From contig JAHLWZ010000277.1 of NCBI GenBank assembly GCA_020536535.1, positions 1 through 64,000 of the forward strand: DNA of 64,000 nucleotides, in the 5' to 3' direction. The notes beneath the pieces are model-generated. The model saw only the letters and a program-made list of their open reading frames with translations, was not told where the DNA came from and did no database searches. Of the stretch, positions 1 to 64,000 are shown in pieces; the stretch's first letter is position 1, and each line of letters starts with the position of its first letter. Position numbers and translations under genes: made by a program. The DNA is from Pelomyxa schiedti (taxonomy: Eukaryota; Protista; Evosea).

Positions 1-3000
1 CCCTACAAAACCCAGCTCCCTTCATGTACCTGGTAACTTTTCCAAGTCCTAATGAACATTAGTTTCATAGTTTCATAGGAAAGCTGCCAACCCCCCAAAG
101 CACAAAAAAAGAAATTGCAACCCCTCAATCTTCCGGTGTTGTTTCAGTCTCTCTTTCCAGTATTACTACAGTAGAACACATTAAAACTTCAATTCCACTT
201 ACTGCTGCACAAAGAGAGGACAATCAGAGAAAAGCATGTCTTCCAATTTTACAGGTGCGAGATGAGTTCTGTCTGAGACTCCTCAAGGAGCATGTCATTG
301 TATGTGTTGCGGAGACTGGATCTGGGAAAACAACACAGCTGCCACAATACTGTGTGAAGCTGTTAAAAGAGTCCTCTCAAGTAGGGATTGTAGTATGTAC
401 CCAACCACGAGCAATTGCCTCGATTTCTGCTGCAAAAATAGTGGCAATGGAATTTGATGGGTGCATTCCAGGCCAATCTATTGGTTATGAGGCAGAAGGA
501 ACAAGTATCCAAGGCAGTGAAATTGTATTTTGTACTGATACCTGTTTTGTTCGCAAAGCTTCGGGCAATCCCCTTCTGCAAGGTTTGACAGTGTTGTGTT
601 CTATCTGTATTGTGTAATATGTCAAGTGAGTATTAAGTACTATAACCATAGGCTCTTCCTCTAACCTGAGAAAACTAAATCAAAGGGGTTTCTGTTGTGA
701 TCATTGATGACGCGCATGAACGGTCTCTCCATACTGACATTGTTCTTGGGATATGCAAACAAGTGCGAAAACAACGAACCAAAGATTTTTATATTGTGGT
801 GGCTTCTGACATGATTGATGAATCCGCATTCCTGTCATTCTTTGAGTGCACGTCACCAGCAATCAAGGTTCCTAGTACACAGTTGCAGGTTACCCTTGAA
901 TATATCCCACCACAGTCACTGCCAGGGGAAACAAGTAACGAGGTGGTCAGTATAAATAAACTTATTCGAAATCATATCATACCCACAGTCATAGCGAAAC
1001 TCATTCAATTTCCCACTGGAAATGCTCTTGTTTTCCTTCCAGGACAAAGTGAGGTGGAAAAAGCTATTCAGATATTTAAACAGCAGAAACCTCCTCAAAA
1101 AAAATGGTCTGCCCTGCCCCTCTTTGGATCGCTTCAACCTAAATGGCAACAACTTCTATGTTTCGAGGAGAGAAAACCAACAGATAAACGGCTCATTATT
1201 TTCTCCACCAATGTGGCAGAGGCTTCCTTGGCTTCTGGTAGGATACCCTTGGTGTTTGACTCTGGCCTGGAAACCGAGTTAGTATATGACTCACCGAGAA
1301 ACATTACAGTGCATGAACTACGCTACATCTCTAGTGCTTCGTCGGAGCAGAGAAGGGGGATTGCTGGAAGAGCGCGCAATGCTCATTGTGTAAGACTTCA
1401 TGGGAAAGGGGCAATAACAAGACAATCCATTGAACCTGAGATATTGCGCTCCTCTTTAGATTCCATTGTACTTCAATTGAAAGGAATGAATCAAGACCCA
1501 TTGGCTTTTCCTTACATATCTCCACCACCTCGCCAAAGCTTGGTAGATTCCATTTCTCAGATGGCGCGCCTCCAACTTCTGGACTCATTGGGGCAAATAA
1601 CACCCCGAGGCATCCTTATATGCAGTCTTGAGTTCGAACCACGCTTGGCCAGTTTTGTACTGGCAATAATGGATAAGCAGCCTAGTTATCTCGACACTGC
1701 TCTTATTATATCGGCCATACTCAGTGTTCCTGGCAGCATTTTTTTTATGGATGATAAGTCAGACCGATTTGCAGTAAAAGGAAATATGAGCTCTTTTGAC
1801 AGTGACCTTCTCTTCCTGCACGATGTTTATATCCGTTGGTGTCAGGCCGGTCTCACCGTCAACGGTAATTGCATCACTTGTAAGAAGCCCTCCAAAAAGG
1901 CTTTCTGCCAGTCCTGCCGCCCTTCATTCTCCTCAAGCAATGGCCTCAACAGTAAAGTACTGACAGCTGTAGAGTCACTTATTCAAACCACTAAATGCAC
2001 TCTCTCAGGGCCACAGCTCACTGAGGCACCTCAGCTTCCTGTCGCTACTGTGCCCTTCAACAAGTCTATAACTGAACTCATTATTTCTGACAATCTTAGT
2101 GGTCCTTTCCTTGACAAACTTGTGGAGGTCTTGGTTCCCCGTTCCCCTGACAAGGGTGTACGCATTGTAAGTCAAGAAACCAGGGCCAGTATCGCCTCTA
2201 CCTCATGTGTTCTCCAGCACCATAGTGAATCTCGCTATTACTTGGCTATGAAAATAGTCAAACTTCCAAGTGGACAATACTTTGTGGATCAACTTCACCC
2301 AGTTTCTGAACAGACTCTGTTGAAATGTGACAGTACGTGGTGCAGTAAGCATGGTGTTCCCTCAGTGCCGTATATGGCTAAAGAGTGGCCAGATGTAGGC
2401 TATGTATTTGAAAACTTGTGCCAAGAGAAGTGTTCCCCAAGACAAGGAAAACCAGAGAGGTGGCACACCATAATCCATGACAATGCCAGACATACTCTTA
2501 AACTTTTTTGTCCTGAAAAATTTCGTTCAGAGCTAATTGCAGAGGTGGAGCAGTGCATAAAAGAAGAACAAATCAATATGAGTGCCTTCAAAACCCAATA
2601 TGTGGTAGGAAATGGTGCAGCACGTGTGACTTTTGGTCAAGGCCTTACAGTATCAGATGTTGCCTTGATAACAACAGAACAACAGTTCACATTTGATCAC
2701 CTCCCAGCTATTTCTAATACCCAGGATTTTAAACAGTGGGTCTCTAATGAGTTGCACCTATCAGAAACTGAGATTGGTTGGTGCAAGTTTGACACAGAAA
2801 AACGCAGAGGGGTCCTCCTTTCTTCCGACCTCCCTGTTACAGTCAGCAAAATTCGTACCAATTACTCCAAATGGCAGAGCTCCCATCTGGGTGCTCTTAA
2901 TAGTGCAACTAATCTTACAATCTCTGCAAGGGAAGATCATTACGGAAAGCAAATTCGGGCTACAACAAATGCAACGTTTACCTGCGAACAAGTAATGGCT

Positions 3001-6000
3001 GCCTTCCCAGGCTGCATTCATGCCACAGCCGTTACATCTTCAACTGTATTAAAAATTCTTGGATTGCCCAGTATGGTGACACGCCAAGCTATCTCCTCCA
3101 TGATCTCAGGTCTTGGTGCTTTCAACATTTCTGTAAAACCCGCGAATAAAGCTGGCAAAGTTAATGCTTATGTGAATCAAGTTCAAGAGAACCAAAAGGG
3201 TCCGGTGCTACTAGCATTAAGCCCGCTCCAAAAACCCACTGGCTTCTTATGTGAGCCCCCAAGATTTCAATGGGATACCGACTACATATGGGTGATCACT
3301 TTCTCATCCACCTGGGAAACTGAAAAGGCTCTGGAACTCAACAAAAGTTCCCACACCTTTCGTGTTCTTTCATCCAACCAAGTAGAAATACAGTACCCTG
3401 CCCTTTTCAATCTTCCTGACATGTTCCAAAGAATCAATAGCAAATTTAAGGAACCTGTTAAGTTTGACTGCAGAGAAGGGAATACTAGAAATGCATTTGT
3501 TACTGTTTCAGGGCAGCCTACTAGTTGTGAAAAAGCATGTGAGTTGTTGCTATGCTGTACTCGCCCAATAAAGTTGCGAGTGGGCGAAAAAGATCCCCAA
3601 CGTTTTCTCATGTTTTCTGAGCTTGTTGAAAAGCATCTTCTTTTAGCCTGGGCCACAGAATTAAAGCTTCAAGTTTGCACCAAATCAATTCCTGGGCACC
3701 ACAAAGTGATTGAAGTGACAATTTTTGGCCCAGTATCTCAACAAAGTCTTTTCATGGTGAAAGTTGGTGACTATGCCAACCAATTTTCAACGCGGTTTGC
3801 AATGCTACGATTCCACTCTCTGGACAACAATAAATTCCAGATGGGACATGCAGCATGGTATGTGTTAAAAACCATTTCTGAGAAGTACAACTCTACTGTA
3901 CAATTTTATGAACACTTATCAGTGGTTGCCATTGAGACCCCAACGAAACAAAGGACTGACGAGTGCCGCATTGAAGTCCTCCAAACACTTAAGGATAAAT
4001 GCAAGGTTAGGGAAGTAGAACTGTCTTGCGTTTGTTGTGGATGCCCAGGTAATCTGTCTCTCCGTCTCTGTGACCACTGTTACTGCACAAAATGCCTTGA
4101 AAAACACGTACAATCAGGAAAATTTCCTGTGAACTGTGTTGCTTGCGATAGCCCTATTTTATTGAATGACTTGCAGGAGCACTTATCTAAGGAAGTCTGG
4201 AAAAAAGCTTGCAACCTCAGCGTTTGTACTCTTCTAAGATTGAAGCATGTAGACGGGATATCGGAATGCCCCACGAAGTGTGGGTCAGTGTTGCCCGCAA
4301 GAGCTCTTTACCAAGAGTGCCGCGGATGCCATAAAAGTGTCTGTCCTATTTGCTCTACTATCGATGAACCAGGCCACATAGGCCGAAGTTGTGGAGCTTT
4401 CCAAGAATGGAAAAGTGATATGGTGCATTGCCCGAGTGGCTGTGGTGAGCTAGTAAGCAAAAAGAGAATGTACCATGCTTGCCAAAATTGTGGTGTCATG
4501 GTGTGTGGTGGTTGTGGCATCTGCAACAATGACTGGCATCTTTCGCGCTCCTGCCAGCAATTCACTGATTACAAAAATGACATGGTGAAGTGCCCCGACA
4601 AGTCGTGCAATGGGTTTGTAAGTAAAACAGCTGGGCCAACGTACTGCAATTCATGTGCCAACTCTGTCTGTGGTGCTTGCCAAACCATAAACAGTGAACT
4701 TCATTCTGGTCGCAAGTGCGTTGAGTACCGCCGATTGAATTCTCTTGGTATGACAGTTTGCCCAACCCGGTGTGGTGGTGCTATTTTGAAAAGCTATTCT
4801 CAATGTGACACATGTAAGAAAATGGCATGTGGTTCTTGTGGGCGTGTTTCTGAGCCTTTGCATTCTGGTCGGAGCTGTGAGCTAACAACAAAACTTTTTT
4901 CTGAAGGTAGAATGGTCTGCCCCTATGGTTCTTGCAATGGTCTAGTCTTCAAAGCGAAGCCCTCTGCTTGTACAGTCTGTGGATACTTTGTTTGTGTTTC
5001 TTGTAACATAGCATCATTCAGAACTCACCATATTGGTCGGACATGTGTGGAGTATAAGGAATACTTAAAACATGGGGCAATACTGGACAAGTTAATCTCA
5101 GATTCTGATGCATGGGCCCACAGAAACTGGGATGTTACAATGCCCTCCATACAACAGATTATTCCCAACCCTGGTTTGACAAAGAATTGCCAGGCACTAC
5201 AGAAATTCCTCAAGATGGTGCCAGGTGGGTTAGTTGCTCTCCCAGTCAGCACTTTCTTCGCCTGGCATGGCTCCACTGAGACTGGAATCGTGCAAATATG
5301 CGATGAAGGCTGGGATACAAGCAAACGCACGGGCCAAGCCTACGGCCCCGGAGAGTACTTTGGCATTACTTCAGCCATTTCTCAAGGATACTGCAAAACA
5401 GGAAACTTCATGCTCGTTGCACTCGTTATCCAAGGATCATGGGTGAGCAGGATCCGGGATTTCTGCTATGTAGTGAACAACCCAACCGGTGCAGACACAG
5501 GTTCCTATTGCCTGCCATTAAGTGTGGTTGTATTTGGAGTCAACAAGCAGCCAACATTCAAGCTGTACCCAAGTGCCACTCCCTCGTCCCACAATTCATC
5601 CTCAACAGCAGGGTCTACGCCAACAACATCTTCCCCGACCTCAGCATCCACAACAACCACACCGACGTCAAACTCAGAGTGGAAGATGCCGTTTTGGTGG
5701 CACTGGATGACAAACGAGCGGGCGTACGAGCCGTACACGGCCGCTGTCAATCTGATAATCGAGCGGATGCACGAGGACTACGTTCGCGGAAGCTCCTTCA
5801 CCGCCCTGACGCCGCCGATCCGGCGCTACGTCGACGAGAAGCACCAGCCGTACGCGATCGACTTTGCCAAGGGCACGCAGACCAACACCGCGACGTCGTA
5901 CGCGCGCTCGATTATACGCAAGGTAGTTCCTGTGTCTGGAAGCTGCAATTGGCAGTGGCAGGACGATTCTGGGAAGTGGGTGCCCTTTGAGCTTCTGTCT

Positions 6001-6270
6001 CAGGATCTAATCGAGAAGGCGTACCAGGCTTATAGACAGGGCAAACCCGGGGTATACACCTTTTCATTTAAACAAGTCACAATATCAATCTTAACAGACA
6101 CTACCATAACCCCACTGAACTTCTTTAAGCGCACAACTGTTTCTAACTCAAAACAGACCATTGACAATATGAGGTTTCCCGGCAGCCCAGACCCATACTC
6201 CCTGGATTTCATCGCCGGCACACAAACAAACGCCAAGACAAACAAAACCAGGTTAATAAGGAGGGTGTGA
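1..6270 (+). CDS. DEAH/RHA-type helicase-like protein fused to RING + 5 IBR-like zinc fingers + PARP-type ADP-ribosyltransferase + WWE domains (5' end outside window)
   Basis: Walker A ETGSGKTTQ and TQPR in ORF 255-617. Intron 583-685 joins in frame to VIIDDAHERS. Further motifs: VFLPGQ, STNVAEAS, QRRGIAGR, PEILR; RING from about 4027; five CP..C..C..C..C..C..H....C units 4267-5065; WHGS...YGPGEYF; two WWE-like units (W.W......Y/W.PY/F). Frame is open upstream to a probable intron at 33-78. Confidence 0.85.
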
Positions 6271-6359
6271 CAGCATTTCCCTGCGCGAAGAAAATCTTCA
6301 AAAAAAGAAAAATTGTTGATTTGCTGAACATACGAAAAAAAAAAAAAAAACCCACAGTG

Positions 6360-6881
6360 ATGCGAACGGTTGTGGTGTTGATCGCCGCCTGTTGTGGCGC
6401 CGTCTACGCTCTAAACAATGGTTAGATCTCCTTTCATTTGTGCTGGCATTCAACAGTGTTGTGAAGGTCTGGGCCTCACGCCGCAGATGGGCTGGAACTC
6501 ATGGAACCACTTTGGGTGCGACATAAATGAAGACTTAATCAAGTACAGTCCTTTTTTTTCTCCTTCCCCTTTGCCTTTAAATGTATATTATTATATGACC
6601 TTTCACACAGGGGCACAATTGACCAACTTGTGTCTACTGGGCTCGCTGCAGCCGGTTACAAGTACAACCTAATCATTCCCTAAATACGTGAACCTTACTC
6701 TCCTACAGATACGTTAATCTGGATGATTGCTGGCAAGTAAGTCACTCACTCACACCTTGATGCTATAGTGTTTCCCCTTTAAACACAAATGCAGACTGAA
6801 AGAACAGCAGATGGCACGATTGTTGCTGATCCAGTAGCATTCCCTAGTGGGATACAGGCTCTTGCTGACTATGCTCACTCA
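6360..6881 (+). CDS. GH27 alpha-galactosidase / alpha-N-acetylgalactosaminidase, 5' part (truncated by gap)
   Basis: Signal peptide [17 protein letters not shown]. Spliced sequence reads [51 protein letters not shown]; 4 GT-AG introns. Confidence 0.92.
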
Positions 6882-6981
6882 NNNNNNNNNNNNNNNNNNN
6901 NNNNNNNNNNNNNNNNNNNNNNNNNNNNNNNNNNNNNNNNNNNNNNNNNNNNNNNNNNNNNNNNNNNNNNNNNNNNNNNNN
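6882..6981. other. Assembly gap (100 N, true size unknown)
   Basis: Run of exactly 100 N. Most of the GH27 gene is missing, so the real gap is longer than 100 nt or the join is wrong. Confidence 0.98.
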
Positions 6982-7018
6982 CGGCGTTCGGTTCCCGCCG
7001 CGGCCGGCTTCGGCTAAC

Positions 7019-10000
7019 ATGGGCTGCCCTCCTCTCATAACTGCGCAGGGGAGCCTCTCCATGGAGAGCTACACGCAGGACCACTCTTACACCACTGATG
7101 ACTTGGCTTATGGGAATGTCAACGTTTCTGCTTCTTCTACTCACCCAATTTCACCACCACCAAAAGTTGCTCACAATCCTCCCCCTCCTGTGGCAAATAT
7201 ACCACCCCCACCTAGTGCTACTAGTACCACAACTACCAATTCAGGCCCTCCTCCTGAGCCACCTGTTTCTGTAAGTGCTCAAAAGACTGACACAGCTTCT
7301 TGTGGAATTCCCCCACCTTCCACAACTCCTCCTCCCTTGGCTGCAGTTACCCCTGTTCAGCCACCCCCAATTTCCGTTATCGGCCCTCCACCAGTTGAAA
7401 CAATAAGCCCTCCACCAACTACAATAATTGAACCTCCACCACAAGTTTCCTCGATCAATCCCCCATCAGTCGGTCCTCCTTCACAGACCCCTGGAATCCC
7501 ACCTCCTCCTGTTGCTGACATTAGGCCTCCTCCACCTGCTACAAGCCAGTGTGCACCACCAACCACGACTATACAGCCACCCCCAGTCGCTACAATCAAC
7601 CCTCCCCCACCAGTAGTGTCTAACACTATTCTTCCACCACCAGTATCTAGCGCAATAATTGGTCCCCCTCCACCGGTAAGCGAACCTGTAATCAGACCTC
7701 CAGTGGTTGCACCTCCTTCATCACCAGTAGTTCAATCTGTGCCAGGAGCTACGCCACCCTCAATAGGACCTCCTCCAGTTCCTCCTCCATCTATTGGACC
7801 GCCAAGTTCAGCACCTGCAGTTGCACCACCACCACAATCAACTCCACTCGGCCCACCCCCACCAGTAGCTCCACGTACAGTCTCACCACCTTCTGCCCTG
7901 CCCCCTCCTGGCTCCCCACCACCAGGCTCCCTCCCGCCGCCTGGGCCCCCGCCACCTCTAGGACCTCCTGCAAATTCTAGTACTGTTCTCAGCTCGGCAT
8001 CAAGCATGGCGCCTACTACAAGCAACATTCCTGTGAGGCGGATAGCTCCTCCCCCAGTACAAATTCATTTTTACCTTAATGTAAGTAAATTTTCTGATGT
8101 AGAGCCCTGAGCAATTGGCGCTTATACAACAAAAAGTAGCAACTTTTTACAACCCTGTGTGTCCTTTGAAGGTGCCAACTTATGTTAATCCTTCCCTCAG
8201 AACGACCCAAGAATACAACGCAGTCAACATATAATAAGGACCTGGCTACTGCGCAGAGCAAGAGGTTAATTTCTTTTCTTTTTTCAATGGACTCATCTTT
8301 GAAACAAGCCCAAGTCAATATTCCTGCAAGAAAAGCAGCATTCAAAAAATTAGTTTTTGCAGAAAGAGAACTTGTTCGCTTGTTGAAGCTTCTAGTTTTA
8401 CATTATATTGTCCCTATTGAGCGAGGCGATGCAAGTGTATGAGCGAGAAACATTAATTTCTTGTTCTGATGTGCCACAAGGCCACAATAACTCAAACGGA
8501 TATCACAAATCTGTGTGGGGAAGCAAGACAACTTCTAACCCTTCACACAAAAATTTTGAAGTGCTTTGATGATGTATATCCATCTCAATATTTAAACAAC
8601 CCACTTAATCATTCAGTTGGTTTCTAATTGGCCCTGTGTTGATGGTGTTGGGCGAGTTTTTTTGGACTCTGCGATAACCTCTGAATTAGCTGTGTATGGT
8701 AAGTAAGTATTTCATCTGACTTGCATATCTTACTCTTGGAATCAGGTTCCTATGTCGAACACTCTCTCGTGCATTCTGAGACTTTAAAACGTCTCCAAAC
8801 AACTGATCACATTTTTGCAGGGTGGGTTCAAGAGGTACTCTTCCATATTATTCACTTTAAATATGACCTAAAGCAGACCTTTCTCAATATGGGCGAGGAC
8901 AAAGATTTTGGTGAATTACTTGCCTGCCCACTTAATCACATGAATGTCTATGCAAGTATCATGCGAGAGCTGATTTCCAATACTCCTGTCAGCAGTCCGG
9001 ACTTCTCTACTCTCACTGAAGCAGAAGCATATTTGCAGCAAGCGTGCAACGTAACCCTAAGTTGACAGTGGTTTTTGTACTCACATGTGTAGGTCGTCAC
9101 TGCTGCCAGGGAAAGGTCCACTAGTAAGAAGAGATATGTGGAAGCCGTATTGAAAGTCGGAGGCTTTCAACCGGTTGCTTTAAAAACTCTGCCCATACCT
9201 TTAACCCTGTATAGACAATTTTCCCTGAAGACTCCAGCCGGCAACTGGTTGCAGAATTCGATTTTTCGTTCATGAAGAACAAGAAGCCTACACCACTGTA
9301 CGCACTCCTATCACTCACAGAGCCACTCACTCCATAAAGGCATGGCATTCTTTTCTCTGACCAACTTATTTTACTGTCATGCAAAAAAGACAAAAAGAAA
9401 GGCGATACCTTTAAGAGGAAGTTTGTTGTGAAAATGTCTGAAATAACAGAGCTTGCCAACGAGCCTGGAGGTAATTTAATTTCATTATTTCCCCCCTTCT
9501 CACGCCGCAAAGATTACTTATTGCCTTGCAGATCTCACATCTATGTCTGTTACCATCAACAAGAAAACCAAGTACATTTTTAAAATGAACACAAACAACA
9601 CTCGCAATCTTGTTCTGGGTGCTTTGAGGGAACTCTATGATAAGCTCCATGTATGCTATCTTCATCTTTCTGAAATCACCACTTATTGTACCTAGAGGAA
9701 ACGATTTGGTGTGTCTCCACTGAGAGAAACTAAAAATACCAATTAATTGAACAGTTTTTGGATGTCTGCTCGATGAGTGCCTGCAAAGTGAGGAGAGAAT
9801 GGAAATTGGTGTGCCCCTTGTTGTTGAACGTGGGCTCCTCCAGTTGGAACTAGGTGCCACCTCTTTCTTTCTTTTTTTTTGTTACCCAAAACCTAGATTT
9901 GGATATAGTTGGTATATTCCGAATTCCAGGCCAAACAAACGCTGTATCTAAACTTAAAAAGATGGTTCAAGGTAAAACCTACACTCGAAATAAAACGAAT

Positions 10001-10559
10001 TAAACAAAAACCCTCTAGATGATATCAACTTTAAATTCAAACCTGATGATGACCCCTTCACCGTGGGGTCCCTTGTGAAAATGTATTTTAGGGAAATGAC
10101 AGACCCTCTCATGCCCTTCTCAATGTATGAGAAATTTTTGGAGTTAAACACCATTACTGGTAAAAGCAACCTTCCCACTCAGATTTTTTTACAACAAAAT
10201 TAACACAGAGAAGTCCGCATTCTTCGCCGCAGCTGTACCTTTACTTAATTCACTACCACCATCGAACAAGAAGCTCCTGAAGTATGTTTCAGAATTTGTT
10301 ATGAGGCTTATTTCCCACTCGGCCGCCAACAAGATGGATGGTACTCCCCTGCCATTCAAATTTCATCCTTATTAACTTTTTTTTTTCCCTCTCTACTATC
10401 CTCACAACCTCAGCCAAAAATGCCTCTATTTGCCTTGCTCCAAATTTCCTGCGTCCCCAAGTTGAGACCATGGAATCTGCTCTAATGATGCCCAAGGTCA
10501 ATCTCGTTATCACAAAATTCTTTGAGTGGTACCCAGAACTCAAGACCACTTTTTCCTAA
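7019..10559 (+). CDS. Proline-rich RhoGEF(DH)-PH-RhoGAP protein
   Basis: About 340 aa poly-Pro N-terminus. DH-like LVFAERELVRLLKLL and LLACPLNHMNVYASIMREL; PH-like RHGILFSDQLIL; RhoGAP VPLVVE, GIFRIPG, SLVKMYFREMTDPL, NKMDAKNASICLAPNFLR. Start codon uncertain (7019 or 7061). Confidence 0.85.
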
Positions 10560-10627
10560 GTAATTCCGCCCTCGAACCTCCACTAAGCTATGAAGAAGAA
10601 GAAAAACACAACCATTGTGAAACAAAT

Positions 10628-12468
10628 TCACAGTCGTTCTATGTCTACTTCTTCCATTTGTCCATTTTCTAGGATTTTCTTCCATGCCACAGGAACTCCA
10701 TTGCTTTTGAGCTTTTTGGCTAGTGCTATGATAACTGGTGGAACACAGGGGTCGAACAGAGCCAGTACAACTTTGTTCAGCTTACAGGCTGGGTGCCGTG
10801 TCACTTGCATGTGAGCATCAAAGATGGCTTGGCATATCTCCGGTATTGGGTTACCAAAGACTCCTGGAATTGGGTGTGAGATAGAGAATGGAAAAAGAAT
10901 GGGTTTGCTCTTTACCTCCCCCAATAAGTGTCAGGAAAAGACTGGGGGCTTCTCTTACTGCAGCTGCCAGATAGGACCCCTGATAAGCAGCATCTAACAG
11001 GAATCTGCGTTTCTTCTCCGACTCAGTGTGCTTCCGGTTTCGAGCTCCCGACATGCCTTGACCACAGTTCATGGCTGCATTAAATTTCAGTTTCGAAAAG
11101 ACGTGATGAGGTTAATATAAACCTGCACAAAACACTTGATCCACAGTGTGCTTGGACGGTACAACTGTAAAGTGGTCCCAGTCAGGACAACCACCGAAAA
11201 CAACCTAAAACCATTACAATATATCGAAATAGAGGAGAGAAAACCTGACAGTCCGTGTGAAGGCCAATCTTAGTACTATTGAGCAGGTCTCCTTGTTCTG
11301 CAGGGCCAGGGAAATTTGTGGGTTCCTCACTGGAGAAATTGACATGTTGCACGGGAAAGATGAATTGTACCTGAGGATCACATAACCATTTCTAACGGGA
11401 AAGTGCTGTTTAATATTTTCGAGAAATTCGATCTGATCAAGGAAGAAAGGTGATCAGTAGATGAGAGTGAAAAACAAAGCACACTTGTTTTTCCCTTGTT
11501 TGTCTCCAAGAAGATGGCGGCTTGAAGGGATCGTAAAATGCGGCATGGACCTGCCTCCTGTGAAAATAGAAGAGAGGGAGGAATAGATTACTCTCGCAAT
11601 CGCAGCGGCAGCAGCAGATACAGATGCTGCAGGGCCCTGTGTGCGATCCCTTTTTTCAATTTGTTTCTTGTCAGGGGAAAAAAGAAAAAAGGAGGTTGTG
11701 GAATACGAAATGTAGTCCTCCGTGAAAGAAGAAGCATCTGGTGCACGAGACTCTGACGGTGATTCAACGCCATTGAAATTTGAAGCAACTTGGAATACAG
11801 CACGCTCATTTTCTTTGAGACCTTGGATATAGGCCACATCAACATATTTGGAAGCAGTCTATTCGATGCATGAGCTTTATAGTGTTACTGTGATGCAATA
11901 TTTGACGCACTTCATAATCTCTTGTCCGTATTTCGAACATGCAAGGGGCTTTTGGTAGGGCATCAGAAACAGTTTTACTGTCCAACTTTTCCCGCAACGT
12001 GCCAAGGGTAATAGGCTCAAATTTTCCTGCCCTAAACAGGTTTCTCGTTTTGACGTTCTGCACAACTAAGTCTGCATTTCCAATGTTATGGGGTCTCAAC
12101 GTGACCAAAAACAAAAAAAAAAAAAAAAAAAAACAGAAAAACAAAAGCAAAAACAAAAACGCAAACAAAAAACTCAACACACTTCCATCTCCAGCATCGA
12201 GGAAGGGGCAGGAGCAAGGGTTGCTGTCCACCAACTTCCTCATCGCTCCCTCGTACATCCCCGTTATGGCCTTGAACCACTCATACATGGACACCAAGGC
12301 AGGGAGCTCGGGAACGGCCTCCCCCTCGCCCACCGCCTGCGACAACACTCGCGCGTAGCTGCATCGCGTCTCCGCGACAGCAACAGCCGTGCACGTGTTT
12401 TCAGCGCCACCAGTAGTACTTGTGGTTGTTGTGGTTGTGGTCTCCGCTCCAGTCGTAGATGTGGCCAT
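10628..12468 (-). CDS. Uncharacterised macrodomain/PARG-like protein (QVASxFN...TQGP...GGGxFGN family)
   Basis: Spliced motifs AVFQVASNFNGVE, DRTQGPAASVSA, LLDAAYQGSYLAA, LFLTLIGGGVFGNP. The last resembles the macro-fold diphosphate-binding loop. Function is inferred. Confidence 0.65.
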
Positions 12469-13385
12469 CAAGTCGCCGATCCAAACTCCCAAGTGATCAC
12501 AGACTTTTCTCGCTTGTGTTTCGAGTGATGGGACATTTCCAGTGAGGGATATGACCAGGTGAACAACCTTGTAAGAGTGGTGGTCTGGGAGAGGGTTGTG
12601 GGCTGAATAGTGTTGTTGTCCTCATGTGTGTTATCACAACTTTGACTATTTACACGATACAGAGGGGTTTATAAGGTGGGTTGGTTGGCTGGTGTCTGTT
12701 AGCTTGAACTCACAGGTTCCCATGAATGGCCAAAATTAGTTAGCCAACTTGCACCCAGTAATCACACCAAGATTCCCTTAGAGCAGGCATAGCAAAAGTC
12801 GCCAGGGTTTTTAATCCATGGGGCACTCATCACCATCACGGCACAAAAATCGACAACCTGTTTTCCTATAAAAGGTGATCTAGGAGGCTAACACAAGTTT
12901 AAGTTTACTGCAAAAGCAAGTTTTTCAGGACACTTTTAGAGTTTGTTTACTGGTTTGAGTTGGTTGTATCCCCCCATAAGAGGGTTGAGGCATTCCACAG
13001 AGTGAGTGTTTTCACAGCATCCCAAGGACCACTTCCTAGAATCGAATGATTTTTGTTCATAGATAGTTTTTTTGGACCTTTCCAGAATGTGCCGTAATGA
13101 ACAACAACAACAGGTCAGCAATTTGATTTTTTTTTTTTGCACTGACCTGCTCATGGGGTTTGGGTTCGTTTTTTTCTTTGAATAATGGGAGAAGAACCTC
13201 CAGATTGGGTGAAGTTGACAACAACGAGATGTGATCCAGAACTGCTTCACAGGAGGGAGGAGCAGGAGCCCCAGCCTCTGTCAAGTGAGTCTTGTTGAAT
13301 TTTTGGTTTTCTTTGAGTGCTGGATCTGATGTGTTTTTGTAGTTGTAAGACACAAATAGATGAAAGCATAAGAGACCCTCAGAAA

Positions 13386-13470
13386 CCCCTTCTCTGTTGA
13401 TTGCAGTTCTGTGCCTCTGTTAACTCACTAAAGAAACAGAGGCACAGAACTGCAATCAACAAAGAAGGGG
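13386..13470. repeat. Inverted repeat/hairpin: 36-bp arms (1 mismatch), 13-nt loop
   Basis: 13386-13421 CCCCTTCTCTGTTGATTGCAGTTCTGTGCCTCTGTT is the reverse complement of 13435-13470 at 35 of 36 positions. Confidence 0.95.
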
Positions 13471-13945
13471 AAGTTTCGACACCTGGGGTGAAGATGGACA
13501 ATGACAATTGGCTGAATAAAACACCAGACCACTGATCCTGAGCTATGATAACGAAAATGACAGTGTTCTGGTCTGTTGATTATTACCTGCATCCCAATGG
13601 CCACATCCCCCAGAGCACAAATATAATGACTGGCCTTCTCTAGAGAAGGATGTAGTTGGCAAAGTGGCATCTTCCTTTGGTCAGTGGGGAGTTACAAATA
13701 GGATCACAGATTGGATTTCCACACAGATGAGGATTTGAAAAAGTGTCTTTTGGAGATGATGATTGGAGCTATGAGGCACGAAACTGACAGGGCAGTGGAG
13801 GCTGGAAAAGATTTCTTTTCTACTTGGAAAGACTTTGTGCATGGTGAACGGTTCCCTGCCGGTGTGCTCATAGCTTGTTGTGCTTCCAACAACTACCGCA
13901 TGTTCCAATGGATCTGGGCCCAAGATGAAGCCAAGACCCAGATGA

Positions 13946-14152
13946 AAGCATTCTCATTCACCCTTCTAACAATGGCTCTGCTCATGCCAGAAGCAAAGCA
14001 CAGTCCTAAGCATTCTGAAGATTACTTACAATCATAATTTGGTTCTGGTTGCTGGTGCCACCTAATTTGGAAGTAATCTTCAGAATGCTTGTGGTAGTGC
14101 TGTGCTTCTAGCATGAGCAGAGCCATTGTTAGAAGGGTGAATGAGAATGCTT
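13946..14152. repeat. Inverted repeat/hairpin: 82-bp arms (75/82 match), 43-nt loop
   Basis: 13946-14027 vs reverse complement of 14071-14152: outer 42 bp and inner 20 bp are perfect, with mismatches clustered between them. Confidence 0.95.
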
Positions 14153-16259
14153 ATGCCAGTGCTTTGCTGACTTCCACTCACCTCCAAAAAAAACACAAAC
14201 ATCGCCAACCCTGTTTTTGACGGATCGAAAGTGAATTGTGGGAAGTTATAAAAAACCCCGCTTTTTTTTCGTTTTTCGAAACGGGTGGCCGGTTGCTGGT
14301 GGGAGGACCGAGAACAAACAGCTTCGAGCAGTTTCGAAGGGGGTTGTTTGTTTACAGAGAGGGCCGCGAAAAAGGGAAAACCTCGACCGGCAGGGGGGGG
14401 TGGGGGCCACAGGGTGTTTTTCTGCGCTGTCCCTGTTGTTGTTATTCAGTCAGCCTCAGTGTCACTGTTCCTTTTTTTTTTTTTTGGGTATCTGTTTTGG
14501 TGGGTGCCTTCTTCTTTGCTTCTCTCATTTTGTTTTTCATTCTCACTTGAACCAGTGTGATTCCTTCACACAAAGCGTACCAAACGTACGTGATGCTTTC
14601 TAGTTCTTTTTGCAAGTATGGGGCATCCTTCTGGACACAGGGTTTTGCAGGTTCGAAAGTGAATTATTCTGTTTGCACAGATCATCAGTTGACTCTAAAA
14701 TGGGTTGGGTGGGTACACCCTCCTTCCTTTATTCGTTCTGCCCAGTTGATATACATCACAAGTAAGTCTTCCAAATTGGCATTGCCAGTTCAATGAACCC
14801 ACTGCCGGTACCTGTGCCATCTTGGCCAAATCGCGCCTCGTAGCCACCGCTGAGTTTGTCACATCATCATCATCCTGGAAGGGAAATGCGCAGTCACCCT
14901 GACTTCATGCTTAGGCTTCTTTTCCTCAGCTGACTGAATCTTACTTCTTCTTTGGGCAATCTTTTCTGACAAGTGCCCGATTTTTTTCCCATTGGCAGTT
15001 GTAGTGTAGCATCAGCATCAGGTTGAGTGGCATGAAATGCGGACCACTTTTTATTTTACTTTCTTCTTCTCCGGCGGTTCTTCACACTTCTCGTTACACT
15101 CTCCTTATTCCTCGCACATAGAGGTCTTCTCCCAAACGCTCAGCCGGTTGTAATAACCTCTTCCTTGAACTCTATCTATTCTCAAGCTCTTCTTGGACTG
15201 GAGGGCCTCTGAGCCCTTCGAGAAAAACAACTACTCAACACATAGGCATTGGCTCGCTGTACTATCACGCCAGGTGAATTCCTGTCCTCCTGTCTGTCTC
15301 TTTTTTTTTTTTGTTTTGCCCACATGATATGTAGGTCTACTCTTGACACGGGTGTGCGAATGCTTCCTCTTCCTTACTCTGAACTTGTGTGGATCCAGAA
15401 GATCATTGCTGGCCCACGACATTCGTTCTCCTTTCTTCTCCATCCAACAAGAAAATATTACTCAGCAAATTTGACTTGCGGAACTTGTCATTATTTTCGT
15501 ATGTACTCAAGGCTTTTCCCAGGCGCCACCCACCTTTAATTTGCTTTCAGTGCCTTCTTCTTCTTCTTCTTCTTCACAGCACCGTTTTCCCGACCAATGG
15601 GAAAAACCTGCTTTGTTTTCATTGCCTGCCAAGGTAAACAGACGACCCCCCCCCCCCCCCATCGACGAGCATTCTCCTTAACAGTGAACTTTAGGCAAAC
15701 GGAACAGAGAACAGAATCATGATTACGAGCGGCTGAATCTGATGAACACGAACCGGAACTACTAGATATGATTTGGAGCTAGATTTTCTGAACGAAAGAC
15801 TGACCGATGACTCCGAACTTAGAACAAAACATCCGCGTTCTGAACTACTTCTTGCTCTTCATTCAGTGTCCCAGTTCTCCTATTGTCCAGTTAAGCGGGG
15901 CTGAGCAACCCTCCCACACACCCAAAACCAGGGTAGACTTTAGGGTGTGTGCACTTTTCTACAGCACTACTGTGGGGCATCTCCCTGTTCCAAAATATGG
16001 CCAGGTACTGCCAATCATCTATTATCTTGTTGCTATTCATACCAGTTTAGATCGAAGTCATTGTGGTCATAGGAGTTGTGCAGCCTGGGCCTTTTCTAGA
16101 CGGAAGCGTGGGAGATATTGGAGCCATAGCTTTTTTTCTTTGAAAGACCCACTGGAAAAGGAAGAGAAAGTTCGGTTTTATAATCATGTGTTACCTTGTC
16201 ATCCCCACATCCTGGTAACTTTAACATTCTCCACGATGTTTACTCACTTTTCCTTAGGC

Positions 16260-16421
16260 GCTAACAGTGTTGTGGTATTAGATAATATGCCCCAACAAAC
16301 ATCAGAGATTGCTTCTGCAATATCAGCAGCTGGAAGCTTTATTGCATGGAATCCCCCACAGTCCCCAGACCTAAATTTACTTGAGAAGTTCTGTGATGTG
16401 GTTTCAAGTCGAATCACATAG
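16260..16421 (+). mobile_element. Degenerate Tc1/IS630-family DDE transposase fragment
   Basis: VVVLDN...WNPPQSPDLNLLEK matches the Tc1/IS630 C-terminal catalytic signature (D..33 aa..E). The conserved His and Trp are replaced; no TIRs identified. Confidence 0.7.
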
Positions 16422-16668
16422 TTTTGCACTTGGAATTAGTGACAGGTTTTATTTAATTCTATTTCATTCAGGATATCCCTGTGAAAGTGCCTCTGCTCTC
16501 CACATAATCTTCTTTTTCTCTTCGAATAAGCCGAGACCACGTCTGGGTGCACGCAAAACATCTTTTTAAGGAAACTTTCCCTCATGTTCGTATGACTCAT
16601 TGGCACAGTACCAACTTGGGGAGTTGGCAATGCAACATTACACCCATAGTCTTGTTGGCAACAAAAGC

Positions 16669-18015
16669 ATGGTCAGCGTCACCACCGAAAAACACGGCGG
16701 TACGCAATATTTTACACCCGACAAAACGGATGCTGAAAGGGCATCAGAACGGTCAGCGGCCCAGGAGAGGGCCAGACAAGAAGAACTGAGGGCACAAAAA
16801 GAAGTCGAGGAGGCTGCAAAGAACGTCGCTGCCAATGCCCAAAATACAGCGATTCTCAAACTAGAGGCTGAACTGGTTGATTTAAGAAACAAAGCAGTGC
16901 ATTACCGACCTGGTGACTTCCACTTCCCCGGCTACATACCACAGGGGATTTTGCCAAACATAAGGATGGCTGTTGTGGGACAGACAGGTTCGGGGAAAAG
17001 TTGCCTGATCAATACAACTGGCAGAGCGTAAGTTTTCCCTGTCACGCCTGGTTGCTTTTCTAATGACAAAATAGCGTATCAGGGAAAGATCTAACCCGAA
17101 TTCCTGCAGGAGAAGGAATAGTCTCTCTTGAATATATCTTCACCGAGTATGGATTCGTTTACGTGGATATCAGGGGTTTCTTCCAGAACTCAGCTTCAGA
17201 CTCTCTGGAGTTTATAAGGATTGTTGATGGTGACACAAAGGTGTGAAATGCATTGATGGTGTCGCCTTCTGATCACATTTAGCATGGTCAACGTATAGAT
17301 AGAGCTGCTATCACCGGCCCACAACCAGTGTCTGTCGTAAAAACAGGAAATGATTTGAAAGACAGAGTACATGGAGTAATATTTGTAGTTAAGGCCAATG
17401 ATCCCAGGCTCAACACTGGAGCATATCAAGCAGCTCTAAAGTTCCCGCGTGACCACTGCCGCGAACTGGAGATATCACCAATAACAGTGGTGACACACGA
17501 AGACCAACTTCCAAATGAAGAAGCAAAAATAGCAGCCCGAGAATTTGCCTCCTCTTGCACAGGAAGTTCACTGGACCACACTTTCCTTATTGCAAACTAT
17601 ACACGCGGACGCAAAGAGCGGTCGTTGCTTACTGAGCTTGCAGCACTCCAGGTAATATTCCCTTGTTCCGGCAACATCACAAATACACCATAGATTCTCA
17701 GGTACGCCTTAACAATGGCCGAGACTCACGTTAATATTTACTTGGCACGTCAAGCTTTGGCTAGTCCCCTCCCAACAAGTGCACCTGCATCTGCAGTAGC
17801 ATCCACACAAACATTCAAAGATTTGATGGTGCCTCTTGAGCCACGTTTCCAGTGCAAGTGTGAAACACACTACTTCTCAGACGAGGTTCACTCCCAGTTA
17901 CCATCTCATTCTTTGCGCTAACATTCTTCTTTAGCAGGGCTGCGAGTATGACCTTGACGACCCTGTGGGTGGTGTTGGTGATGTAGTGTACTTGCACGCA
18001 TACGAAGATGAATAA
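16669..18015 (+). CDS. IFI44/IFI44L-like P-loop GTPase with N-terminal coiled coil
   Basis: IRMAVVGQTGSGKSCLINT (G1), VDIRG (G3), LKDRVHGVIFVV, ITVVTHED (G4-like); multi-exon. Start and last exons are approximate. Confidence 0.7.
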
Positions 18016-18348
18016 ACGAAAGCAAGTTTTATTGTTGCTTTCATTAAAAAAACCAAAATAAAAGGAAACATTCCAAACGACCAGAAACAAGAAAACAATT
18101 GCACAATGATGGAAGTGATCACTCGGAGGGGACATAGTACTCCAAATTGGCCTGTGACTGAGGGGCACTAAATCTTACGAGTCATGCGGGAGCTGTGGGC
18201 TTGGCTTTTTTTAGTTTCCCAAAATCCCCAGTTGTGACGTTCCAGTCAACGCTTTTTTTCTTCGGCTTCTTTTTCATATTTTTTTTCTTTTGGCCTTTGA
18301 GTTTTGGCCTTTAAAACACAATTTTTTAAAGACGCGACACGTCGAGCA

Positions 18349-20612
18349 ATGTCAGCCGGATCACCGACACCACCAGCAGCGGCCGTAGATCTACCCACAT
18401 CTACCACATCCACATCTCCCACTGCATCTACTTCACCTCAAAACACAACGACGATGTCGTCTGCAGCGGCTCCAACTACGGGTCTCAAGGTGGTTAAGAT
18501 GGTGAAAGGAGGCGGTGTGATCGAGACTGTCGTCGCTCAAAGCCCGTCGCCTCCACATCAACCATCGCCACCCACTGTGACCGTGATCACGACCGCAGGA
18601 AAACCCAAACAGCACCCACAGAAACCACAAAAAACAAACGTGCCACCTCACTCTACTGCTAAACCAACGCCACAACAACCGCGGTTACCAAAGCAACCAG
18701 GTACTTATCAGTGAGTGTTCTTTTTTTTTTTTTTTCATTCCTCTATTCCTTTTTTTTTTTTTTTTTTGTTCACATACATTTCATTCTTTTCAGTTTTCCT
18801 CTTTGTGTTTCCTTGCTCATTTGTCTCATTTTTTTTCAGCTTCCGCCCGCGAACGCGATGCCGCTTTACTATCTCGTTTTGGGGACGTAAATCCTGAGTG
18901 GGGAAAAGCTCTTGTGGTCGATAAATCGAAATCAACCTCCAAAACTTACAAAAAGACTGTTCAAGGTGTGAAACAACAATTATATGACTCATTGGTAGAA
19001 GCAGAGGAAATAGAGGTGTGCCTTTCCAAGTTAGCCTCTTGACAAACTACCCGTACTTCATAGGCCAAGTTGCAGGAATATCGTGAAATGTATTCAGTTA
19101 AAATGGGTGAGCTTGCGGCAGTTGAGAATTATTTCCGAGAGGAATCAACAAAGCTTAAAGCACTTTCCCGTGAAGTATGTCTACAATACTTACAATAAAT
19201 CCGTAATACCAATGTAGAAAGAAAAACTAAAGCAGCAAGCGGAGAACCCCCTTGCTGAAGGACTTCAGGACCAGTACAACACCATCACTCAGCTTACTGA
19301 AGAAAACGCCAAGTTGGAGAAGCAAATCCAGTTGTTGCAGAATCAAAAAGCGCCAAAACCAACAAAAAAAGCAAAATCTCGTGCCGCCAAAGGCAAAGAA
19401 AAAGTCGAAAGTAACAAGGCAACTACTGCCTCAGCCCCCTCAAAGAAAGGTGCCAAGACTGTAGAAACACCGTCAGTACCAGTTCCATCTTCATCGAAAG
19501 CAAAGAAAGGCTCCAAGGCCCCAGAAAATCCCACTCCTGCACCACAGCCTGAAAATAGAGAAGTTGCACCCATCTCACAAGTTGCAACACCTTCCACAGT
19601 CACAGAAAATAAAATAGAACCACCAGTTGAGACCACATCTACAGAAACGGCTGCTAATACAGCAGAACCCAGTCAACCTAAGCCTGCACCAGAGACAACA
19701 GTTCTTACCACTTCCAACCAACAACTTGCCTCACACAATGCCGCTCTCAACGCCGCACAGAGAAAGCGTGATGGCGCTTCCAAACAAGCTGATGCTCATA
19801 CAAATGCTTGCAACAAAGCAAAAATTGAGCATGACTCAGTAAGCAAAGAAATTGAAGCACTGCAGAAGCAAATTGAGGATGCCAAAGCCTCCCAAAAGAG
19901 TGCTCTGCTTCAGGCTGAACAGGACAGAAGGGCTCATGTAACTGCTATGAGGGAGGCTGGTTCGGCCCTCAAGACACAGCTACAACGCACAGGACAAGAG
20001 ATTGCCCGTCTACAAACCCAGATCCAACAAAAGGGAGAAGAAGCACGTTGCAAACAGGCACAGCTTGATACTTTGAGAAACAAGAAGGAAGCATATCTCA
20101 CTCAGCACAGGCACACAATGGATGATTTGGCAAGTCATCTTCAAAAGTTGGAGCAGGAGCTGGCACAGGCCCAGGCTCGTGCTTTGGAAAAGCGCGAGGC
20201 AGAAAAACCTGTGGAAACAATTCCAGAGCCACAGCCACCAGTACCAGAGCCAAAGATACCAGTTGAGACCACTGAACCGAAGGAGGAACCCATTGTAGCC
20301 GCGGTCACTGATGCGGTGCCGGAGCTCATGCCTGAGCCTGAGCCGGAGATACCTGCCGTCACAGTTACCGAGACGGAGACCCCGGCTGTGGTACCAGAAC
20401 TCCAGCCGAAAGCAGCTGAACCGGAGCCAACCGGGCCCACAGAGCACACACCCGACACAGAAAAAACCCCAGAACCAACAGAGGCTCCAGCTACCTCTGT
20501 CTCTGAGCCTCCAAATACCTCCGAGGAACACCAAAATGAAGTAAAAACCAACCCTGAACAGCCGGAAACAACCCCAGAACCCCAACCACCATCCACCACT
20601 GGTGACCTGTGA
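18349..20612 (+). CDS. Low-complexity coiled-coil protein (Pro/Thr/Glu/Lys-rich), unknown function
   Basis: Spliced ORFs 18349-18700, about 18840-19170 and 19218-20612. Long heptad segments and a PE/T-rich tail. Confidence 0.7.
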
Positions 20613-20713
20613 GCTTCGCCCATTTTTTAATCCTTGCCCTATCTCTTATTCCAGGATTTTTAAAAATGTTTTGGTTTTGTTATTTGACACTTTGTTGTAA
20701 GAAGGTTTTCCCT

Positions 20714-22203
20714 TCAAAGCTCCACAACCAAGAGTGGGTTTGTTTCTTCCAGAATGCGTGATAGGTGCTGAGTAGCGGGAATGTTGGCTCCAGGGATACT
20801 AATTTTGCGTAGGGACTTGCAGGATGCAAGGGTCATAAGAGCGTACTGGGTAATGGCTTTCTCTGTTTGTAGGCAGCACTCCATCAGGGCTGAGAAGAGA
20901 ATGAATGTCTTTTTTTTTTTTGCAATTGTGATGGAGAGTACTTTGGGAGTGAGCTAGTTCTCGGCAGGCGTCATCACCGACCTTACTGAGATAAAGAGTT
21001 CGTAGGTTTGGCATCTCGGCCAGTCTGTGGCATAAGCTTACGGTTTCTACATAGGTTGATGATAAGTCTAGCCACTTCAGGTTTGGACACCGATCCAAAA
21101 CGGGTAGAATGCTTGCATTCGTAACTCTGAGATTGCAATTAGGATAGTTTTTGGGTACGTGTTGGTACTTGGTATAACTTAAATTGAGGGATTCAATTTG
21201 AGAGAGAGAAGGTAAAAGCTGTGTGAGTAACCGATCATCGACACACCAGCAATTAGAAGCCGATAAATCTATATACAAATGAGAACCCCACTACAGAGAG
21301 CAGCATCTAAATACCTTTAAGGGAATGTGTTCTACATATAGTAAGAAGATCCGGTGATGTCAGAGGAAGACCAGAAATACCCAAGTGTACAACATGCGGA
21401 AGTTCGCTAAGTGTGGTAGTAACCGTTCGACTATTTAATCTTCAGGAGTTAGATTAATTTGACAGGTTGTAAGCCATACAGCTCACAGCCGGAAACAGAG
21501 AGAGTTTGAAGTTGTTTGCATGAGGTACTCAACGTCGCCATGGACTAAAAATATTAAATTGCAATATGGAGACACAGCTTACTGTAGCAGAAATGGCACG
21601 GCATTCGGTTATCACCAAATTTTTTAGAAGAGGTAATTTAACAAGAAATTTCTGGAGAAGTGAATCTTGTAGTTGCACGGCCGTTATAACGAGTGTCCGA
21701 GTATTCACACAATTGACTAGTCTCTTTATTCGAATCAGAAATACAAAAAAAAGGTGGACCAAACTTGTCATACTGTAAGGAAATTATTTGCGCACAGCTC
21801 ATGGTATCGGGCAGAGAGATCAAGGTTTTTCACATAAAGAGCAGTGTCATTATCAAATAGTCCGTCCATATGTGCTTCTGTGAGACGGGGATAATCCTGA
21901 TATCATTTAACGTTTAATGCCACGCAGTAATAGAGATATTATTACAATACTACTCCCCAGACATATCTAGAGCTATCTGTACATTTTACTACGAGAAAAA
22001 TAATAAGAGTCGAATCACGAATTTACAGAAATAAGTAAACGGCGAATGAGTCTCAATTTGACAGGCCATGGTATAGATAGGAACGCCTCCACTCCACAAT
22101 GTTCCAATATGAGAACCTCACATTTTTCTGACAGACTCGAAATTCGTCTACGGTTCTAAACTAGTTGCAAACAGTTGCATTAATGCACAACGTTAACATA
22201 AAT

Positions 22204-22239
<36 letters not shown>

Positions 22240-22358
22240 GTCAGTAACGAGGTGCCAGTTGCCGTCCACTCGAATTGAAATGATGTTGGGAAAAAATGAG
22301 GAGCCCACTCTTCCTCCTCGCCTCGTAGCAGAAACGGTGCACTAGCAATCTGTAACAT
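20714..22358 (-). CDS. Leucine-rich-repeat protein (FBXL/AMN1-type repeats)
   Basis: Repeats such as CPNLKWLDLSST, MPNLRTLYLSKV, IESLNLSYT, LPLLKNLVITECRAIS. Ends are approximate; F-box not confirmed. Confidence 0.7.
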
Positions 22359-22590
22359 ATTCTTTATTGTTTGTTCGTGTTCGTATCAGCCTTGAGTTTT
22401 TGGAATGCGAACTCAGAATCAAGTTGGTGGGACTCCGGAGCCCACAATGCTCAGGGCAGAACCGACTGCACTTGGGATATAAACGCTGTGCGTTCGGCCC
22501 CAGAAAATACGGTGAGGTGGGTTTTGTTGTGAACCTTCCCCCCGTGGGTTCTCCGAAGAACGATTGTAATTCCAGCCCACAAGCACAGTG

Positions 22591-24054
22591 ATGGGGTTGA
22601 ACCGTCGGGCTTTTCTAGCCACGGCAGTTTGTGTGCTGGTTACAGAGGTATCCATCGCAGGATGCAGCCAGTCGACGTCGACGTCGCCGTCGTCGTCGTC
22701 ATCATGGCCAAGCGCGGCGGGGAGCGGCTCTTGCCCGGACCCCGAGGCACTGAACGGTGCGCCGCAGATAACCGCGTCGTTCGGGGCGATGTCGCTAGCG
22801 GCGAGCATGTTCGTGGTCACGTCGGTGGTGGCGTCGGGCGACTACGTCTTCGGCCCTTACTTTGGCGTGATGATGCTGTCTCTCAGCGACGCCGTCAATT
22901 GTGCTTCTTTGGTTGCTTGCTGTTTTGCTTTGCTTTGTTTTTACTTTTGTTTTTTTTTTTTTTTTTTTTTTTTCCTTCTGTTTATGTGAGTCTTGCGTCA
23001 AATCGTTGTATAACAACTGTTGCTGAGCAGCTCATGTCGCAGTATAATGCTGGAAACTGCTATGTATGCAGTGCAGCTGGTTTTTTGAACCAACTTTCAA
23101 GTGTTTGTGGCAATTTGTGGATGCTATTCATTGCAATTACTGTGTGTGTGAATCTTCTTACTGTACCCACTTTACATTTGAATGACACTGTTTTCACTCA
23201 GGTACCAGCACCTTCGCGCTTGCTTCCCTAAATACAGCTCAGCTTCGTCCTTGCTCTCAGTCCAAGTGTCACGACGTAAGTCAGTCGGCCGAAGTGCACT
23301 CTATTATGTAATTTCCAGCTTAGTTATTTGGTGAGACCTCCTTTACCGTTGTGACCACCATTTAATTTGTAACTTTCCCAAAGGGGTGCGTCGACTGTCA
23401 CCGCCATAATACCACTCACTGGGTATGATGATATGGAGTATGTAAAAGGGAGTAGTGGCATATGTTGGCTCGGACCAGACCCAGCACTGGCTAGATATGT
23501 CCTGTTTTATATTCCTCTGGTAAATCTTAAAGGGACTTTCTGATGGTTTGATATTCCACCTTACTTCTCTAGTGGATACTCATCACAATCATTCTTGTTT
23601 TGTACTTTGTTACATTCGATTTTGTATCTGTTATTCCACCAGATGGGCCAAAATATCAGGTATCGTGGCTGCAAGCCCAAATTGTATCACGACTCACCAC
23701 ATGTGTAGGTGAAGCGAGTCAGACCAAGATTGTTTATGTTCCCTCTCACTATGTTGATTGTATTTCTACCCTGCACACTGAACAGGGTATGCGAAAGCTT
23801 TGGTAAAACCGTGTGGGTTCTGGAATACATGCAAGCCAGTGTTTTGCCTCTGTGGGGGTGTGTATCAGCATCAAACCACTCTCTAAACCAAAAGCAACAC
23901 AAACCAAAGGTTCATTGACGCGGTCGTGTACTTCTTCTGTAAATTCCGGCCTATTGTTCACACGCGGCAAATGAGAGACACCTACAACCCGTCCCTCTCC
24001 ACCTTCGAAAACCTTCAAGAACGCATCAAAGTAATCATTCGCGTATTCTACTGA
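22591..24054 (+). CDS. cAMP-receptor-like (CAR/Crl-type) 7TM GPCR module, possibly spliced onto the downstream Rab
   Basis: Signal-like N-terminus, then seven hydrophobic segments after splicing: MSLAASMFVV, LSLSDAVN, GFLNQLSSVCGNLWMLFIA, YYVISSLVIW, ICWLG..LFYIPLW, RLFMFPLTMLIVFLPCTLNRV, LWGFIDAVVYF. Confidence 0.85.
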
Positions 24055-24117
24055 AACATCTGTTTTTATTCTATTTCCTTCCTGTCTCCTAGAAAGCTAA
24101 ACGAATCAACCGCCGAA

Positions 24118-25091
24118 ATGTCCAAGTCCATCAAAGTCATTCTGCTGGGCGACACTGGTTTCTCAGTGTTTGCTGTTGTTGCCTGCCGCACTTCGTTTTT
24201 TGTTGCTTAACAACAAATACCCTTGTAATTTGCAGGGCTTAACAACATCAAACACAAAAGGGGTAGGAAAGACCTGTCTGCGTGATTTGCTTATCAGCCG
24301 CCCCAGAGAGAACGACCCCGCTTCGACGATAGGAGTGGAGTGCTGCTCTGTCTCTTGCACGACGCCTTCGGGGAAAAACCTGCAGATTAATGTCTGGTGC
24401 GTTGGCGCGGTGTATATTATACAATTATGTGCACATCTCGTATCTGTTGTGAAAGTGAATGCAGTAAAGAGGGCGCTGCGTTATATGACTATTATGTACA
24501 ATTCAAACTGATAGTGTGCACAGGGATACTGTATTGCTACTTTCCATTGCATAGTTTTTGATCAAGCTAAAAAAAACTAACCTAGGCAGGGCAGGAGAGG
24601 TTCCGTTGCACGGCAGCGACTTATGCACAGGGAGCCCACTGTGTGTGCTTTGTTTATGACATTACAAGGTCTTATTCTGTTTTTTTCCATCCTCTAATTA
24701 ACTCTTATAGGAGGGAGACTTTCACACACGCTCAATCTTTAGTGGTACGCTCTTCTGTTTCCTCGTATGGGGGTTCACTTATCTGGTAAAACAACAGGCT
24801 TGTGTGAGAAGTGCGAGTACTGATTCCGTAGGCATATTAATTGGAAACAAATTGGATCAGGAATCGCACCGAGCTGTCTCCGAGCATGAAGCCATCGAAT
24901 TCGCTCAGACTAACCATTTGAACATTTTTGAAACCTCTACAAAGACCGGCACCAACATTAAACTGGTAAAAATCTGCCTTTCATGGAAAGCAGCCATGTC
25001 TAACGCATCTTCTTTCTAATAGCTCTTTGACATGATTACCAAAGAAGTATTTTCCTCTCCCACTATAAATCTTCCTGACGGTAGCAACTAG
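24118..25091 (+). CDS. Rab-like small GTPase module lacking C-terminal Cys prenylation motif
   Basis: Spliced G1 GDTGVGKT, G2 STIG, G3 WDTAGQERF (7-nt microexon 24524-24530), VYDIT, G4 GNKLD, G5 ETSTK. Confidence 0.9.
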
Positions 25092-26073
25092 GAAACCACA
25101 AATATGGAAAGACTTTCCCAAATCCCTTCCGAAGATGTTTCTATTGACGAAAATGGATGTGTGGTTGTGAAGCTACCAGCACAAGATGGGGTGTATGCAT
25201 GCGGTTGGTTACTGGGGCCTCCTGCATCTGAAATGTGGTATTGGGCCCTAAGATTTGTTCGCCTATCCTCGTCCAAATCGTGTGACCTTGAATCCATTGG
25301 ACATGTAAACTACGTCAAGGTCCTGAGAGGAAGTGTGGAGGGTATCCCTGATTTGACTCCACTCAGACCTCCTTTTTGTGTAAGAAACACGCTATTCCAA
25401 GGTAACTTACCTACTTATAAACGGAAGTACATCACTTAATGCACATGCAGGGCACACCCTTGTAGCCGGGCCCAAGGGGCTGCTGGCCCTTGTTCTCACA
25501 GCGTCTTCATCATGTCCGCAAGCCATTCACTCTCCAGAGCAGCTTACATTTACGCCTATGGGAAGCAAATCAATACCGATTGGAGCGGATCCCTTGGTGT
25601 GGCGGCATGTGAAGGATGCTTTCCCTGCATGGGGTGGTGCATTTGATGGCAGGAGGTTCCATCACTCTGGCGTCATTTCCGTATGGGAGGGTGGCGTGAA
25701 AGTCTGCTACGTTCGCATGTGGGCGGCAGGCATTGGCGTGGATTGCGGAATTCATGATCACTCTGACCTATCACGTGACACCACTTTTTGTGAGGTGCAC
25801 TTTGCATTGCACAGTGCTGGCGGGAATGGTGGCATGGTGTGGTTCTCTTCGTACAATGGCGCGGAGCACCAAGTTCCTTTGTGCCACCCCGGAGATGAAC
25901 ATGGAAGGTTTTGGCTAGTTGAAGGCAGTGGTGACACTGAGCTGCCACGACTACGAAGCAATGGTGGAGTGGAATATGTGAGGCACAAGTGGGACTCTGG
26001 TACCGGAACAGGAACTGCCATGGATGTGTGGATCGCCATTGAGTTCATGCCAAGTTTTCTCTACGGTAACTGA
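25092..26073 (+). CDS. Aldos-2-ulose dehydratase (AUDH)-type cupin region, probably the C-terminal part of the Rab protein
   Basis: MWAAGIGVDCGIHDHS, FCEVHFAL..AGGNGGM, EHGRFW, VEYVRHKWDSG, DVWIAIEF match the AUDH cupin pattern as recognised from memory. Intron 25402-25450 joins the two ORFs in frame. Confidence 0.7.
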
Positions 26074-26140
26074 GGTACGAAAGATAAGCCTTGTCAGTCT
26101 CAACCTGCGTTCGGATTTGACTCTTTTTGTTTTTTTTCTG

Positions 26141-26548
26141 ATGGCGTCAGTGCCGACTGTCGATGCCAGCGATTTTTGTGTGGTGCTTGTTACTGCGGGG
26201 AGCGATGAAGAGGCAAATACGATAGCACGCACGTTGGTGGAAGACCAGCTCGTGGCCTGTGTCAACATCGTTCCGGGCATCAGATCTGTATACATGTGGA
26301 AAGGAAGGGTACTACTCGCCCTAGTTACTCTGCCATCGTGGCTTCTCTAATTTTGTGAGTGCCTGTGATAGTTGGAAACCGGCAACGAGATTCTTATGAT
26401 CTGTAAAACGAGGCGCAGCCTGTTTGAGCGTGTGGCCGCACGCGTGACGCAACTGCACAGCTACTCTGTACCGGAAGTGATCTCGCTACCACTGGCCAGA
26501 TCTTTAGCTCCGTATGCCAAGTGGCTTGGCGACATGACTTTGCCTTGA
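26141..26548 (+). CDS. cutA: CutA divalent-cation tolerance family protein
   Basis: VVLVTAGSDEEANTIARTLVEDQLVACVNIVPGIRSVYMWKG, intron, then EILMICKT...LHSYSVPEVISLP...YAKWL. Confidence 0.93.
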
Positions 26549-26722
26549 TCCAAGATCTTGGATCGTTGATTTTGTTCACACCACCTGTATGCGCAATCTT
26601 GTGCTCGCAAAATAAATAAAGAAAAAAAAATTTAAACATGTGAAGGCGTACTGGAGTTTTTGGCATGTCATTTTACAAAGTTGAGTTGTCAAAACTGTTT
26701 ATTATTACTAAGTAAGACAATA

Positions 26723-27704
26723 ATGTTGTATCAGGTGAAGATGGTGCTGCTTGGCGATACTAGTAACTGGCCTTTTTTCTGTGTGTGCGTTTCCACTCAA
26801 GATCTCACAGATGTGGGGAAGACTGCATTGGTGCAAAGATTTGTCCACAACTTCTTTTCCGAAAATGTCCCTAGTACAGTTGGTGCCTCTTACTTTGAGA
26901 AGAAAATGTGGGGCCCTTTCCCATTGTAGCCTCTTTCATTTCACCTCAACTCAGGTTTGTCGACGGCGTCGGCTTGAGTCTCCAAATATGGGACACGGTA
27001 TGCTCTTATACAAAGTGATCTCTGTTCACATTTCCTACAGGCTGGACAAGAAAGGTTTTAATACTTTCACTCTTCATTCAGTAACTTGTGTTAGATTTCG
27101 TTCACTGGTACTCCATAGTATTTACTCATTGTTTTCTAAGACTCTTGTAAAGGCCCCAATGTACTATCATGGCGCACATGCTGCTCTTCTAGTGTAATTT
27201 CTAAAATCTTACGGAAAGTCTCACAAAAACCAGATATGATAGCTCCTCTCCAGCATCTTTTTCCAAGTTGAAGGAATGGGCAACTGGTTTGTTCCCTTTA
27301 TTGCCTCTGCATTAATGATTTCCTAGAGATAAAGAATAATGCTCCAGATAACATTGGTAAGACCAACGCTCACCCTTTCCCGATTCATCTGTGGTACAGT
27401 TATATGTGTAGCTGGTACCAAAACTGATCTAGTACCCACTGCCGTTGAATGCAAGGAAGATCTGGATATTCTTATGTACGAGGCAGAGAGTTTTGCTAAG
27501 GAACTGGGCGCCTATTTCTCACAAACCTCCTCTAAAGCGAACACAGGTTGCTTCTCTTTTCCCCACCTTCATATCCTAAATCCTCGCCAAGGGGTGGAGG
27601 AGACTTTTTCCCAGCTTGCTCACGGCGTAGTGGAACGCCACAACTTGGCTCCCAACGAGACCCTTGTTTCCCTTCACCAAGTCCGCACCCCGACCTGCTG
27701 CTAG
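26723..27704 (+). CDS. Rab5/Rab22-like small GTPase
   Basis: GDTNVGKT, STVGASY, WDTAGQERFRSLAPMYY, C-terminal CC. G4 reads TKTD. Many short introns with 13- and 14-nt exons. Confidence 0.9.
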
Positions 27705-27832
27705 ATTTTCCTTGAGCCACAACAACCCACACTTCCATTTCCAATTGGCACCACACAACGTTAAGTAACAGCACTCTAACTAGTAGCAAAATGTTTCCTT
27801 CTTGTTCTTTTGGTACCAAATTATGTTTGTGG

Positions 27833-30800
27833 TTATGCATAATACCAGGGGGGTGTGAGGTGGCCTCTTATGGCTTGGTATTGTTCCTCGGTGAATTGGT
27901 CTTGGAATAGCTCCCAGTTGCATTGGTGTGTTTTCCAGAACGAACGGAAACACTCCGTAACTGCGTTACCCAATGGAGGGCGTTCAAGTCCGTGTTGCAT
28001 GAGAATCCCCACTACACGCGGGAAGTGTTCTGGCACAATAAAGGGCTCCGACATTAGAATGGCTGTTAGAACAGTCAGGACTTTCTGAGAGGTTGTGTGA
28101 AGGCTTACCGGCAAGCCCAAGAATGCCCCCGTGACGTATTTCTAGAGTTGCGTTCTTGGAAAATTCTTCAAATTCGTCGATCAGTGTCTTGAGTAGAGCT
28201 TTTTGTGGAGTTTAGAAGTCGTAATAACACATTGAAAACAACACTACATCTTGAAAACATAAAATACAAATAAACCAGGGTCAGTTGAAAGAGGTATTCC
28301 AGAAGAAAGACATCTAGAAATATTCGCAGCTGCTGTTACATGTACTTCAAGTTGCTTGTCTTTCAACATCTCAATGGTGAGCTTTAAACTATAAAGAGGA
28401 TGAACTTCACACAAAAAAGGCAAAAGGTACTATTCCAATGCATTCTCATTGGTAATTGTGTAGGCATAATTTGCAATAAGTACACTGGCAAATAGGGACA
28501 CCCACCGTCTGCGGTGCCAGTTATCTGAAGTGAGAGCTTGTTTCACTTCACTTACTATAGAACTAAAAGAGTACAAGGGTTGCATATCAACAGGGACGGT
28601 GTTCTAATATAAGTTAGGATCAAGAGCAATGAGTGCTGACAGTACATTAGCAAGGAGTATCAGGGCATCTCGTGCCAAATCAGCCACCTCTTGTTTTGGG
28701 GCAGCTTGTATTGCAAAAAGAGCAATCAAGAGTTCATGAAATATGGGTATAAAGGAATTAATCCATCCAGTTTGACTGGAGAAGTATCTGGGTTTGAATG
28801 TTAGAAAGGAAAGAAAAACTGTTCAGGAAATCCGTGTATGATGCATACACGAGATTTATTAGTGATGTAGCTGCATCACTTTCTGGGGATTGTGCAACTA
28901 TGTCACAGAGTGATCGAGTAACTTTCAGAACAGTATTTAGTACTTCAGAGTTCTGCGTTTCAGATTCTCCTAAGTAACATCAGTGCCCGCAACAAATCGA
29001 GAAAAGGAACACTTTTTCGTGCTCTGAAAGGGCATACAACAGCAAGAGTCTGTGATAACAAGAATGCTGCTTCAAGTCTGATGGATTTGTATGGGTGCAA
29101 CAGACAACGATTAATCTCTAGTTGGGCGCTTGGTAAAAAAAAAAAATAAAAGTTGCACAGACCATTCTCAGTTATCAACGCGGAGAAGATGGCTGGTTCA
29201 CATGTTTCAACTACCATTGATTGGAGGAAATTCAGATGCCGTACAACGGCTCTAAATGATTCTCCATCACAATGAGACATCAGCTCATTGAGCGCTTGTC
29301 GGAGAATTTCCACTAACCAGTTAATGCTTGCTAGGCTTCTTCCTCTCACAATGTACTGAACACAAGATGCCCATATTGGCCACGCAGAGGGTGTGGCTGC
29401 TTCTAACAGGGAGGAAATATGACTTACCCACCATTCGTCGGGTTTCACAGATTTTCGAGCCCTGATAACTCCAGCAACAACCTCTGCAATGAAGCACTGC
29501 CTAGACTCTTCTTCGTCTGTTGCCTCAGATTCATTCTCCAGTGTTATCACTAGATCCACACACATTTGCAAAAACTGCTCGCCATGTCGGCGGACAAGAG
29601 CTTTGAAGAGTTGTGCATTGATGGCGTGAAATTGGTCACTGACAAGACCTGTCAGCGTAGGCCAGCTAGAGGATAAGTACTTGGTCAGTCCAAGCAGCAA
29701 ACTAGCCATCGAAAAAGAAAAAGTTAGAGAGGTGCCGCGGAAGATGAAAAAACCTTCCAAAATCTTCCATATTTTCTTTGGTTGGATCCAGCAACCCGGC
29801 ATCATTTCCTTCTTGCGAAATTGACATCCGAGATTCAATAACGGCATGTGCAAACTCTTCCAAGTCTAGACTGTCCAACAAATCTTCATCATCGTATTGG
29901 CAGTTTCGAACCATGCACAATAAGCCCAGTGTGGATAGAAGGAGGCAATCAGAAAACTTGCTAGTGATTCCTTTTGCAAGCCACTGTATCCAAGGAAGTG
30001 GTAGCTTATCGGGAGCCCAAGGAAGAAACAGGACAAACCAAAGACAGGAAAGAATCTCAAAACGCCAATGGTCACTTCTGGGGCTGAGAAGGGTTTAAGT
30101 GTTTTTTTTTTCCCCCTTTTCTTTACCTTGAGAGGATATCCATAATGTGTCTGTAGGTGTCAATATCTCTTGATAACTGTTGTTCCAAATGTTGACGAGC
30201 GAGGGTGATGGTCTTGATATCAGAAAAATTGTTTGCGACCTCAGCCGCAAATGGTGGCAAGTGTAACGGCTCGACAAAAAGTGCAATGCTATATGTACGG
30301 AGTAGCCTCATGAGATGTTTTGTGGTACGCTTTTGGTCAAGCTCGTTGGACTGGTATAGGGCAGCTATAAAGTCGTGAACGTGTTGCCAGTTATCCAAGA
30401 TAGTGTACTGTATGAAAGTTTGCAAGATTGCACTGAGAGGAGGAAAAAACCTTCAATCTGGAATTATCAATGAGTAAAACTGCCGCTCCCAAGGTCCCAC
30501 CTTCCTCGTTATCCTTTGTTGGGGGTTCAACAAGTTTTTTCAATGTCTGGCTAACAAGAAAGTCGGGTGGTTCACATAATCTGTCAATACACTGAGATAA
30601 AGCATAGCATGCCTCGTTTCCAACCGAGTCATATGCACCAGTGGCAAGGTCCAGAAGGTCGGACATTAATTTACAACACAAGGGATCCGTGGTAGTGCAC
30701 ACTTCAATGTGAGAGCGGTAAACACGTGCCAAGTGTTGTTGGTAGAGTCGTTGCAGAAGCAGTATTCGGGGTACAGGCTCTCCTTGAATATATATTCGGT

Positions 30801-33800
30801 ATCTATGTTTGCGCTTGGTGCGTAACGACTGGTACGTTGTATATAAGGTTGAGCCACGGTCCCCCAAAACAAGCGCAATCAGTTTGGTGGCGAGAATCTG
30901 CATTTCTACTGTGCTATGAGGAGATGATGATAGATAGGGTATCATTTCGTGCAATAAGAGCCCTAGATTGCGCCGAATAGGGGAAGGTAAAGTTCTCGAA
31001 CTACTTGTAACAATCAAGTTTCGGTACATAAACTGCCCATCCGGAGCCAGTGGGCCATCTCTAGGGGGGAGATCAGCGATCGGTCTTAACGCTGTGATGA
31101 CCCCAGACAAAATGAATTGCAATAGATACAATGCTGAGCAAATCAAATCAGAAGGGGTTGTTTCACTTTCACCAGCACACTTCAGCACCGGAGGTGCTTG
31201 AAGAGTGTCAGTCATTGCAGCATGTAGAACCTCAAAACTCATCTGAGACAGAACGTCAACAATTTTTGCGGCAAATGCAAATTCCTCCTCAGAAGGTTCG
31301 TGCCATTGGCAATCGACAACAGAGTAATCTTTTGATCCAAAGATAGGACAGATACCACTCACACTGCATGCTGTCATAGAAATTTCCCACTGTTTTGGCG
31401 GTAGTGCCCGTAGCTCTGCAGGATAAATTGAAGTGAGGGCAAGCAGAATGTCTTTTGTGGCCTTGGCACCCATTTGCCTAACTTTCTTTCTGTTGTGCTT
31501 TTGTGAGGAACACAGTATGTCAAGAATGACATCTTTGTAAGTGAGCATATGTGACCCTGAGAGGGCCAAAGTTTTTGCAAACAGTAAAAGGTACCACTGT
31601 GCTTCATGTTCTGCTGAAAGTTAGAGAGGGAAGGGGAATTTAAAAAAGAAAACCAGAAAGATCATCCAATAATGCAGCATGAGATCCAGGTGATACTGGG
31701 CCAATAAGGCGAGATAGTAAAATGGGAACAAGTTGCTTTAGTGCATAAGGTGGATTGGCATGTACAGCAGAATAAAAAAGGACAGAGGCCAGTTTCCAGG
31801 AACTGGGAGGGAGGAACGTTGTTTTTATCACATCACAGAGCTTGTGTATAGCAGCAGCAAATAGAGGGGGAGAAAGGTGCATAAAGAGCTGTTGGAAGAA
31901 ATCATGGAACATAATAACAAACGTATTTTCCTCTGGTTTTCTATCTTTGGAGCCACTTGAGATGTCATCCTGAACTTGGATGAGTTTTAGAAATCGGTCA
32001 ATAATCTCTCCAGTAAGCGAGGGCAACATGTGTGACAACCTCGATTGTGGTGTTTCCCCTGATGACGACTTCCGCAGTTTGTTTGGTAGCGGTGGGGATT
32101 CAAGACATACAAGTGGGAGGTACGTTGCAAAGCGAGTAAGGAATTTCAGTGCAGCATTTGTCAAAGCTGTGTCATTAGCTGTAATTGCATCAAGAGCCGC
32201 AGATAAAAATTCGGGTAACAATTGCATTCCACCAGGCCATTTCAATAAGTACGGTAACATGCCAGCCAAGGCTTCAATTACACAGCAAAGATAATGTGGT
32301 GGACGCATAACAATGGTTGGAGTGTTCCGAATCACAGGTAGTATTCTCTGTAGGAACGGGGGGATCACGATGTGCGGGCACAATACTGACAAATTGACAA
32401 GTAAACGCACAGGAGCAACATGATGTGGCTGGTGATGAACAAAAATCATGGGCATTAGAGCTTCTTTAAGTACTGTGTCCACAAAAAAATCTTTTTCCTG
32501 TGTTGTGATGGTGTCGTCTCTCTGAATCCAATTGATGTAGTTCTTAACTATTATCCCTAAGAAGGGCAGTAGACTTTTGGGATCTTCTTCTGCGGGTATT
32601 GGTTGATAAAAAGTTGACAAGGAGTGCATCATCCGGGAAAAAGGATCTTGTGCAGCAACACCCCACAAGGCCAAGCATGAAGAAACTAGTTTCCCAGCGC
32701 AGTAAAGAATTCGGCCCTCCGAATTGCTCAGTGAAAATAATAAAGCATCAACGCTGGTGAAACTCAGTTGCTGGTCAGTATTGCCACTGAGGGCGTTTTG
32801 GACCATGCTGTAAACATTTGTGAATAAGACCGGAATAAACTTGGCAGCATAGGGTTTCAGTTCCGCGGGATTGTGCTGTAACACTCTTGTAACCAGACTT
32901 GACCAAACATTGTTCCAGTCGAAATTTTGCTCCACCCAGCCCCAAACTCCAATGAATCGTTCAAACATGGGTACCACAGACTGGATGGGCAGATATCTTG
33001 GGGTGAAATATCCCAATAAAGTAGCGGCGCGGTGAATTCTCATATCGAATCGAGTGAAGTGAGTTGCTACTTGTTCAAACTCCGCCAAAATTTCTGTAGC
33101 AGACTCAGGTTCAAAGTATCGATTGATGGACTGGAGTAGCGCCATCAAATCTTCTGCAAAAGTGTATGTAAGGTACCACACAGGAAAAGGGAACATCACA
33201 CCTTGCTCGGCACCTAAACAATGCTTTCCAGATCTCTCAAATACATCGCAGACCTTAAGTATCATGTCATACAGAGGTCTCCAGGGAAAAACCAATTTGG
33301 GGACTGGCTTTTTTGTACAACTAACTGAATCTGGGGCTGGAGGTGCTGCAGTGGCTGACAGAGGGGATTCAGAGCCCGTTTTACCCACTTTTACCGAGTC
33401 AAGGGGAGATTCCTGCGATTGATGGCAGCTGGGATCAGCCGCGGCTTGATTGGAGTGCACCTTGTGACATGTTTTACTTCTGAGGCGATGCAGAACGCTT
33501 GTCAACACTTCAGCTAGCACTGGCAGAACTGCCATTCTGTCAGAGTCGGGCACGGAATGACACAACAACTCGTATAACAGTTTGGCAATGGAATGCAGTT
33601 CCTCTTTAGGAACAGGGTACTTCAGTTCAATCCACGCACTCAGCTTTCCCAAGAAGAAGAACAGCGATTTCTGCAAAACAAGTTAACAATCTCCGCGCGT
33701 TTTTAAACGGGACTTCAAACCCGGTAATCTCCGATAGCTACGGACAGTTTCAAGCCAGTTACGATGTAATCGAAATTCCTACGGCCCTCTTCCACAATGG

Positions 33801-33849
33801 CGTCCCTGTAACACAACGGCATATAGGAGTTCACATTCTTGAGATCCAT
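27833..33849 (-). CDS. PSME4: Proteasome activator PA200/Blm10
   Basis: Long HEAT-like protein with WRPLYD, ALDAITANDT, QWHEPSEEE, FWKTHQCNW...FTEEQ and the C-terminal YYA HbYX motif characteristic of Blm10/PA200. Confidence 0.92.
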
Positions 33850-34018
33850 CTCCCGGTTTTGTGCCCTACCCTTGGGCACACCACCTCTTGTTTATTGTTT
33901 TTGTTTTTGTTTTGATCGCAGACCGGAACATAATGTTTTTGTTTTCGCTGTTTGACAGGCGAAACAGATCTAGCAAGAAAGAGAAAACTAAACAAAAACC
34001 CACGAAGAGCGAAGTACG

Positions 34019-37000
34019 ATGGCGACCACAATCAGGAGTTCGCATCTGTATCAGATGATACAGCAGCAACAATCTCCTGACATTCCCGCCACTGGCACGC
34101 CAAAGAAGCGTAATCTGTCTGTACAAACTACGGCTGCCGCTGGGGCTGTGACGATGTGCACGACGTCCACATCTTCGGCTGCAGCACAGGCAGCACTCGA
34201 AGCCGTGGAAGCGACTAGTAGTAGTAATAAAACAGGCAGATTGCCGACACTCGGGGGAGGTTTCGTTTCTCTCCAGGGATCTCTGGTCGATTCTCCAGAG
34301 GCCAGGGGGAATATTGTTGACGCCGCTGAGGTAGTATTTTAGCGTTTCCACTATGCGAAAAACAGACTTTGCTGAACTTGCAACTTAAAAAAAAAAAAAA
34401 AAAAGGAATTCAAGAGAACGTGTGGTAAAATGACTGAATTACAGAAGTTATTAAGGCTTCAGCGTGCTGCTGGGCAAGGTTTTTAGCCCTTCCTGTGTAT
34501 GCAATCAATGAATGCCTAGAGTACATCAACTGTTCGAGGCAGATAAGTAAATTTCTGCCTACAATGATTCCGGCTGAGGATAGAGATGCAAGTAAATTTG
34601 TTTGGCCTCCCGGTTCCTGTAGTCCCACCTTCTTTTCCTAGAAAAGCTGGTTGACGATGCAGTCACGATATTAAACTTCATTGAAGAAGAACGAGAAACG
34701 CTTGTTCAAGCGGTCGATATGTATTTAGGGTCTCCTATGCAAAACTTTCTCGAATCAGACTTTAAATTGGTTAAAGTAATCCTTTGTGACTTCTCTTTCA
34801 ATTTTGGACATGACCCTTAATCACTCCTAGAGCAGTTACAAGGAATTTCTCAAAACCACTGACTCTGTGGAGGCTACTGCAGCAAAATTGAGCCAAGTGA
34901 AGAAAAATAAGGCTAGAACACTTGAGGTTTTTGTTTGATATATGTATTTGGTGAATTAACGAACCAAAAGGAGCAAGAAGTGATTGAAAGTAAGATCCGT
35001 CACAAAGAGGCAACGTTGAATCTTGCTACTGCCATTAATGCGTCTAAAGTATATACACTTACCCTTTTTTCAGTTCTCACATGTTACACCAATAGCGTAA
35101 GTTACGGCTTCAACTTCTAGAAGGTATTCAAGGATATGTGCAGCTGCACCAGATGTTTCTGCGAGCAGGTACTGATAGTGCAATGCAGTTTCAATTTTAT
35201 TCAGACCTTTGTTCAGCTGCAGCCACTTTTGAGGACCAAGAATCTGAACTCCATAATCTTGTTTCCTGTGTCTCAGATATACGAGATGCGGTTAAATTGG
35301 AAGATGAGGGTGATCAAATGCTCCATGAAACTCTAGTCAAAGTACCACACAAGCCCCATGCATTTCCTTTTCTTCTCTTAACACAATCAAGAAAGACTTG
35401 ATACAGTTTCCAGCTGTAAAACAAGACTCCCATGAAATTGAAGGGTATGTTCTTTCCCCAAGAAACCCTTGGTAAACAACCAAAAGGTATCTCTTTAAGT
35501 GTACAACGAGGAGTCTTGTTACTTCCTGGGTGAGAACTTATTGTAGAATACAAGGAGGAAGATTTTACTATTACCCACCGAAGGTAACAATTGATTTCCC
35601 CTTTTTTTGGTTGATCTAAGAAAGGTTCGCCAACCACTGTTCGTGGAGATTATGCTCACAACAGTGCGATTGCGGGACGAGCTTGAGCGGCAGTATTGCT
35701 TTGAAATTATCTCTCCAACTGAGACAATCATTCTACAAGTTGGACACAAATGTTTCTTTTTTTTTTTTGACATTTGAACCTGTTCATAGGCTGAAACACC
35801 TGAAATACGAGATGCATGGATATCTATTATAAATAGTAGCAGGTAAGAGGGCATGGGTTAACCTTGTATCTTATGCTTTACTCCAAAGAATGTCTCTGCT
35901 GGTTAAAACGGACCTGACAACTGCTCCTCCCAAACTTGCACTTCTGCGTGAACTTTACCCAGCAAATAACAGATGTGCTGACTGTGGGTCTCTAAGTATG
36001 TGGGACAGCACAACCATTTCTGTATCTCAGTTTCTTCCAGATCCAGAATGGGCATCATTGAATCTTGGCGTACTTGTTTGCATAAAATGTTCCGGTAATT
36101 TTCTTTACCACAGAAATGCCATAATCCTCTTTTAGGCTTCCATAGAAGACTTGGTGTCCATATATCCAAAGTTCGATCTCTATCCTTGGACAACATGGAA
36201 CCTGAATATATTCTTGTATATTTGGGTAGGGTGTCACTTATACTCCATATTCATTTCGTCGCAGGCCTTTGCAGCCATCGGGAATGAACAAGCTAACAGG
36301 GTCTGGCAGCCCACACTCCCCCCTGATACAGTGTCTCCTACAAACGAAAGGTGAATGAAAAACAAATATAAATCTTACTGTAAACCAAAAAAAGCGACCC
36401 GTATGAATGGATAGAGCGAAAATACAAAAAAAGGGAATTCATTGGCATCTCTGGTAAAACACAAGATGAACATAACCAGGTTATTTCTTGGTATTCAGAT
36501 CAGATTTGATGTTCTAAAAAATTGTTTTTGGAATGAGATTACGGGTCAATTCTGACTTTTCTATCTTACAGGCACTACAAGAGGCTTCTACCCGCGGAGA
36601 TATCCTCCACATGCTATATCACATTGCCCATGGTGCGAACGTAGACACAAGATCCCCCCCTCACAACCAGTATCGATTTCATCTGTCAACGTCACCTTAT
36701 GTCTTCCAAGGACACCTCTTATGCATGCTGTCATTCATCACATTCTTCCTGCAGCTGGTCTTTTAATTGCCTTTAGCTGTAATTTAGATGTGTATGATTA
36801 AAGAAGTAATCTCCTGAGCTGACATTACCTTAGAGGAGATTCAACGAATAAGACCGCACTTCACTACGCCGTCGAGCAGAATTTACAAGACATGGTCCTC
36901 ATCCTTCTAAGGTACACACCACATGGCAGAGTTTACGCTTATTTCAGTACAGGGCAGGTGCATCGCCAAATGTAGTGGATAGTAATGGTGAGACACCCTT

Positions 37001-37526
37001 AAAAACGGCAATGCGTTTGGAGCTTGCCTCTCCACTTACCACTTTGAGGTTGGCCTTTATTGGTATCTCCAATTTTCTAAATCACTTTTATAGAATGTTC
37101 TCACTGGCAAAAAGTGAAGAAACCCGTGACGTCACAACTAGCTTTGAAGACCAATTTCACGCTCTTGAGATAATAACACCCCAACAATTGGATGCAGACA
37201 TGCGACAAGCTGCAGCCAATGCCTCTCTCTTGCAGCTTCCAGATGCTTCAGTAGCACAACCTGCAACTCCGATTGAAGCTGCAATACCAGATGCACCAGA
37301 TACCATCATAGGAAGTCCTCCATCAAGCAAGACTGAAACTTTAGATATCCCACCAGTGAGTGAAGAAGAGAGAAAGCCAAGATCAAACAGTAGTGAGCCA
37401 CCACACCATCACAGGCACCACAAACGCCATGCAGTGTATGAAGCTGTGCCCTCGTCAACACTTACTGCACTATGTGAAAAGCCTAGCAGAAAGGGACAAA
37501 AATCGCCAAACAAGCAGTCCTCTTAA
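34019..37526 (+). CDS. BAR-PH-ArfGAP-ankyrin protein (ACAP/centaurin-beta type)
   Basis: DSPEAR BAR start; PH-like region with CFEIISP; Arf[44 protein letters not shown]; ankyrin repeats HGANVD, KTALHYA, GETPL. Confidence 0.9.
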
Positions 37527-37696
37527 ATTTGTAACTGTGCACAATTTTTAGTGAAACAACATCATGTTTCTTGTAGTTGTCTTTTTTTTAAAAAAAAAAA
37601 GGTGGTCTGCTTGTTTGTGGTTGTGAGAAGTCACGCAATCAATGAATGCATACAGTGTGAATGATTGAAATGTATTCGCGGGAGTTGATGACTTAG

Positions 37697-38797
37697 TTAT
37701 GAAGAGGTTGAGGTAGTTTCTGTGTCGTCTTGCATTTTTGATGGTTCTTCTGGTGCTTTGTCTGATTTTTCTGGTTGGTGTGCTTTTAATTCATCAAGCT
37801 CTTTCTGGAGGGATGCTAGCTCCTGTTCGAGCTCGTTGCATGCAACAGAAATTCTGCCGTTTTTTGCAACACTTGCTCTCCATCGCTCCTCGAGAATCTT
37901 GAGTTGAGTGCCACATTGTGTCTGTGGGATTTCTCGTTAGTAAACCCTAAAAAGTATTATAAGTACTTGTTCTAATTTTCGCTGTATGTTGATTTCCTGA
38001 ATTTCCGATTGGTGACTTGTCAGTATTTTGGATAACCTTTTTGGGTTTTGAAAACGGCACAAGAAGGCACATAAACAAACCTTTCATGAACTTGTTCTAG
38101 GTATTTGTTGTAGTTAATCCACGTGTTTGAACCATATGTATTGATTAATTCTAGATTCAACAGACTGGAACATGATTACTCTACTTTATTAAAATGGGTC
38201 ACACAAACCGTAGATTTTGATGTTCTACTTGTGCTTGTGCATTGGAAACTGCCTGATGCCAAGCGGCCGGATTGTTCCTGTTCGATTCATCCGGAGCTGG
38301 AAGTGAATATCTCTTAAAGTCCATGGGTGCGATAGGGTGTCCTCGTGTAAGCCGAGGAAGTTCTGTGTCAAGGAATCCACTTTGCTTGTAAAAAAACCAC
38401 CATCAGACAACACACAAAGCAAGAGGGGAAACGAAAGAAAAACAAATAAAATAAACCAAAAAAAAACCTCCGCACCACACATAACATAACTTACACAATT
38501 TTATGGGGCAAAAAAAAAAAAAAAAAAAAAGCAGCGCACAAAGGAGTTGAATTTCTTTAGTTCCGGGACCCTCTTCATGACATCGAGAGCAGAAGCGGAA
38601 GCAGCAGCAGGGTCACGCTTGATCTCCTCCTGCAGCATCTGGTCCACCATCTCCTGGCTCGCCTGGTCGAACTGGTCAATGTACGGCAGTGCATCCACCA
38701 ACACATCCGCCGGGTAATTACTTTGCTGTTGTTGTGGCGTGTGGTACTCGAGGAGAAGTGGTGCCGGTGCCGTGCTCGCTGCCGTGATCGTCTGCAT
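37697..38797 (-). CDS. BCAS2: Pre-mRNA splicing factor SPF27/BCAS2
   Basis: VLVDALPYID...VDQMLQEE N-terminal motif and a C-terminal coiled coil ending in TAA at 37697. Confidence 0.85.
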
Positions 38798-39006
38798 TTC
38801 GACTGTGGGGTCTGTTGTCTGTGAAACTTAGAAAGTTCGAATCTTTCATTGGCCCACTCACACTGAGACTCAGGGGAGAGTAGCAACCCCGCGTAACGAG
38901 GGAACTCTTATGCTTCAGTTTCCAGGGAGCGTTTGCTTCGACTTCTCCCCTACACCCAAATCAGGAAAACGCCGATCAATTTGGAGCCAGACGTTAATTA
39001 AACAGA

Positions 39007-39681
39007 CCTGTATTATCTACCAGAAGGTGTTTGCAAATAAATATATAATAACAGCAGCTGTGTTGTGTTATTCCCCAAAATGATGCACCCAAATGCTCCC
39101 AAATGCACCACCAAACCGCTGCAACCACCCACTTTGCTCCCAAATGCACCGCTCTCAAATGCCACCACCAAACTGCTGCAACCACCCACTTTGCTCCCAA
39201 ATGCGGCCTTGCTTGCTCCAAATGCACACTGATGCACACTGCACTCTCCAGAGAATTCCTCCCTATATGTTCTGTTAATGTCAAAGTAAGTAACAACGTG
39301 GTTAATAATTAATTGACTCTGATAGCAGGCATTTAGCACTATCCTCTCTGTGCAATAGAGAGGCGGCTTGTAGGGGAACCTCTTCACCCTCACTGAGTGA
39401 GGGTTGTGCTGAGCACGAGGCAATTAATAATAGTATTTTCCCCCGCCTGTATTATCTACCAGAAGGTGTTTGCAAATAAATATATAATAACAGCAGCTGT
39501 GTTGTGTTATTCCCCAAAATGATGCACCCAAATGCTCCCAAATGCACCACCAAACCGCTGCAACCACCCACTTTGCTCCCAAATGCACCGCTCTCAAATG
39601 CCACGCTCTCAAATGCCACCACCAAACTGCTGCAACCACCCACTTTGCTCCCAAATGCGGCCTTGCTTGCTCCAAATGCAC
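39007..39681. repeat. Direct repeat pair (221 and 236 bp, 218-bp spacer) built from CAAATGC-containing subrepeats
   Basis: 39007-39227 is identical to 39446-39681 except for a 15-nt extra subunit (CACGCTCTCAAATGC) in copy 2. Each copy holds an internal repeat of CCACCAAACYGCTGCAACCACCCACTTTGCTCCCAAATGC. Confidence 0.93.
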
Positions 39682-40226
39682 CACCAAGCTGCCTGCGCCT
39701 CCAACTTCCTTTGCTGTGTGCCTCTTATTTGCCGGTAGTTCTTCCACTGCACCCTTTTTTTTTTGTTTGTGTTTTAAAAAAATTTTCCCTTAAAAAGCCA
39801 AAAATTTTGGCGCGAAGTTTTTCCTCCCAGAGATCCGCGGTCTTGTCGTTCCACGACCCCCATGCCGTTCTGTTTTCGTAGTAGGCACGGTGGACTTGGT
39901 GGGAGTGGCTGTAGTGAGCAGTACCTCTAAGGTTCCAGGAAGCGGGGCGGAAGAAGACATGAGGAACGCGGAGACACAGGATGTGGTGTAGGTTGTGTGG
40001 TGGGAGCCAAGGGGGTGTAGTAGAGGACGTGGTATTGTGGTGAGGCTTTGGGCAAAGCGGTTTCGGGAAGATGAAGATGACGATGACGTTTTGTTCTAAC
40101 CTTTCGCGAAACCTCTGTTGCTCAAGGTGCATTGTGAAAATTTGTAAGAAATACAGCGCATCACCTATTACGGGAATGGCCTAATTAAGTCAGAAAATTG
40201 GCTCCAAGTTCTTCCTTTTTATGGAT

Positions 40227-42445
40227 TTACAGTGATAAGGCAACGAAACAAGCAAATAGCAAAACACTAACATAAAGTAGACGGCCGTAGGTAGCCTCAG
40301 AGGATTGAGGTTCTGATGTTGCCTGCGTTACTGTGAGGGATAGAATTTGACTTCATTGTACCTGGTAGAGATGTACTTCATAACCCTCAAACTGCTCTGT
40401 GAATTCCTTTGCTTTGCTTAATGTCCGGCCCTCATTCACCACCTCAAATGAAAGTGCTTGGCTTAGAGTTATCTGGAAAGATAAGTTACAAGATGCCAAG
40501 AATGGATGCCCCAAGAGAAATTCAATACCTTGTAAACTGTTGGTGTAGATTGCAGGTTAACTGCGAAAATGTACAAGTAATTCTGGTACCACCGCGTTGT
40601 AAAAGCCACTGAACCCTGAGCCTCCGGAGTAAGTGAGACGGTCACCCCTGGAACTTCCTGTGAATTCAAAACCGGTGCCAGTGTTGCGAGAGTGGCACCA
40701 ATTGATGCCATCTCTTCTTGTACATCAGCTGGTATATCTTTGAATTTAAACGAAGGTGTGAATACCTTGGTTTAAATGTGGAATTTATAGATCAAGTTAG
40801 ATTGGGATGAGAAGGGAATTTTACCTGAGGAAACCACCCAATGCCATCCGCGCCATGTATAATGGCCATCCAGGCCTCAGCACGAACCTCTACGGGTGTG
40901 GGAGCTCGGTTTACATCATTAATATAACTGCACTCCAGCCATGTGAACACCCATTTCTTCTTGTTTGTAAACCTATCCATTTGAGAATGAGGGATCCAAA
41001 ATTGATTTGGGCCGAGCACACCTTTCCAGGCTCATGATCCCTTCAGCTTCCCTCCATAGGAGGTCCGACCCATTAACATAGCTGGCAACAGGATATATGT
41101 CGAACGAGACAATATCTGTTGCAGCAGCATAATCAAAATAATTGTAAAAGGCCATCCACCTATTTGTTCTATCTGACACCCCACTACCAAGGTTCGTGTA
41201 AAAAGAGTGAGAATCATCAGCTTGCATAAGAGCCTCCCTCAAGCTGGAAACATCAGAAGGTGTTGGACCAGGCACATAATTTGTTCCGTTCCACTGCATA
41301 TTATCTGGTTCATCAGTAAACATCCAACCTAAGAGTGCAGGGTGGCTCATAAGTGATGTCACCTTTGCTTCATCAAGAGTATTATCATCCCCAGGAGTAA
41401 TGATGCCTTTTATTCCAAAGGTATCCAGATTGTTCAAAAACTGTTCATCAGTCTCACCACTCAAGCCATTGGCTATGAATAAGTTGACACTAAGATTCTT
41501 ATAGAAAGAAGCCAGGTATGATGGCTGAGACCACACGGCTACAGGGAAGAAGGATGGGTCAGCCAGCAATTCGGATACAGTCTCTGGAGATGGAAAGTCA
41601 TAATCCAGAGAGGGAGCCACTCCGGTCTGAACAAACGAGACATTGTCAAAGCGAAAAGCTTCTCTGGGATCAGCCGGGTCTCCTTCAAAACGAATCTGTG
41701 CTATCCCAGTTGAAAATGCTGGACTGGAAACTACCAATGTGCCGTCCATGTAGACATTGAGGCCTGAAGAAGAGGAAATAAAGTCCCAGCGGCGCCAAAC
41801 GCCAGCTGCGCGAGGCGCGGAGGAGCTCGGCCCGTAGGGGCTGTAGTAATTTTTGTGTGTGACGGTATCTATGTAGTTGTACTGGTTCTGATTGAGCCAA
41901 GACTTGCGGAATATTCCCATCTGCAGGGCATCTTCTCCTGCATTGCACACTCCAAACCTATCAACCTGTATTTAGAATTACATCCACCATTGTCTGGTAT
42001 AAGTGTTCCCAACCCAATACATAAAAGAGTGAAATACTTCACACAACAAACAACCTCTCGAACAATCAACAAAACCCAAACAAAACTGGACGAGCACGGG
42101 CATCCCATCCCATAATAACCCCAACCCCAGCCCGAACCTGGGTCCGTGCTTGCCATTCGCGGCAGTCGAAGCCACACCCTCAAGTGTGAAAAAAGTCAAG
42201 TTGCCGTACACAGACGAGGCCCCGGTCGTCAGATCCACTGTAGCTTGCCCGAGATAGCCAACTACGAGGCACTCCGCATCCTCGTCGATCGTCGCGTTTC
42301 CCACAATCCGCCACGTGGTATAGGCCCCGAGAGCGTCGTCGAACCGCTGGAGGCTCAGGTCGGCGGCACCCACTCCCATAATCTGATCACGCGACACCAT
42401 AAACGTTGTCACTACAAGGGCAGCCACAACCGACAAACAGACCAT
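40227..42445 (-). CDS. Secreted, probably GPI-anchored, clan GH-A-like glycoside hydrolase with N-terminal ConA-like domain
   Basis: Signal peptide MVCLSVVAALVV; LLGWMFTDEPD, DIVSFDIYPV, WLE, EVRAEAWMAIIHGADGIGWF. Predicted last exon ATSEPQSSEATYGRLLYVSVLLFACFVALSL*. Confidence 0.7.
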
Positions 42446-42804
42446 GTTTCTTTTTTGCGTTTTTGTCTGATCGTGCCTGAACTGTTTTCAATCAGGGCAA
42501 AAAACGTAACATCTACTGTGGCTTGGTAGATATCCTCCCCAGGATCCCTCTCACAGCTCTTGAGGGATATAACACCTATGATCCAGTTTTGCCACAAACA
42601 CAACTACAATGGTGTTCCCGGCTTATCAAGGCACTATAGGTGTCGCCTGAATCTCCCTCAGGATCCCAACAGATTCGAGGTAATTGTGGTGTTGTGTTAA
42701 CTAAAACCAATTCATTTGTGAACCGGCAATAAATGAGGCATAATGTTGTTTGTACAAATGCACTTTACGGATGGCACGTGTTATCTAACTGTTCTTTCCA
42801 TCAG

Positions 42805-45469
42805 ATGGAACCCCAATTGTGCAGGCAGCAATGCTATGTGTTCTCCATTTTCTTGTGTGTCCTTGTGTGCACGGTATGGCACAAACATATCTTTGCGTCT
42901 TCTGACTGTTCTTTAGAATGTTCTTCCCCACAGTACTTCTGCTAATTTCTCGCCAGAGTATGGTGTCAGTGCTAGTGGTGATATTGAATTATACAGTACC
43001 ACTTACTATGCAAATATCATTGCAGCTGTGACTCAGCCGTTGTACTGCCAAGGAGTCAATCAAACTCCTGTGTTTATTTCAAATGCCTTCTGTGTGGAGT
43101 ATGCAGCTATTCTAACCACGGCAGTTGCAGTAAACCCAAGCTGCTCAACTGCGTGGCTCACTGCACGGATCGTGATACAACCAAGAGACTTCTGTGTCAA
43201 TGTTTCAGGCACATATGGAATTCAATTTTACTTTGGGTGTATCGGAGATAACCCAGACTGTGAGGATTACATTCAAACCTCCCCCTCCTTTGTTGGCTAT
43301 GTGAATCTTTATTTTCCTGACGGTGCTGCACAAACATCAGAAACGGTTGAAACTTCTCTCACAACACGGACATATGATGAAAATGGAGGAGGTGTTGACA
43401 CATCATTTGAGGCAGGTCAAAGTGCGTCGTTGTTACCAAAACATAATGAACTTACTTAATAAAAGCTGTGATCATTGAGGAAGCTATCACCACTGACGGA
43501 GGGAATCCAACAAATAATTGCACCTGTACCACGGAGATGTCTGTCTACGATTGGTCTGGTGTTCTACTTGGGAACTACACTCTTGAAACTGATGCCCTGT
43601 TTCACCCAAAATCTCTTCTTCTTTCCCCACTTGAGAATAAGTTCAGGTCTGCACGCAGCCTTCAATTTTTATTATTATATGGGCTGTTTTTCACAACTGG
43701 GTAGTATATATTTGGACCCCAGTGCCTTTAGTGACATTAATGGAGAGTTTGTGCAAATCAAAGCCATTTGTGGTCTCAACTGGGACTTGGAGAACAGTAA
43801 GAAGGAAACTATTGAGGGCACGCAGAACTTCGTTGGTGATCATTCACCTGAGACACACCCAAGGTATTCTGGTCCTGCAATAACTACCAGCTGCACATAC
43901 GAGGAATATGGCACTTTATCTGCTCTCGAACGGAATATTACCATTCACTCCCACGATAACCTCATCACAGTCATAGTCGTCGACTACTATGGGATGGCTG
44001 ATGTTTCCGAATGGACAGAACGGCACAATGTGTGAGTACTCGATTGACAATCACAATGGCTGGGTGGTGACTTCATCTAAGACAAATGGGTGTGTGCAGA
44101 CCGCGGCAAGGGACTTTGATACCGACCTCTTCCGCGTCAACTGTGCTCAAATGCTCGACACTGCAAACGGAGACTGTATTTATACAGTGGTGGAAGAGTA
44201 CACAATACCGCTGTACTCGGGCACCCTCTTCGACACAGTCCTCACCGTGGTGGTTGATGCCAATTTCTATGATGTACGCCTCCTCATTATTCTCACTCTC
44301 CTGACTCAATAAGAAAATGTATCTTCCGTCTTCTACAGAGAGTGAATATATCAACCTCACTGTTTATGAACCGCCTCACTATGTCGCATCTTTGACAGGT
44401 ACTATTGGAGTAGCCAGTTACACTGCCTATGCCGATGTAGTTGCCATGATAAATGCACCATATTGCATTACATCTGTGAATCCCATCCCGCTTTCAGTGC
44501 CAAGCAACACACTGGGTGCCATTCTTTCAGTGACATCAATAACGAAAGCTCTTCACTCGTATTCAGAAGTAGCCGCCCTGCTCACAATGTACCCAGAAAG
44601 TAACTGCTATATTGATGGCAATTTCGTCTTGGAGTTTTTTGTTGAGTGTCTCCCTGAAGACCCTACCTGTGACGGTGGTGTTCTTCAGGATTTCACATCC
44701 TTCACTACAGATGTCTTCATTAGTATCCCGCACTGCGGGAATGAAAATAGCACTCTCTATATAAGCACATATTATCCGAATGGTAGTTTTGCTGTGTCTC
44801 TCCAACCAGGCCAGAGTGCGCTACCCGCTGTAACTTCTTTTTTTTTTTCCCTAACCTTGCTCAACAGCAATCACCATTGATGAGTACTTCATTACTGACG
44901 CCGGTATTCCTGATGAGGACTGTGACTGCAAAACTGACGTGGACTTGTATGACTGGTCAGGAAATCTCCTGGGACACCACAACGTTGAAACAGAAGCTCA
45001 GCTTTTTCATACCACCTTGCTTTTTGTGTCACCACTTGAGAACAAATTCAGGTCAATATCATCACAGAGTCTTAACAGCGTCTAAAAACGAAACAGTGTC
45101 TACCTTGACCCCAGTATCTTCTGTGGTGTGGTTGGAGTAATCAGTGCCACTTGTGACATCAACTGGGGAAATGGGCAAGCAGCACAGGCTGTTTCTGGTT
45201 ATGCAATAATCACAGTTGGGATAGATGACAGCAGTGGGGAGGACAGGGACCACAAAACCGCCATGATCATTGGGGTTATTTTGGGCCTAGTGACTGCCGG
45301 CGTTGTGGCAGGAGTGCAGTTCAGTTTCTTAGATACAAAAAGTGCGGAAAACAGGTACTTACCTCTTGGTGACTGGCGGGAGTTTTCTGGCGGAATGAAC
45401 CTGTTTGGAACAAAAATGGTCCATAAACTGGTTTTACCCTTGTTCGAAAAAAGATACAGCGTTAAATAG
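42805..45469 (+). CDS. Type I membrane/surface protein with two internally duplicated acidic Cys-containing modules, unknown function
   Basis: Hydrophobic N-terminus; repeat pair YDWSGVLLG..LSPLENKFR / YDWSGNLLG..VSPLENKFR; TM segment AMIIGVILGLVTAGVVAG. Both ends uncertain. Confidence 0.7.
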
Positions 45470-45488
45470 TGGGTGCAAATCAGTGTTG

Positions 45489-48400
45489 TTAATCAGTTTT
45501 GTGTGGTGCCACTGGTGTTGATGTGCTACTGGCGGCTAATTTTGCGGTGGTGGAATTCAGGTGAGTGGCTATTTTGGGTACGCACTTGGGATCAAACCGG
45601 CACTCCTGTGAGCAAAACTTCTCCAGTTCTCCGTGCTGCTGCTCCGTCGGGGGCTGGACCCTCCTGTCCATTGACACCTGAGCCCCCTTGCCCGGGTCCC
45701 TCACGAAAAGCGGCCAGTACCCGCTGGACACTGCCCGCTTCATCTGCGAGAGCGCGCGCACCAGCCCGCCGCCCTTGATCCCGTGCTCCATGCACGGGCA
45801 GTAGCACAGCACGAGCGACGGCCCGGGGTGCGAGTCGGCCTCCTGCAGCACGCGCACCGCGTGGGCGGGGTCGGCGCCGTAGCACACCGACGCGACGTAC
45901 ACGTGGGGGTAGCACATCGCCAGCTGCGCGAGGTTCTTCTTGTTCCGGGTGTTGCCGGTGGAGGCGAGCTTCGCGTAGGCCCCGGTGTGCGTGGACTTGG
46001 AGCACTGGCCTCCTGTGTTGGCGTATACTTCGTTGTCGAGGACCATGATGTTGATTTTCTCCCCAGAGGCCAGGATGTGATCGAGACCTCCGTATCCAAT
46101 ATCGTAGCTGTGTTTGGGTTGGTATGCAGAAAAAAAAAAAAAAATGAAAAGAAAAGGAGGCATACGCCCAGCCGTCACCACCCACAATCCAATGGGTTGT
46201 CCTTGGGAAGAAGTCTTTGAGTAGGTAAATTTGCTTTAGCACCTCACTTCCATGTTTTTCAGTTTCCAGGAGGGGTAGTAGACGCTCGTAGGCAGCTTCT
46301 GCTTCTGTGGGGCTTGCTTTTGCAGATAACCAGGATTGCAGCGCTGCTTTCAGTTGGGGTGAGACAGTTTCACTGGACAAAGCCTGAGTTATCAGTGCCT
46401 GGAGTTGCTCTCTTTGTAAACTGTGACCCAACATCATTCCAAGCCCAAGTTCGGCAGTATCTTCGAACAAGCTGCATGCCCAGGCCGGCCCCCTGCCCTT
46501 GTCATCCACAGTGTAAGGACTATTCCAGGCTGTTCCTCCCCATACTGTACTGCATCCTATTCCATTAGCGATGACCAGTCTCTCTCCAAATAGTTGAGTT
46601 AAGAGCTTCACATAAGTAGGTTGTGCACAGCCTGCACAAGCGCCGGCAAACTCAATCAAAGGTTTTCGCAGTTGTGACCCCTTTATAGTGTTACGTTGAC
46701 TGGAAGTTCCGGTAAAAATAGATGGGTCATTAGTATGATTGGATGCAAAAGCCCAGTTTTCTCTCTCCTTGTTAGTTTGTTCATCAACTGCTTCTAGTGA
46801 AAGGCATTGTGTGGGGCATGCTTGAATACAGGCATTACATCCAGTACAATCATCTGGCGAGACTTGGATTCGGTATGACGCATTCACACTGGTTTTATCT
46901 CTCACAGGAATCGTTTTGAAAGATTCTGGAGCCTTCTGCAATTGTCCCTCAGTGAAGATGAAGGGTCTGATGGCAGAGTGGGGGCATACAAAGGAACACC
47001 TATTACACTGTATGCAACGACTACTGTTCTTCCAAGTGGCCACATGTGAAGATATAGCTCGCTTTTCATGCTTTGTTTGACCTGTAGGTTGCCAACCTCC
47101 AGAATAAGGAACAAATGTGCTTACAGGTAAATCAGATTGCATGTGCTTTAGGGGCTCGAGTATACTTTTTTCTATACTGGAGTTATCCTCCGGTACTTGA
47201 GAATGAGACCCTAGATCCAAAGAGAGCCATTCTTTTGTTGGGTACTCAATTTTCTGGATGCCATCGAGAGCAGCGTCAACAGAAGCTATATTTTTTGAAA
47301 CTACATCATCCCCAAATCTTGCATAACTTTCAGAAATAGCGTCTTTTAGGCTCTTCAACGCTTTTTCAAGAGGCATAACGCCAGATAACTTGAAGAAAGC
47401 AGCTTGCATGATGTTATTTGTATGACCAGAAAGATTTAACTTTTCAGCGATCTTGGAGGCATCAATTGCAAAGAGGTTGATGTTTTTGCTTGCAATTTGG
47501 TGTTTGATTGTTGAGGGTAATTTAGAGGAAAAGTCCTGGGTGGACCAATTGGTATTGACTAAAAGGGTACCATTGGGCTTAACAGAGCGAAGTAAGTCTG
47601 GGTACCTGTCATAATTAAGTCAGGCCATTAGTGCTGCATGATTGCAGGAGGTTAATTATTAAATATTACTGGAATGGAGAATTGCATTGAGAGGTATTCT
47701 GGAACACTGGAAGACACAAAGTCAGCTTCTTGAATAGGATAATGTTTTTCCTGTGGTGTTGTGCCAAAACGTAAATGTGATACTGTTACTCCTCGCATTT
47801 TATGTGCGTCAAACAAAAAGATTCCTTGCGTGCACAGATCAGTGTGCTTTGATATAATTGCTGTGGCATTGCGGTTTGCCCCCACGGTTCCATCACCACC
47901 AATGCCCCAGAAGATGCATTCTACGCAATGTGCGGGCTTCAGGCTGGAGATCTTATTGCTTGGTGGGATAGACATGTGCGTGACGTCATCTAAAATGCCC
48001 ACGGTAAAGTGCCTCTTTGGAAATGGCTGAGAAAGGTGTTCAAATACAGCAGCTGCGTGAGCTGGGGTAAAGTCTTTATCTCCAACGCCGTACCTCCCAG
48101 CAATAACAGTGGGGATGTGCCGGCCACTGGATACAAGGGAAGCGGCAACATCTAGATAGAGAAGCTGTGATGCAGCAGTATCAGCTCCACACCTATCCAA
48201 TACTGCAATCTTCTTTGTGGTGGCAGGAAGGGCATTGACGAAATCCGCAGTACTCCATGGCCTAAGGAGATGGATTCCCAGAACTCCCACTTTTTCTCCC
48301 CTTGAGCACATATCCCTTACAGTCTCAGCGACGGTGTGAGTGGCTGCTCCCATAACCACAACCACTCTTTCAGCATCCCGTGCGCCCTCATATTCCATCA

Positions 48401-49409
48401 ACTGGTGCCTTCTCCCTGTGCCGCCTTCCAGCCTCATTAACACCCCCTTGACTATCTCCGGTACGCGCATCATAATCCCCACCCCAGTCTCTTGCTGTTG
48501 CCAATAAGTGTCTCTTCCCTGAACAACGCCTTTCGCCTTCGGAGAGCTCGGCGTCGCGGCGCTGCTTCTGAACTTGGCGATGTGCTCCCACGGCACCAGC
48601 TTCTCAGCAATGAAGTCCTCCTCCAGCTCCCTCACGGTAGACAGCTCATGAGACACCTGCATGCCCTCGAAGAAGTGCAAGAACGGCAGGCGCGACTCCA
48701 CCGCCGCCGCGTGCGCGACGGCCGACATCTCGCACGCGTCCTGCACGCCGTGCGAGCACAGCACGGCGCAGCCGCTCCTGGCCGCCGCGTACACGTCCGA
48801 GTGGTCGGCCTGGATGGTGACGCCCTGGCCGGCGACCGAGCGCGAGGCCACGTGGACCACGAGCGGCAGGAGCTCCCCGCTGATCTTGTAGAGCTCCGGG
48901 AGCATCAGCAGCAGGCCCTGCGACGACGTGAAGGTGGTGGCGAGTGCGCCGCTCAGAAGCGCGCCGTGGCAGGCCCCCGCGACCCCGGCTTCGCTCTGCA
49001 TTTGCTTCACGACAAGGGGCCGGCCGACTCGGCTGGGGCTTTTCTTGTCCTCGGAACTGCGGCGGCTCCTCTGGGGCTCGAACCCGCGACCTTCTGGGGG
49101 GAGGAGGAGGAGGGGCGTGGCGTAGGCGTTGGGGGGAGGGAGCCGCGACACGATTGTGGGACGGCGGTCGGCCGACGACCACTGCTCGACGTGGTGGGCC
49201 ATGGGCGTGGACGGAGTTATCGGGTACACGAACGCGACGTCGGACATCCCATAAGCCACCCTCGCTGTTGCTTCGTTGGCATCTACACAAGACCGCTGCC
49301 GTGCCGTGTGGCTGCACCTGTTCCCGCCGCTGCGCCATTGTGGGACCGCTGTGTCCCATCTCACCGCACCAAGCGAAAGCGCTGTTGTTCTCACTGGCGC
49401 GCCTAACAT
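45489..49409 (-). CDS. Pyruvate:ferredoxin oxidoreductase (divergent), with N-terminal extension
   Basis: YPITPS, MQSEAG, TFTSSQGLLLM, FWGIGGDGTVGAN, two 4Fe-4S motifs (CIQCNRCSFVCP, CTGCNACIQACP), GACAGC, GGDGWAYDIGYGGLDH, EVYANTGGQ, YCPC. Confidence 0.95.
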
Positions 49410-49553
49410 TGCTATTGATTTTTCTTTACACTTTACCGAAAAAGTTTTAGAGGTTCCGGACATGAAGCTCTTTAGCGTTTCGGCATAGAGCATGATAACT
49501 GGAGTGGAATTTGTACATAAAAGTGGTTTTTTTCTTGTGGCTATGATGTACAA

Positions 49554-52398
49554 TTAGATTTCGTGCTGTGACAGTGCCCGTCTGACAATCCGGTGATTGA
49601 AACAGTCCGCGACAACGATGTAAATGCTGGCTCCCCTCCCGCCTTCATTGAAGTTTGAAGTGGTACTGTAGTCCAAGGCAACATCCGAGGGACAGTATAA
49701 CTGATTCATAGAACACCCGGCATTGCCATCCCCCAGAACTGTAGTCACCATTCCTAACAAGTGGATTGATTATTTTTAACTCCAACTGGAGGAAGGGAAA
49801 AACCTTGAGGTGTTAGTTTCCGAATCCTATGGTTGCCAAAGTCAGAAATATATAAATTTCCTGTTGCTGAGTCAATTGTCAACCCCAAGGGTCGATTGAA
49901 CAAAGCTGTGAGTGCTTTTCCATCAGTAAAGCCAGGAGCTCCTATTATCCCAGCAATTACGTTTGTGGCTCCTTGTTTCCTTTGTTAATTGGAGGGTGAA
50001 TGTTGGTTGTGTTACCATCTGGTGTAACTCTTCTAATGCAATGATTTCCGGTGTCTGAAACAATGAGATTACCATTATTATCTACAGTGACACCAAATGG
50101 AGTTTTGAATCCTCCAGCCAGGGTAAAGACTGTTTTACTTCCATCTTGCGCAATGCACCGAATTTTGTTGTTATCACTGTCAGCAATAAGTACATTCCCG
50201 GAATGATCTATAGTGACACAGCGCGGATAATTAAATTGTGCTGCAGACCAAGGTCCATCCAGGAATCCTGGAGTATCGCATCCAGAAAGAGTTTGAACCG
50301 CCCCAGCTGTACAAAGGTATATATTGGGGGAAAAAGTGGAAGAAAAGAACCTTGGGTAATTTTTCTGACCCGGTGATTGCCACTGTCAGATACAATGAGG
50401 CCCCCATCAGGGTCCAGGGCCAATCCTCGTGGGTAATTAAATTGTGCCATGGCTTTGTGATTGTGATCTAGATGTCCTGGTGTTCCTGAGCCAGCAAACG
50501 TGGTAACTTCACCTGAGGAAGGTTCACTGGGAAACAAGTGGTGGGAGAAAAAACAATAGGCAAAGCAAAAAAAAAAAAAAAACTACACTGTCAACCTTCA
50601 GGTGTCACTTTTCTGATTCTGTGGTTGTGACAATCGGCAACAAAAATAAATCCATCTGAGTCTACTATAACACTACTTGGGTATGAAAACTGAGCTCGAG
50701 AGGCCGGGCCATCAAGAAAGCCTCTTCCACCAGACGTTGTGAGGTTTCCTTGAGCAGGACTAGAAGCTTATATAAAAATAACAAAAAAGGAATCAGTAAA
50801 AGGATGATGACACTTGGGTTGTAGGTGCAGAACGGAATTAGAAAAAGAAAAATACTCACCAATAATTGGCGGAAGTGCGGAAGCAATCGTTGTCTCTGTC
50901 ACATTCCCAATTGATTCAATTGCGGCCTCCACAATATCAGAGTTCAACTAAAATGAACTTCGTAAGTGAAAGGATTTAAAAAAAAAACCCTTGCTCACGG
51001 TACTTATACAACCTCCAGTCTCAATTGAGAATCAATAGCACTCTGGACAATGTCTATGTCAACAGGAGGTGCTCGTGCCTGCTGGGATGCCATACAACCA
51101 GCCTCACACATTTCATGGATTCCTGTGTTGTCTGTCTTTCCAGGTGTAAGAACACTCATGCCCAACTAAGCTGATCAGAAAGAGAAGACAGAAAGCATTT
51201 TGATTACTGCTGTTGCAGCGGATAATTGTCCTAACTTTCGAAGGATCATTGTGTCAGCAGCCTGGATATTGATTACTTGTTTCTCAACAATCTTTTCTGC
51301 TATGCCTCTCAATTGAGCGAATTTATCCGTTAGAATTTTATGTAGCCTATAAAAGGAGGTGAGTTCAAATTCATTTCTCAAACTCGTACTTTGCCTCTGT
51401 TGTCTTGAGTAACTCTTGTACAGTTGTAGCTGTATCAATTACTTGTTTTTCGTTTGTGTGAATGATTGTCTTAATTTCCATAACTTCAGCTTCTTGACTG
51501 ATCAGACTGTTTACTATTTCTGGCATATCTCTGAGACAAGTAAGATTTTTAGAGGAGGATTGGAGAGGTTCCACCGTTTGAAAGCTAAAAGAGCTTCTTC
51601 TGTGAATGGGGAAGGGTTATGCCTGCAAAGTCGCTTGTCTTTGCCACAAACGTGGCAAAAACACTTCTTACAAATGGTGCAAACAAGGTCAAGTTTTTCA
51701 CCATGTGCTTTGCATAAATTTGCTCTGGCTCGAGATCTCCGAGCGACAACCTCATGATCCTTTGCTGTACTGTGTACCTTAATTGAACTTAGCATATAGA
51801 GGAAAGATAAATTGAGCCCCACCTTGGCAGAGCAAGCATAGCACAATTCCCCACATGTAACACACCAGTGTGTGGCATGGCCTGTTTTGCATAATAAACA
51901 GTGGGAAGAAGTTCTTGTTTTCAGGGGCAAAACTCCACACCCTTCCAAAACCAGTGCAGCACCTGCACACTTGAGTGAGCAAAGGTGAGGAGGTGTAGGG
52001 CTAGTAACTATTGGAAAAATGGTCTCTCATGAGAGCTGGTACTCCACCAAGAGGTAAGTCAGTGGGTTCCTTGCAAATGGGGCAAATAATAGTGCCACTG
52101 GCCTTGGAGAACTCCTTAGCACAGTGTGTGCAAAAGGAATGCGAGCATTGCAATACGACCTCCTGGGCTCAAAAATTAGAACCCATTTACAGCAAGTACA
52201 GCACATTCGAGTGCTGCAACAAAGGGGAAAAGAAAAAAAAAAAAAAAAGAAGAAGAAGAGTACGCAAAAAGAACGAGGGGAAAAAAAAGCACGTACGACG
52301 TAAAACCGCTCACAAGAGGGACAAGTGAGGTATTCAACGAGTGGTCCCAACTCACGTGGACTACTCGTCTCACTCGCGGTTGCCATTGTCGTCGCCAT
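49554..52398 (-). CDS. RING-Bbox1-Bbox2-coiled-coil-NHL (TRIM-NHL-like) protein
   Basis: Spliced C3HC4 RING LTCPSC..CSHSFCTHC..CPIC..LPLGGVPAL; B-boxes CLLC...WCVTC..LCYAC..VH...HEV and CKAHGEKLDLVCTIC..FCHVC; coiled coil; NHL repeats FNYPRGLALDPDGGLIVSDSGNHRVRKI. Confidence 0.85.
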
Positions 52399-52755
52399 TG
52401 ATTGTATTAAATAATACAGACAAACACCAATTTCGGCGCAAGATCCGCTAGGGGGTACCCCTTCCTGACCCTTTTTTCTTTTGTTTCCGGCTGATTGATC
52501 CATCAATCTTGCTCTGGTTCTTTGTCTCGTTGGGTTCCTGGCAACCATGCCCCCTGACGAAGACCCTCATCACTGGAAAACCTTCACAGCTCATATCCCC
52601 AGATCAAGGCCCAAAGAGGGGGTGCCCTTCTTTCCTCAAGAGTAAGCTGCCAGATGTGTACGAATCATAGGAATCAAGCCGTGAAGTTCGCAATTCTCTT
52701 CAAGAACATCACTCTTCTTTCTTTTCAACGATCCAATCGGCGTGAGAGGTTATTG

Positions 52756-54291
52756 ATGTCTGGTGTCCCTACGGTTGGCCAGCTGGTGCCTGACCCTGTA
52801 GCGTCTGCTCCCACAATCGCGAGCAGCACTCTCTACCCCACCTCTTTTTCACCTTTAAACTCTACGCCCAACGGCGCCACGGCATTCTCTGTCGTTGTAC
52901 CTGGCGACAACACACCTTCTTCGCCGCTTCCCATAATTTATAACACGCAACTGGTTCTGCCTGTGGCATCCTCCACTGTGCCCCCAATGTATTCGCTGGC
53001 TCCTCAGCAACAACCGACAGACGGTCTCGTTGTCGTTGGGGCAGGCGCTCACGTCGTTTGCTCCCGGCAGCAAACACTGAGGTCCGGAGGGATCGACTCG
53101 GCTCACGAGACCACCAGCCTGGTGCAATTGTGGGACCGCGACCTGGACCTGAGTATAATGCAGCAGCAGATGCCGGTTCCTGTCATCCTCGACATCGGGA
53201 CCGACGCCATGACCGCGAGTTCCTCCTTTGTCGACCCCAACACGTACCCCTTGCATTCCGCGAACACTGGATCACAGAGCTCCTCGGGAGGCGCCTGGAG
53301 AAAGCCCAGGGTGTTCGCGGCAGCCGATTGCTCCGTGGTTGCCCTGGACGCCATGACGGGGGCAGTGGAGTGGATGACCTCGATAACAGGGCTCCACGAG
53401 CTCATAGGGATCCACTGGTCCATAACGGGCTACAACTCGGCTATCTGCGACGCCGGCGATTCCGTCGCAGCGACTTCCGACTGCATCGTCGCCCGGATCG
53501 ACAAGTCCACCGGGGCCCCGTTGTGGCGCACGCCCCTCCCGCTGGCCCCAATGGGCCCCTACAACCAGCCGCCAGTGATGCCCTGCTTGGCGCCTGGGAT
53601 CCAGCCGTCTTTGGTGTGGAGCGGAGTTTGGGGGACTGTGTTCGCGATCAACATGGATCACGGCTGCGTGGTGTCTCGCGTCGTTCTGAATCGCGCCCCC
53701 ATGGCAAATATGGGAATCGCGCAGTCGGAGGACTGGCCGATGAGCGTGTTTGCCGGCGTCCTGGGCTTCGTCCATTTTCTCGACGTCACTCCTCTGGGCC
53801 TGGTCAAGTCCAAAGAGGTGAATCTGGAAGGCTCTGGATATCACGGCGTCAGCGTGGCATGCCACAACTCGCGGCTGTACTGCGGAACCAACGGCAGCGT
53901 TTTCTGCCTCAGTGTGCCCGAGCGCAAAGTATTATGGGAGAACAACCTGCAGGGGTGCGGCTACCAAGGGACCTCACTTCCAATTGCTGTGATTTCTGAG
54001 GGAGGACCAAGGTCTGCCCTGTATGCTGTGACTGTGGCTATCAGTTCCAGAATTGTAGCCATTGGGCCAAACGGCGCAACCATGTGGGTGTGCCAGCTGC
54101 CAAATAAAAGCAAGGACCGGGTGTCAGTCTTGTGGGATGCCTGCCACCGCTGCCTGTATGCGGGATACAGGGGCGATGTTTATCTCGTCAACTGGCACAA
54201 TGGGTCTATTGTGGCCAATACCTCGCTGGCACGCGGCTACATTTGCAGCATTGCAACCGCAACGGCTTACACTGACCACCTGCAGTACTGA
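52756..54291 (+). CDS. Intronless PQQ/BamB-like beta-propeller protein with low-complexity N-terminus
   Basis: Blade motifs VVALDAMTGAVEW, IDKSTGAPLW, VFCLSVPERKVLWENNL, IGPNGATMW; single ORF. Confidence 0.75.
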   Translation: MSGVPTVGQLVPDPVASAPTIASSTLYPTSFSPLNSTPNGATAFSVVVPGDNTPSSPLPIIYNTQLVLPVASSTVPPMYSLAPQQQPTDGLVVVGAGAHVVCSRQQTLRSGGIDSAHETTSLVQLWDRDLDLSIMQQQMPVPVILDIGTDAMTASSSFVDPNTYPLHSANTGSQSSSGGAWRKPRVFAAADCSVVALDAMTGAVEWMTSITGLHELIGIHWSITGYNSAICDAGDSVAATSDCIVARIDKSTGAPLWRTPLPLAPMGPYNQPPVMPCLAPGIQPSLVWSGVWGTVFAINMDHGCVVSRVVLNRAPMANMGIAQSEDWPMSVFAGVLGFVHFLDVTPLGLVKSKEVNLEGSGYHGVSVACHNSRLYCGTNGSVFCLSVPERKVLWENNLQGCGYQGTSLPIAVISEGGPRSALYAVTVAISSRIVAIGPNGATMWVCQLPNKSKDRVSVLWDACHRCLYAGYRGDVYLVNWHNGSIVANTSLARGYICSIATATAYTDHLQY

Positions 54292-54400
54292 GAACCCTTC
54301 TCCTTCCTGATTGTAATTAGCTTTTCCAAAACTCAAAAGATAGAATTTTGAACTTTCGGTTTACACCAAAAAAAAAAACAGAGGGACAACCCTTCAGGAG

Positions 54401-55450
54401 ATGTCGACGATGGACATGTCTTGGGTCGAACAACAGGTGTGGCTTGTGTTTCGTGCATACGATCAAATCACCACTGAGTTTTTTTTCCCCACCCCCACAC
54501 TCACCTCAACTGACACACCCTGTCCCACAATTCACAAATAAGAATCGCACATTCACGTGCTGGGTAAATCACCACCTGGGCAAAAGGGGGCTGTCCATGC
54601 CCAACCTCAACGCCCTGTGCGACGGCGTGCTTCTTCCAAACTTGGTGGAGATTTTATCTGGCCGCAGCCTGAGGTACAACAAGAACCCGCGAATGAGGGT
54701 CCACAAGATTGAGAATTTGTCTATTTGCTTGGCGTGCATCAAGGAATGTGGAGGCAGGGTGTTGGTTGGGACTGAAGGTAATAGAGACCTATCTTTTGTG
54801 TCACAACTCTAATTTCATTGCCTGCCTCCAAGACCTCCTTGATGGCAACCTTAAATTAATTCTTGGTCTCATATGGGTGCTAATTACCCTTTTCCAGGTT
54901 TATTTGATAACTTCTTCTTCTTCTTCTTGTTGTTTCTCTAATCTCGCTATCTCAGGTCAAAATGGATAAAGCAGTACGGCAATTATTCCTTTTTTTTCCC
55001 CAGGCATAACATAAGTAGAAACTCCTGGAACTTGTATCAGCACGAGTCCCGGCTGTGTCTGACTTTACTGCCGCCTGGTCGGTCATTAGTCCTTCCTTAT
55101 CACTCACCTAACCGAGAAATTTCTCCCACACCAGCTGGGGAGATGGAACCGCAATATGTTCCTTGGTCCGCGCCTTCAGCCCCACAAGCATTTCCGACGA
55201 TCCCAACATGGTAGTACCGCTCTCCCATTTCACTGCAACAGCGCACCTCACGACTCACTTATTACATACTGTCTAACCCACAATTCCAACACAAACAACA
55301 CCGCATCAGACAACGCCGATTACCAGGGCCACTGCTGCCATTCAAGCTGCTGAAACCCACCTCCACGTCCCTCGCATTATTGCTCCTGAGGATTTGTTGG
55401 CTTCTGACTCCCTGTGCTTGATCACCTATCTTTCATTCTTCTTCCATTAA
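54401..55450 (+). CDS. Tandem calponin-homology (actinin/filamin-type actin-binding domain) protein
   Basis: WVEQQ-NRTFTCWVNHHL, LCDGVLLPNLVEILSG, DLLDGNLKLILGLIWVLI, DFTAAWGDG, AETHLHVPRII, LITYLSFF*. Confidence 0.9.
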
Positions 55451-55995
55451 TTAAAAAGATGAAAGCTGGTGTTACTTTTCTTTACCGGTTTGTTGTGCTG
55501 CTTTTCTGGCTTTCGGGTTTGTCTACAATTACGTTTGTCCTGCTGGCCAGAGAACCAGAACCACACAATTGTGTTTTTTTTTACATGTGAAGAAGAATTT
55601 GCTATAGTAGATTCTTGGAATGAGCAGATCTGCTATTCTATTCTCGAAGCTATCTTGCAGATGCAACTGAATGTTTCGCGATTCACCAACATTTAGATCT
55701 ATTGTTTTTAATTATAGAAAAAATAATATTACTCTTTCTCGACATCGTCGGTCGTGATAGTTGGTTTGGCACCGGGAGTGCGTAATCAACCGATCTACCT
55801 ATATTTCTATTCTCCTGCGTGAAGAAAAAGGTGTGTTTGAACACCCGCTGCAAGAACCAAACAACAGCCTTAGAAATAAACAAGGAGGAGTTCGGTCATG
55901 TCCAGAAAAAAAATTCAGTACTCTTGGGTTACATTTGACATGCGCATCAACAGTGTCCTGAGCACGGAGTAAAGAACCAAGTGCCACAAGATAGA

Positions 55996-57020
55996 TTATT
56001 CGACTTCAACACCACACAATCCCACAATCTCCCCAAGGAAATCAAACAATTCCTCAGCAACAGAACATGGACAATCAGCAAGTGTCATCAGTTGTTGAAT
56101 TTTTTCCGACTGGAGATCGTCATCGGCACGGTAGTCATAAATACACATGTCCCATTCTGCAGGTCCTCCGTCTATGAAGTGAACCCACGGATGCCCAAAG
56201 TGGTTAGTGCCCAGTATTTTCTTTGGAGGTCGAGGTGGTGCTGGCCCACCAGGATCAACACAACAGTATCCCATTTGAGAGCAATCATCGCCACTTGTAT
56301 CTCCTTCTGCTTTAATTTTCCATTGCAGAATACGAACACTTTCTTTGTGAGGTCCAGTGAGGGGAACCATATGGCTCCAGAGGAACACACCTCGTAGTTG
56401 TCTTCGTCGTATTTCCTGACATGCTGCTTGTACGTGGTCTTCGTTGTGCTCATTATGCGCCTCACCCTTGATATAAAGGCTTCCAGTTTGGATTTGGCTT
56501 TTTTGTGCATTCCAGAACTTTTTTTAGACTCAGGTGTTGATGTTGCAACCTTCCATTGCCACTCCCGTTCATCCACATAATGTTTCAAAAATGCAAGAGA
56601 GCATCTCCCTTCAGCCAATTGGCACCCCAACGTTGGGGTTGCGGCTTCAGTCACATCATCCAGAGTCGTGGTCCATTGTGTTGTGCTATCTGCAGTTCTG
56701 CATGAGGCCCTCACGCGGAACAACATGCACGATCTCTCGCAGGCCGACAGGCACGTGCGTGAACACACTGCAAAGTTCAACAGAGGCTTGAAACCTGTGC
56801 CGTCGGGATTGGATGCAAGCATGATGAATGATACAATGTGGTCCATCACTTGTGGTGGCATTACATTGTAGAGCGCGATGTCGGTGGTGATGTAGTTTCG
56901 GCTTGGGATCCACACCTGTGTTTCCTTGTTGTTAGGTACAAACAAACAAATGGAGGCATAATTACGAGGTCTCTTTGCCGGCAGCGGACGATCCGGTGTC
57001 ACGTCACCTTCATCTGACAT
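55996..57020 (-). CDS. Hypothetical protein (weak F-box-like segment)
   Basis: 282-aa ORF plus an overlapping downstream frame; MPPQVMDHIVSF...FAVCSRTC resembles an F-box. 3' end uncertain. Confidence 0.45.
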
Positions 57021-57498
57021 CTGTTTATAAGTTTGGTGATTTGTGAGAGAGTGCCTAGAATCTAAGTATGCGTAGACACGATTTTATTTAACGTAAATGC
57101 GCCACGTAGATCCACAGAAAACAGGGGTATAAAAAGGATGCAGGCAGGAAAGTGGTGCCTAGAGGATGGCATAATTGCAACTTTTCTACTAACAACAAAC
57201 CTAACACGACACCATATGTCAGCTGTGTTGGCAAAGAAAATAGAAACAGCAACAGCAGAAGCGTGGAAGGTGGTTAATTTTTTTTATACAGACGTGAGAT
57301 CTGCTTGAATCATTTGGCCCCAGGGTGAAGATCCACCCAAGTACGGGAAGAATGGGGCTGCAAGTAGTGATCGCCTACCACTGGGGTGATTGATTTTTAT
57401 TGGCGGGACATAGAATCAAAAGTCCAAACAAAAAAAAAGATTTTCTCAACAAGTGCAGGATATTTATTCCCACCTTTATCCCTATTCTACATACAACA

Positions 57499-60079
57499 CT
57501 ACACCGAGCACATTGTAACTAGGGTGCTTACTTTAGCTTGGATGTCCTGGAACACTCTGAGTTGTGTTACATTAGAACGGGAAGGTGAACGGAAGAACAC
57601 TCACTTGAGGCTTTGAGGGTTGCTTGGTTCTGCTTGAGCTAAGCATAAATCGACGGCTTGACCAAGATGAGACAGTAGACTCGCTTTCTCTGCTTCGTTT
57701 CTTGAGACAGAGTGAATACAAACCACAGGAAATGAAAACGGGGCACTGTTCACCTTGCACCACCTACGCTGGCTGCATGATCGTTCAAAGCACAAGCAAC
57801 AGTTATAAGATAAGTAGCTTCCTTTAGTGCCTCGGCTGTTTCTGGTCTATCTGATTCGTATTTGGAATCCTCAATTGCCTGTGCAAAGTGAATGAATTGT
57901 TGGGAGAGAGAAACCTACACGAGAAATGAGTATTTTCGCTTTTGCTTCCAACTGTGATATTTCATCAAGTGAACTGGGATTACTTACCTTACAAAGATGT
58001 AAGGGGCGAAAGTCACCTTAAGAGGAAGGAACAAGGGCATACCTGAGGCAACTTGGCCTGAACACCTGACGATACTGCGGACAAAGTTGGGAGTAGACAT
58101 GTATTAATCTCTTCAAGTCGTGTGGCAAGCCATGAATACCACCCCCGAAAGGAATCAACAATCTAAGCAGTCAATATTGGAGTCATATTAAAAGGTGAGA
58201 CTTTGCCGGATTTCTTCTGCCAAAGTTGTCCTTGCTGATTCAAGTACTTCAATTCACTCAAAACAGCATCCTTTTCACACAAAAACTGGTATGCTGTGGC
58301 ACATATGACATCCCATGGTACAGTCACTTCTGATGACTCCGGGACAACGGCTATACATATTAAACCATTTACAGAAAGGTTTGGATTGGATACCAGTAGG
58401 TTGGCTTTGGTTCTTAGAACTTCGCGGCTTTCTTGCAATTCCCGCGGTGGATTTCGACTGGCGTGGCACATATCTTGACTGTTTAATTTCTTCAAACCAA
58501 CACAAATACAAACAACTAAATCCATACCTTCTGTTTTCGGTGTGGCTGAGTCACTACAGTAGCTTGAATGGAATTTACAGCTTCAGAACTGGTGTGTTTA
58601 TCATTCACAACGAGGGGGGTGAATGTTTTTCCTTTGCTAGTTTCCAGTGCTTCTGAATCTTGGAGACATAGGTCTTGTTCCCCTTCCAGGGGACTGATTG
58701 TTGTCCGACCACATGAAGTATTGTCAACAGGAGGGAGTGCTGCCATGGTACGATATTCATTGGAGAAATATTGTTTGCTCTGAAAATGATCCGGAAGAAC
58801 CTGGACTTTGTTTAGCTGCAAAAATGAAGAGTAAATTACACACATGAACGCGGGACTGAGGGATGCGATAATACTTATTTGGGTTGTCCAACAAGGAAAC
58901 CTATGAGAATTAGACCCAGAACGCACAGTAGGTTCCTCAACCTTGAGCAACTTCGTTGGGGCTGTTTCAATTTCTACAACCCCATGCAAAATTGCAGTAG
59001 GCATGCAAACTGGTTTAATCAATTAGTGCTTCTTAAGTTTGGCCTCTTTGAGTGTACATAGCACTTCAGCCTTAGGAGGTACCACAAGGGGAACATGAGC
59101 ATGGCGGAAAGCACGTATCTCTGCTCTTTGTTCCTTTTGCTTGGTTAAAAGTGTAAAGGTAAAAATAACGATACGTTCATATAGGCACTGGACATTCTTC
59201 TTGGCGGGGAACATCTAGGAAAAGTGAATGAATTGTTTCGACACAAGTGTTGGAATCTTACGGTGTCAAAGGGCGTTCAAAGTATCCTCTGTCTACATCA
59301 CTGTAGAAGTATTCTGCAACACACCATTGAGCAGCTTGTTTGGCATTTCGAATGATTTTGTCATGATTGCGTGAAGTGGTACTCTTGAAGGGAAATAGGA
59401 AGTGACGCAACACGGATTGGCAGTTATGGAGTGCAGTGTGGTCTGTAACCGTTGTATCCGTAACGGAAGTAGATGCAACGGAAGACAGTGGTACTATTTG
59501 GCTGTCACATTTACTTGTTTCCTCCAGACTGGTTCCCGCGGGAATTTTAGAAGCTGCGCCTGAAAAGTGGTAAGGCTCCTTTATTTGGGGTCATTCTCAC
59601 CATCCAATGCACATTGGCACAAAAATGCGTGCCTCGCTATGAGCGCATCTGAAGATGCATTGGGCGTGTGCAGGAACTCTTTGTGTAATTCGTAAAGAGC
59701 TTGAACCATATCTTCATTTCTGTGGGGAGTGAGCTTGTAGTCACCCCTACTGCACACCACAGGAAACCTTATATTGGGAGCACCAATTTGAGCCGACAAC
59801 TCATTTGCAACGAGATCAAGCCCCATAGTGCCGTACTCGGAAAAAGCTACGGTAAAACCAATTACTAGGGAGCGAATGGCGATATTGGGTCACACAGTAG
59901 AAGAAAACAATGAGTTCTGCTTCAGTCCACGGCGGTCCAAATCGTGAGATCAACTGGCTCACAACCGGTAGGGCCATCTCTGTTCTATGACAACCGTATT
60001 CGCCGCAGTCTTCATTACCTTGCACAGACACGGCACCTTCGCCGTTCGCGGCACCCGACACAGTCGCATCGCCACTCAT
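57499..60079 (-). CDS. LIN9: LIN9/ALWAYS EARLY (DREAM complex) homolog
   Basis: FGPPWTEAELIVFF and RNEDMVQALYELHKEFL (ALY-like SANT region); DIRP motif WCVAEYFYSDVDRGYF. Confidence 0.8.
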
Positions 60080-60258
60080 TCAAAAGCAAAAATAAATGAA
60101 TTTCTGAGATCTTGGTAATCAGCAACTGAATCCGAACTCAGAGCAGGGGAGTGCTGTCTACTTTGGCATGTTGATATGCTAAACACATGGGTAGTTCTCG
60201 GGGGAAAATGGGAGAGGTGAAAATCGGAACAGAACAAAAATAATCGTTCGGTCATTGG

Positions 60259-62903
60259 ATGGCTGCGATACCGGTTATCGATCCTGCTCAAATCGTTGCG
60301 GTATGACGTACACCACGTGGATGAAGGTTAGTACTAACAAGCAAAGGCGAGGGTTGTTGAAATGCATCTTTTTGCCTCTGCCGAGGACCAGCGGCAGTCT
60401 CTCGGCAAAAGAAGGCCATCACACGAAGATAGCAGCGCAACGAGGGGCGCGGCGCACCAAGCGGCCGGCACGTCACGCAAGAGGGCTTACCAGCAGCTTC
60501 CGCGCCATTTGAGGAGGCGTGCAATGTCAGACAACGTGTACAGAATCCCATCTCGATTGAGGCCTCAGGCCAGAATCGAGGCCATGAAGTGCAATGTCAA
60601 CGCTGGTTTGTGGTTTTTTTTTTATTTATTGAAATGCATTTACTTCGGACAGGCGACAAGAAGAAAAAGAAAAATAAGTTTCTTGTTCGCAGTTTCAATA
60701 GGAGGCCACTTAAAGTGCTAAGAAATAATCAGTTCAGGCAGAGGAAAGTAAAGTGGTTGCCAACTCATGTTTGTGTACCTTCCCATTGTTCTTGTGTTCA
60801 TCCTCTGCCAAGATATGGCATGCAAAGCGGTTCCATATGACGACATTATGGGAATATAAACTGGTTTGAGGCTAAATACTCCGTGTATTTTTGTTGTAAT
60901 ACGCCTAGGCTTTCTGCAGGTGCGATAAAGGTCTCCGAGCTTCCTTCAACCGTTGCAAGAACAAAAGTGTTGTATATGACGCCTCATATTATTCATGTGT
61001 GACGGACACTGTTTTACTGTAACTTAGTTCCTGCAATTAGTTTTGCAAATTGATGGGCCCGTCTCAGCACTTACAGCCTTACTCTCTGCCATACTGCCAC
61101 GCGATAGGGCTCCGCCAAAATGGTACCTAGTGGAAGCCATTTTGGGTGTGTGGGTGGTTTTTGTGTATACAACAAGGCATTTCATTCTCTTACCTTCTTT
61201 CCCACAAAGTGATGGAGGAACAGCTGTAGAATATGTTATTTACAAGCCAAACTGTTTTCCTGGTGGGGCCCTTGGGCCAGTCACTCTTCTATGGATCGAC
61301 GACAAAGATACAACAATGTCAGACGCAACCACTAGATCCCTGCTTTTATTTTTGCATCCCGCCTTGGCAAAAGAAACATGTGACGAACTGAGAAAATTCG
61401 CGACAGCTTCTTTTCAATCAACATGTACCTTGAGTTTCACATTCTACCCTGTAACAATATTTTCTAGTGTCATTACATATGAAAAAGTTCCTGCAATATG
61501 AACTCCGAGGACCTAGGTGCATACCGGCACTTCAAGCCGTCTTAAAGCCTTCTCCAAAATGTAAATCAACTATTAGTTCTCCATGTTATTCCCACAATAA
61601 ACTTAGGCAATCCTCAAGCAGCAGAGGTCCCAATTTTTGATTTACCTTGTCGTTCCTTTAGCTGACACAATTAGCTGTGGACACGGCTCGGAAGCCACTC
61701 GAAAATAACCAGTATTCCGCCTGGTTGCGTTTTGGCTCTTGATGTTTTACCTCAGCCACGGAGTCCTCCTAAGTGTACAAACAAAGATGCTTTTACTCTT
61801 TTCACTGGCGACTTCCAGTGGCCAGCTTCTTCTGGGTGTGCCCTATGCATTTACATGGAAACAGATTTTTTGATATTTCATTTTGGATACTTTAAAGTAC
61901 ATGGCTTTCGAATATGTGGACATCCAATGGGACCTACGACAGAGACGACTCAATTCCCGTTGTGCTCATACACAGAGAATCACACAAATGGCCTGTACCC
62001 AAAAACCAACTCCCAACAAACGAGGACCTTGACGAAGGGTGGGATTTATTGGTCCCTTTTATGAGCAAGCCTGAAAGGAGTCTTCCTCTTTGGATGCATA
62101 TTGTCTTTGCTGGTGCTCATCCAATTGGTAAGCCTTGACTCTTCTGCTTCCCAAGTTGACCCGAGAGAGGTCTTCGAGAAAGAAATTGGCTCAAGTTTGA
62201 ATCAGGAGCTCTTGTTTTCCCTCAGGATTACCCAGACACGAATGCAAGTTTCGAATTTTCTATCCAAGAAAAGAAGTCCCTAACCATTGAGTGGGAGAAA
62301 AAGCCACCTGGTTTGTAGGTACTCTCTTGAGACTGTCTAATGTATCATCAGCAAAGCGACCTAATTATGCCAAACTTCACACCCCCTCTCCGTTTACCCC
62401 AAGCTGGCAATTGTGTGTCAAAGTACCACCAATAGTGCTACGGCAATTACCGGGAATGAGCTTACCGACTCAGACACTCATCTGTGCCCGCTTACTTGTG
62501 CATAGAAGCAAACCTTGCCGAAGTGCCATGATATGTGAACCTCTAGAAACGGATTTGAAGACACTGGCCTGGGAGTCGGTTACAAACAACAAAGTACAAA
62601 AATGGCACACAGGAGGAACTTGCAACTGTCAAAGTGTGTACAGTGTCCCTAACTAACAAGTGTCACTAACGCACTGCAGAGGTACACAGGCGGATCATTG
62701 GCTTTGTTACCTCTGGTGAGTTTTCATTTGTTTCAGGCTGTGGCGCAGTGACTGCCTTCGTCAGTGCCGAGCCACTTTTGCCTTTCCTAACAAACACCAC
62801 TACACGCCCACTCCTCGTCCGAAATCCAGGTTCTGTTCATTACCAAGCAGCAATTGCGTTCTTTGACATCCAACAACCAACACCACAAACAAACAGAACC
62901 TGA
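60259..62903 (+). CDS. POP1: RNase P/MRP subunit POP1
   Basis: QQLPRHLRRRAMS, WLPTHIWHAKRFHM, DASYY, GWDLLVP, DYPDT, AKRPNYAKL..PSPF, GFVTSG. Confidence 0.95.
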
Positions 62904-62976
62904 ACCACAGTTCCCCTTTCAAACCAATAAACAAAATTTTTTTTTTCGGTTACCCGAAATCAGAGTACAACGAGTT

Positions 62977-64000
62977 TTAATGCACATCTACCATGTCATC
63001 GTCGCCCAGCCAGCAATGTGAGTTGTGGTCAATTACATCCAGGTAGACAGGCACAATTGCCCACCAAGACACTGGCCGTAGCATTCTGCTAGTAGTAGTC
63101 ACTACTACTGGTTGCAGTTGTTGTGGTTGTTGTTCCGAGTCGCGGTAATGGTGACTACTGCGTGGGCATGGGGGCGAAGGCAGGATGAGGTCACCACGGG
63201 ACGGGCTTGTTGTTGTGGGTGTGCCTGTTGCGGCTGACAACGGCGAGGAGGAGGAGGATATGGTGTAGGAGGGTGTGCTGTTGTTGTTGATGATACTGCG
63301 TTGGTTGATGGTAATGGTGGCCGGGGTCATTGGCATAGGTGGGATTACAACAGGGCGCCGCTTAACGTGGCTGGATGGTTCCACTTTAATGCGCTTGTTC
63401 TTGGGTGCCTTGAGGCGCATGTTGCTTGCTTGTTTATTGGTTCACCCGGGTTAGCGACTAAAGTCACTGGGGTTTCGCTTTTAAATTTATGTTGCGTTTC
63501 GTTGGTAGCTGAACTTCAACGGAACGGCAATTCTCGAAACTGGGCCCAATTTCCTGTGATCAAGTGGCTTTGGTATTTGATACAGTTGCTTTGCCCACAC
63601 ACCACGCAATGCGCTCATTAACCTTTAGTTGTGCCAAAACCTCTCACAGGTATAAGTTTATGAAGTCTAGTGTAACTTTTTTATACAATAAATAGATATG
63701 GTTATGAGTGCCAATGCTGCAGCCAAGTTGTTTGGAATCAGAGCTTGGTTGTTGTTTGGAGAAGGCCTTGGCGTATACAGCGAAGGTGATTGTCAGATTC
63801 CTGGGAGGTGTTTGTGCAAATGGATTCTCGTGGTGTTGCTAGGTTCAGGTGTTTTATGAGTAAGAGCATGGGGTCTTTGATTGGAATTTGAAGTTGGGCG
63901 GAAAACTGTGGTGGTTCGGAGGCAGTATGCCTATTCTGGTGCCTACCTATGGGATCAGTGGAAATACTCCGCGAGGGAGGGCGGCCCATCTCAGGAGCCG
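62977..64000 (-). CDS. Possible 3' end of a low-complexity hypothetical gene (starts outside window)
   Basis: S/T/P/Q-rich ORF 62977-63420 and an upstream ORF 63738-63989; no recognisable domain. Confidence 0.4.

Follow-up and report, generated by a model that had tools for sequence, protein, structure and literature searches.

RBR ubiquitin ligases are defined by a thioester step carried out on their catalytic RING2 domain (Rcat). A locus at the start of contig JAHLWZ010000277.1 of the anaerobic amoeba Pelomyxa schiedti (GenBank assembly GCA_020536535.1; the window analysed is positions 1 to 64,000) encodes a helicase-RING-IBR protein that continues into a PARP-type ADP-ribosyltransferase (ART) and two WWE domains, and raises the question of what has become of the Rcat and what such a protein might do. 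The locus is a real, expressed gene for a giant protein. The window begins at contig position 1 and holds the 3′ four-fifths of the gene; the 5′ part, lost at the contig start, corresponds to a low-complexity region and RRMs, judged from a paralogue. A single open frame (686-6051 plus 6157-6270; 1822 codons) is intact over 5.5 kb. An RNA contig splices out 6052-6156, and further RNA contigs cover the RING, IBR, ART and WWE regions. Comparison with the paralogue gave a dN/dS of 0.18 overall, indicating purifying selection, with 0.05 for RING1, 0.14 for the ART, 0.20 for the helicase and 0.5 for the Ser/Thr/Pro-rich linker. In Mastigella eilhardi, a complete transcript (2531 aa) encodes the domains in the same order. 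A pseudogene or a set of separate genes was rejected in view of the intact frame, the spliced RNA contig, the overall dN/dS and the Mastigella transcript, and the RNA splice and this transcript agree with a preliminary description of the sequence, which had placed the domains in one chain. As taken from the paralogue and the Mastigella transcript, the full architecture is a low-complexity region, RRMs, a DEAH/RHA helicase, RRM/KH-like modules, an RBR-type RING1, five IBR units, a PARP10/12/15-like ART and a Deltex-like tandem WWE (Table 1).

Table 1 Features of the helicase-RING-IBR-ART-WWE gene, in window coordinates.
Feature	Position	Strand	Basis or remark
Preceding-exon tail	2..32	+	tblastn with paralogue P0002 residues 583-595
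Exon: linker and start of DEAH/RHA helicase RecA1	79..582	+	~72% identical to aligned P0002 segment (aa 593-795)
Walker A (AETGSGKT)	309-332	+	inside exon 79..582
Intron, GT..AG, 103 nt, phase 1	583..685	.	splice joins ...NPLLQG to VSVVIIDDAHER, collinear with P0002
Helicase core, winged-helix and ratchet at end	686..2046	+	Pfam; paralogue core matches DHX15/Prp43 at 2e-71
Helicase motif II DDAH	706-717	+	motif table
Helicase_C	about 1006-1374	+	Pfam
Helicase motif VI QRRGIAGR	1348-1371	+	motif table
OB-fold-like end of helicase cassette (putative)	2047..2367	+	position and conservation across family
Middle region: string of small alpha/beta (RRM-like, KH-like) modules	2368..3999	+	AF2 pLDDT 85
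RING1 (C3HC4), RBR type	4024..4191	+	SCVCCGC at 4024; RING1-IBR profile match
Five tandem C6HC IBR units, ~54 aa each	4264..5046	+	starts 4264, 4426, 4588, 4756, 4915
Long linker helix from last IBR to ART, in place of IBR-Rcat helix of RBR ligases	5047..5124	+	AF2 model residues 3-29 helical
PARP-type ADP-ribosyltransferase domain	5149..5535	+	Pfam 32.7 bits (cut-off 26.7)
ART motifs	WHGS 5263; GPGEYF 5344; SQGY 5380; FCYVV 5461	+	
ART residues	His 5266-5268; Tyr 5356-5358; Ser/Tyr 5380-5391; Cys at Glu988 position 5464-5466	+	
Ser/Thr/Pro-rich linker	5572..5676	+	translation
WWE domain 1	5698..5919 (unit start 5680)	+	Pfam WWE
WWE domain 2, first part	5947..6051	+	Pfam; DTX1 match
Intron, GT..AG, 105 nt, within WWE domain 2	6052..6156	.	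spliced RNA contig; NCBI model P0001 agrees
WWE domain 2, second part and stop codon (6268-6270)	6157..6270	+	NCBI model; DTX1 match

The RING-IBR part is of the RBR type, as judged by profile comparison. The family RING1-IBR profile matched HOIP (5edv, 4e-10), HOIL-1 (8eaz, 5e-10) and ARIH2 (7od1, 4e-7), and these matches span RING1, linker and IBR in one stretch (positions 3-139 of 139). Pfam detected IBR in five stretches (27.7 bits), and the best match of the first unit was the HOIP IBR (2ct7). All five units keep C-x3-4-C...C-x2-C-x4-C-x2-C-x7-8-H-x4-C at pairwise identities of 27-42%, and the motif positions match the RING and five tandem C6HC units that had been read from the sequence. 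A catalytic Cys-x-His was found in none of the five units. The Rcat pattern (C-x2-C-x5-14-C-x-H-...) was absent from this protein and from about 200 relatives, while a positive control detected it in four of six DEAH12-like helicase-RBR proteins; no zinc unit is a true Rcat, in line with the earlier reading. In the AF2 model, the last IBR is separated from the ART only by a helix of about 27 residues. Because most relatives have a RING, one IBR and then the ART, the extra IBRs are a lineage-specific duplication. The four additional units were duplicated within Archamoebae and in a few further lineages and lie outside the replacement. The earlier proposal that RING2 had been replaced by extra IBRs, an ART and WWE domains therefore stands for the ART-WWE part, which occupies the Rcat slot, and is withdrawn for the IBRs.

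The scaffold itself can be traced to helicase-RBR ligases. Helicases were ranked among candidates of eligible length (about 1420-4520 aa, a range above that of DHX15 and other short DEAH helicases). Behind the family itself came DEAH11/12-like RBR proteins, tied with bacterial HrpA. The 540-residue region from the OB fold to RING1, with the RING removed, was collinear with a DEAH12-like profile (hhalign 98.2%, E 6e-14, 509 columns), as against 96.7% and 563 columns with the RING included. This homology and the helicase ranking bear out the helicase-RBR scaffold of the preliminary description. DEAH11/12-type proteins end in a true Rcat (GGCQHMEC; Pfam IBR_1), and the present family ends in ART-WWE-WWE. 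Since the DEAH11/12-type ligases share the region before RING1 and keep their Rcat, the replacement reading holds. As far as homology goes, these alignments show that the helicase, the middle region, RING1 and IBR are common to this protein and the DEAH11/12 ligases; where the Rcat is missing, an ART with an intact NAD pocket follows the linker helix. The DEAH/RHA fold and family of the helicase part are clear from the match of the paralogue to DHX15. The middle-region profile matched RRMs (PABP, 8e-17), Foldseek returned multi-RRM, KH and ACT arrays, and collinearity extends over the whole length throughout the family. When residues 430-1245, the middle region, were used in a word-based search, the paralogue was the only match, and other-family homology surfaced with profiles only. 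The RWD domain drawn before RING1 in some RBRs was seen by neither Pfam nor Foldseek, and Pfam KH_DEAH11 gave no direct match to this protein.

The ART profile matched PARP12 in the PDB (6e-7), and also PARP10, PARP3, PARP14 and PARP15. Its AF2 model (pLDDT 89.7) matched PARP10 in Foldseek (8e-6), and VIA superposition on PARP15, PARP10, PARP12 and PARP14 gave Z scores of 12-13 over ~140 residues at an rmsd of ~3 Å. Among 159 representatives of the family, the pocket residues H, G, Y, S and Y occur in 156, 155, 158, 152 and 150, and the NAD pocket is thus near-invariant. The catalytic Glu needed for poly-ADP-ribose elongation (E988 of PARP1) was not found; a Cys takes its place here and in 114 of the 159, with Ile, Ala or Ser in most others. 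A PARP survey describes this position as a variable aliphatic residue in other mono-ARTs (PMC2964712). The last strand of the model aligns by VIA to the last strand of PARP15, PARP14, TNKS2 and PARP10, which places CYVV on the Glu strand; the assignment of the Cys to the Glu988 position rests on this superposition and on the Ile found in the same column in relatives. Pfam, the AF2 model, the superposition and the column counts all agree with the PARP-type domain lacking the third-position Glu that had been described. Compared with PARP10 and PARP12, the domain lacks ~25-30 residues between strand four and the Glu strand, which makes its acceptor site unlike that of any studied PARP. Taken together, these results support a PARP10/12/15-like fold in which the H-Y NAD pocket is intact and the third triad position carries no Glu.

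Two other interpretations of the ART were considered. One was a different triad register, which would make FCYVVNN the 'YDS' strand and LSVVVF the Glu strand. It was rejected because VIA aligns model residues 158-168 with the final strand of PARP15, PARP14, TNKS2 and PARP10, the family alignment is unconserved after VVxF, and relatives have Ile in the Cys column. The other, a zinc site built from cysteines of the ART, is unlikely, since no more than one Cys column is above 70%.

The WWE pair scored 80 bits with Pfam and matched the tandem WWE of DTX1 (8r5n) in one stretch (4e-7). Both WWE-like units of the preliminary description are thus confirmed, except that the second, as then read, included the intron at 6052-6156. 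This intron carries stops and indels in the paralogue and stays in frame in this copy, so that the raw translation has 35 extra residues in the second WWE.

The family is widespread among eukaryotes, with relatives in amoebae, metamonads, oomycetes, a chrysophyte, Paulinella, a diplonemid, rotifers and Hydra. Selection has maintained the helicase-RBR with its Rcat exchanged for an ART in five or more eukaryotic supergroups, as well as in some animals. Searches of full-text papers for this architecture returned nothing relevant and no study of the family, and two PARP surveys searched by keyword (PMC2964712, PMC4245714) mention no helicase- or IBR-linked PARP.

We consider it reasonably probable that the protein combines an RNA hold, mono-ADP-ribosylation, ADP-ribose reading and E2 delivery without an Rcat step on a helicase-RBR frame. 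The helicase and RRM-like parts would hold the protein on RNA or RNPs, and this copy probably binds rather than unwinds because its motor motifs are degenerate. With NAD+, the ART would mono-ADP-ribosylate a nearby target, which may be the protein itself, another protein or a phosphorylated RNA end, the last being a substrate that PARP10, PARP11 and PARP15 can modify. The WWE pair would hold the ADP-ribose and RING1-IBR would bring a charged E2~ubiquitin beside that site. Ubiquitin may then be passed, without the Rcat thioester step, to the marked target or to ADP-ribose itself, akin to the Deltex RING-DTC enzymes. Against this reading stand the shortened acceptor region and the degenerate helicase motifs of this copy, and direct passage of ubiquitin from E2 to substrate is not known for RBR RING1 domains. 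For the function we infer, like the preliminary description, RNA sensing with ubiquitin coupled to mono-ADP-ribosylation, and the types of domain lead us to guess RNA surveillance or defence as the likely setting.

Some ARTs that lack the Glu are inactive, as in PARP13 and PARP9. The ART might be a sensor that binds NAD+ or ADP-ribose, as in PARP13/ZAP and PARP9, in a protein serving as an RNA-bound, E2-recruiting scaffold with its activity or location set by ADP-ribose from other PARPs. Such a role would fit the missing Glu, the shortened acceptor region and the 44 PARP-domain matches in the genome, and the presence of two WWE readers is itself a pointer to reliance on ADP-ribose from other sources. 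A dead ART is also tolerated, since one paralogue (C721) has lost both the His and the Cys. However, inactive PARPs typically lose pocket residues, and here 150-158 of the 159 representatives, which span eukaryotic supergroups, retain them, with the ART under a dN/dS of 0.14. We therefore regard a pure sensor as improbable.

The helicase bears on a further possibility. With its motor crippled, this copy might be a duplicate in decay or one with a regulatory role, serving the intact paralogue, which lies 98 kb away, as decoy or partner and not working as an enzyme in itself. It alone has degenerate motifs II, III, V and VI (DDAH, SDM, TNVAEASLA and QRRGIAGR), these being canonical in the paralogue and 15 other relatives; four paralogues each show different losses, and the 3′ end has undergone recent gene conversion with the paralogue (dS 0.10 versus about 0.9 elsewhere). 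Nevertheless, the frame is unbroken, the gene is spliced and expressed, the helicase dN/dS is 0.20, and RING1, ART and WWE of this copy keep every family-invariant residue, so that we find a mere duplicate decidedly unlikely.

We give very little credence to the ART as an Rcat stand-in, in which the E2 on RING1 would load the Cys of the ART with thioester-linked ubiquitin for onward transfer while NAD+ or ADP-ribose in the same pocket picks the acceptor. The ART does lie exactly in the Rcat position after the linker helix, and the Cys is shared by every one of the 19 close relatives and by 114 of the 159 representatives, at a position that is variably aliphatic in other mono-ARTs (PMC2964712). 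But the Cys is not essential to the architecture, because RING-IBR-bearing members have Ala or His at or beside its column and at least one has Ile (P0115; RING-IBR-positive, no strict C6HC match). A buried strand readily lets Cys, Ile, Ala and Ser replace one another, and no His follows two residues after the Cys, unlike in Rcat.

Returning to the coupled reading, its boldest form, which we hold only as a long shot, would make the family a one-chain writer of a hybrid ubiquitin-ADP-ribose mark on RNA or RNPs. RING1-IBR would deliver E2~ubiquitin to the PARP-fold replacement of the Rcat, and either a phosphorylated RNA end or protein would be ADP-ribosylated and its ADP-ribose ubiquitinated in place, or the conserved active-site Cys would serve as a ubiquitin relay. 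If true, this would be a third solution to a problem met otherwise by Deltex-PARP9 and Legionella SidE, spread from amoebae to rotifers and Hydra. Crosstalk between PARPs and ubiquitin is being actively studied, with Deltex, RNF146 and ubiquitin-ADP-ribose hybrids as examples. In this family the Rcat of an ancient helicase-RBR has been swapped for a PARP-fold domain and ADP-ribose readers, and if the domains work together, it would offer a natural single-polypeptide system for coupling ubiquitin transfer and ADP-ribosylation on RNA. Hydra vulgaris, Adineta vaga and oomycetes are tractable sources of its members.

Among known systems, the helicase (Plant I) RBR subfamily (Arabidopsis DEAH11/DEAH12; mollusc and protist DEAH12-like proteins) runs through DEAH helicase, OB fold, RRM/KH-like string, RING1 and IBR in the same order, and differs in ending in Rcat instead of ART-WWE-WWE. 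Clade 3 mono-ARTs (PARP10, PARP12, PARP14, PARP15, ZAP/PARP13) have the same catalytic-domain fold (Z 12-13), with the triad His and Tyr, the nicotinamide-pocket Ser/Tyr and no catalytic Glu in common, and several also carry WWE in the same protein (PARP7, PARP11, PARP12, PARP13, PARP14). However, their third position is Ile or Leu rather than Cys, their acceptor region is ~25-30 residues longer, and their WWE precedes the ART; in the present family the triad Tyr is directly preceded by an invariant Glu (GEYF), and its ART, followed by WWE, is fused to RING-IBR and helicase. RNF146/Iduna also joins a RING to WWE and has its ubiquitination steered by ADP-ribose binding, but it is a small protein with one WWE and has no ART, IBR or helicase. 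The Deltex E3 ligases (DTX1-4, DTX3L-PARP9) use a canonical RING and DTC where this family has an RBR RING1-IBR and a PARP fold, their domain order is reversed and they have no helicase. Nevertheless, they likewise contain a tandem WWE, for which DTX1 (8r5n) is the best solved match, and likewise link ubiquitin with ADP-ribose through a single system that has both a RING and a domain binding NAD/ADP-ribose.

In the anaerobic amoeba Pelomyxa schiedti, a single gene occupies positions 2-6270 on the + strand of the window (64 kb at the start of contig C277, in an assembly of 52 Mb), its 5′ part being truncated by the contig end. As read from the full-length paralogue P0002, the missing part comprises a Gln/Pro-rich region and two RRMs. 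The deposited model, P0001 (1809 aa), is annotated simply as "pre-mRNA splicing factor RNA helicase"; its start falls within the helicase, and its last intron is the same one as found here. RNA contigs from a single-cell RNA-seq run of the genome study covered the RING, IBR, ADP-ribosyltransferase (ART) and WWE regions. One contig crossed the last intron at GT..AG ends, a junction that is impossible from genomic DNA and therefore indicates a spliced transcript. The matching interval of the paralogue holds stops and indels. The gene is expressed and under selection, with a dN/dS against P0002 of 0.18 overall (RING1, 0.05; IBRs, 0.16; ART, 0.14). Downstream, a 363-codon open frame (7019-8110, +) consists almost entirely of proline-rich repeats (PPPP, PPV) and had no Pfam match; its surroundings have a GC content of 53-58% and a GC skew of about -0.45.

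Coordinates of the window gene's parts and of related genes in P. schiedti
Feature	Position	Strand	Remark
Exon tail	2-32	+	
Intron	about 33-78	+	
Exon with Walker A	79-582	+	AETGSGKT
Intron	583-685	+	
Very long exon	686-6051	+	
RING	4024-4191	+	C3HC4
Five IBR units	4264-5046	+	about 54 residues each
Intron	6052-6156	+	105 nt, GT..AG; RNA contig joins 6051 to 6157
Last exon	6157-6270	+	
P0002, paralogue	G000:C277:94000-104050		
P0166, third paralogue	G000:C721:124848-129494	-	
P0004, fourth paralogue	G000:C374:15362-17521		
Giant PARP frame	G000:C800:133578-140438	-	
Giant PARP frame	G000:C1157:4093-9999	+	
Giant PARP frames	C346, C797		

The preliminary description had read this gene as a helicase-RBR scaffold in which Rcat (RING2, the catalytic-Cys finger of RBR ligases) is replaced by further domains. 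All of its motif positions were recovered, and the domains, their order and the absence of Rcat are established. Pfam detected Helicase_C, IBR in five stretches, PARP above the curated cut-off, and WWE (80 bits). A Mastigella eilhardi transcript assembled by Trinity (complete ORF of 2531 aa, 46% identical) encodes, in a single frame, RRMs, helicase, RING, five IBRs, ART and two WWEs.

The RING is followed, as had been proposed, by five units that all show the full C6HC IBR ligand pattern and are 27-42% identical to one another. A family profile of RING plus first IBR matched HOIP, HOIL-1 and ARIH2 over its full length in one stretch, above ordinary RINGs. A search pattern modelled on canonical Rcat domains had no match in the window protein or in about 200 relatives; applied to DEAH12-like helicase-RBR proteins, it picks out their Rcat, such as the GGCQHMEC of an oyster protein. 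In most relatives only one IBR precedes the ART, and two to seven tandem units are found in Archamoebae and in a few lineages known from metagenomes. The four extra IBRs of the window gene are therefore a later internal duplication.

An ART profile built from 19 relatives matched PARP12, PARP10, PARP3, PARP14, PARP15 and ZAP (6e-7 to 3e-5), and an AlphaFold model of the domain (pLDDT 89.7) agreed with it, being similar to PARP10, PARP12 and PARP15 in Foldseek and reaching Z 12-13 across about 140 residues in VIA-align. The final strand of the model, CLPLSVVVF, superposes on the final strand of PARP15, PARP14, TNKS2 and PARP10, so that the preceding strand, CYVV, is the Glu strand. Cys (ORF residue 1590) therefore lies at or adjoining PARP1 Glu988, in line with the earlier proposal that the third triad position lacks Glu. 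Scanning 1.8 billion representatives with the ART profile gave 168 clusters below 1e-30 and 849 below 1e-10. The NAD pocket, intact in the window protein, is almost invariant among the best 159 representatives (H, 156; G, 155; Y, 158; S, 152; Y, 150). In the Glu-position column, 114 of them have Cys, 12 Ile, 7 Ala and 3 Ser. Ile in this column supports the register, because PARP10 and PARP12 also have Ile there. The Glu immediately before the triad Tyr (GEYF; window 5353-5355) is present in 156 of these 159, whereas PARP1, PARP10 and PARP12 lack it, and the stretch from the fourth strand to the Glu strand is about 25-30 residues shorter than in PARP10 and PARP12.

Two WWE-like units had also been described. 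The Pfam match upholds the pair; the raw translation of the second unit, however, had run through the 105-nt intron. The best match of the pair was the tandem WWE of Deltex DTX1 (8r5n, 4e-7, one stretch), followed by TRIP12 and HUWE1.

The P. schiedti genome holds four copies of the gene. P0002 (2585 aa), 98 kb downstream of the window gene, carries two RRMs as well as a Gln/Pro-rich N-terminus; its helicase motifs, like the rest of it, are canonical. Its 3′ end (WWE region and intron) is nearly identical to that of the window copy, with a dS of 0.10 against about 0.9 elsewhere, suggesting recent gene conversion. The window copy has DDAH instead of DEAH, SDM instead of SAT, TNVAEASLA, and QRRGIAGR instead of QRxGRAGR. 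This alters the motif II catalytic Glu and one arginine finger, in motifs whose consensus is kept in at least 15 relatives. From these motifs, it would be expected to bind RNA without efficient ATP-driven remodelling. P0004 has five IBRs, its ART is intact, and its helicase is degraded further still (GGAGKS, DEAQ, TEAAESIFT, ERMKRASL). P0166 keeps the helicase and RING and has only two IBRs; its ART shows WYGS, with the triad His and the Cys lost, and its frame stops about 20 residues past the ART, apparently without WWE domains. Given these differing losses, it seems that the copies have split functions between them or lost some. The genome contains at least 44 matches to the PARP domain, including giant frames (about 1,830 to 2,560 aa) in which pentapeptide repeats are joined to a PARP catalytic domain and, in one of them, to HEAT repeats.

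In the mechanism that we propose, the ART would mono-ADP-ribosylate a target held by the RNA-binding parts, and the WWE pair would read the mark. RING1-IBR would deliver E2~ubiquitin to the same site, and ubiquitin might then pass to the marked target or onto ADP-ribose. By PARP rules set out in a family survey (PMC2964712), the ART is no polymerase: it is either a mono-ART or inactive. The retained pocket argues for NAD+ binding. In rival readings, the ART might be a non-catalytic sensor, its Cys might replace the Rcat cysteine, or the window copy, being degenerate, may act as a decoy. As a family-wide rule, the Cys replacement is made less likely by members that still have RING-IBR although their Cys column shows Ala or His or, in one case, Ile.

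Members with collinear similarity over the whole length occur in Archamoebae (Pelomyxa, Mastigella, Mastigamoeba), metamonads (Paratrimastix, Chilomastix, Kipferlia, isolates TZLM1-RC, TZLM3-RCL and GEM-RC1), oomycetes (Aphanomyces, Lagenidium), the chrysophyte Pedospumella, Paulinella, the diplonemid Namystynia, bdelloid rotifers (Adineta, Rotaria, Didymodactylos) and Hydra vulgaris. On the same helicase scaffold, P0188 (Adineta steineri) carries PF18171, PF18139 and PF25508, with RING-IBR and ART undetected; P0211 (isolate TZLM3-RCL) has a 3′-5′ exonuclease domain (PF01612), with RING-IBR and a terminal ART match still at its end; and P0173 combines a CCCH finger with a retained RING-IBR-ART. 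These domain lists hint at an exchange or gain of effector ends.

When the helicase part of P0002 was searched against proteins of about 1420-4520 aa, a range that excludes shorter helicases such as DHX15, a distinct family tier appeared at 387-956 bits, in which nearly all members have RING-IBR followed by ART and most have Pfam WWE domains. The next tier (258-281 bits) comprised DEAH11/12-like proteins with IBR, IBR_1 and KH_DEAH11, tied with bacterial HrpA. No Pfam domain matched the 540 residues that separate the OB fold from RING1; in the predicted structure (pLDDT 85) they form a chain of small alpha/beta modules, and their profile matches RRMs. This region is collinear with its counterpart in 21 DEAH12-like proteins (98.2% probability, E 6e-14, 509 columns with RING omitted from both profiles; 96.7%, 563 columns with RING kept). 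The proposed helicase-RBR scaffold thus holds, and it descends from a common ancestor with the helicase-RBR ligases, a subfamily described as ancient in a survey of plant RBR proteins (PMC2904391).

Full-text searches gave no match for the architecture, and in two PARP family surveys (PMC2964712, PMC4245714) a keyword search found no mention of a helicase- or IBR-linked PARP. The individual domains are familiar; their arrangement, the Cys triad and the replacement of Rcat are, as far as we could find, undescribed. The tandem WWE is shared with Deltex DTX1. With the DEAH11/12-like ligases, the family has everything from helicase to IBR in common; beyond the IBR, it continues with helix-ART-linker-WWE-WWE, whereas the ligases continue with Rcat, as in the oyster DEAH12-like protein (DEAD, Helicase_C, OB, RRM, two KH_DEAH11, IBR and a terminal IBR_1, the Rcat).

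Follow-up and report, generated by a model that had tools for sequence, protein, structure and literature searches.

A Rab-AUDH cupin fusion gene packed between a CAR-like 7TM receptor gene and a CutA gene in Pelomyxa schiedti

The window analysed was a stretch of 64,000 nt from Pelomyxa schiedti (GenBank assembly GCA_020536535.1, contig JAHLWZ010000277.1, positions 1 to 64,000 of the forward strand), a species for which 7.43 introns per gene are reported, with transcript data used to refine the gene models (PMC8887013). Between positions 22591 and 26548 of the window, four modules follow one another on the + strand in the order 7TM protein, Ras/Rab, AUDH_Cupin and CutA1, the last three called by Pfam and the first by Atlas features. 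The presence of these modules on one strand was in agreement with an earlier sequence-only reading of this DNA, as were the lengths of the gaps on the + strand, which are 63 nt between 7TM and Rab (stop 24052-24054 to ATG 24118), 12 nt between Rab and cupin (in-frame TAG 25089-25091 to ATG 25104) and 67 nt between cupin and CutA (stop 26071-26073 to ATG 26141). That reading had joined all four modules by splicing into a single polypeptide, a proposal that held for the Rab-cupin join, which was evident from RNA, an NCBI model and an ortholog, but is not supported for the 7TM-Rab join and is contradicted by RNA for the CutA join. The Rab-cupin junction is the single one of the three proposed that is shown to be real, and the stretch is likely to consist of three tightly packed genes, i.e., one for a CAR-like 7TM receptor, one for a 474-aa Rab-AUDH-cupin fusion and one for a stand-alone CutA.

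In-frame GT..AG bridges between the modules, also put forward in the earlier reading, do exist but are no more frequent than chance. In a control performed with random trios of an ORF end, a shuffled gap and an ORF start, with intron lengths of 35-130 nt allowed, at least one such bridge was noted in 64-68% of the trios. In-frame bridges were consequently dropped as evidence for fusion.

The middle gene of the three encodes a Rab-like G domain (residues 1-164; 24118..25046, + strand) followed by an AUDH-type bicupin (residues 165-474; 25092..26073, + strand). Exons of the G domain on the + strand are at 24118-24157, 24261-24396, 24524-24530 (a microexon of 7 nt), 24586-24668, 24711-24744, 24798-24965 and 25023-25046, and the bicupin region contains an intron at 25402-25450 and terminates with the stop at 26071-26073. 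The two regions are separated by a 45-nt GT-AG intron (25047..25091, + strand) that removes an in-frame TAG. The corresponding joint, 25046>25092, which the earlier reading had predicted, was recovered from one sample in two of its RNA runs; Rab and cupin therefore belong to one transcript. One cDNA contig with this joint passed all candidate donors at the cupin end unspliced, retained the stop at 26071-26073 and ended at 26083. The spliced model was identical to NCBI KAH3764499.1, a protein of 474 aa named RAB14, and an ortholog lacking the intron at the join was identified in a second amoeba. From these findings, the fusion is expressed and conserved in a second amoeba, and the gene structure given here is very probably correct.

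The RNA evidence for this locus came from contigs, which drop rare isoforms, of three single-cell runs from one sample; these were aligned to positions 22990-28000 together with one DNA-like run that probably represents the source. Introns of the receptor gene and most introns of the Rab region, including those that define the microexon at 24524-24530, were confirmed by these contigs. Intron 1 of the receptor gene was visible only as a loose end, as the placement of reads began at 22990, and the first Rab intron (24158-24260) was taken from the NCBI model and the ortholog rather than from RNA of this locus.

The ortholog was encountered in a search of 1.84 billion representatives with the cupin sequence, the second-best match being on a metagenome contig from another intron-rich eukaryote. 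This contig encodes a Rab-cupin of 471 aa that is free of internal stops, and the fusion is known from only two species. Seven introns, including those around the microexon, are common to both genes and equal in position and phase; at the domain join the ortholog has no intron, a single exon there spanning the passage from Rab to cupin. Identity between the two proteins was 39% for Rab, 26% for the first half of the cupin and 55% for the catalytic half. The ortholog has an ATG of its own, preceded by an AT-rich spacer and by an EF-hand gene in head-to-head orientation, and neither a profile of the receptor family nor the CutA sequence gave a match within the 20 kb of its contig. Its introns and its place in the cupin tree lead us to infer an archamoebal source, perhaps a further Pelomyxa. 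A Sel1-repeat gene was also noted on the ortholog contig.

The relationship of the G domain to Rab was evident from a PDB search in which the best matches were Rab14 (E about 1e-31), Rab2 and Rab4 and the 60 best matches listed were all Rab/Ypt or GTP-binding entries of that size. The label RAB14 indicates the best match rather than a subfamily. As noted in the earlier reading, boxes G1-G5 are all intact in the P. schiedti domain and C-terminal cysteines are absent, none being found in the last 10 residues of the fusion, which ends in the cupin. Since the polypeptide runs on into the cupin, it has neither the tail nor the prenylation cysteines, an explanation that removes the need, suggested previously, for a 7TM membrane anchor. 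Both species have retained the G domain at full length, with its P-loop, its switch threonine and DTAG. In the ortholog, Gln of G3 is replaced by Ser, NKxD of G4 by NQLE, and G5 is changed; judged from these residues, the degraded G domain of the ortholog argues against a conserved switch. The domain of P. schiedti is best described as Rab-derived rather than as a canonical Rab. The AlphaFold model of this part was of low confidence, with few Rab rows in the alignment.

The cupin matched Pfam PF18637 at 90.6 bits (cut-off 25), and the 310 C-terminal residues of the fusion were modelled by AlphaFold as a bicupin fold at high pLDDT. The best fold match was aldos-2-ulose dehydratase/isomerase (AUDH; 4A7K/4A7Y/4A7Z, E 2e-18), and the sole match to the cupin in a sequence search of the PDB was fungal AUDH from Phanerochaete chrysosporium. 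In the alignment to 4A7K, residues H369, H371, E382, H384 and H446 (codons within 25753..25986, + strand) correspond to H630, H632, E639, H641 and H709 of AUDH, which we take to form, as four ligands plus one further His, the metal site used in isomerising ascopyrone M to microthecin, and residues of this site are nearly invariant among 43 rows. A bicupin fold with the full His/Glu metal site of AUDH is thus strongly supported. The beta-propeller dehydratase domain (PF22301) was not found in the fusion and gave matches on other P. schiedti contigs only. With the beta-propeller missing, the fusion is not a full AUDH and should not perform the dehydration step.

Genome-wide searches, which covered the P. 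schiedti assembly of 52.4 Mb in 5337 contigs, revealed two other loci in which GH31, propeller and cupin occur in that order with approximately 47% identity to a Mastigamoeba protein, and P. schiedti appears to run the anhydrofructose route with these two GH31-AUDH genes. Among 61 cupins placed in a tree, the two fused to Rab paired with support of 100/93, and their neighbours were the archamoebal AUDH cupins, a placement that is weakly supported (98/65). Elsewhere the cupin is partnered with an adenylation-reductase (Mastigamoeba), mannose-6-phosphate isomerase (bacteria) or GH31, and it also stands alone. No Rab domain was seen among the other AUDH-cupin matches from the 1.84 billion representatives, a set in which metagenome gene fragments could hide more, and when proteins were searched by word index with the cupin region, only the fusion protein itself was returned.

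The upstream gene (22591..24054, + strand) encodes a 7TM receptor of approximately 359 aa, a reading based on RNA joints, Atlas, the C-terminus of a paralog and NCBI model Pelo_3604, which terminates at the receptor's own stop, 24052-24054. From RNA joints and the model, its introns on the + strand are at 22912-23030, 23144-23201, 23331-23383, 23520-23572, 23660-23708 and 23858-23909. The N-terminus contains a hydrophobic, signal-like segment. In Atlas language-model features the receptor resembled CAR/GCR1/GPR157 clusters with scores of 0.92-0.94, a lead rather than an alignment, and all 10 of its 10 best named Atlas matches share a family or clan. Pfam gave no family above cut-off for the receptor, with Git3 and GPR_Gpa2_C appearing only below it. 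Paralogs were noted at a minimum of 10 loci, i.e., at least 10, in the P. schiedti genome, and the receptor is a member of a Pelomyxa-expanded CAR/GCR1/GPR157-like family; a word-index protein search with the receptor returned one paralog only and no ortholog from another species. The closest paralog has its last intron in common with the receptor, and the last exons of the two genes align over the full 47 residues, both ending in FY-stop at an equivalent position. No same-strand Rab was found behind the paralogs at 14 fetched loci, which include one on a contig that ends too soon and two from a Dicty_CAR search whose similarity to the receptor is weak or absent. Tight packing on the same strand recurs at another receptor paralog, behind which a dehydrogenase-like gene begins after approximately 120 nt.

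The intron proposed to join the receptor to its own Rab (24031..24126, + strand; 24030>24097 or 24127) would yield, whether in the predominant transcript or in a rarer isoform, a receptor-Rab-cupin chain of 823-833 aa, in which receptor, small GTPase and sugar-acting metal enzyme form a single polypeptide. As stated in the earlier reading, the frame is kept from the donor at 24031 to the acceptors at 24096 and 24126 but not to 24092. AAG acceptors like these are in use elsewhere in the same genes, and the gap is just 63 nt long and contains an intron-like pyrimidine tract with no AATAAA. RNA contigs of the receptor ended at 23903, 23947 and 24012, all short of the donor, and coverage was absent from 24013 to approximately 24350, restarting near this position or later. 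These contigs are compatible with the splice; the break between both genes in three of three RNA runs also counts against it, though weakly, since the hole proves nothing. Further objections are that the first AG past the pyrimidine tract (24092) is out of frame, that the bridge is at chance level in the random-trio control, that the transcript-aided NCBI models are separate genes, and that the splice at 24031 would remove exactly the receptor end that is conserved with the closest paralog. Likewise, the Rab-cupin of the second amoeba has an ATG of its own, and no receptor precedes it. Such a chain would, if true, be a new signalling architecture, and no GPCR-Rab fusion was found described among the literature results listed; given the evidence against it, the splice is very improbable. 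Most likely, the segment 24031..24126 comprises the receptor C-terminus, its stop, the 63-nt intergenic gap and the start of Rab.

A still slighter chance was assigned to the splice proposed to attach CutA to the cupin (26065>26151). The downstream gene (26141..26548, + strand) encodes 114 aa with a predicted intron at 26309-26371, and its product scored above cut-off against Pfam PF03091, the two exons spanning profile positions 1-97 of 99. An in-frame bridge from the cupin is available, but the RNA contig continues unspliced past the donor, retains the stop as well and extends to 26083 (only 17 nt beyond the donor), and RNA coverage over CutA was zero in three runs although the cupin end was covered in all three. 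In addition, the ortholog ends at the same place with CutA absent, and this CutA is the only one found in the P. schiedti genome. Attachment of CutA to the cupin is thus extremely improbable, and CutA is treated here as a separate gene.

With the Rab-cupin fusion taken as one soluble, unprenylated protein, the bicupin would act as a metal-dependent isomerase of an ascopyrone M-like anhydro-sugar intermediate in the anhydrofructose route; that it is an active metal cupin on an AUDH-type substrate is somewhat probable. The N-terminal G domain could localise or gate the enzyme in cis, docking it through Rab-type partner binding rather than a lipid anchor. The reading offered here, a soluble anhydro-sugar isomerase that the G domain places or gates via protein contacts, is advanced tentatively, and nucleotide-dependent gating by this domain is likewise a possibility to be held with reserve. 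As to origin, the fusion probably arose when the cupin-coding region of an AUDH gene was duplicated in an archamoeba and later captured behind a Rab gene.

Other readings differ in the part assigned to each domain. The Rab domain may be a decaying passenger or scaffold of an unregulated enzyme, the cupin having been captured behind a Rab promoter. Consistent with this are the lower identity of the Rab halves of the orthologs (39%, compared with 55% for the catalytic half of the cupin), the loss of G3 Gln and of G4 Lys/Asp in the ortholog and the occurrence of the same cupin fused to reductase, mannose-6-phosphate isomerase or GH31 or by itself. Against decay, the G domain has kept its full length, its P-loop, its switch threonine and DTAG across a deep divergence, and all five boxes persist in P. 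schiedti; the passenger role is considered rather unlikely. Alternatively, the cupin may be a sugar/metal sensor that tunes the Rab domain and so links carbohydrate state to membrane traffic. A switch domain covalently linked to a ligand-binding fold would suit this role, and an extra isomerase looks redundant in an organism with two complete AUDH-type genes. However, the complete catalytic His/Glu set is retained, the switch of the ortholog is degraded and a lipid anchor is absent, so a sensor is doubtful indeed. The placed or gated isomerase is kept as the working interpretation.

The pathway and both domains were already known, and the model is present in NCBI as RAB14; for the combination, no description of a Rab-cupin fusion was found among the literature results listed. 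The novelty is modest and lies in the linkage, retained in two amoebae, of a Rab-derived G domain with a metabolic cupin. The fusion adds to signs of an anhydrofructose route in Archamoebae and provides a small soluble protein for testing whether a GTPase domain gates or places a sugar-metabolising enzyme.

Compared with known systems, the flanking genes are unremarkable. The P. schiedti CutA is an ordinary member of CutA1 or a look-alike, and the same applies to the 7TM gene with respect to cAMP-receptor-like/GCR1/GPR157 receptors, from which it differs in being too divergent for the Pfam cut-off. RpkA of Dictyostelium, a GPCR-PIP kinase fusion in which a 7TM region is followed by a C-terminal catalytic domain (PMC3206951), was the precedent cited in the earlier reading; in contrast with RpkA, the P. 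schiedti receptor most likely ends unfused at its own stop. With the Rab GTPases Rab14, Rab2 and Rab4, the fusion has in common boxes G1-G5 and recognisable RabF-like stretches, whereas it lacks a hypervariable tail and C-terminal cysteines, has diverged RabF motifs and carries an attached enzyme domain. Large Rabs of the Rab44 type likewise carry the Rab domain as one part of a longer polypeptide; the extra domains of this multidomain Rab are reported to be N-terminal (PMC8016136), whereas here the G domain leads, a metabolic cupin follows and the prenylation site is absent.

The closest structural counterpart is AUDH of P. chrysosporium (4A7K/4A7Y/4A7Z), which has the same bicupin fold and His-x-His...Glu-x-His...His site; the fusion differs in having neither the beta-propeller dehydratase nor the C-terminal lectin domain and in carrying a Rab-like domain at its N-terminus instead. 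The archamoebal GH31-AUDH and reductase-cupin fusions (Mastigamoeba m51a1_g9193 and m51a1_g5751 and the two P. schiedti loci) are weakly supported neighbours in the tree with the same metal site, the difference being that the partners of those cupins are metabolic enzymes while the partner here is a GTPase domain.

In RNA contigs from the window, the second donor of the 7TM receptor gene (intron region 23142-23201) slipped inside a GT repeat. The donor used in run X1 was at 23144, which is in frame, and that used in run X2 was at 23142, which leads to a frameshift and an early stop at 23229. The closest paralog of this receptor was found as near-identical copies on P. schiedti contigs C774 and C1824 (loci L038 and L051, respectively), the intron being 2 nt shorter in one copy than in the other. 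These copies may be allelic, may have arisen by recent duplication, or may reflect redundancy in the assembly.

In the adjacent Rab-cupin gene, WDT of the G3 box was encoded by a 7-nt microexon (window 24524-24530), as also seen in the ortholog of another eukaryote on metagenome contig L010 (9134-9140), where the intron preceding the microexon appears to use a GC donor. The latter contig also carried a member of the Sel1-repeat family (13628-14650), which is very large in P. schiedti (174 matches in the assembly). A second Rab-family gene located 3' of CutA on the plus strand (window approximately 26723-27760) had no RNA coverage in three runs of one sample.

AUDH-type cupins were also noted beside or joined to other partners. 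Contig L012 (run SRR22746131; 61% GC), from an organism other than P. schiedti, carried a Rab-VIT-VWA fusion gene (3-1889, minus) head-to-head with a stand-alone AUDH cupin (1916-2809, plus), the two separated by 26 nt. In Mastigamoeba balamuthi m51a1_g5751 (P0003), a cupin of this type was fused to a carboxylic-acid-reductase-like enzyme (AMP-binding plus NAD-binding reductase), and in proteins P0007 and P0008 it was joined to mannose-6-phosphate isomerase, with transaldolase additionally present in one of them. Elsewhere in P. schiedti, two near-identical loci, L005 (C1098, 8613-13407, minus) and L006 (C373, 27237-31985, plus), each contained GH31, AUDH beta-propeller and AUDH cupin ordered on a single strand. 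These loci likely specify a one-chain anhydrofructose pathway in which the GH31 part may be either a lyase or a hydrolase, and Mastigamoeba m51a1_g9193 is approximately 47% identical to them.
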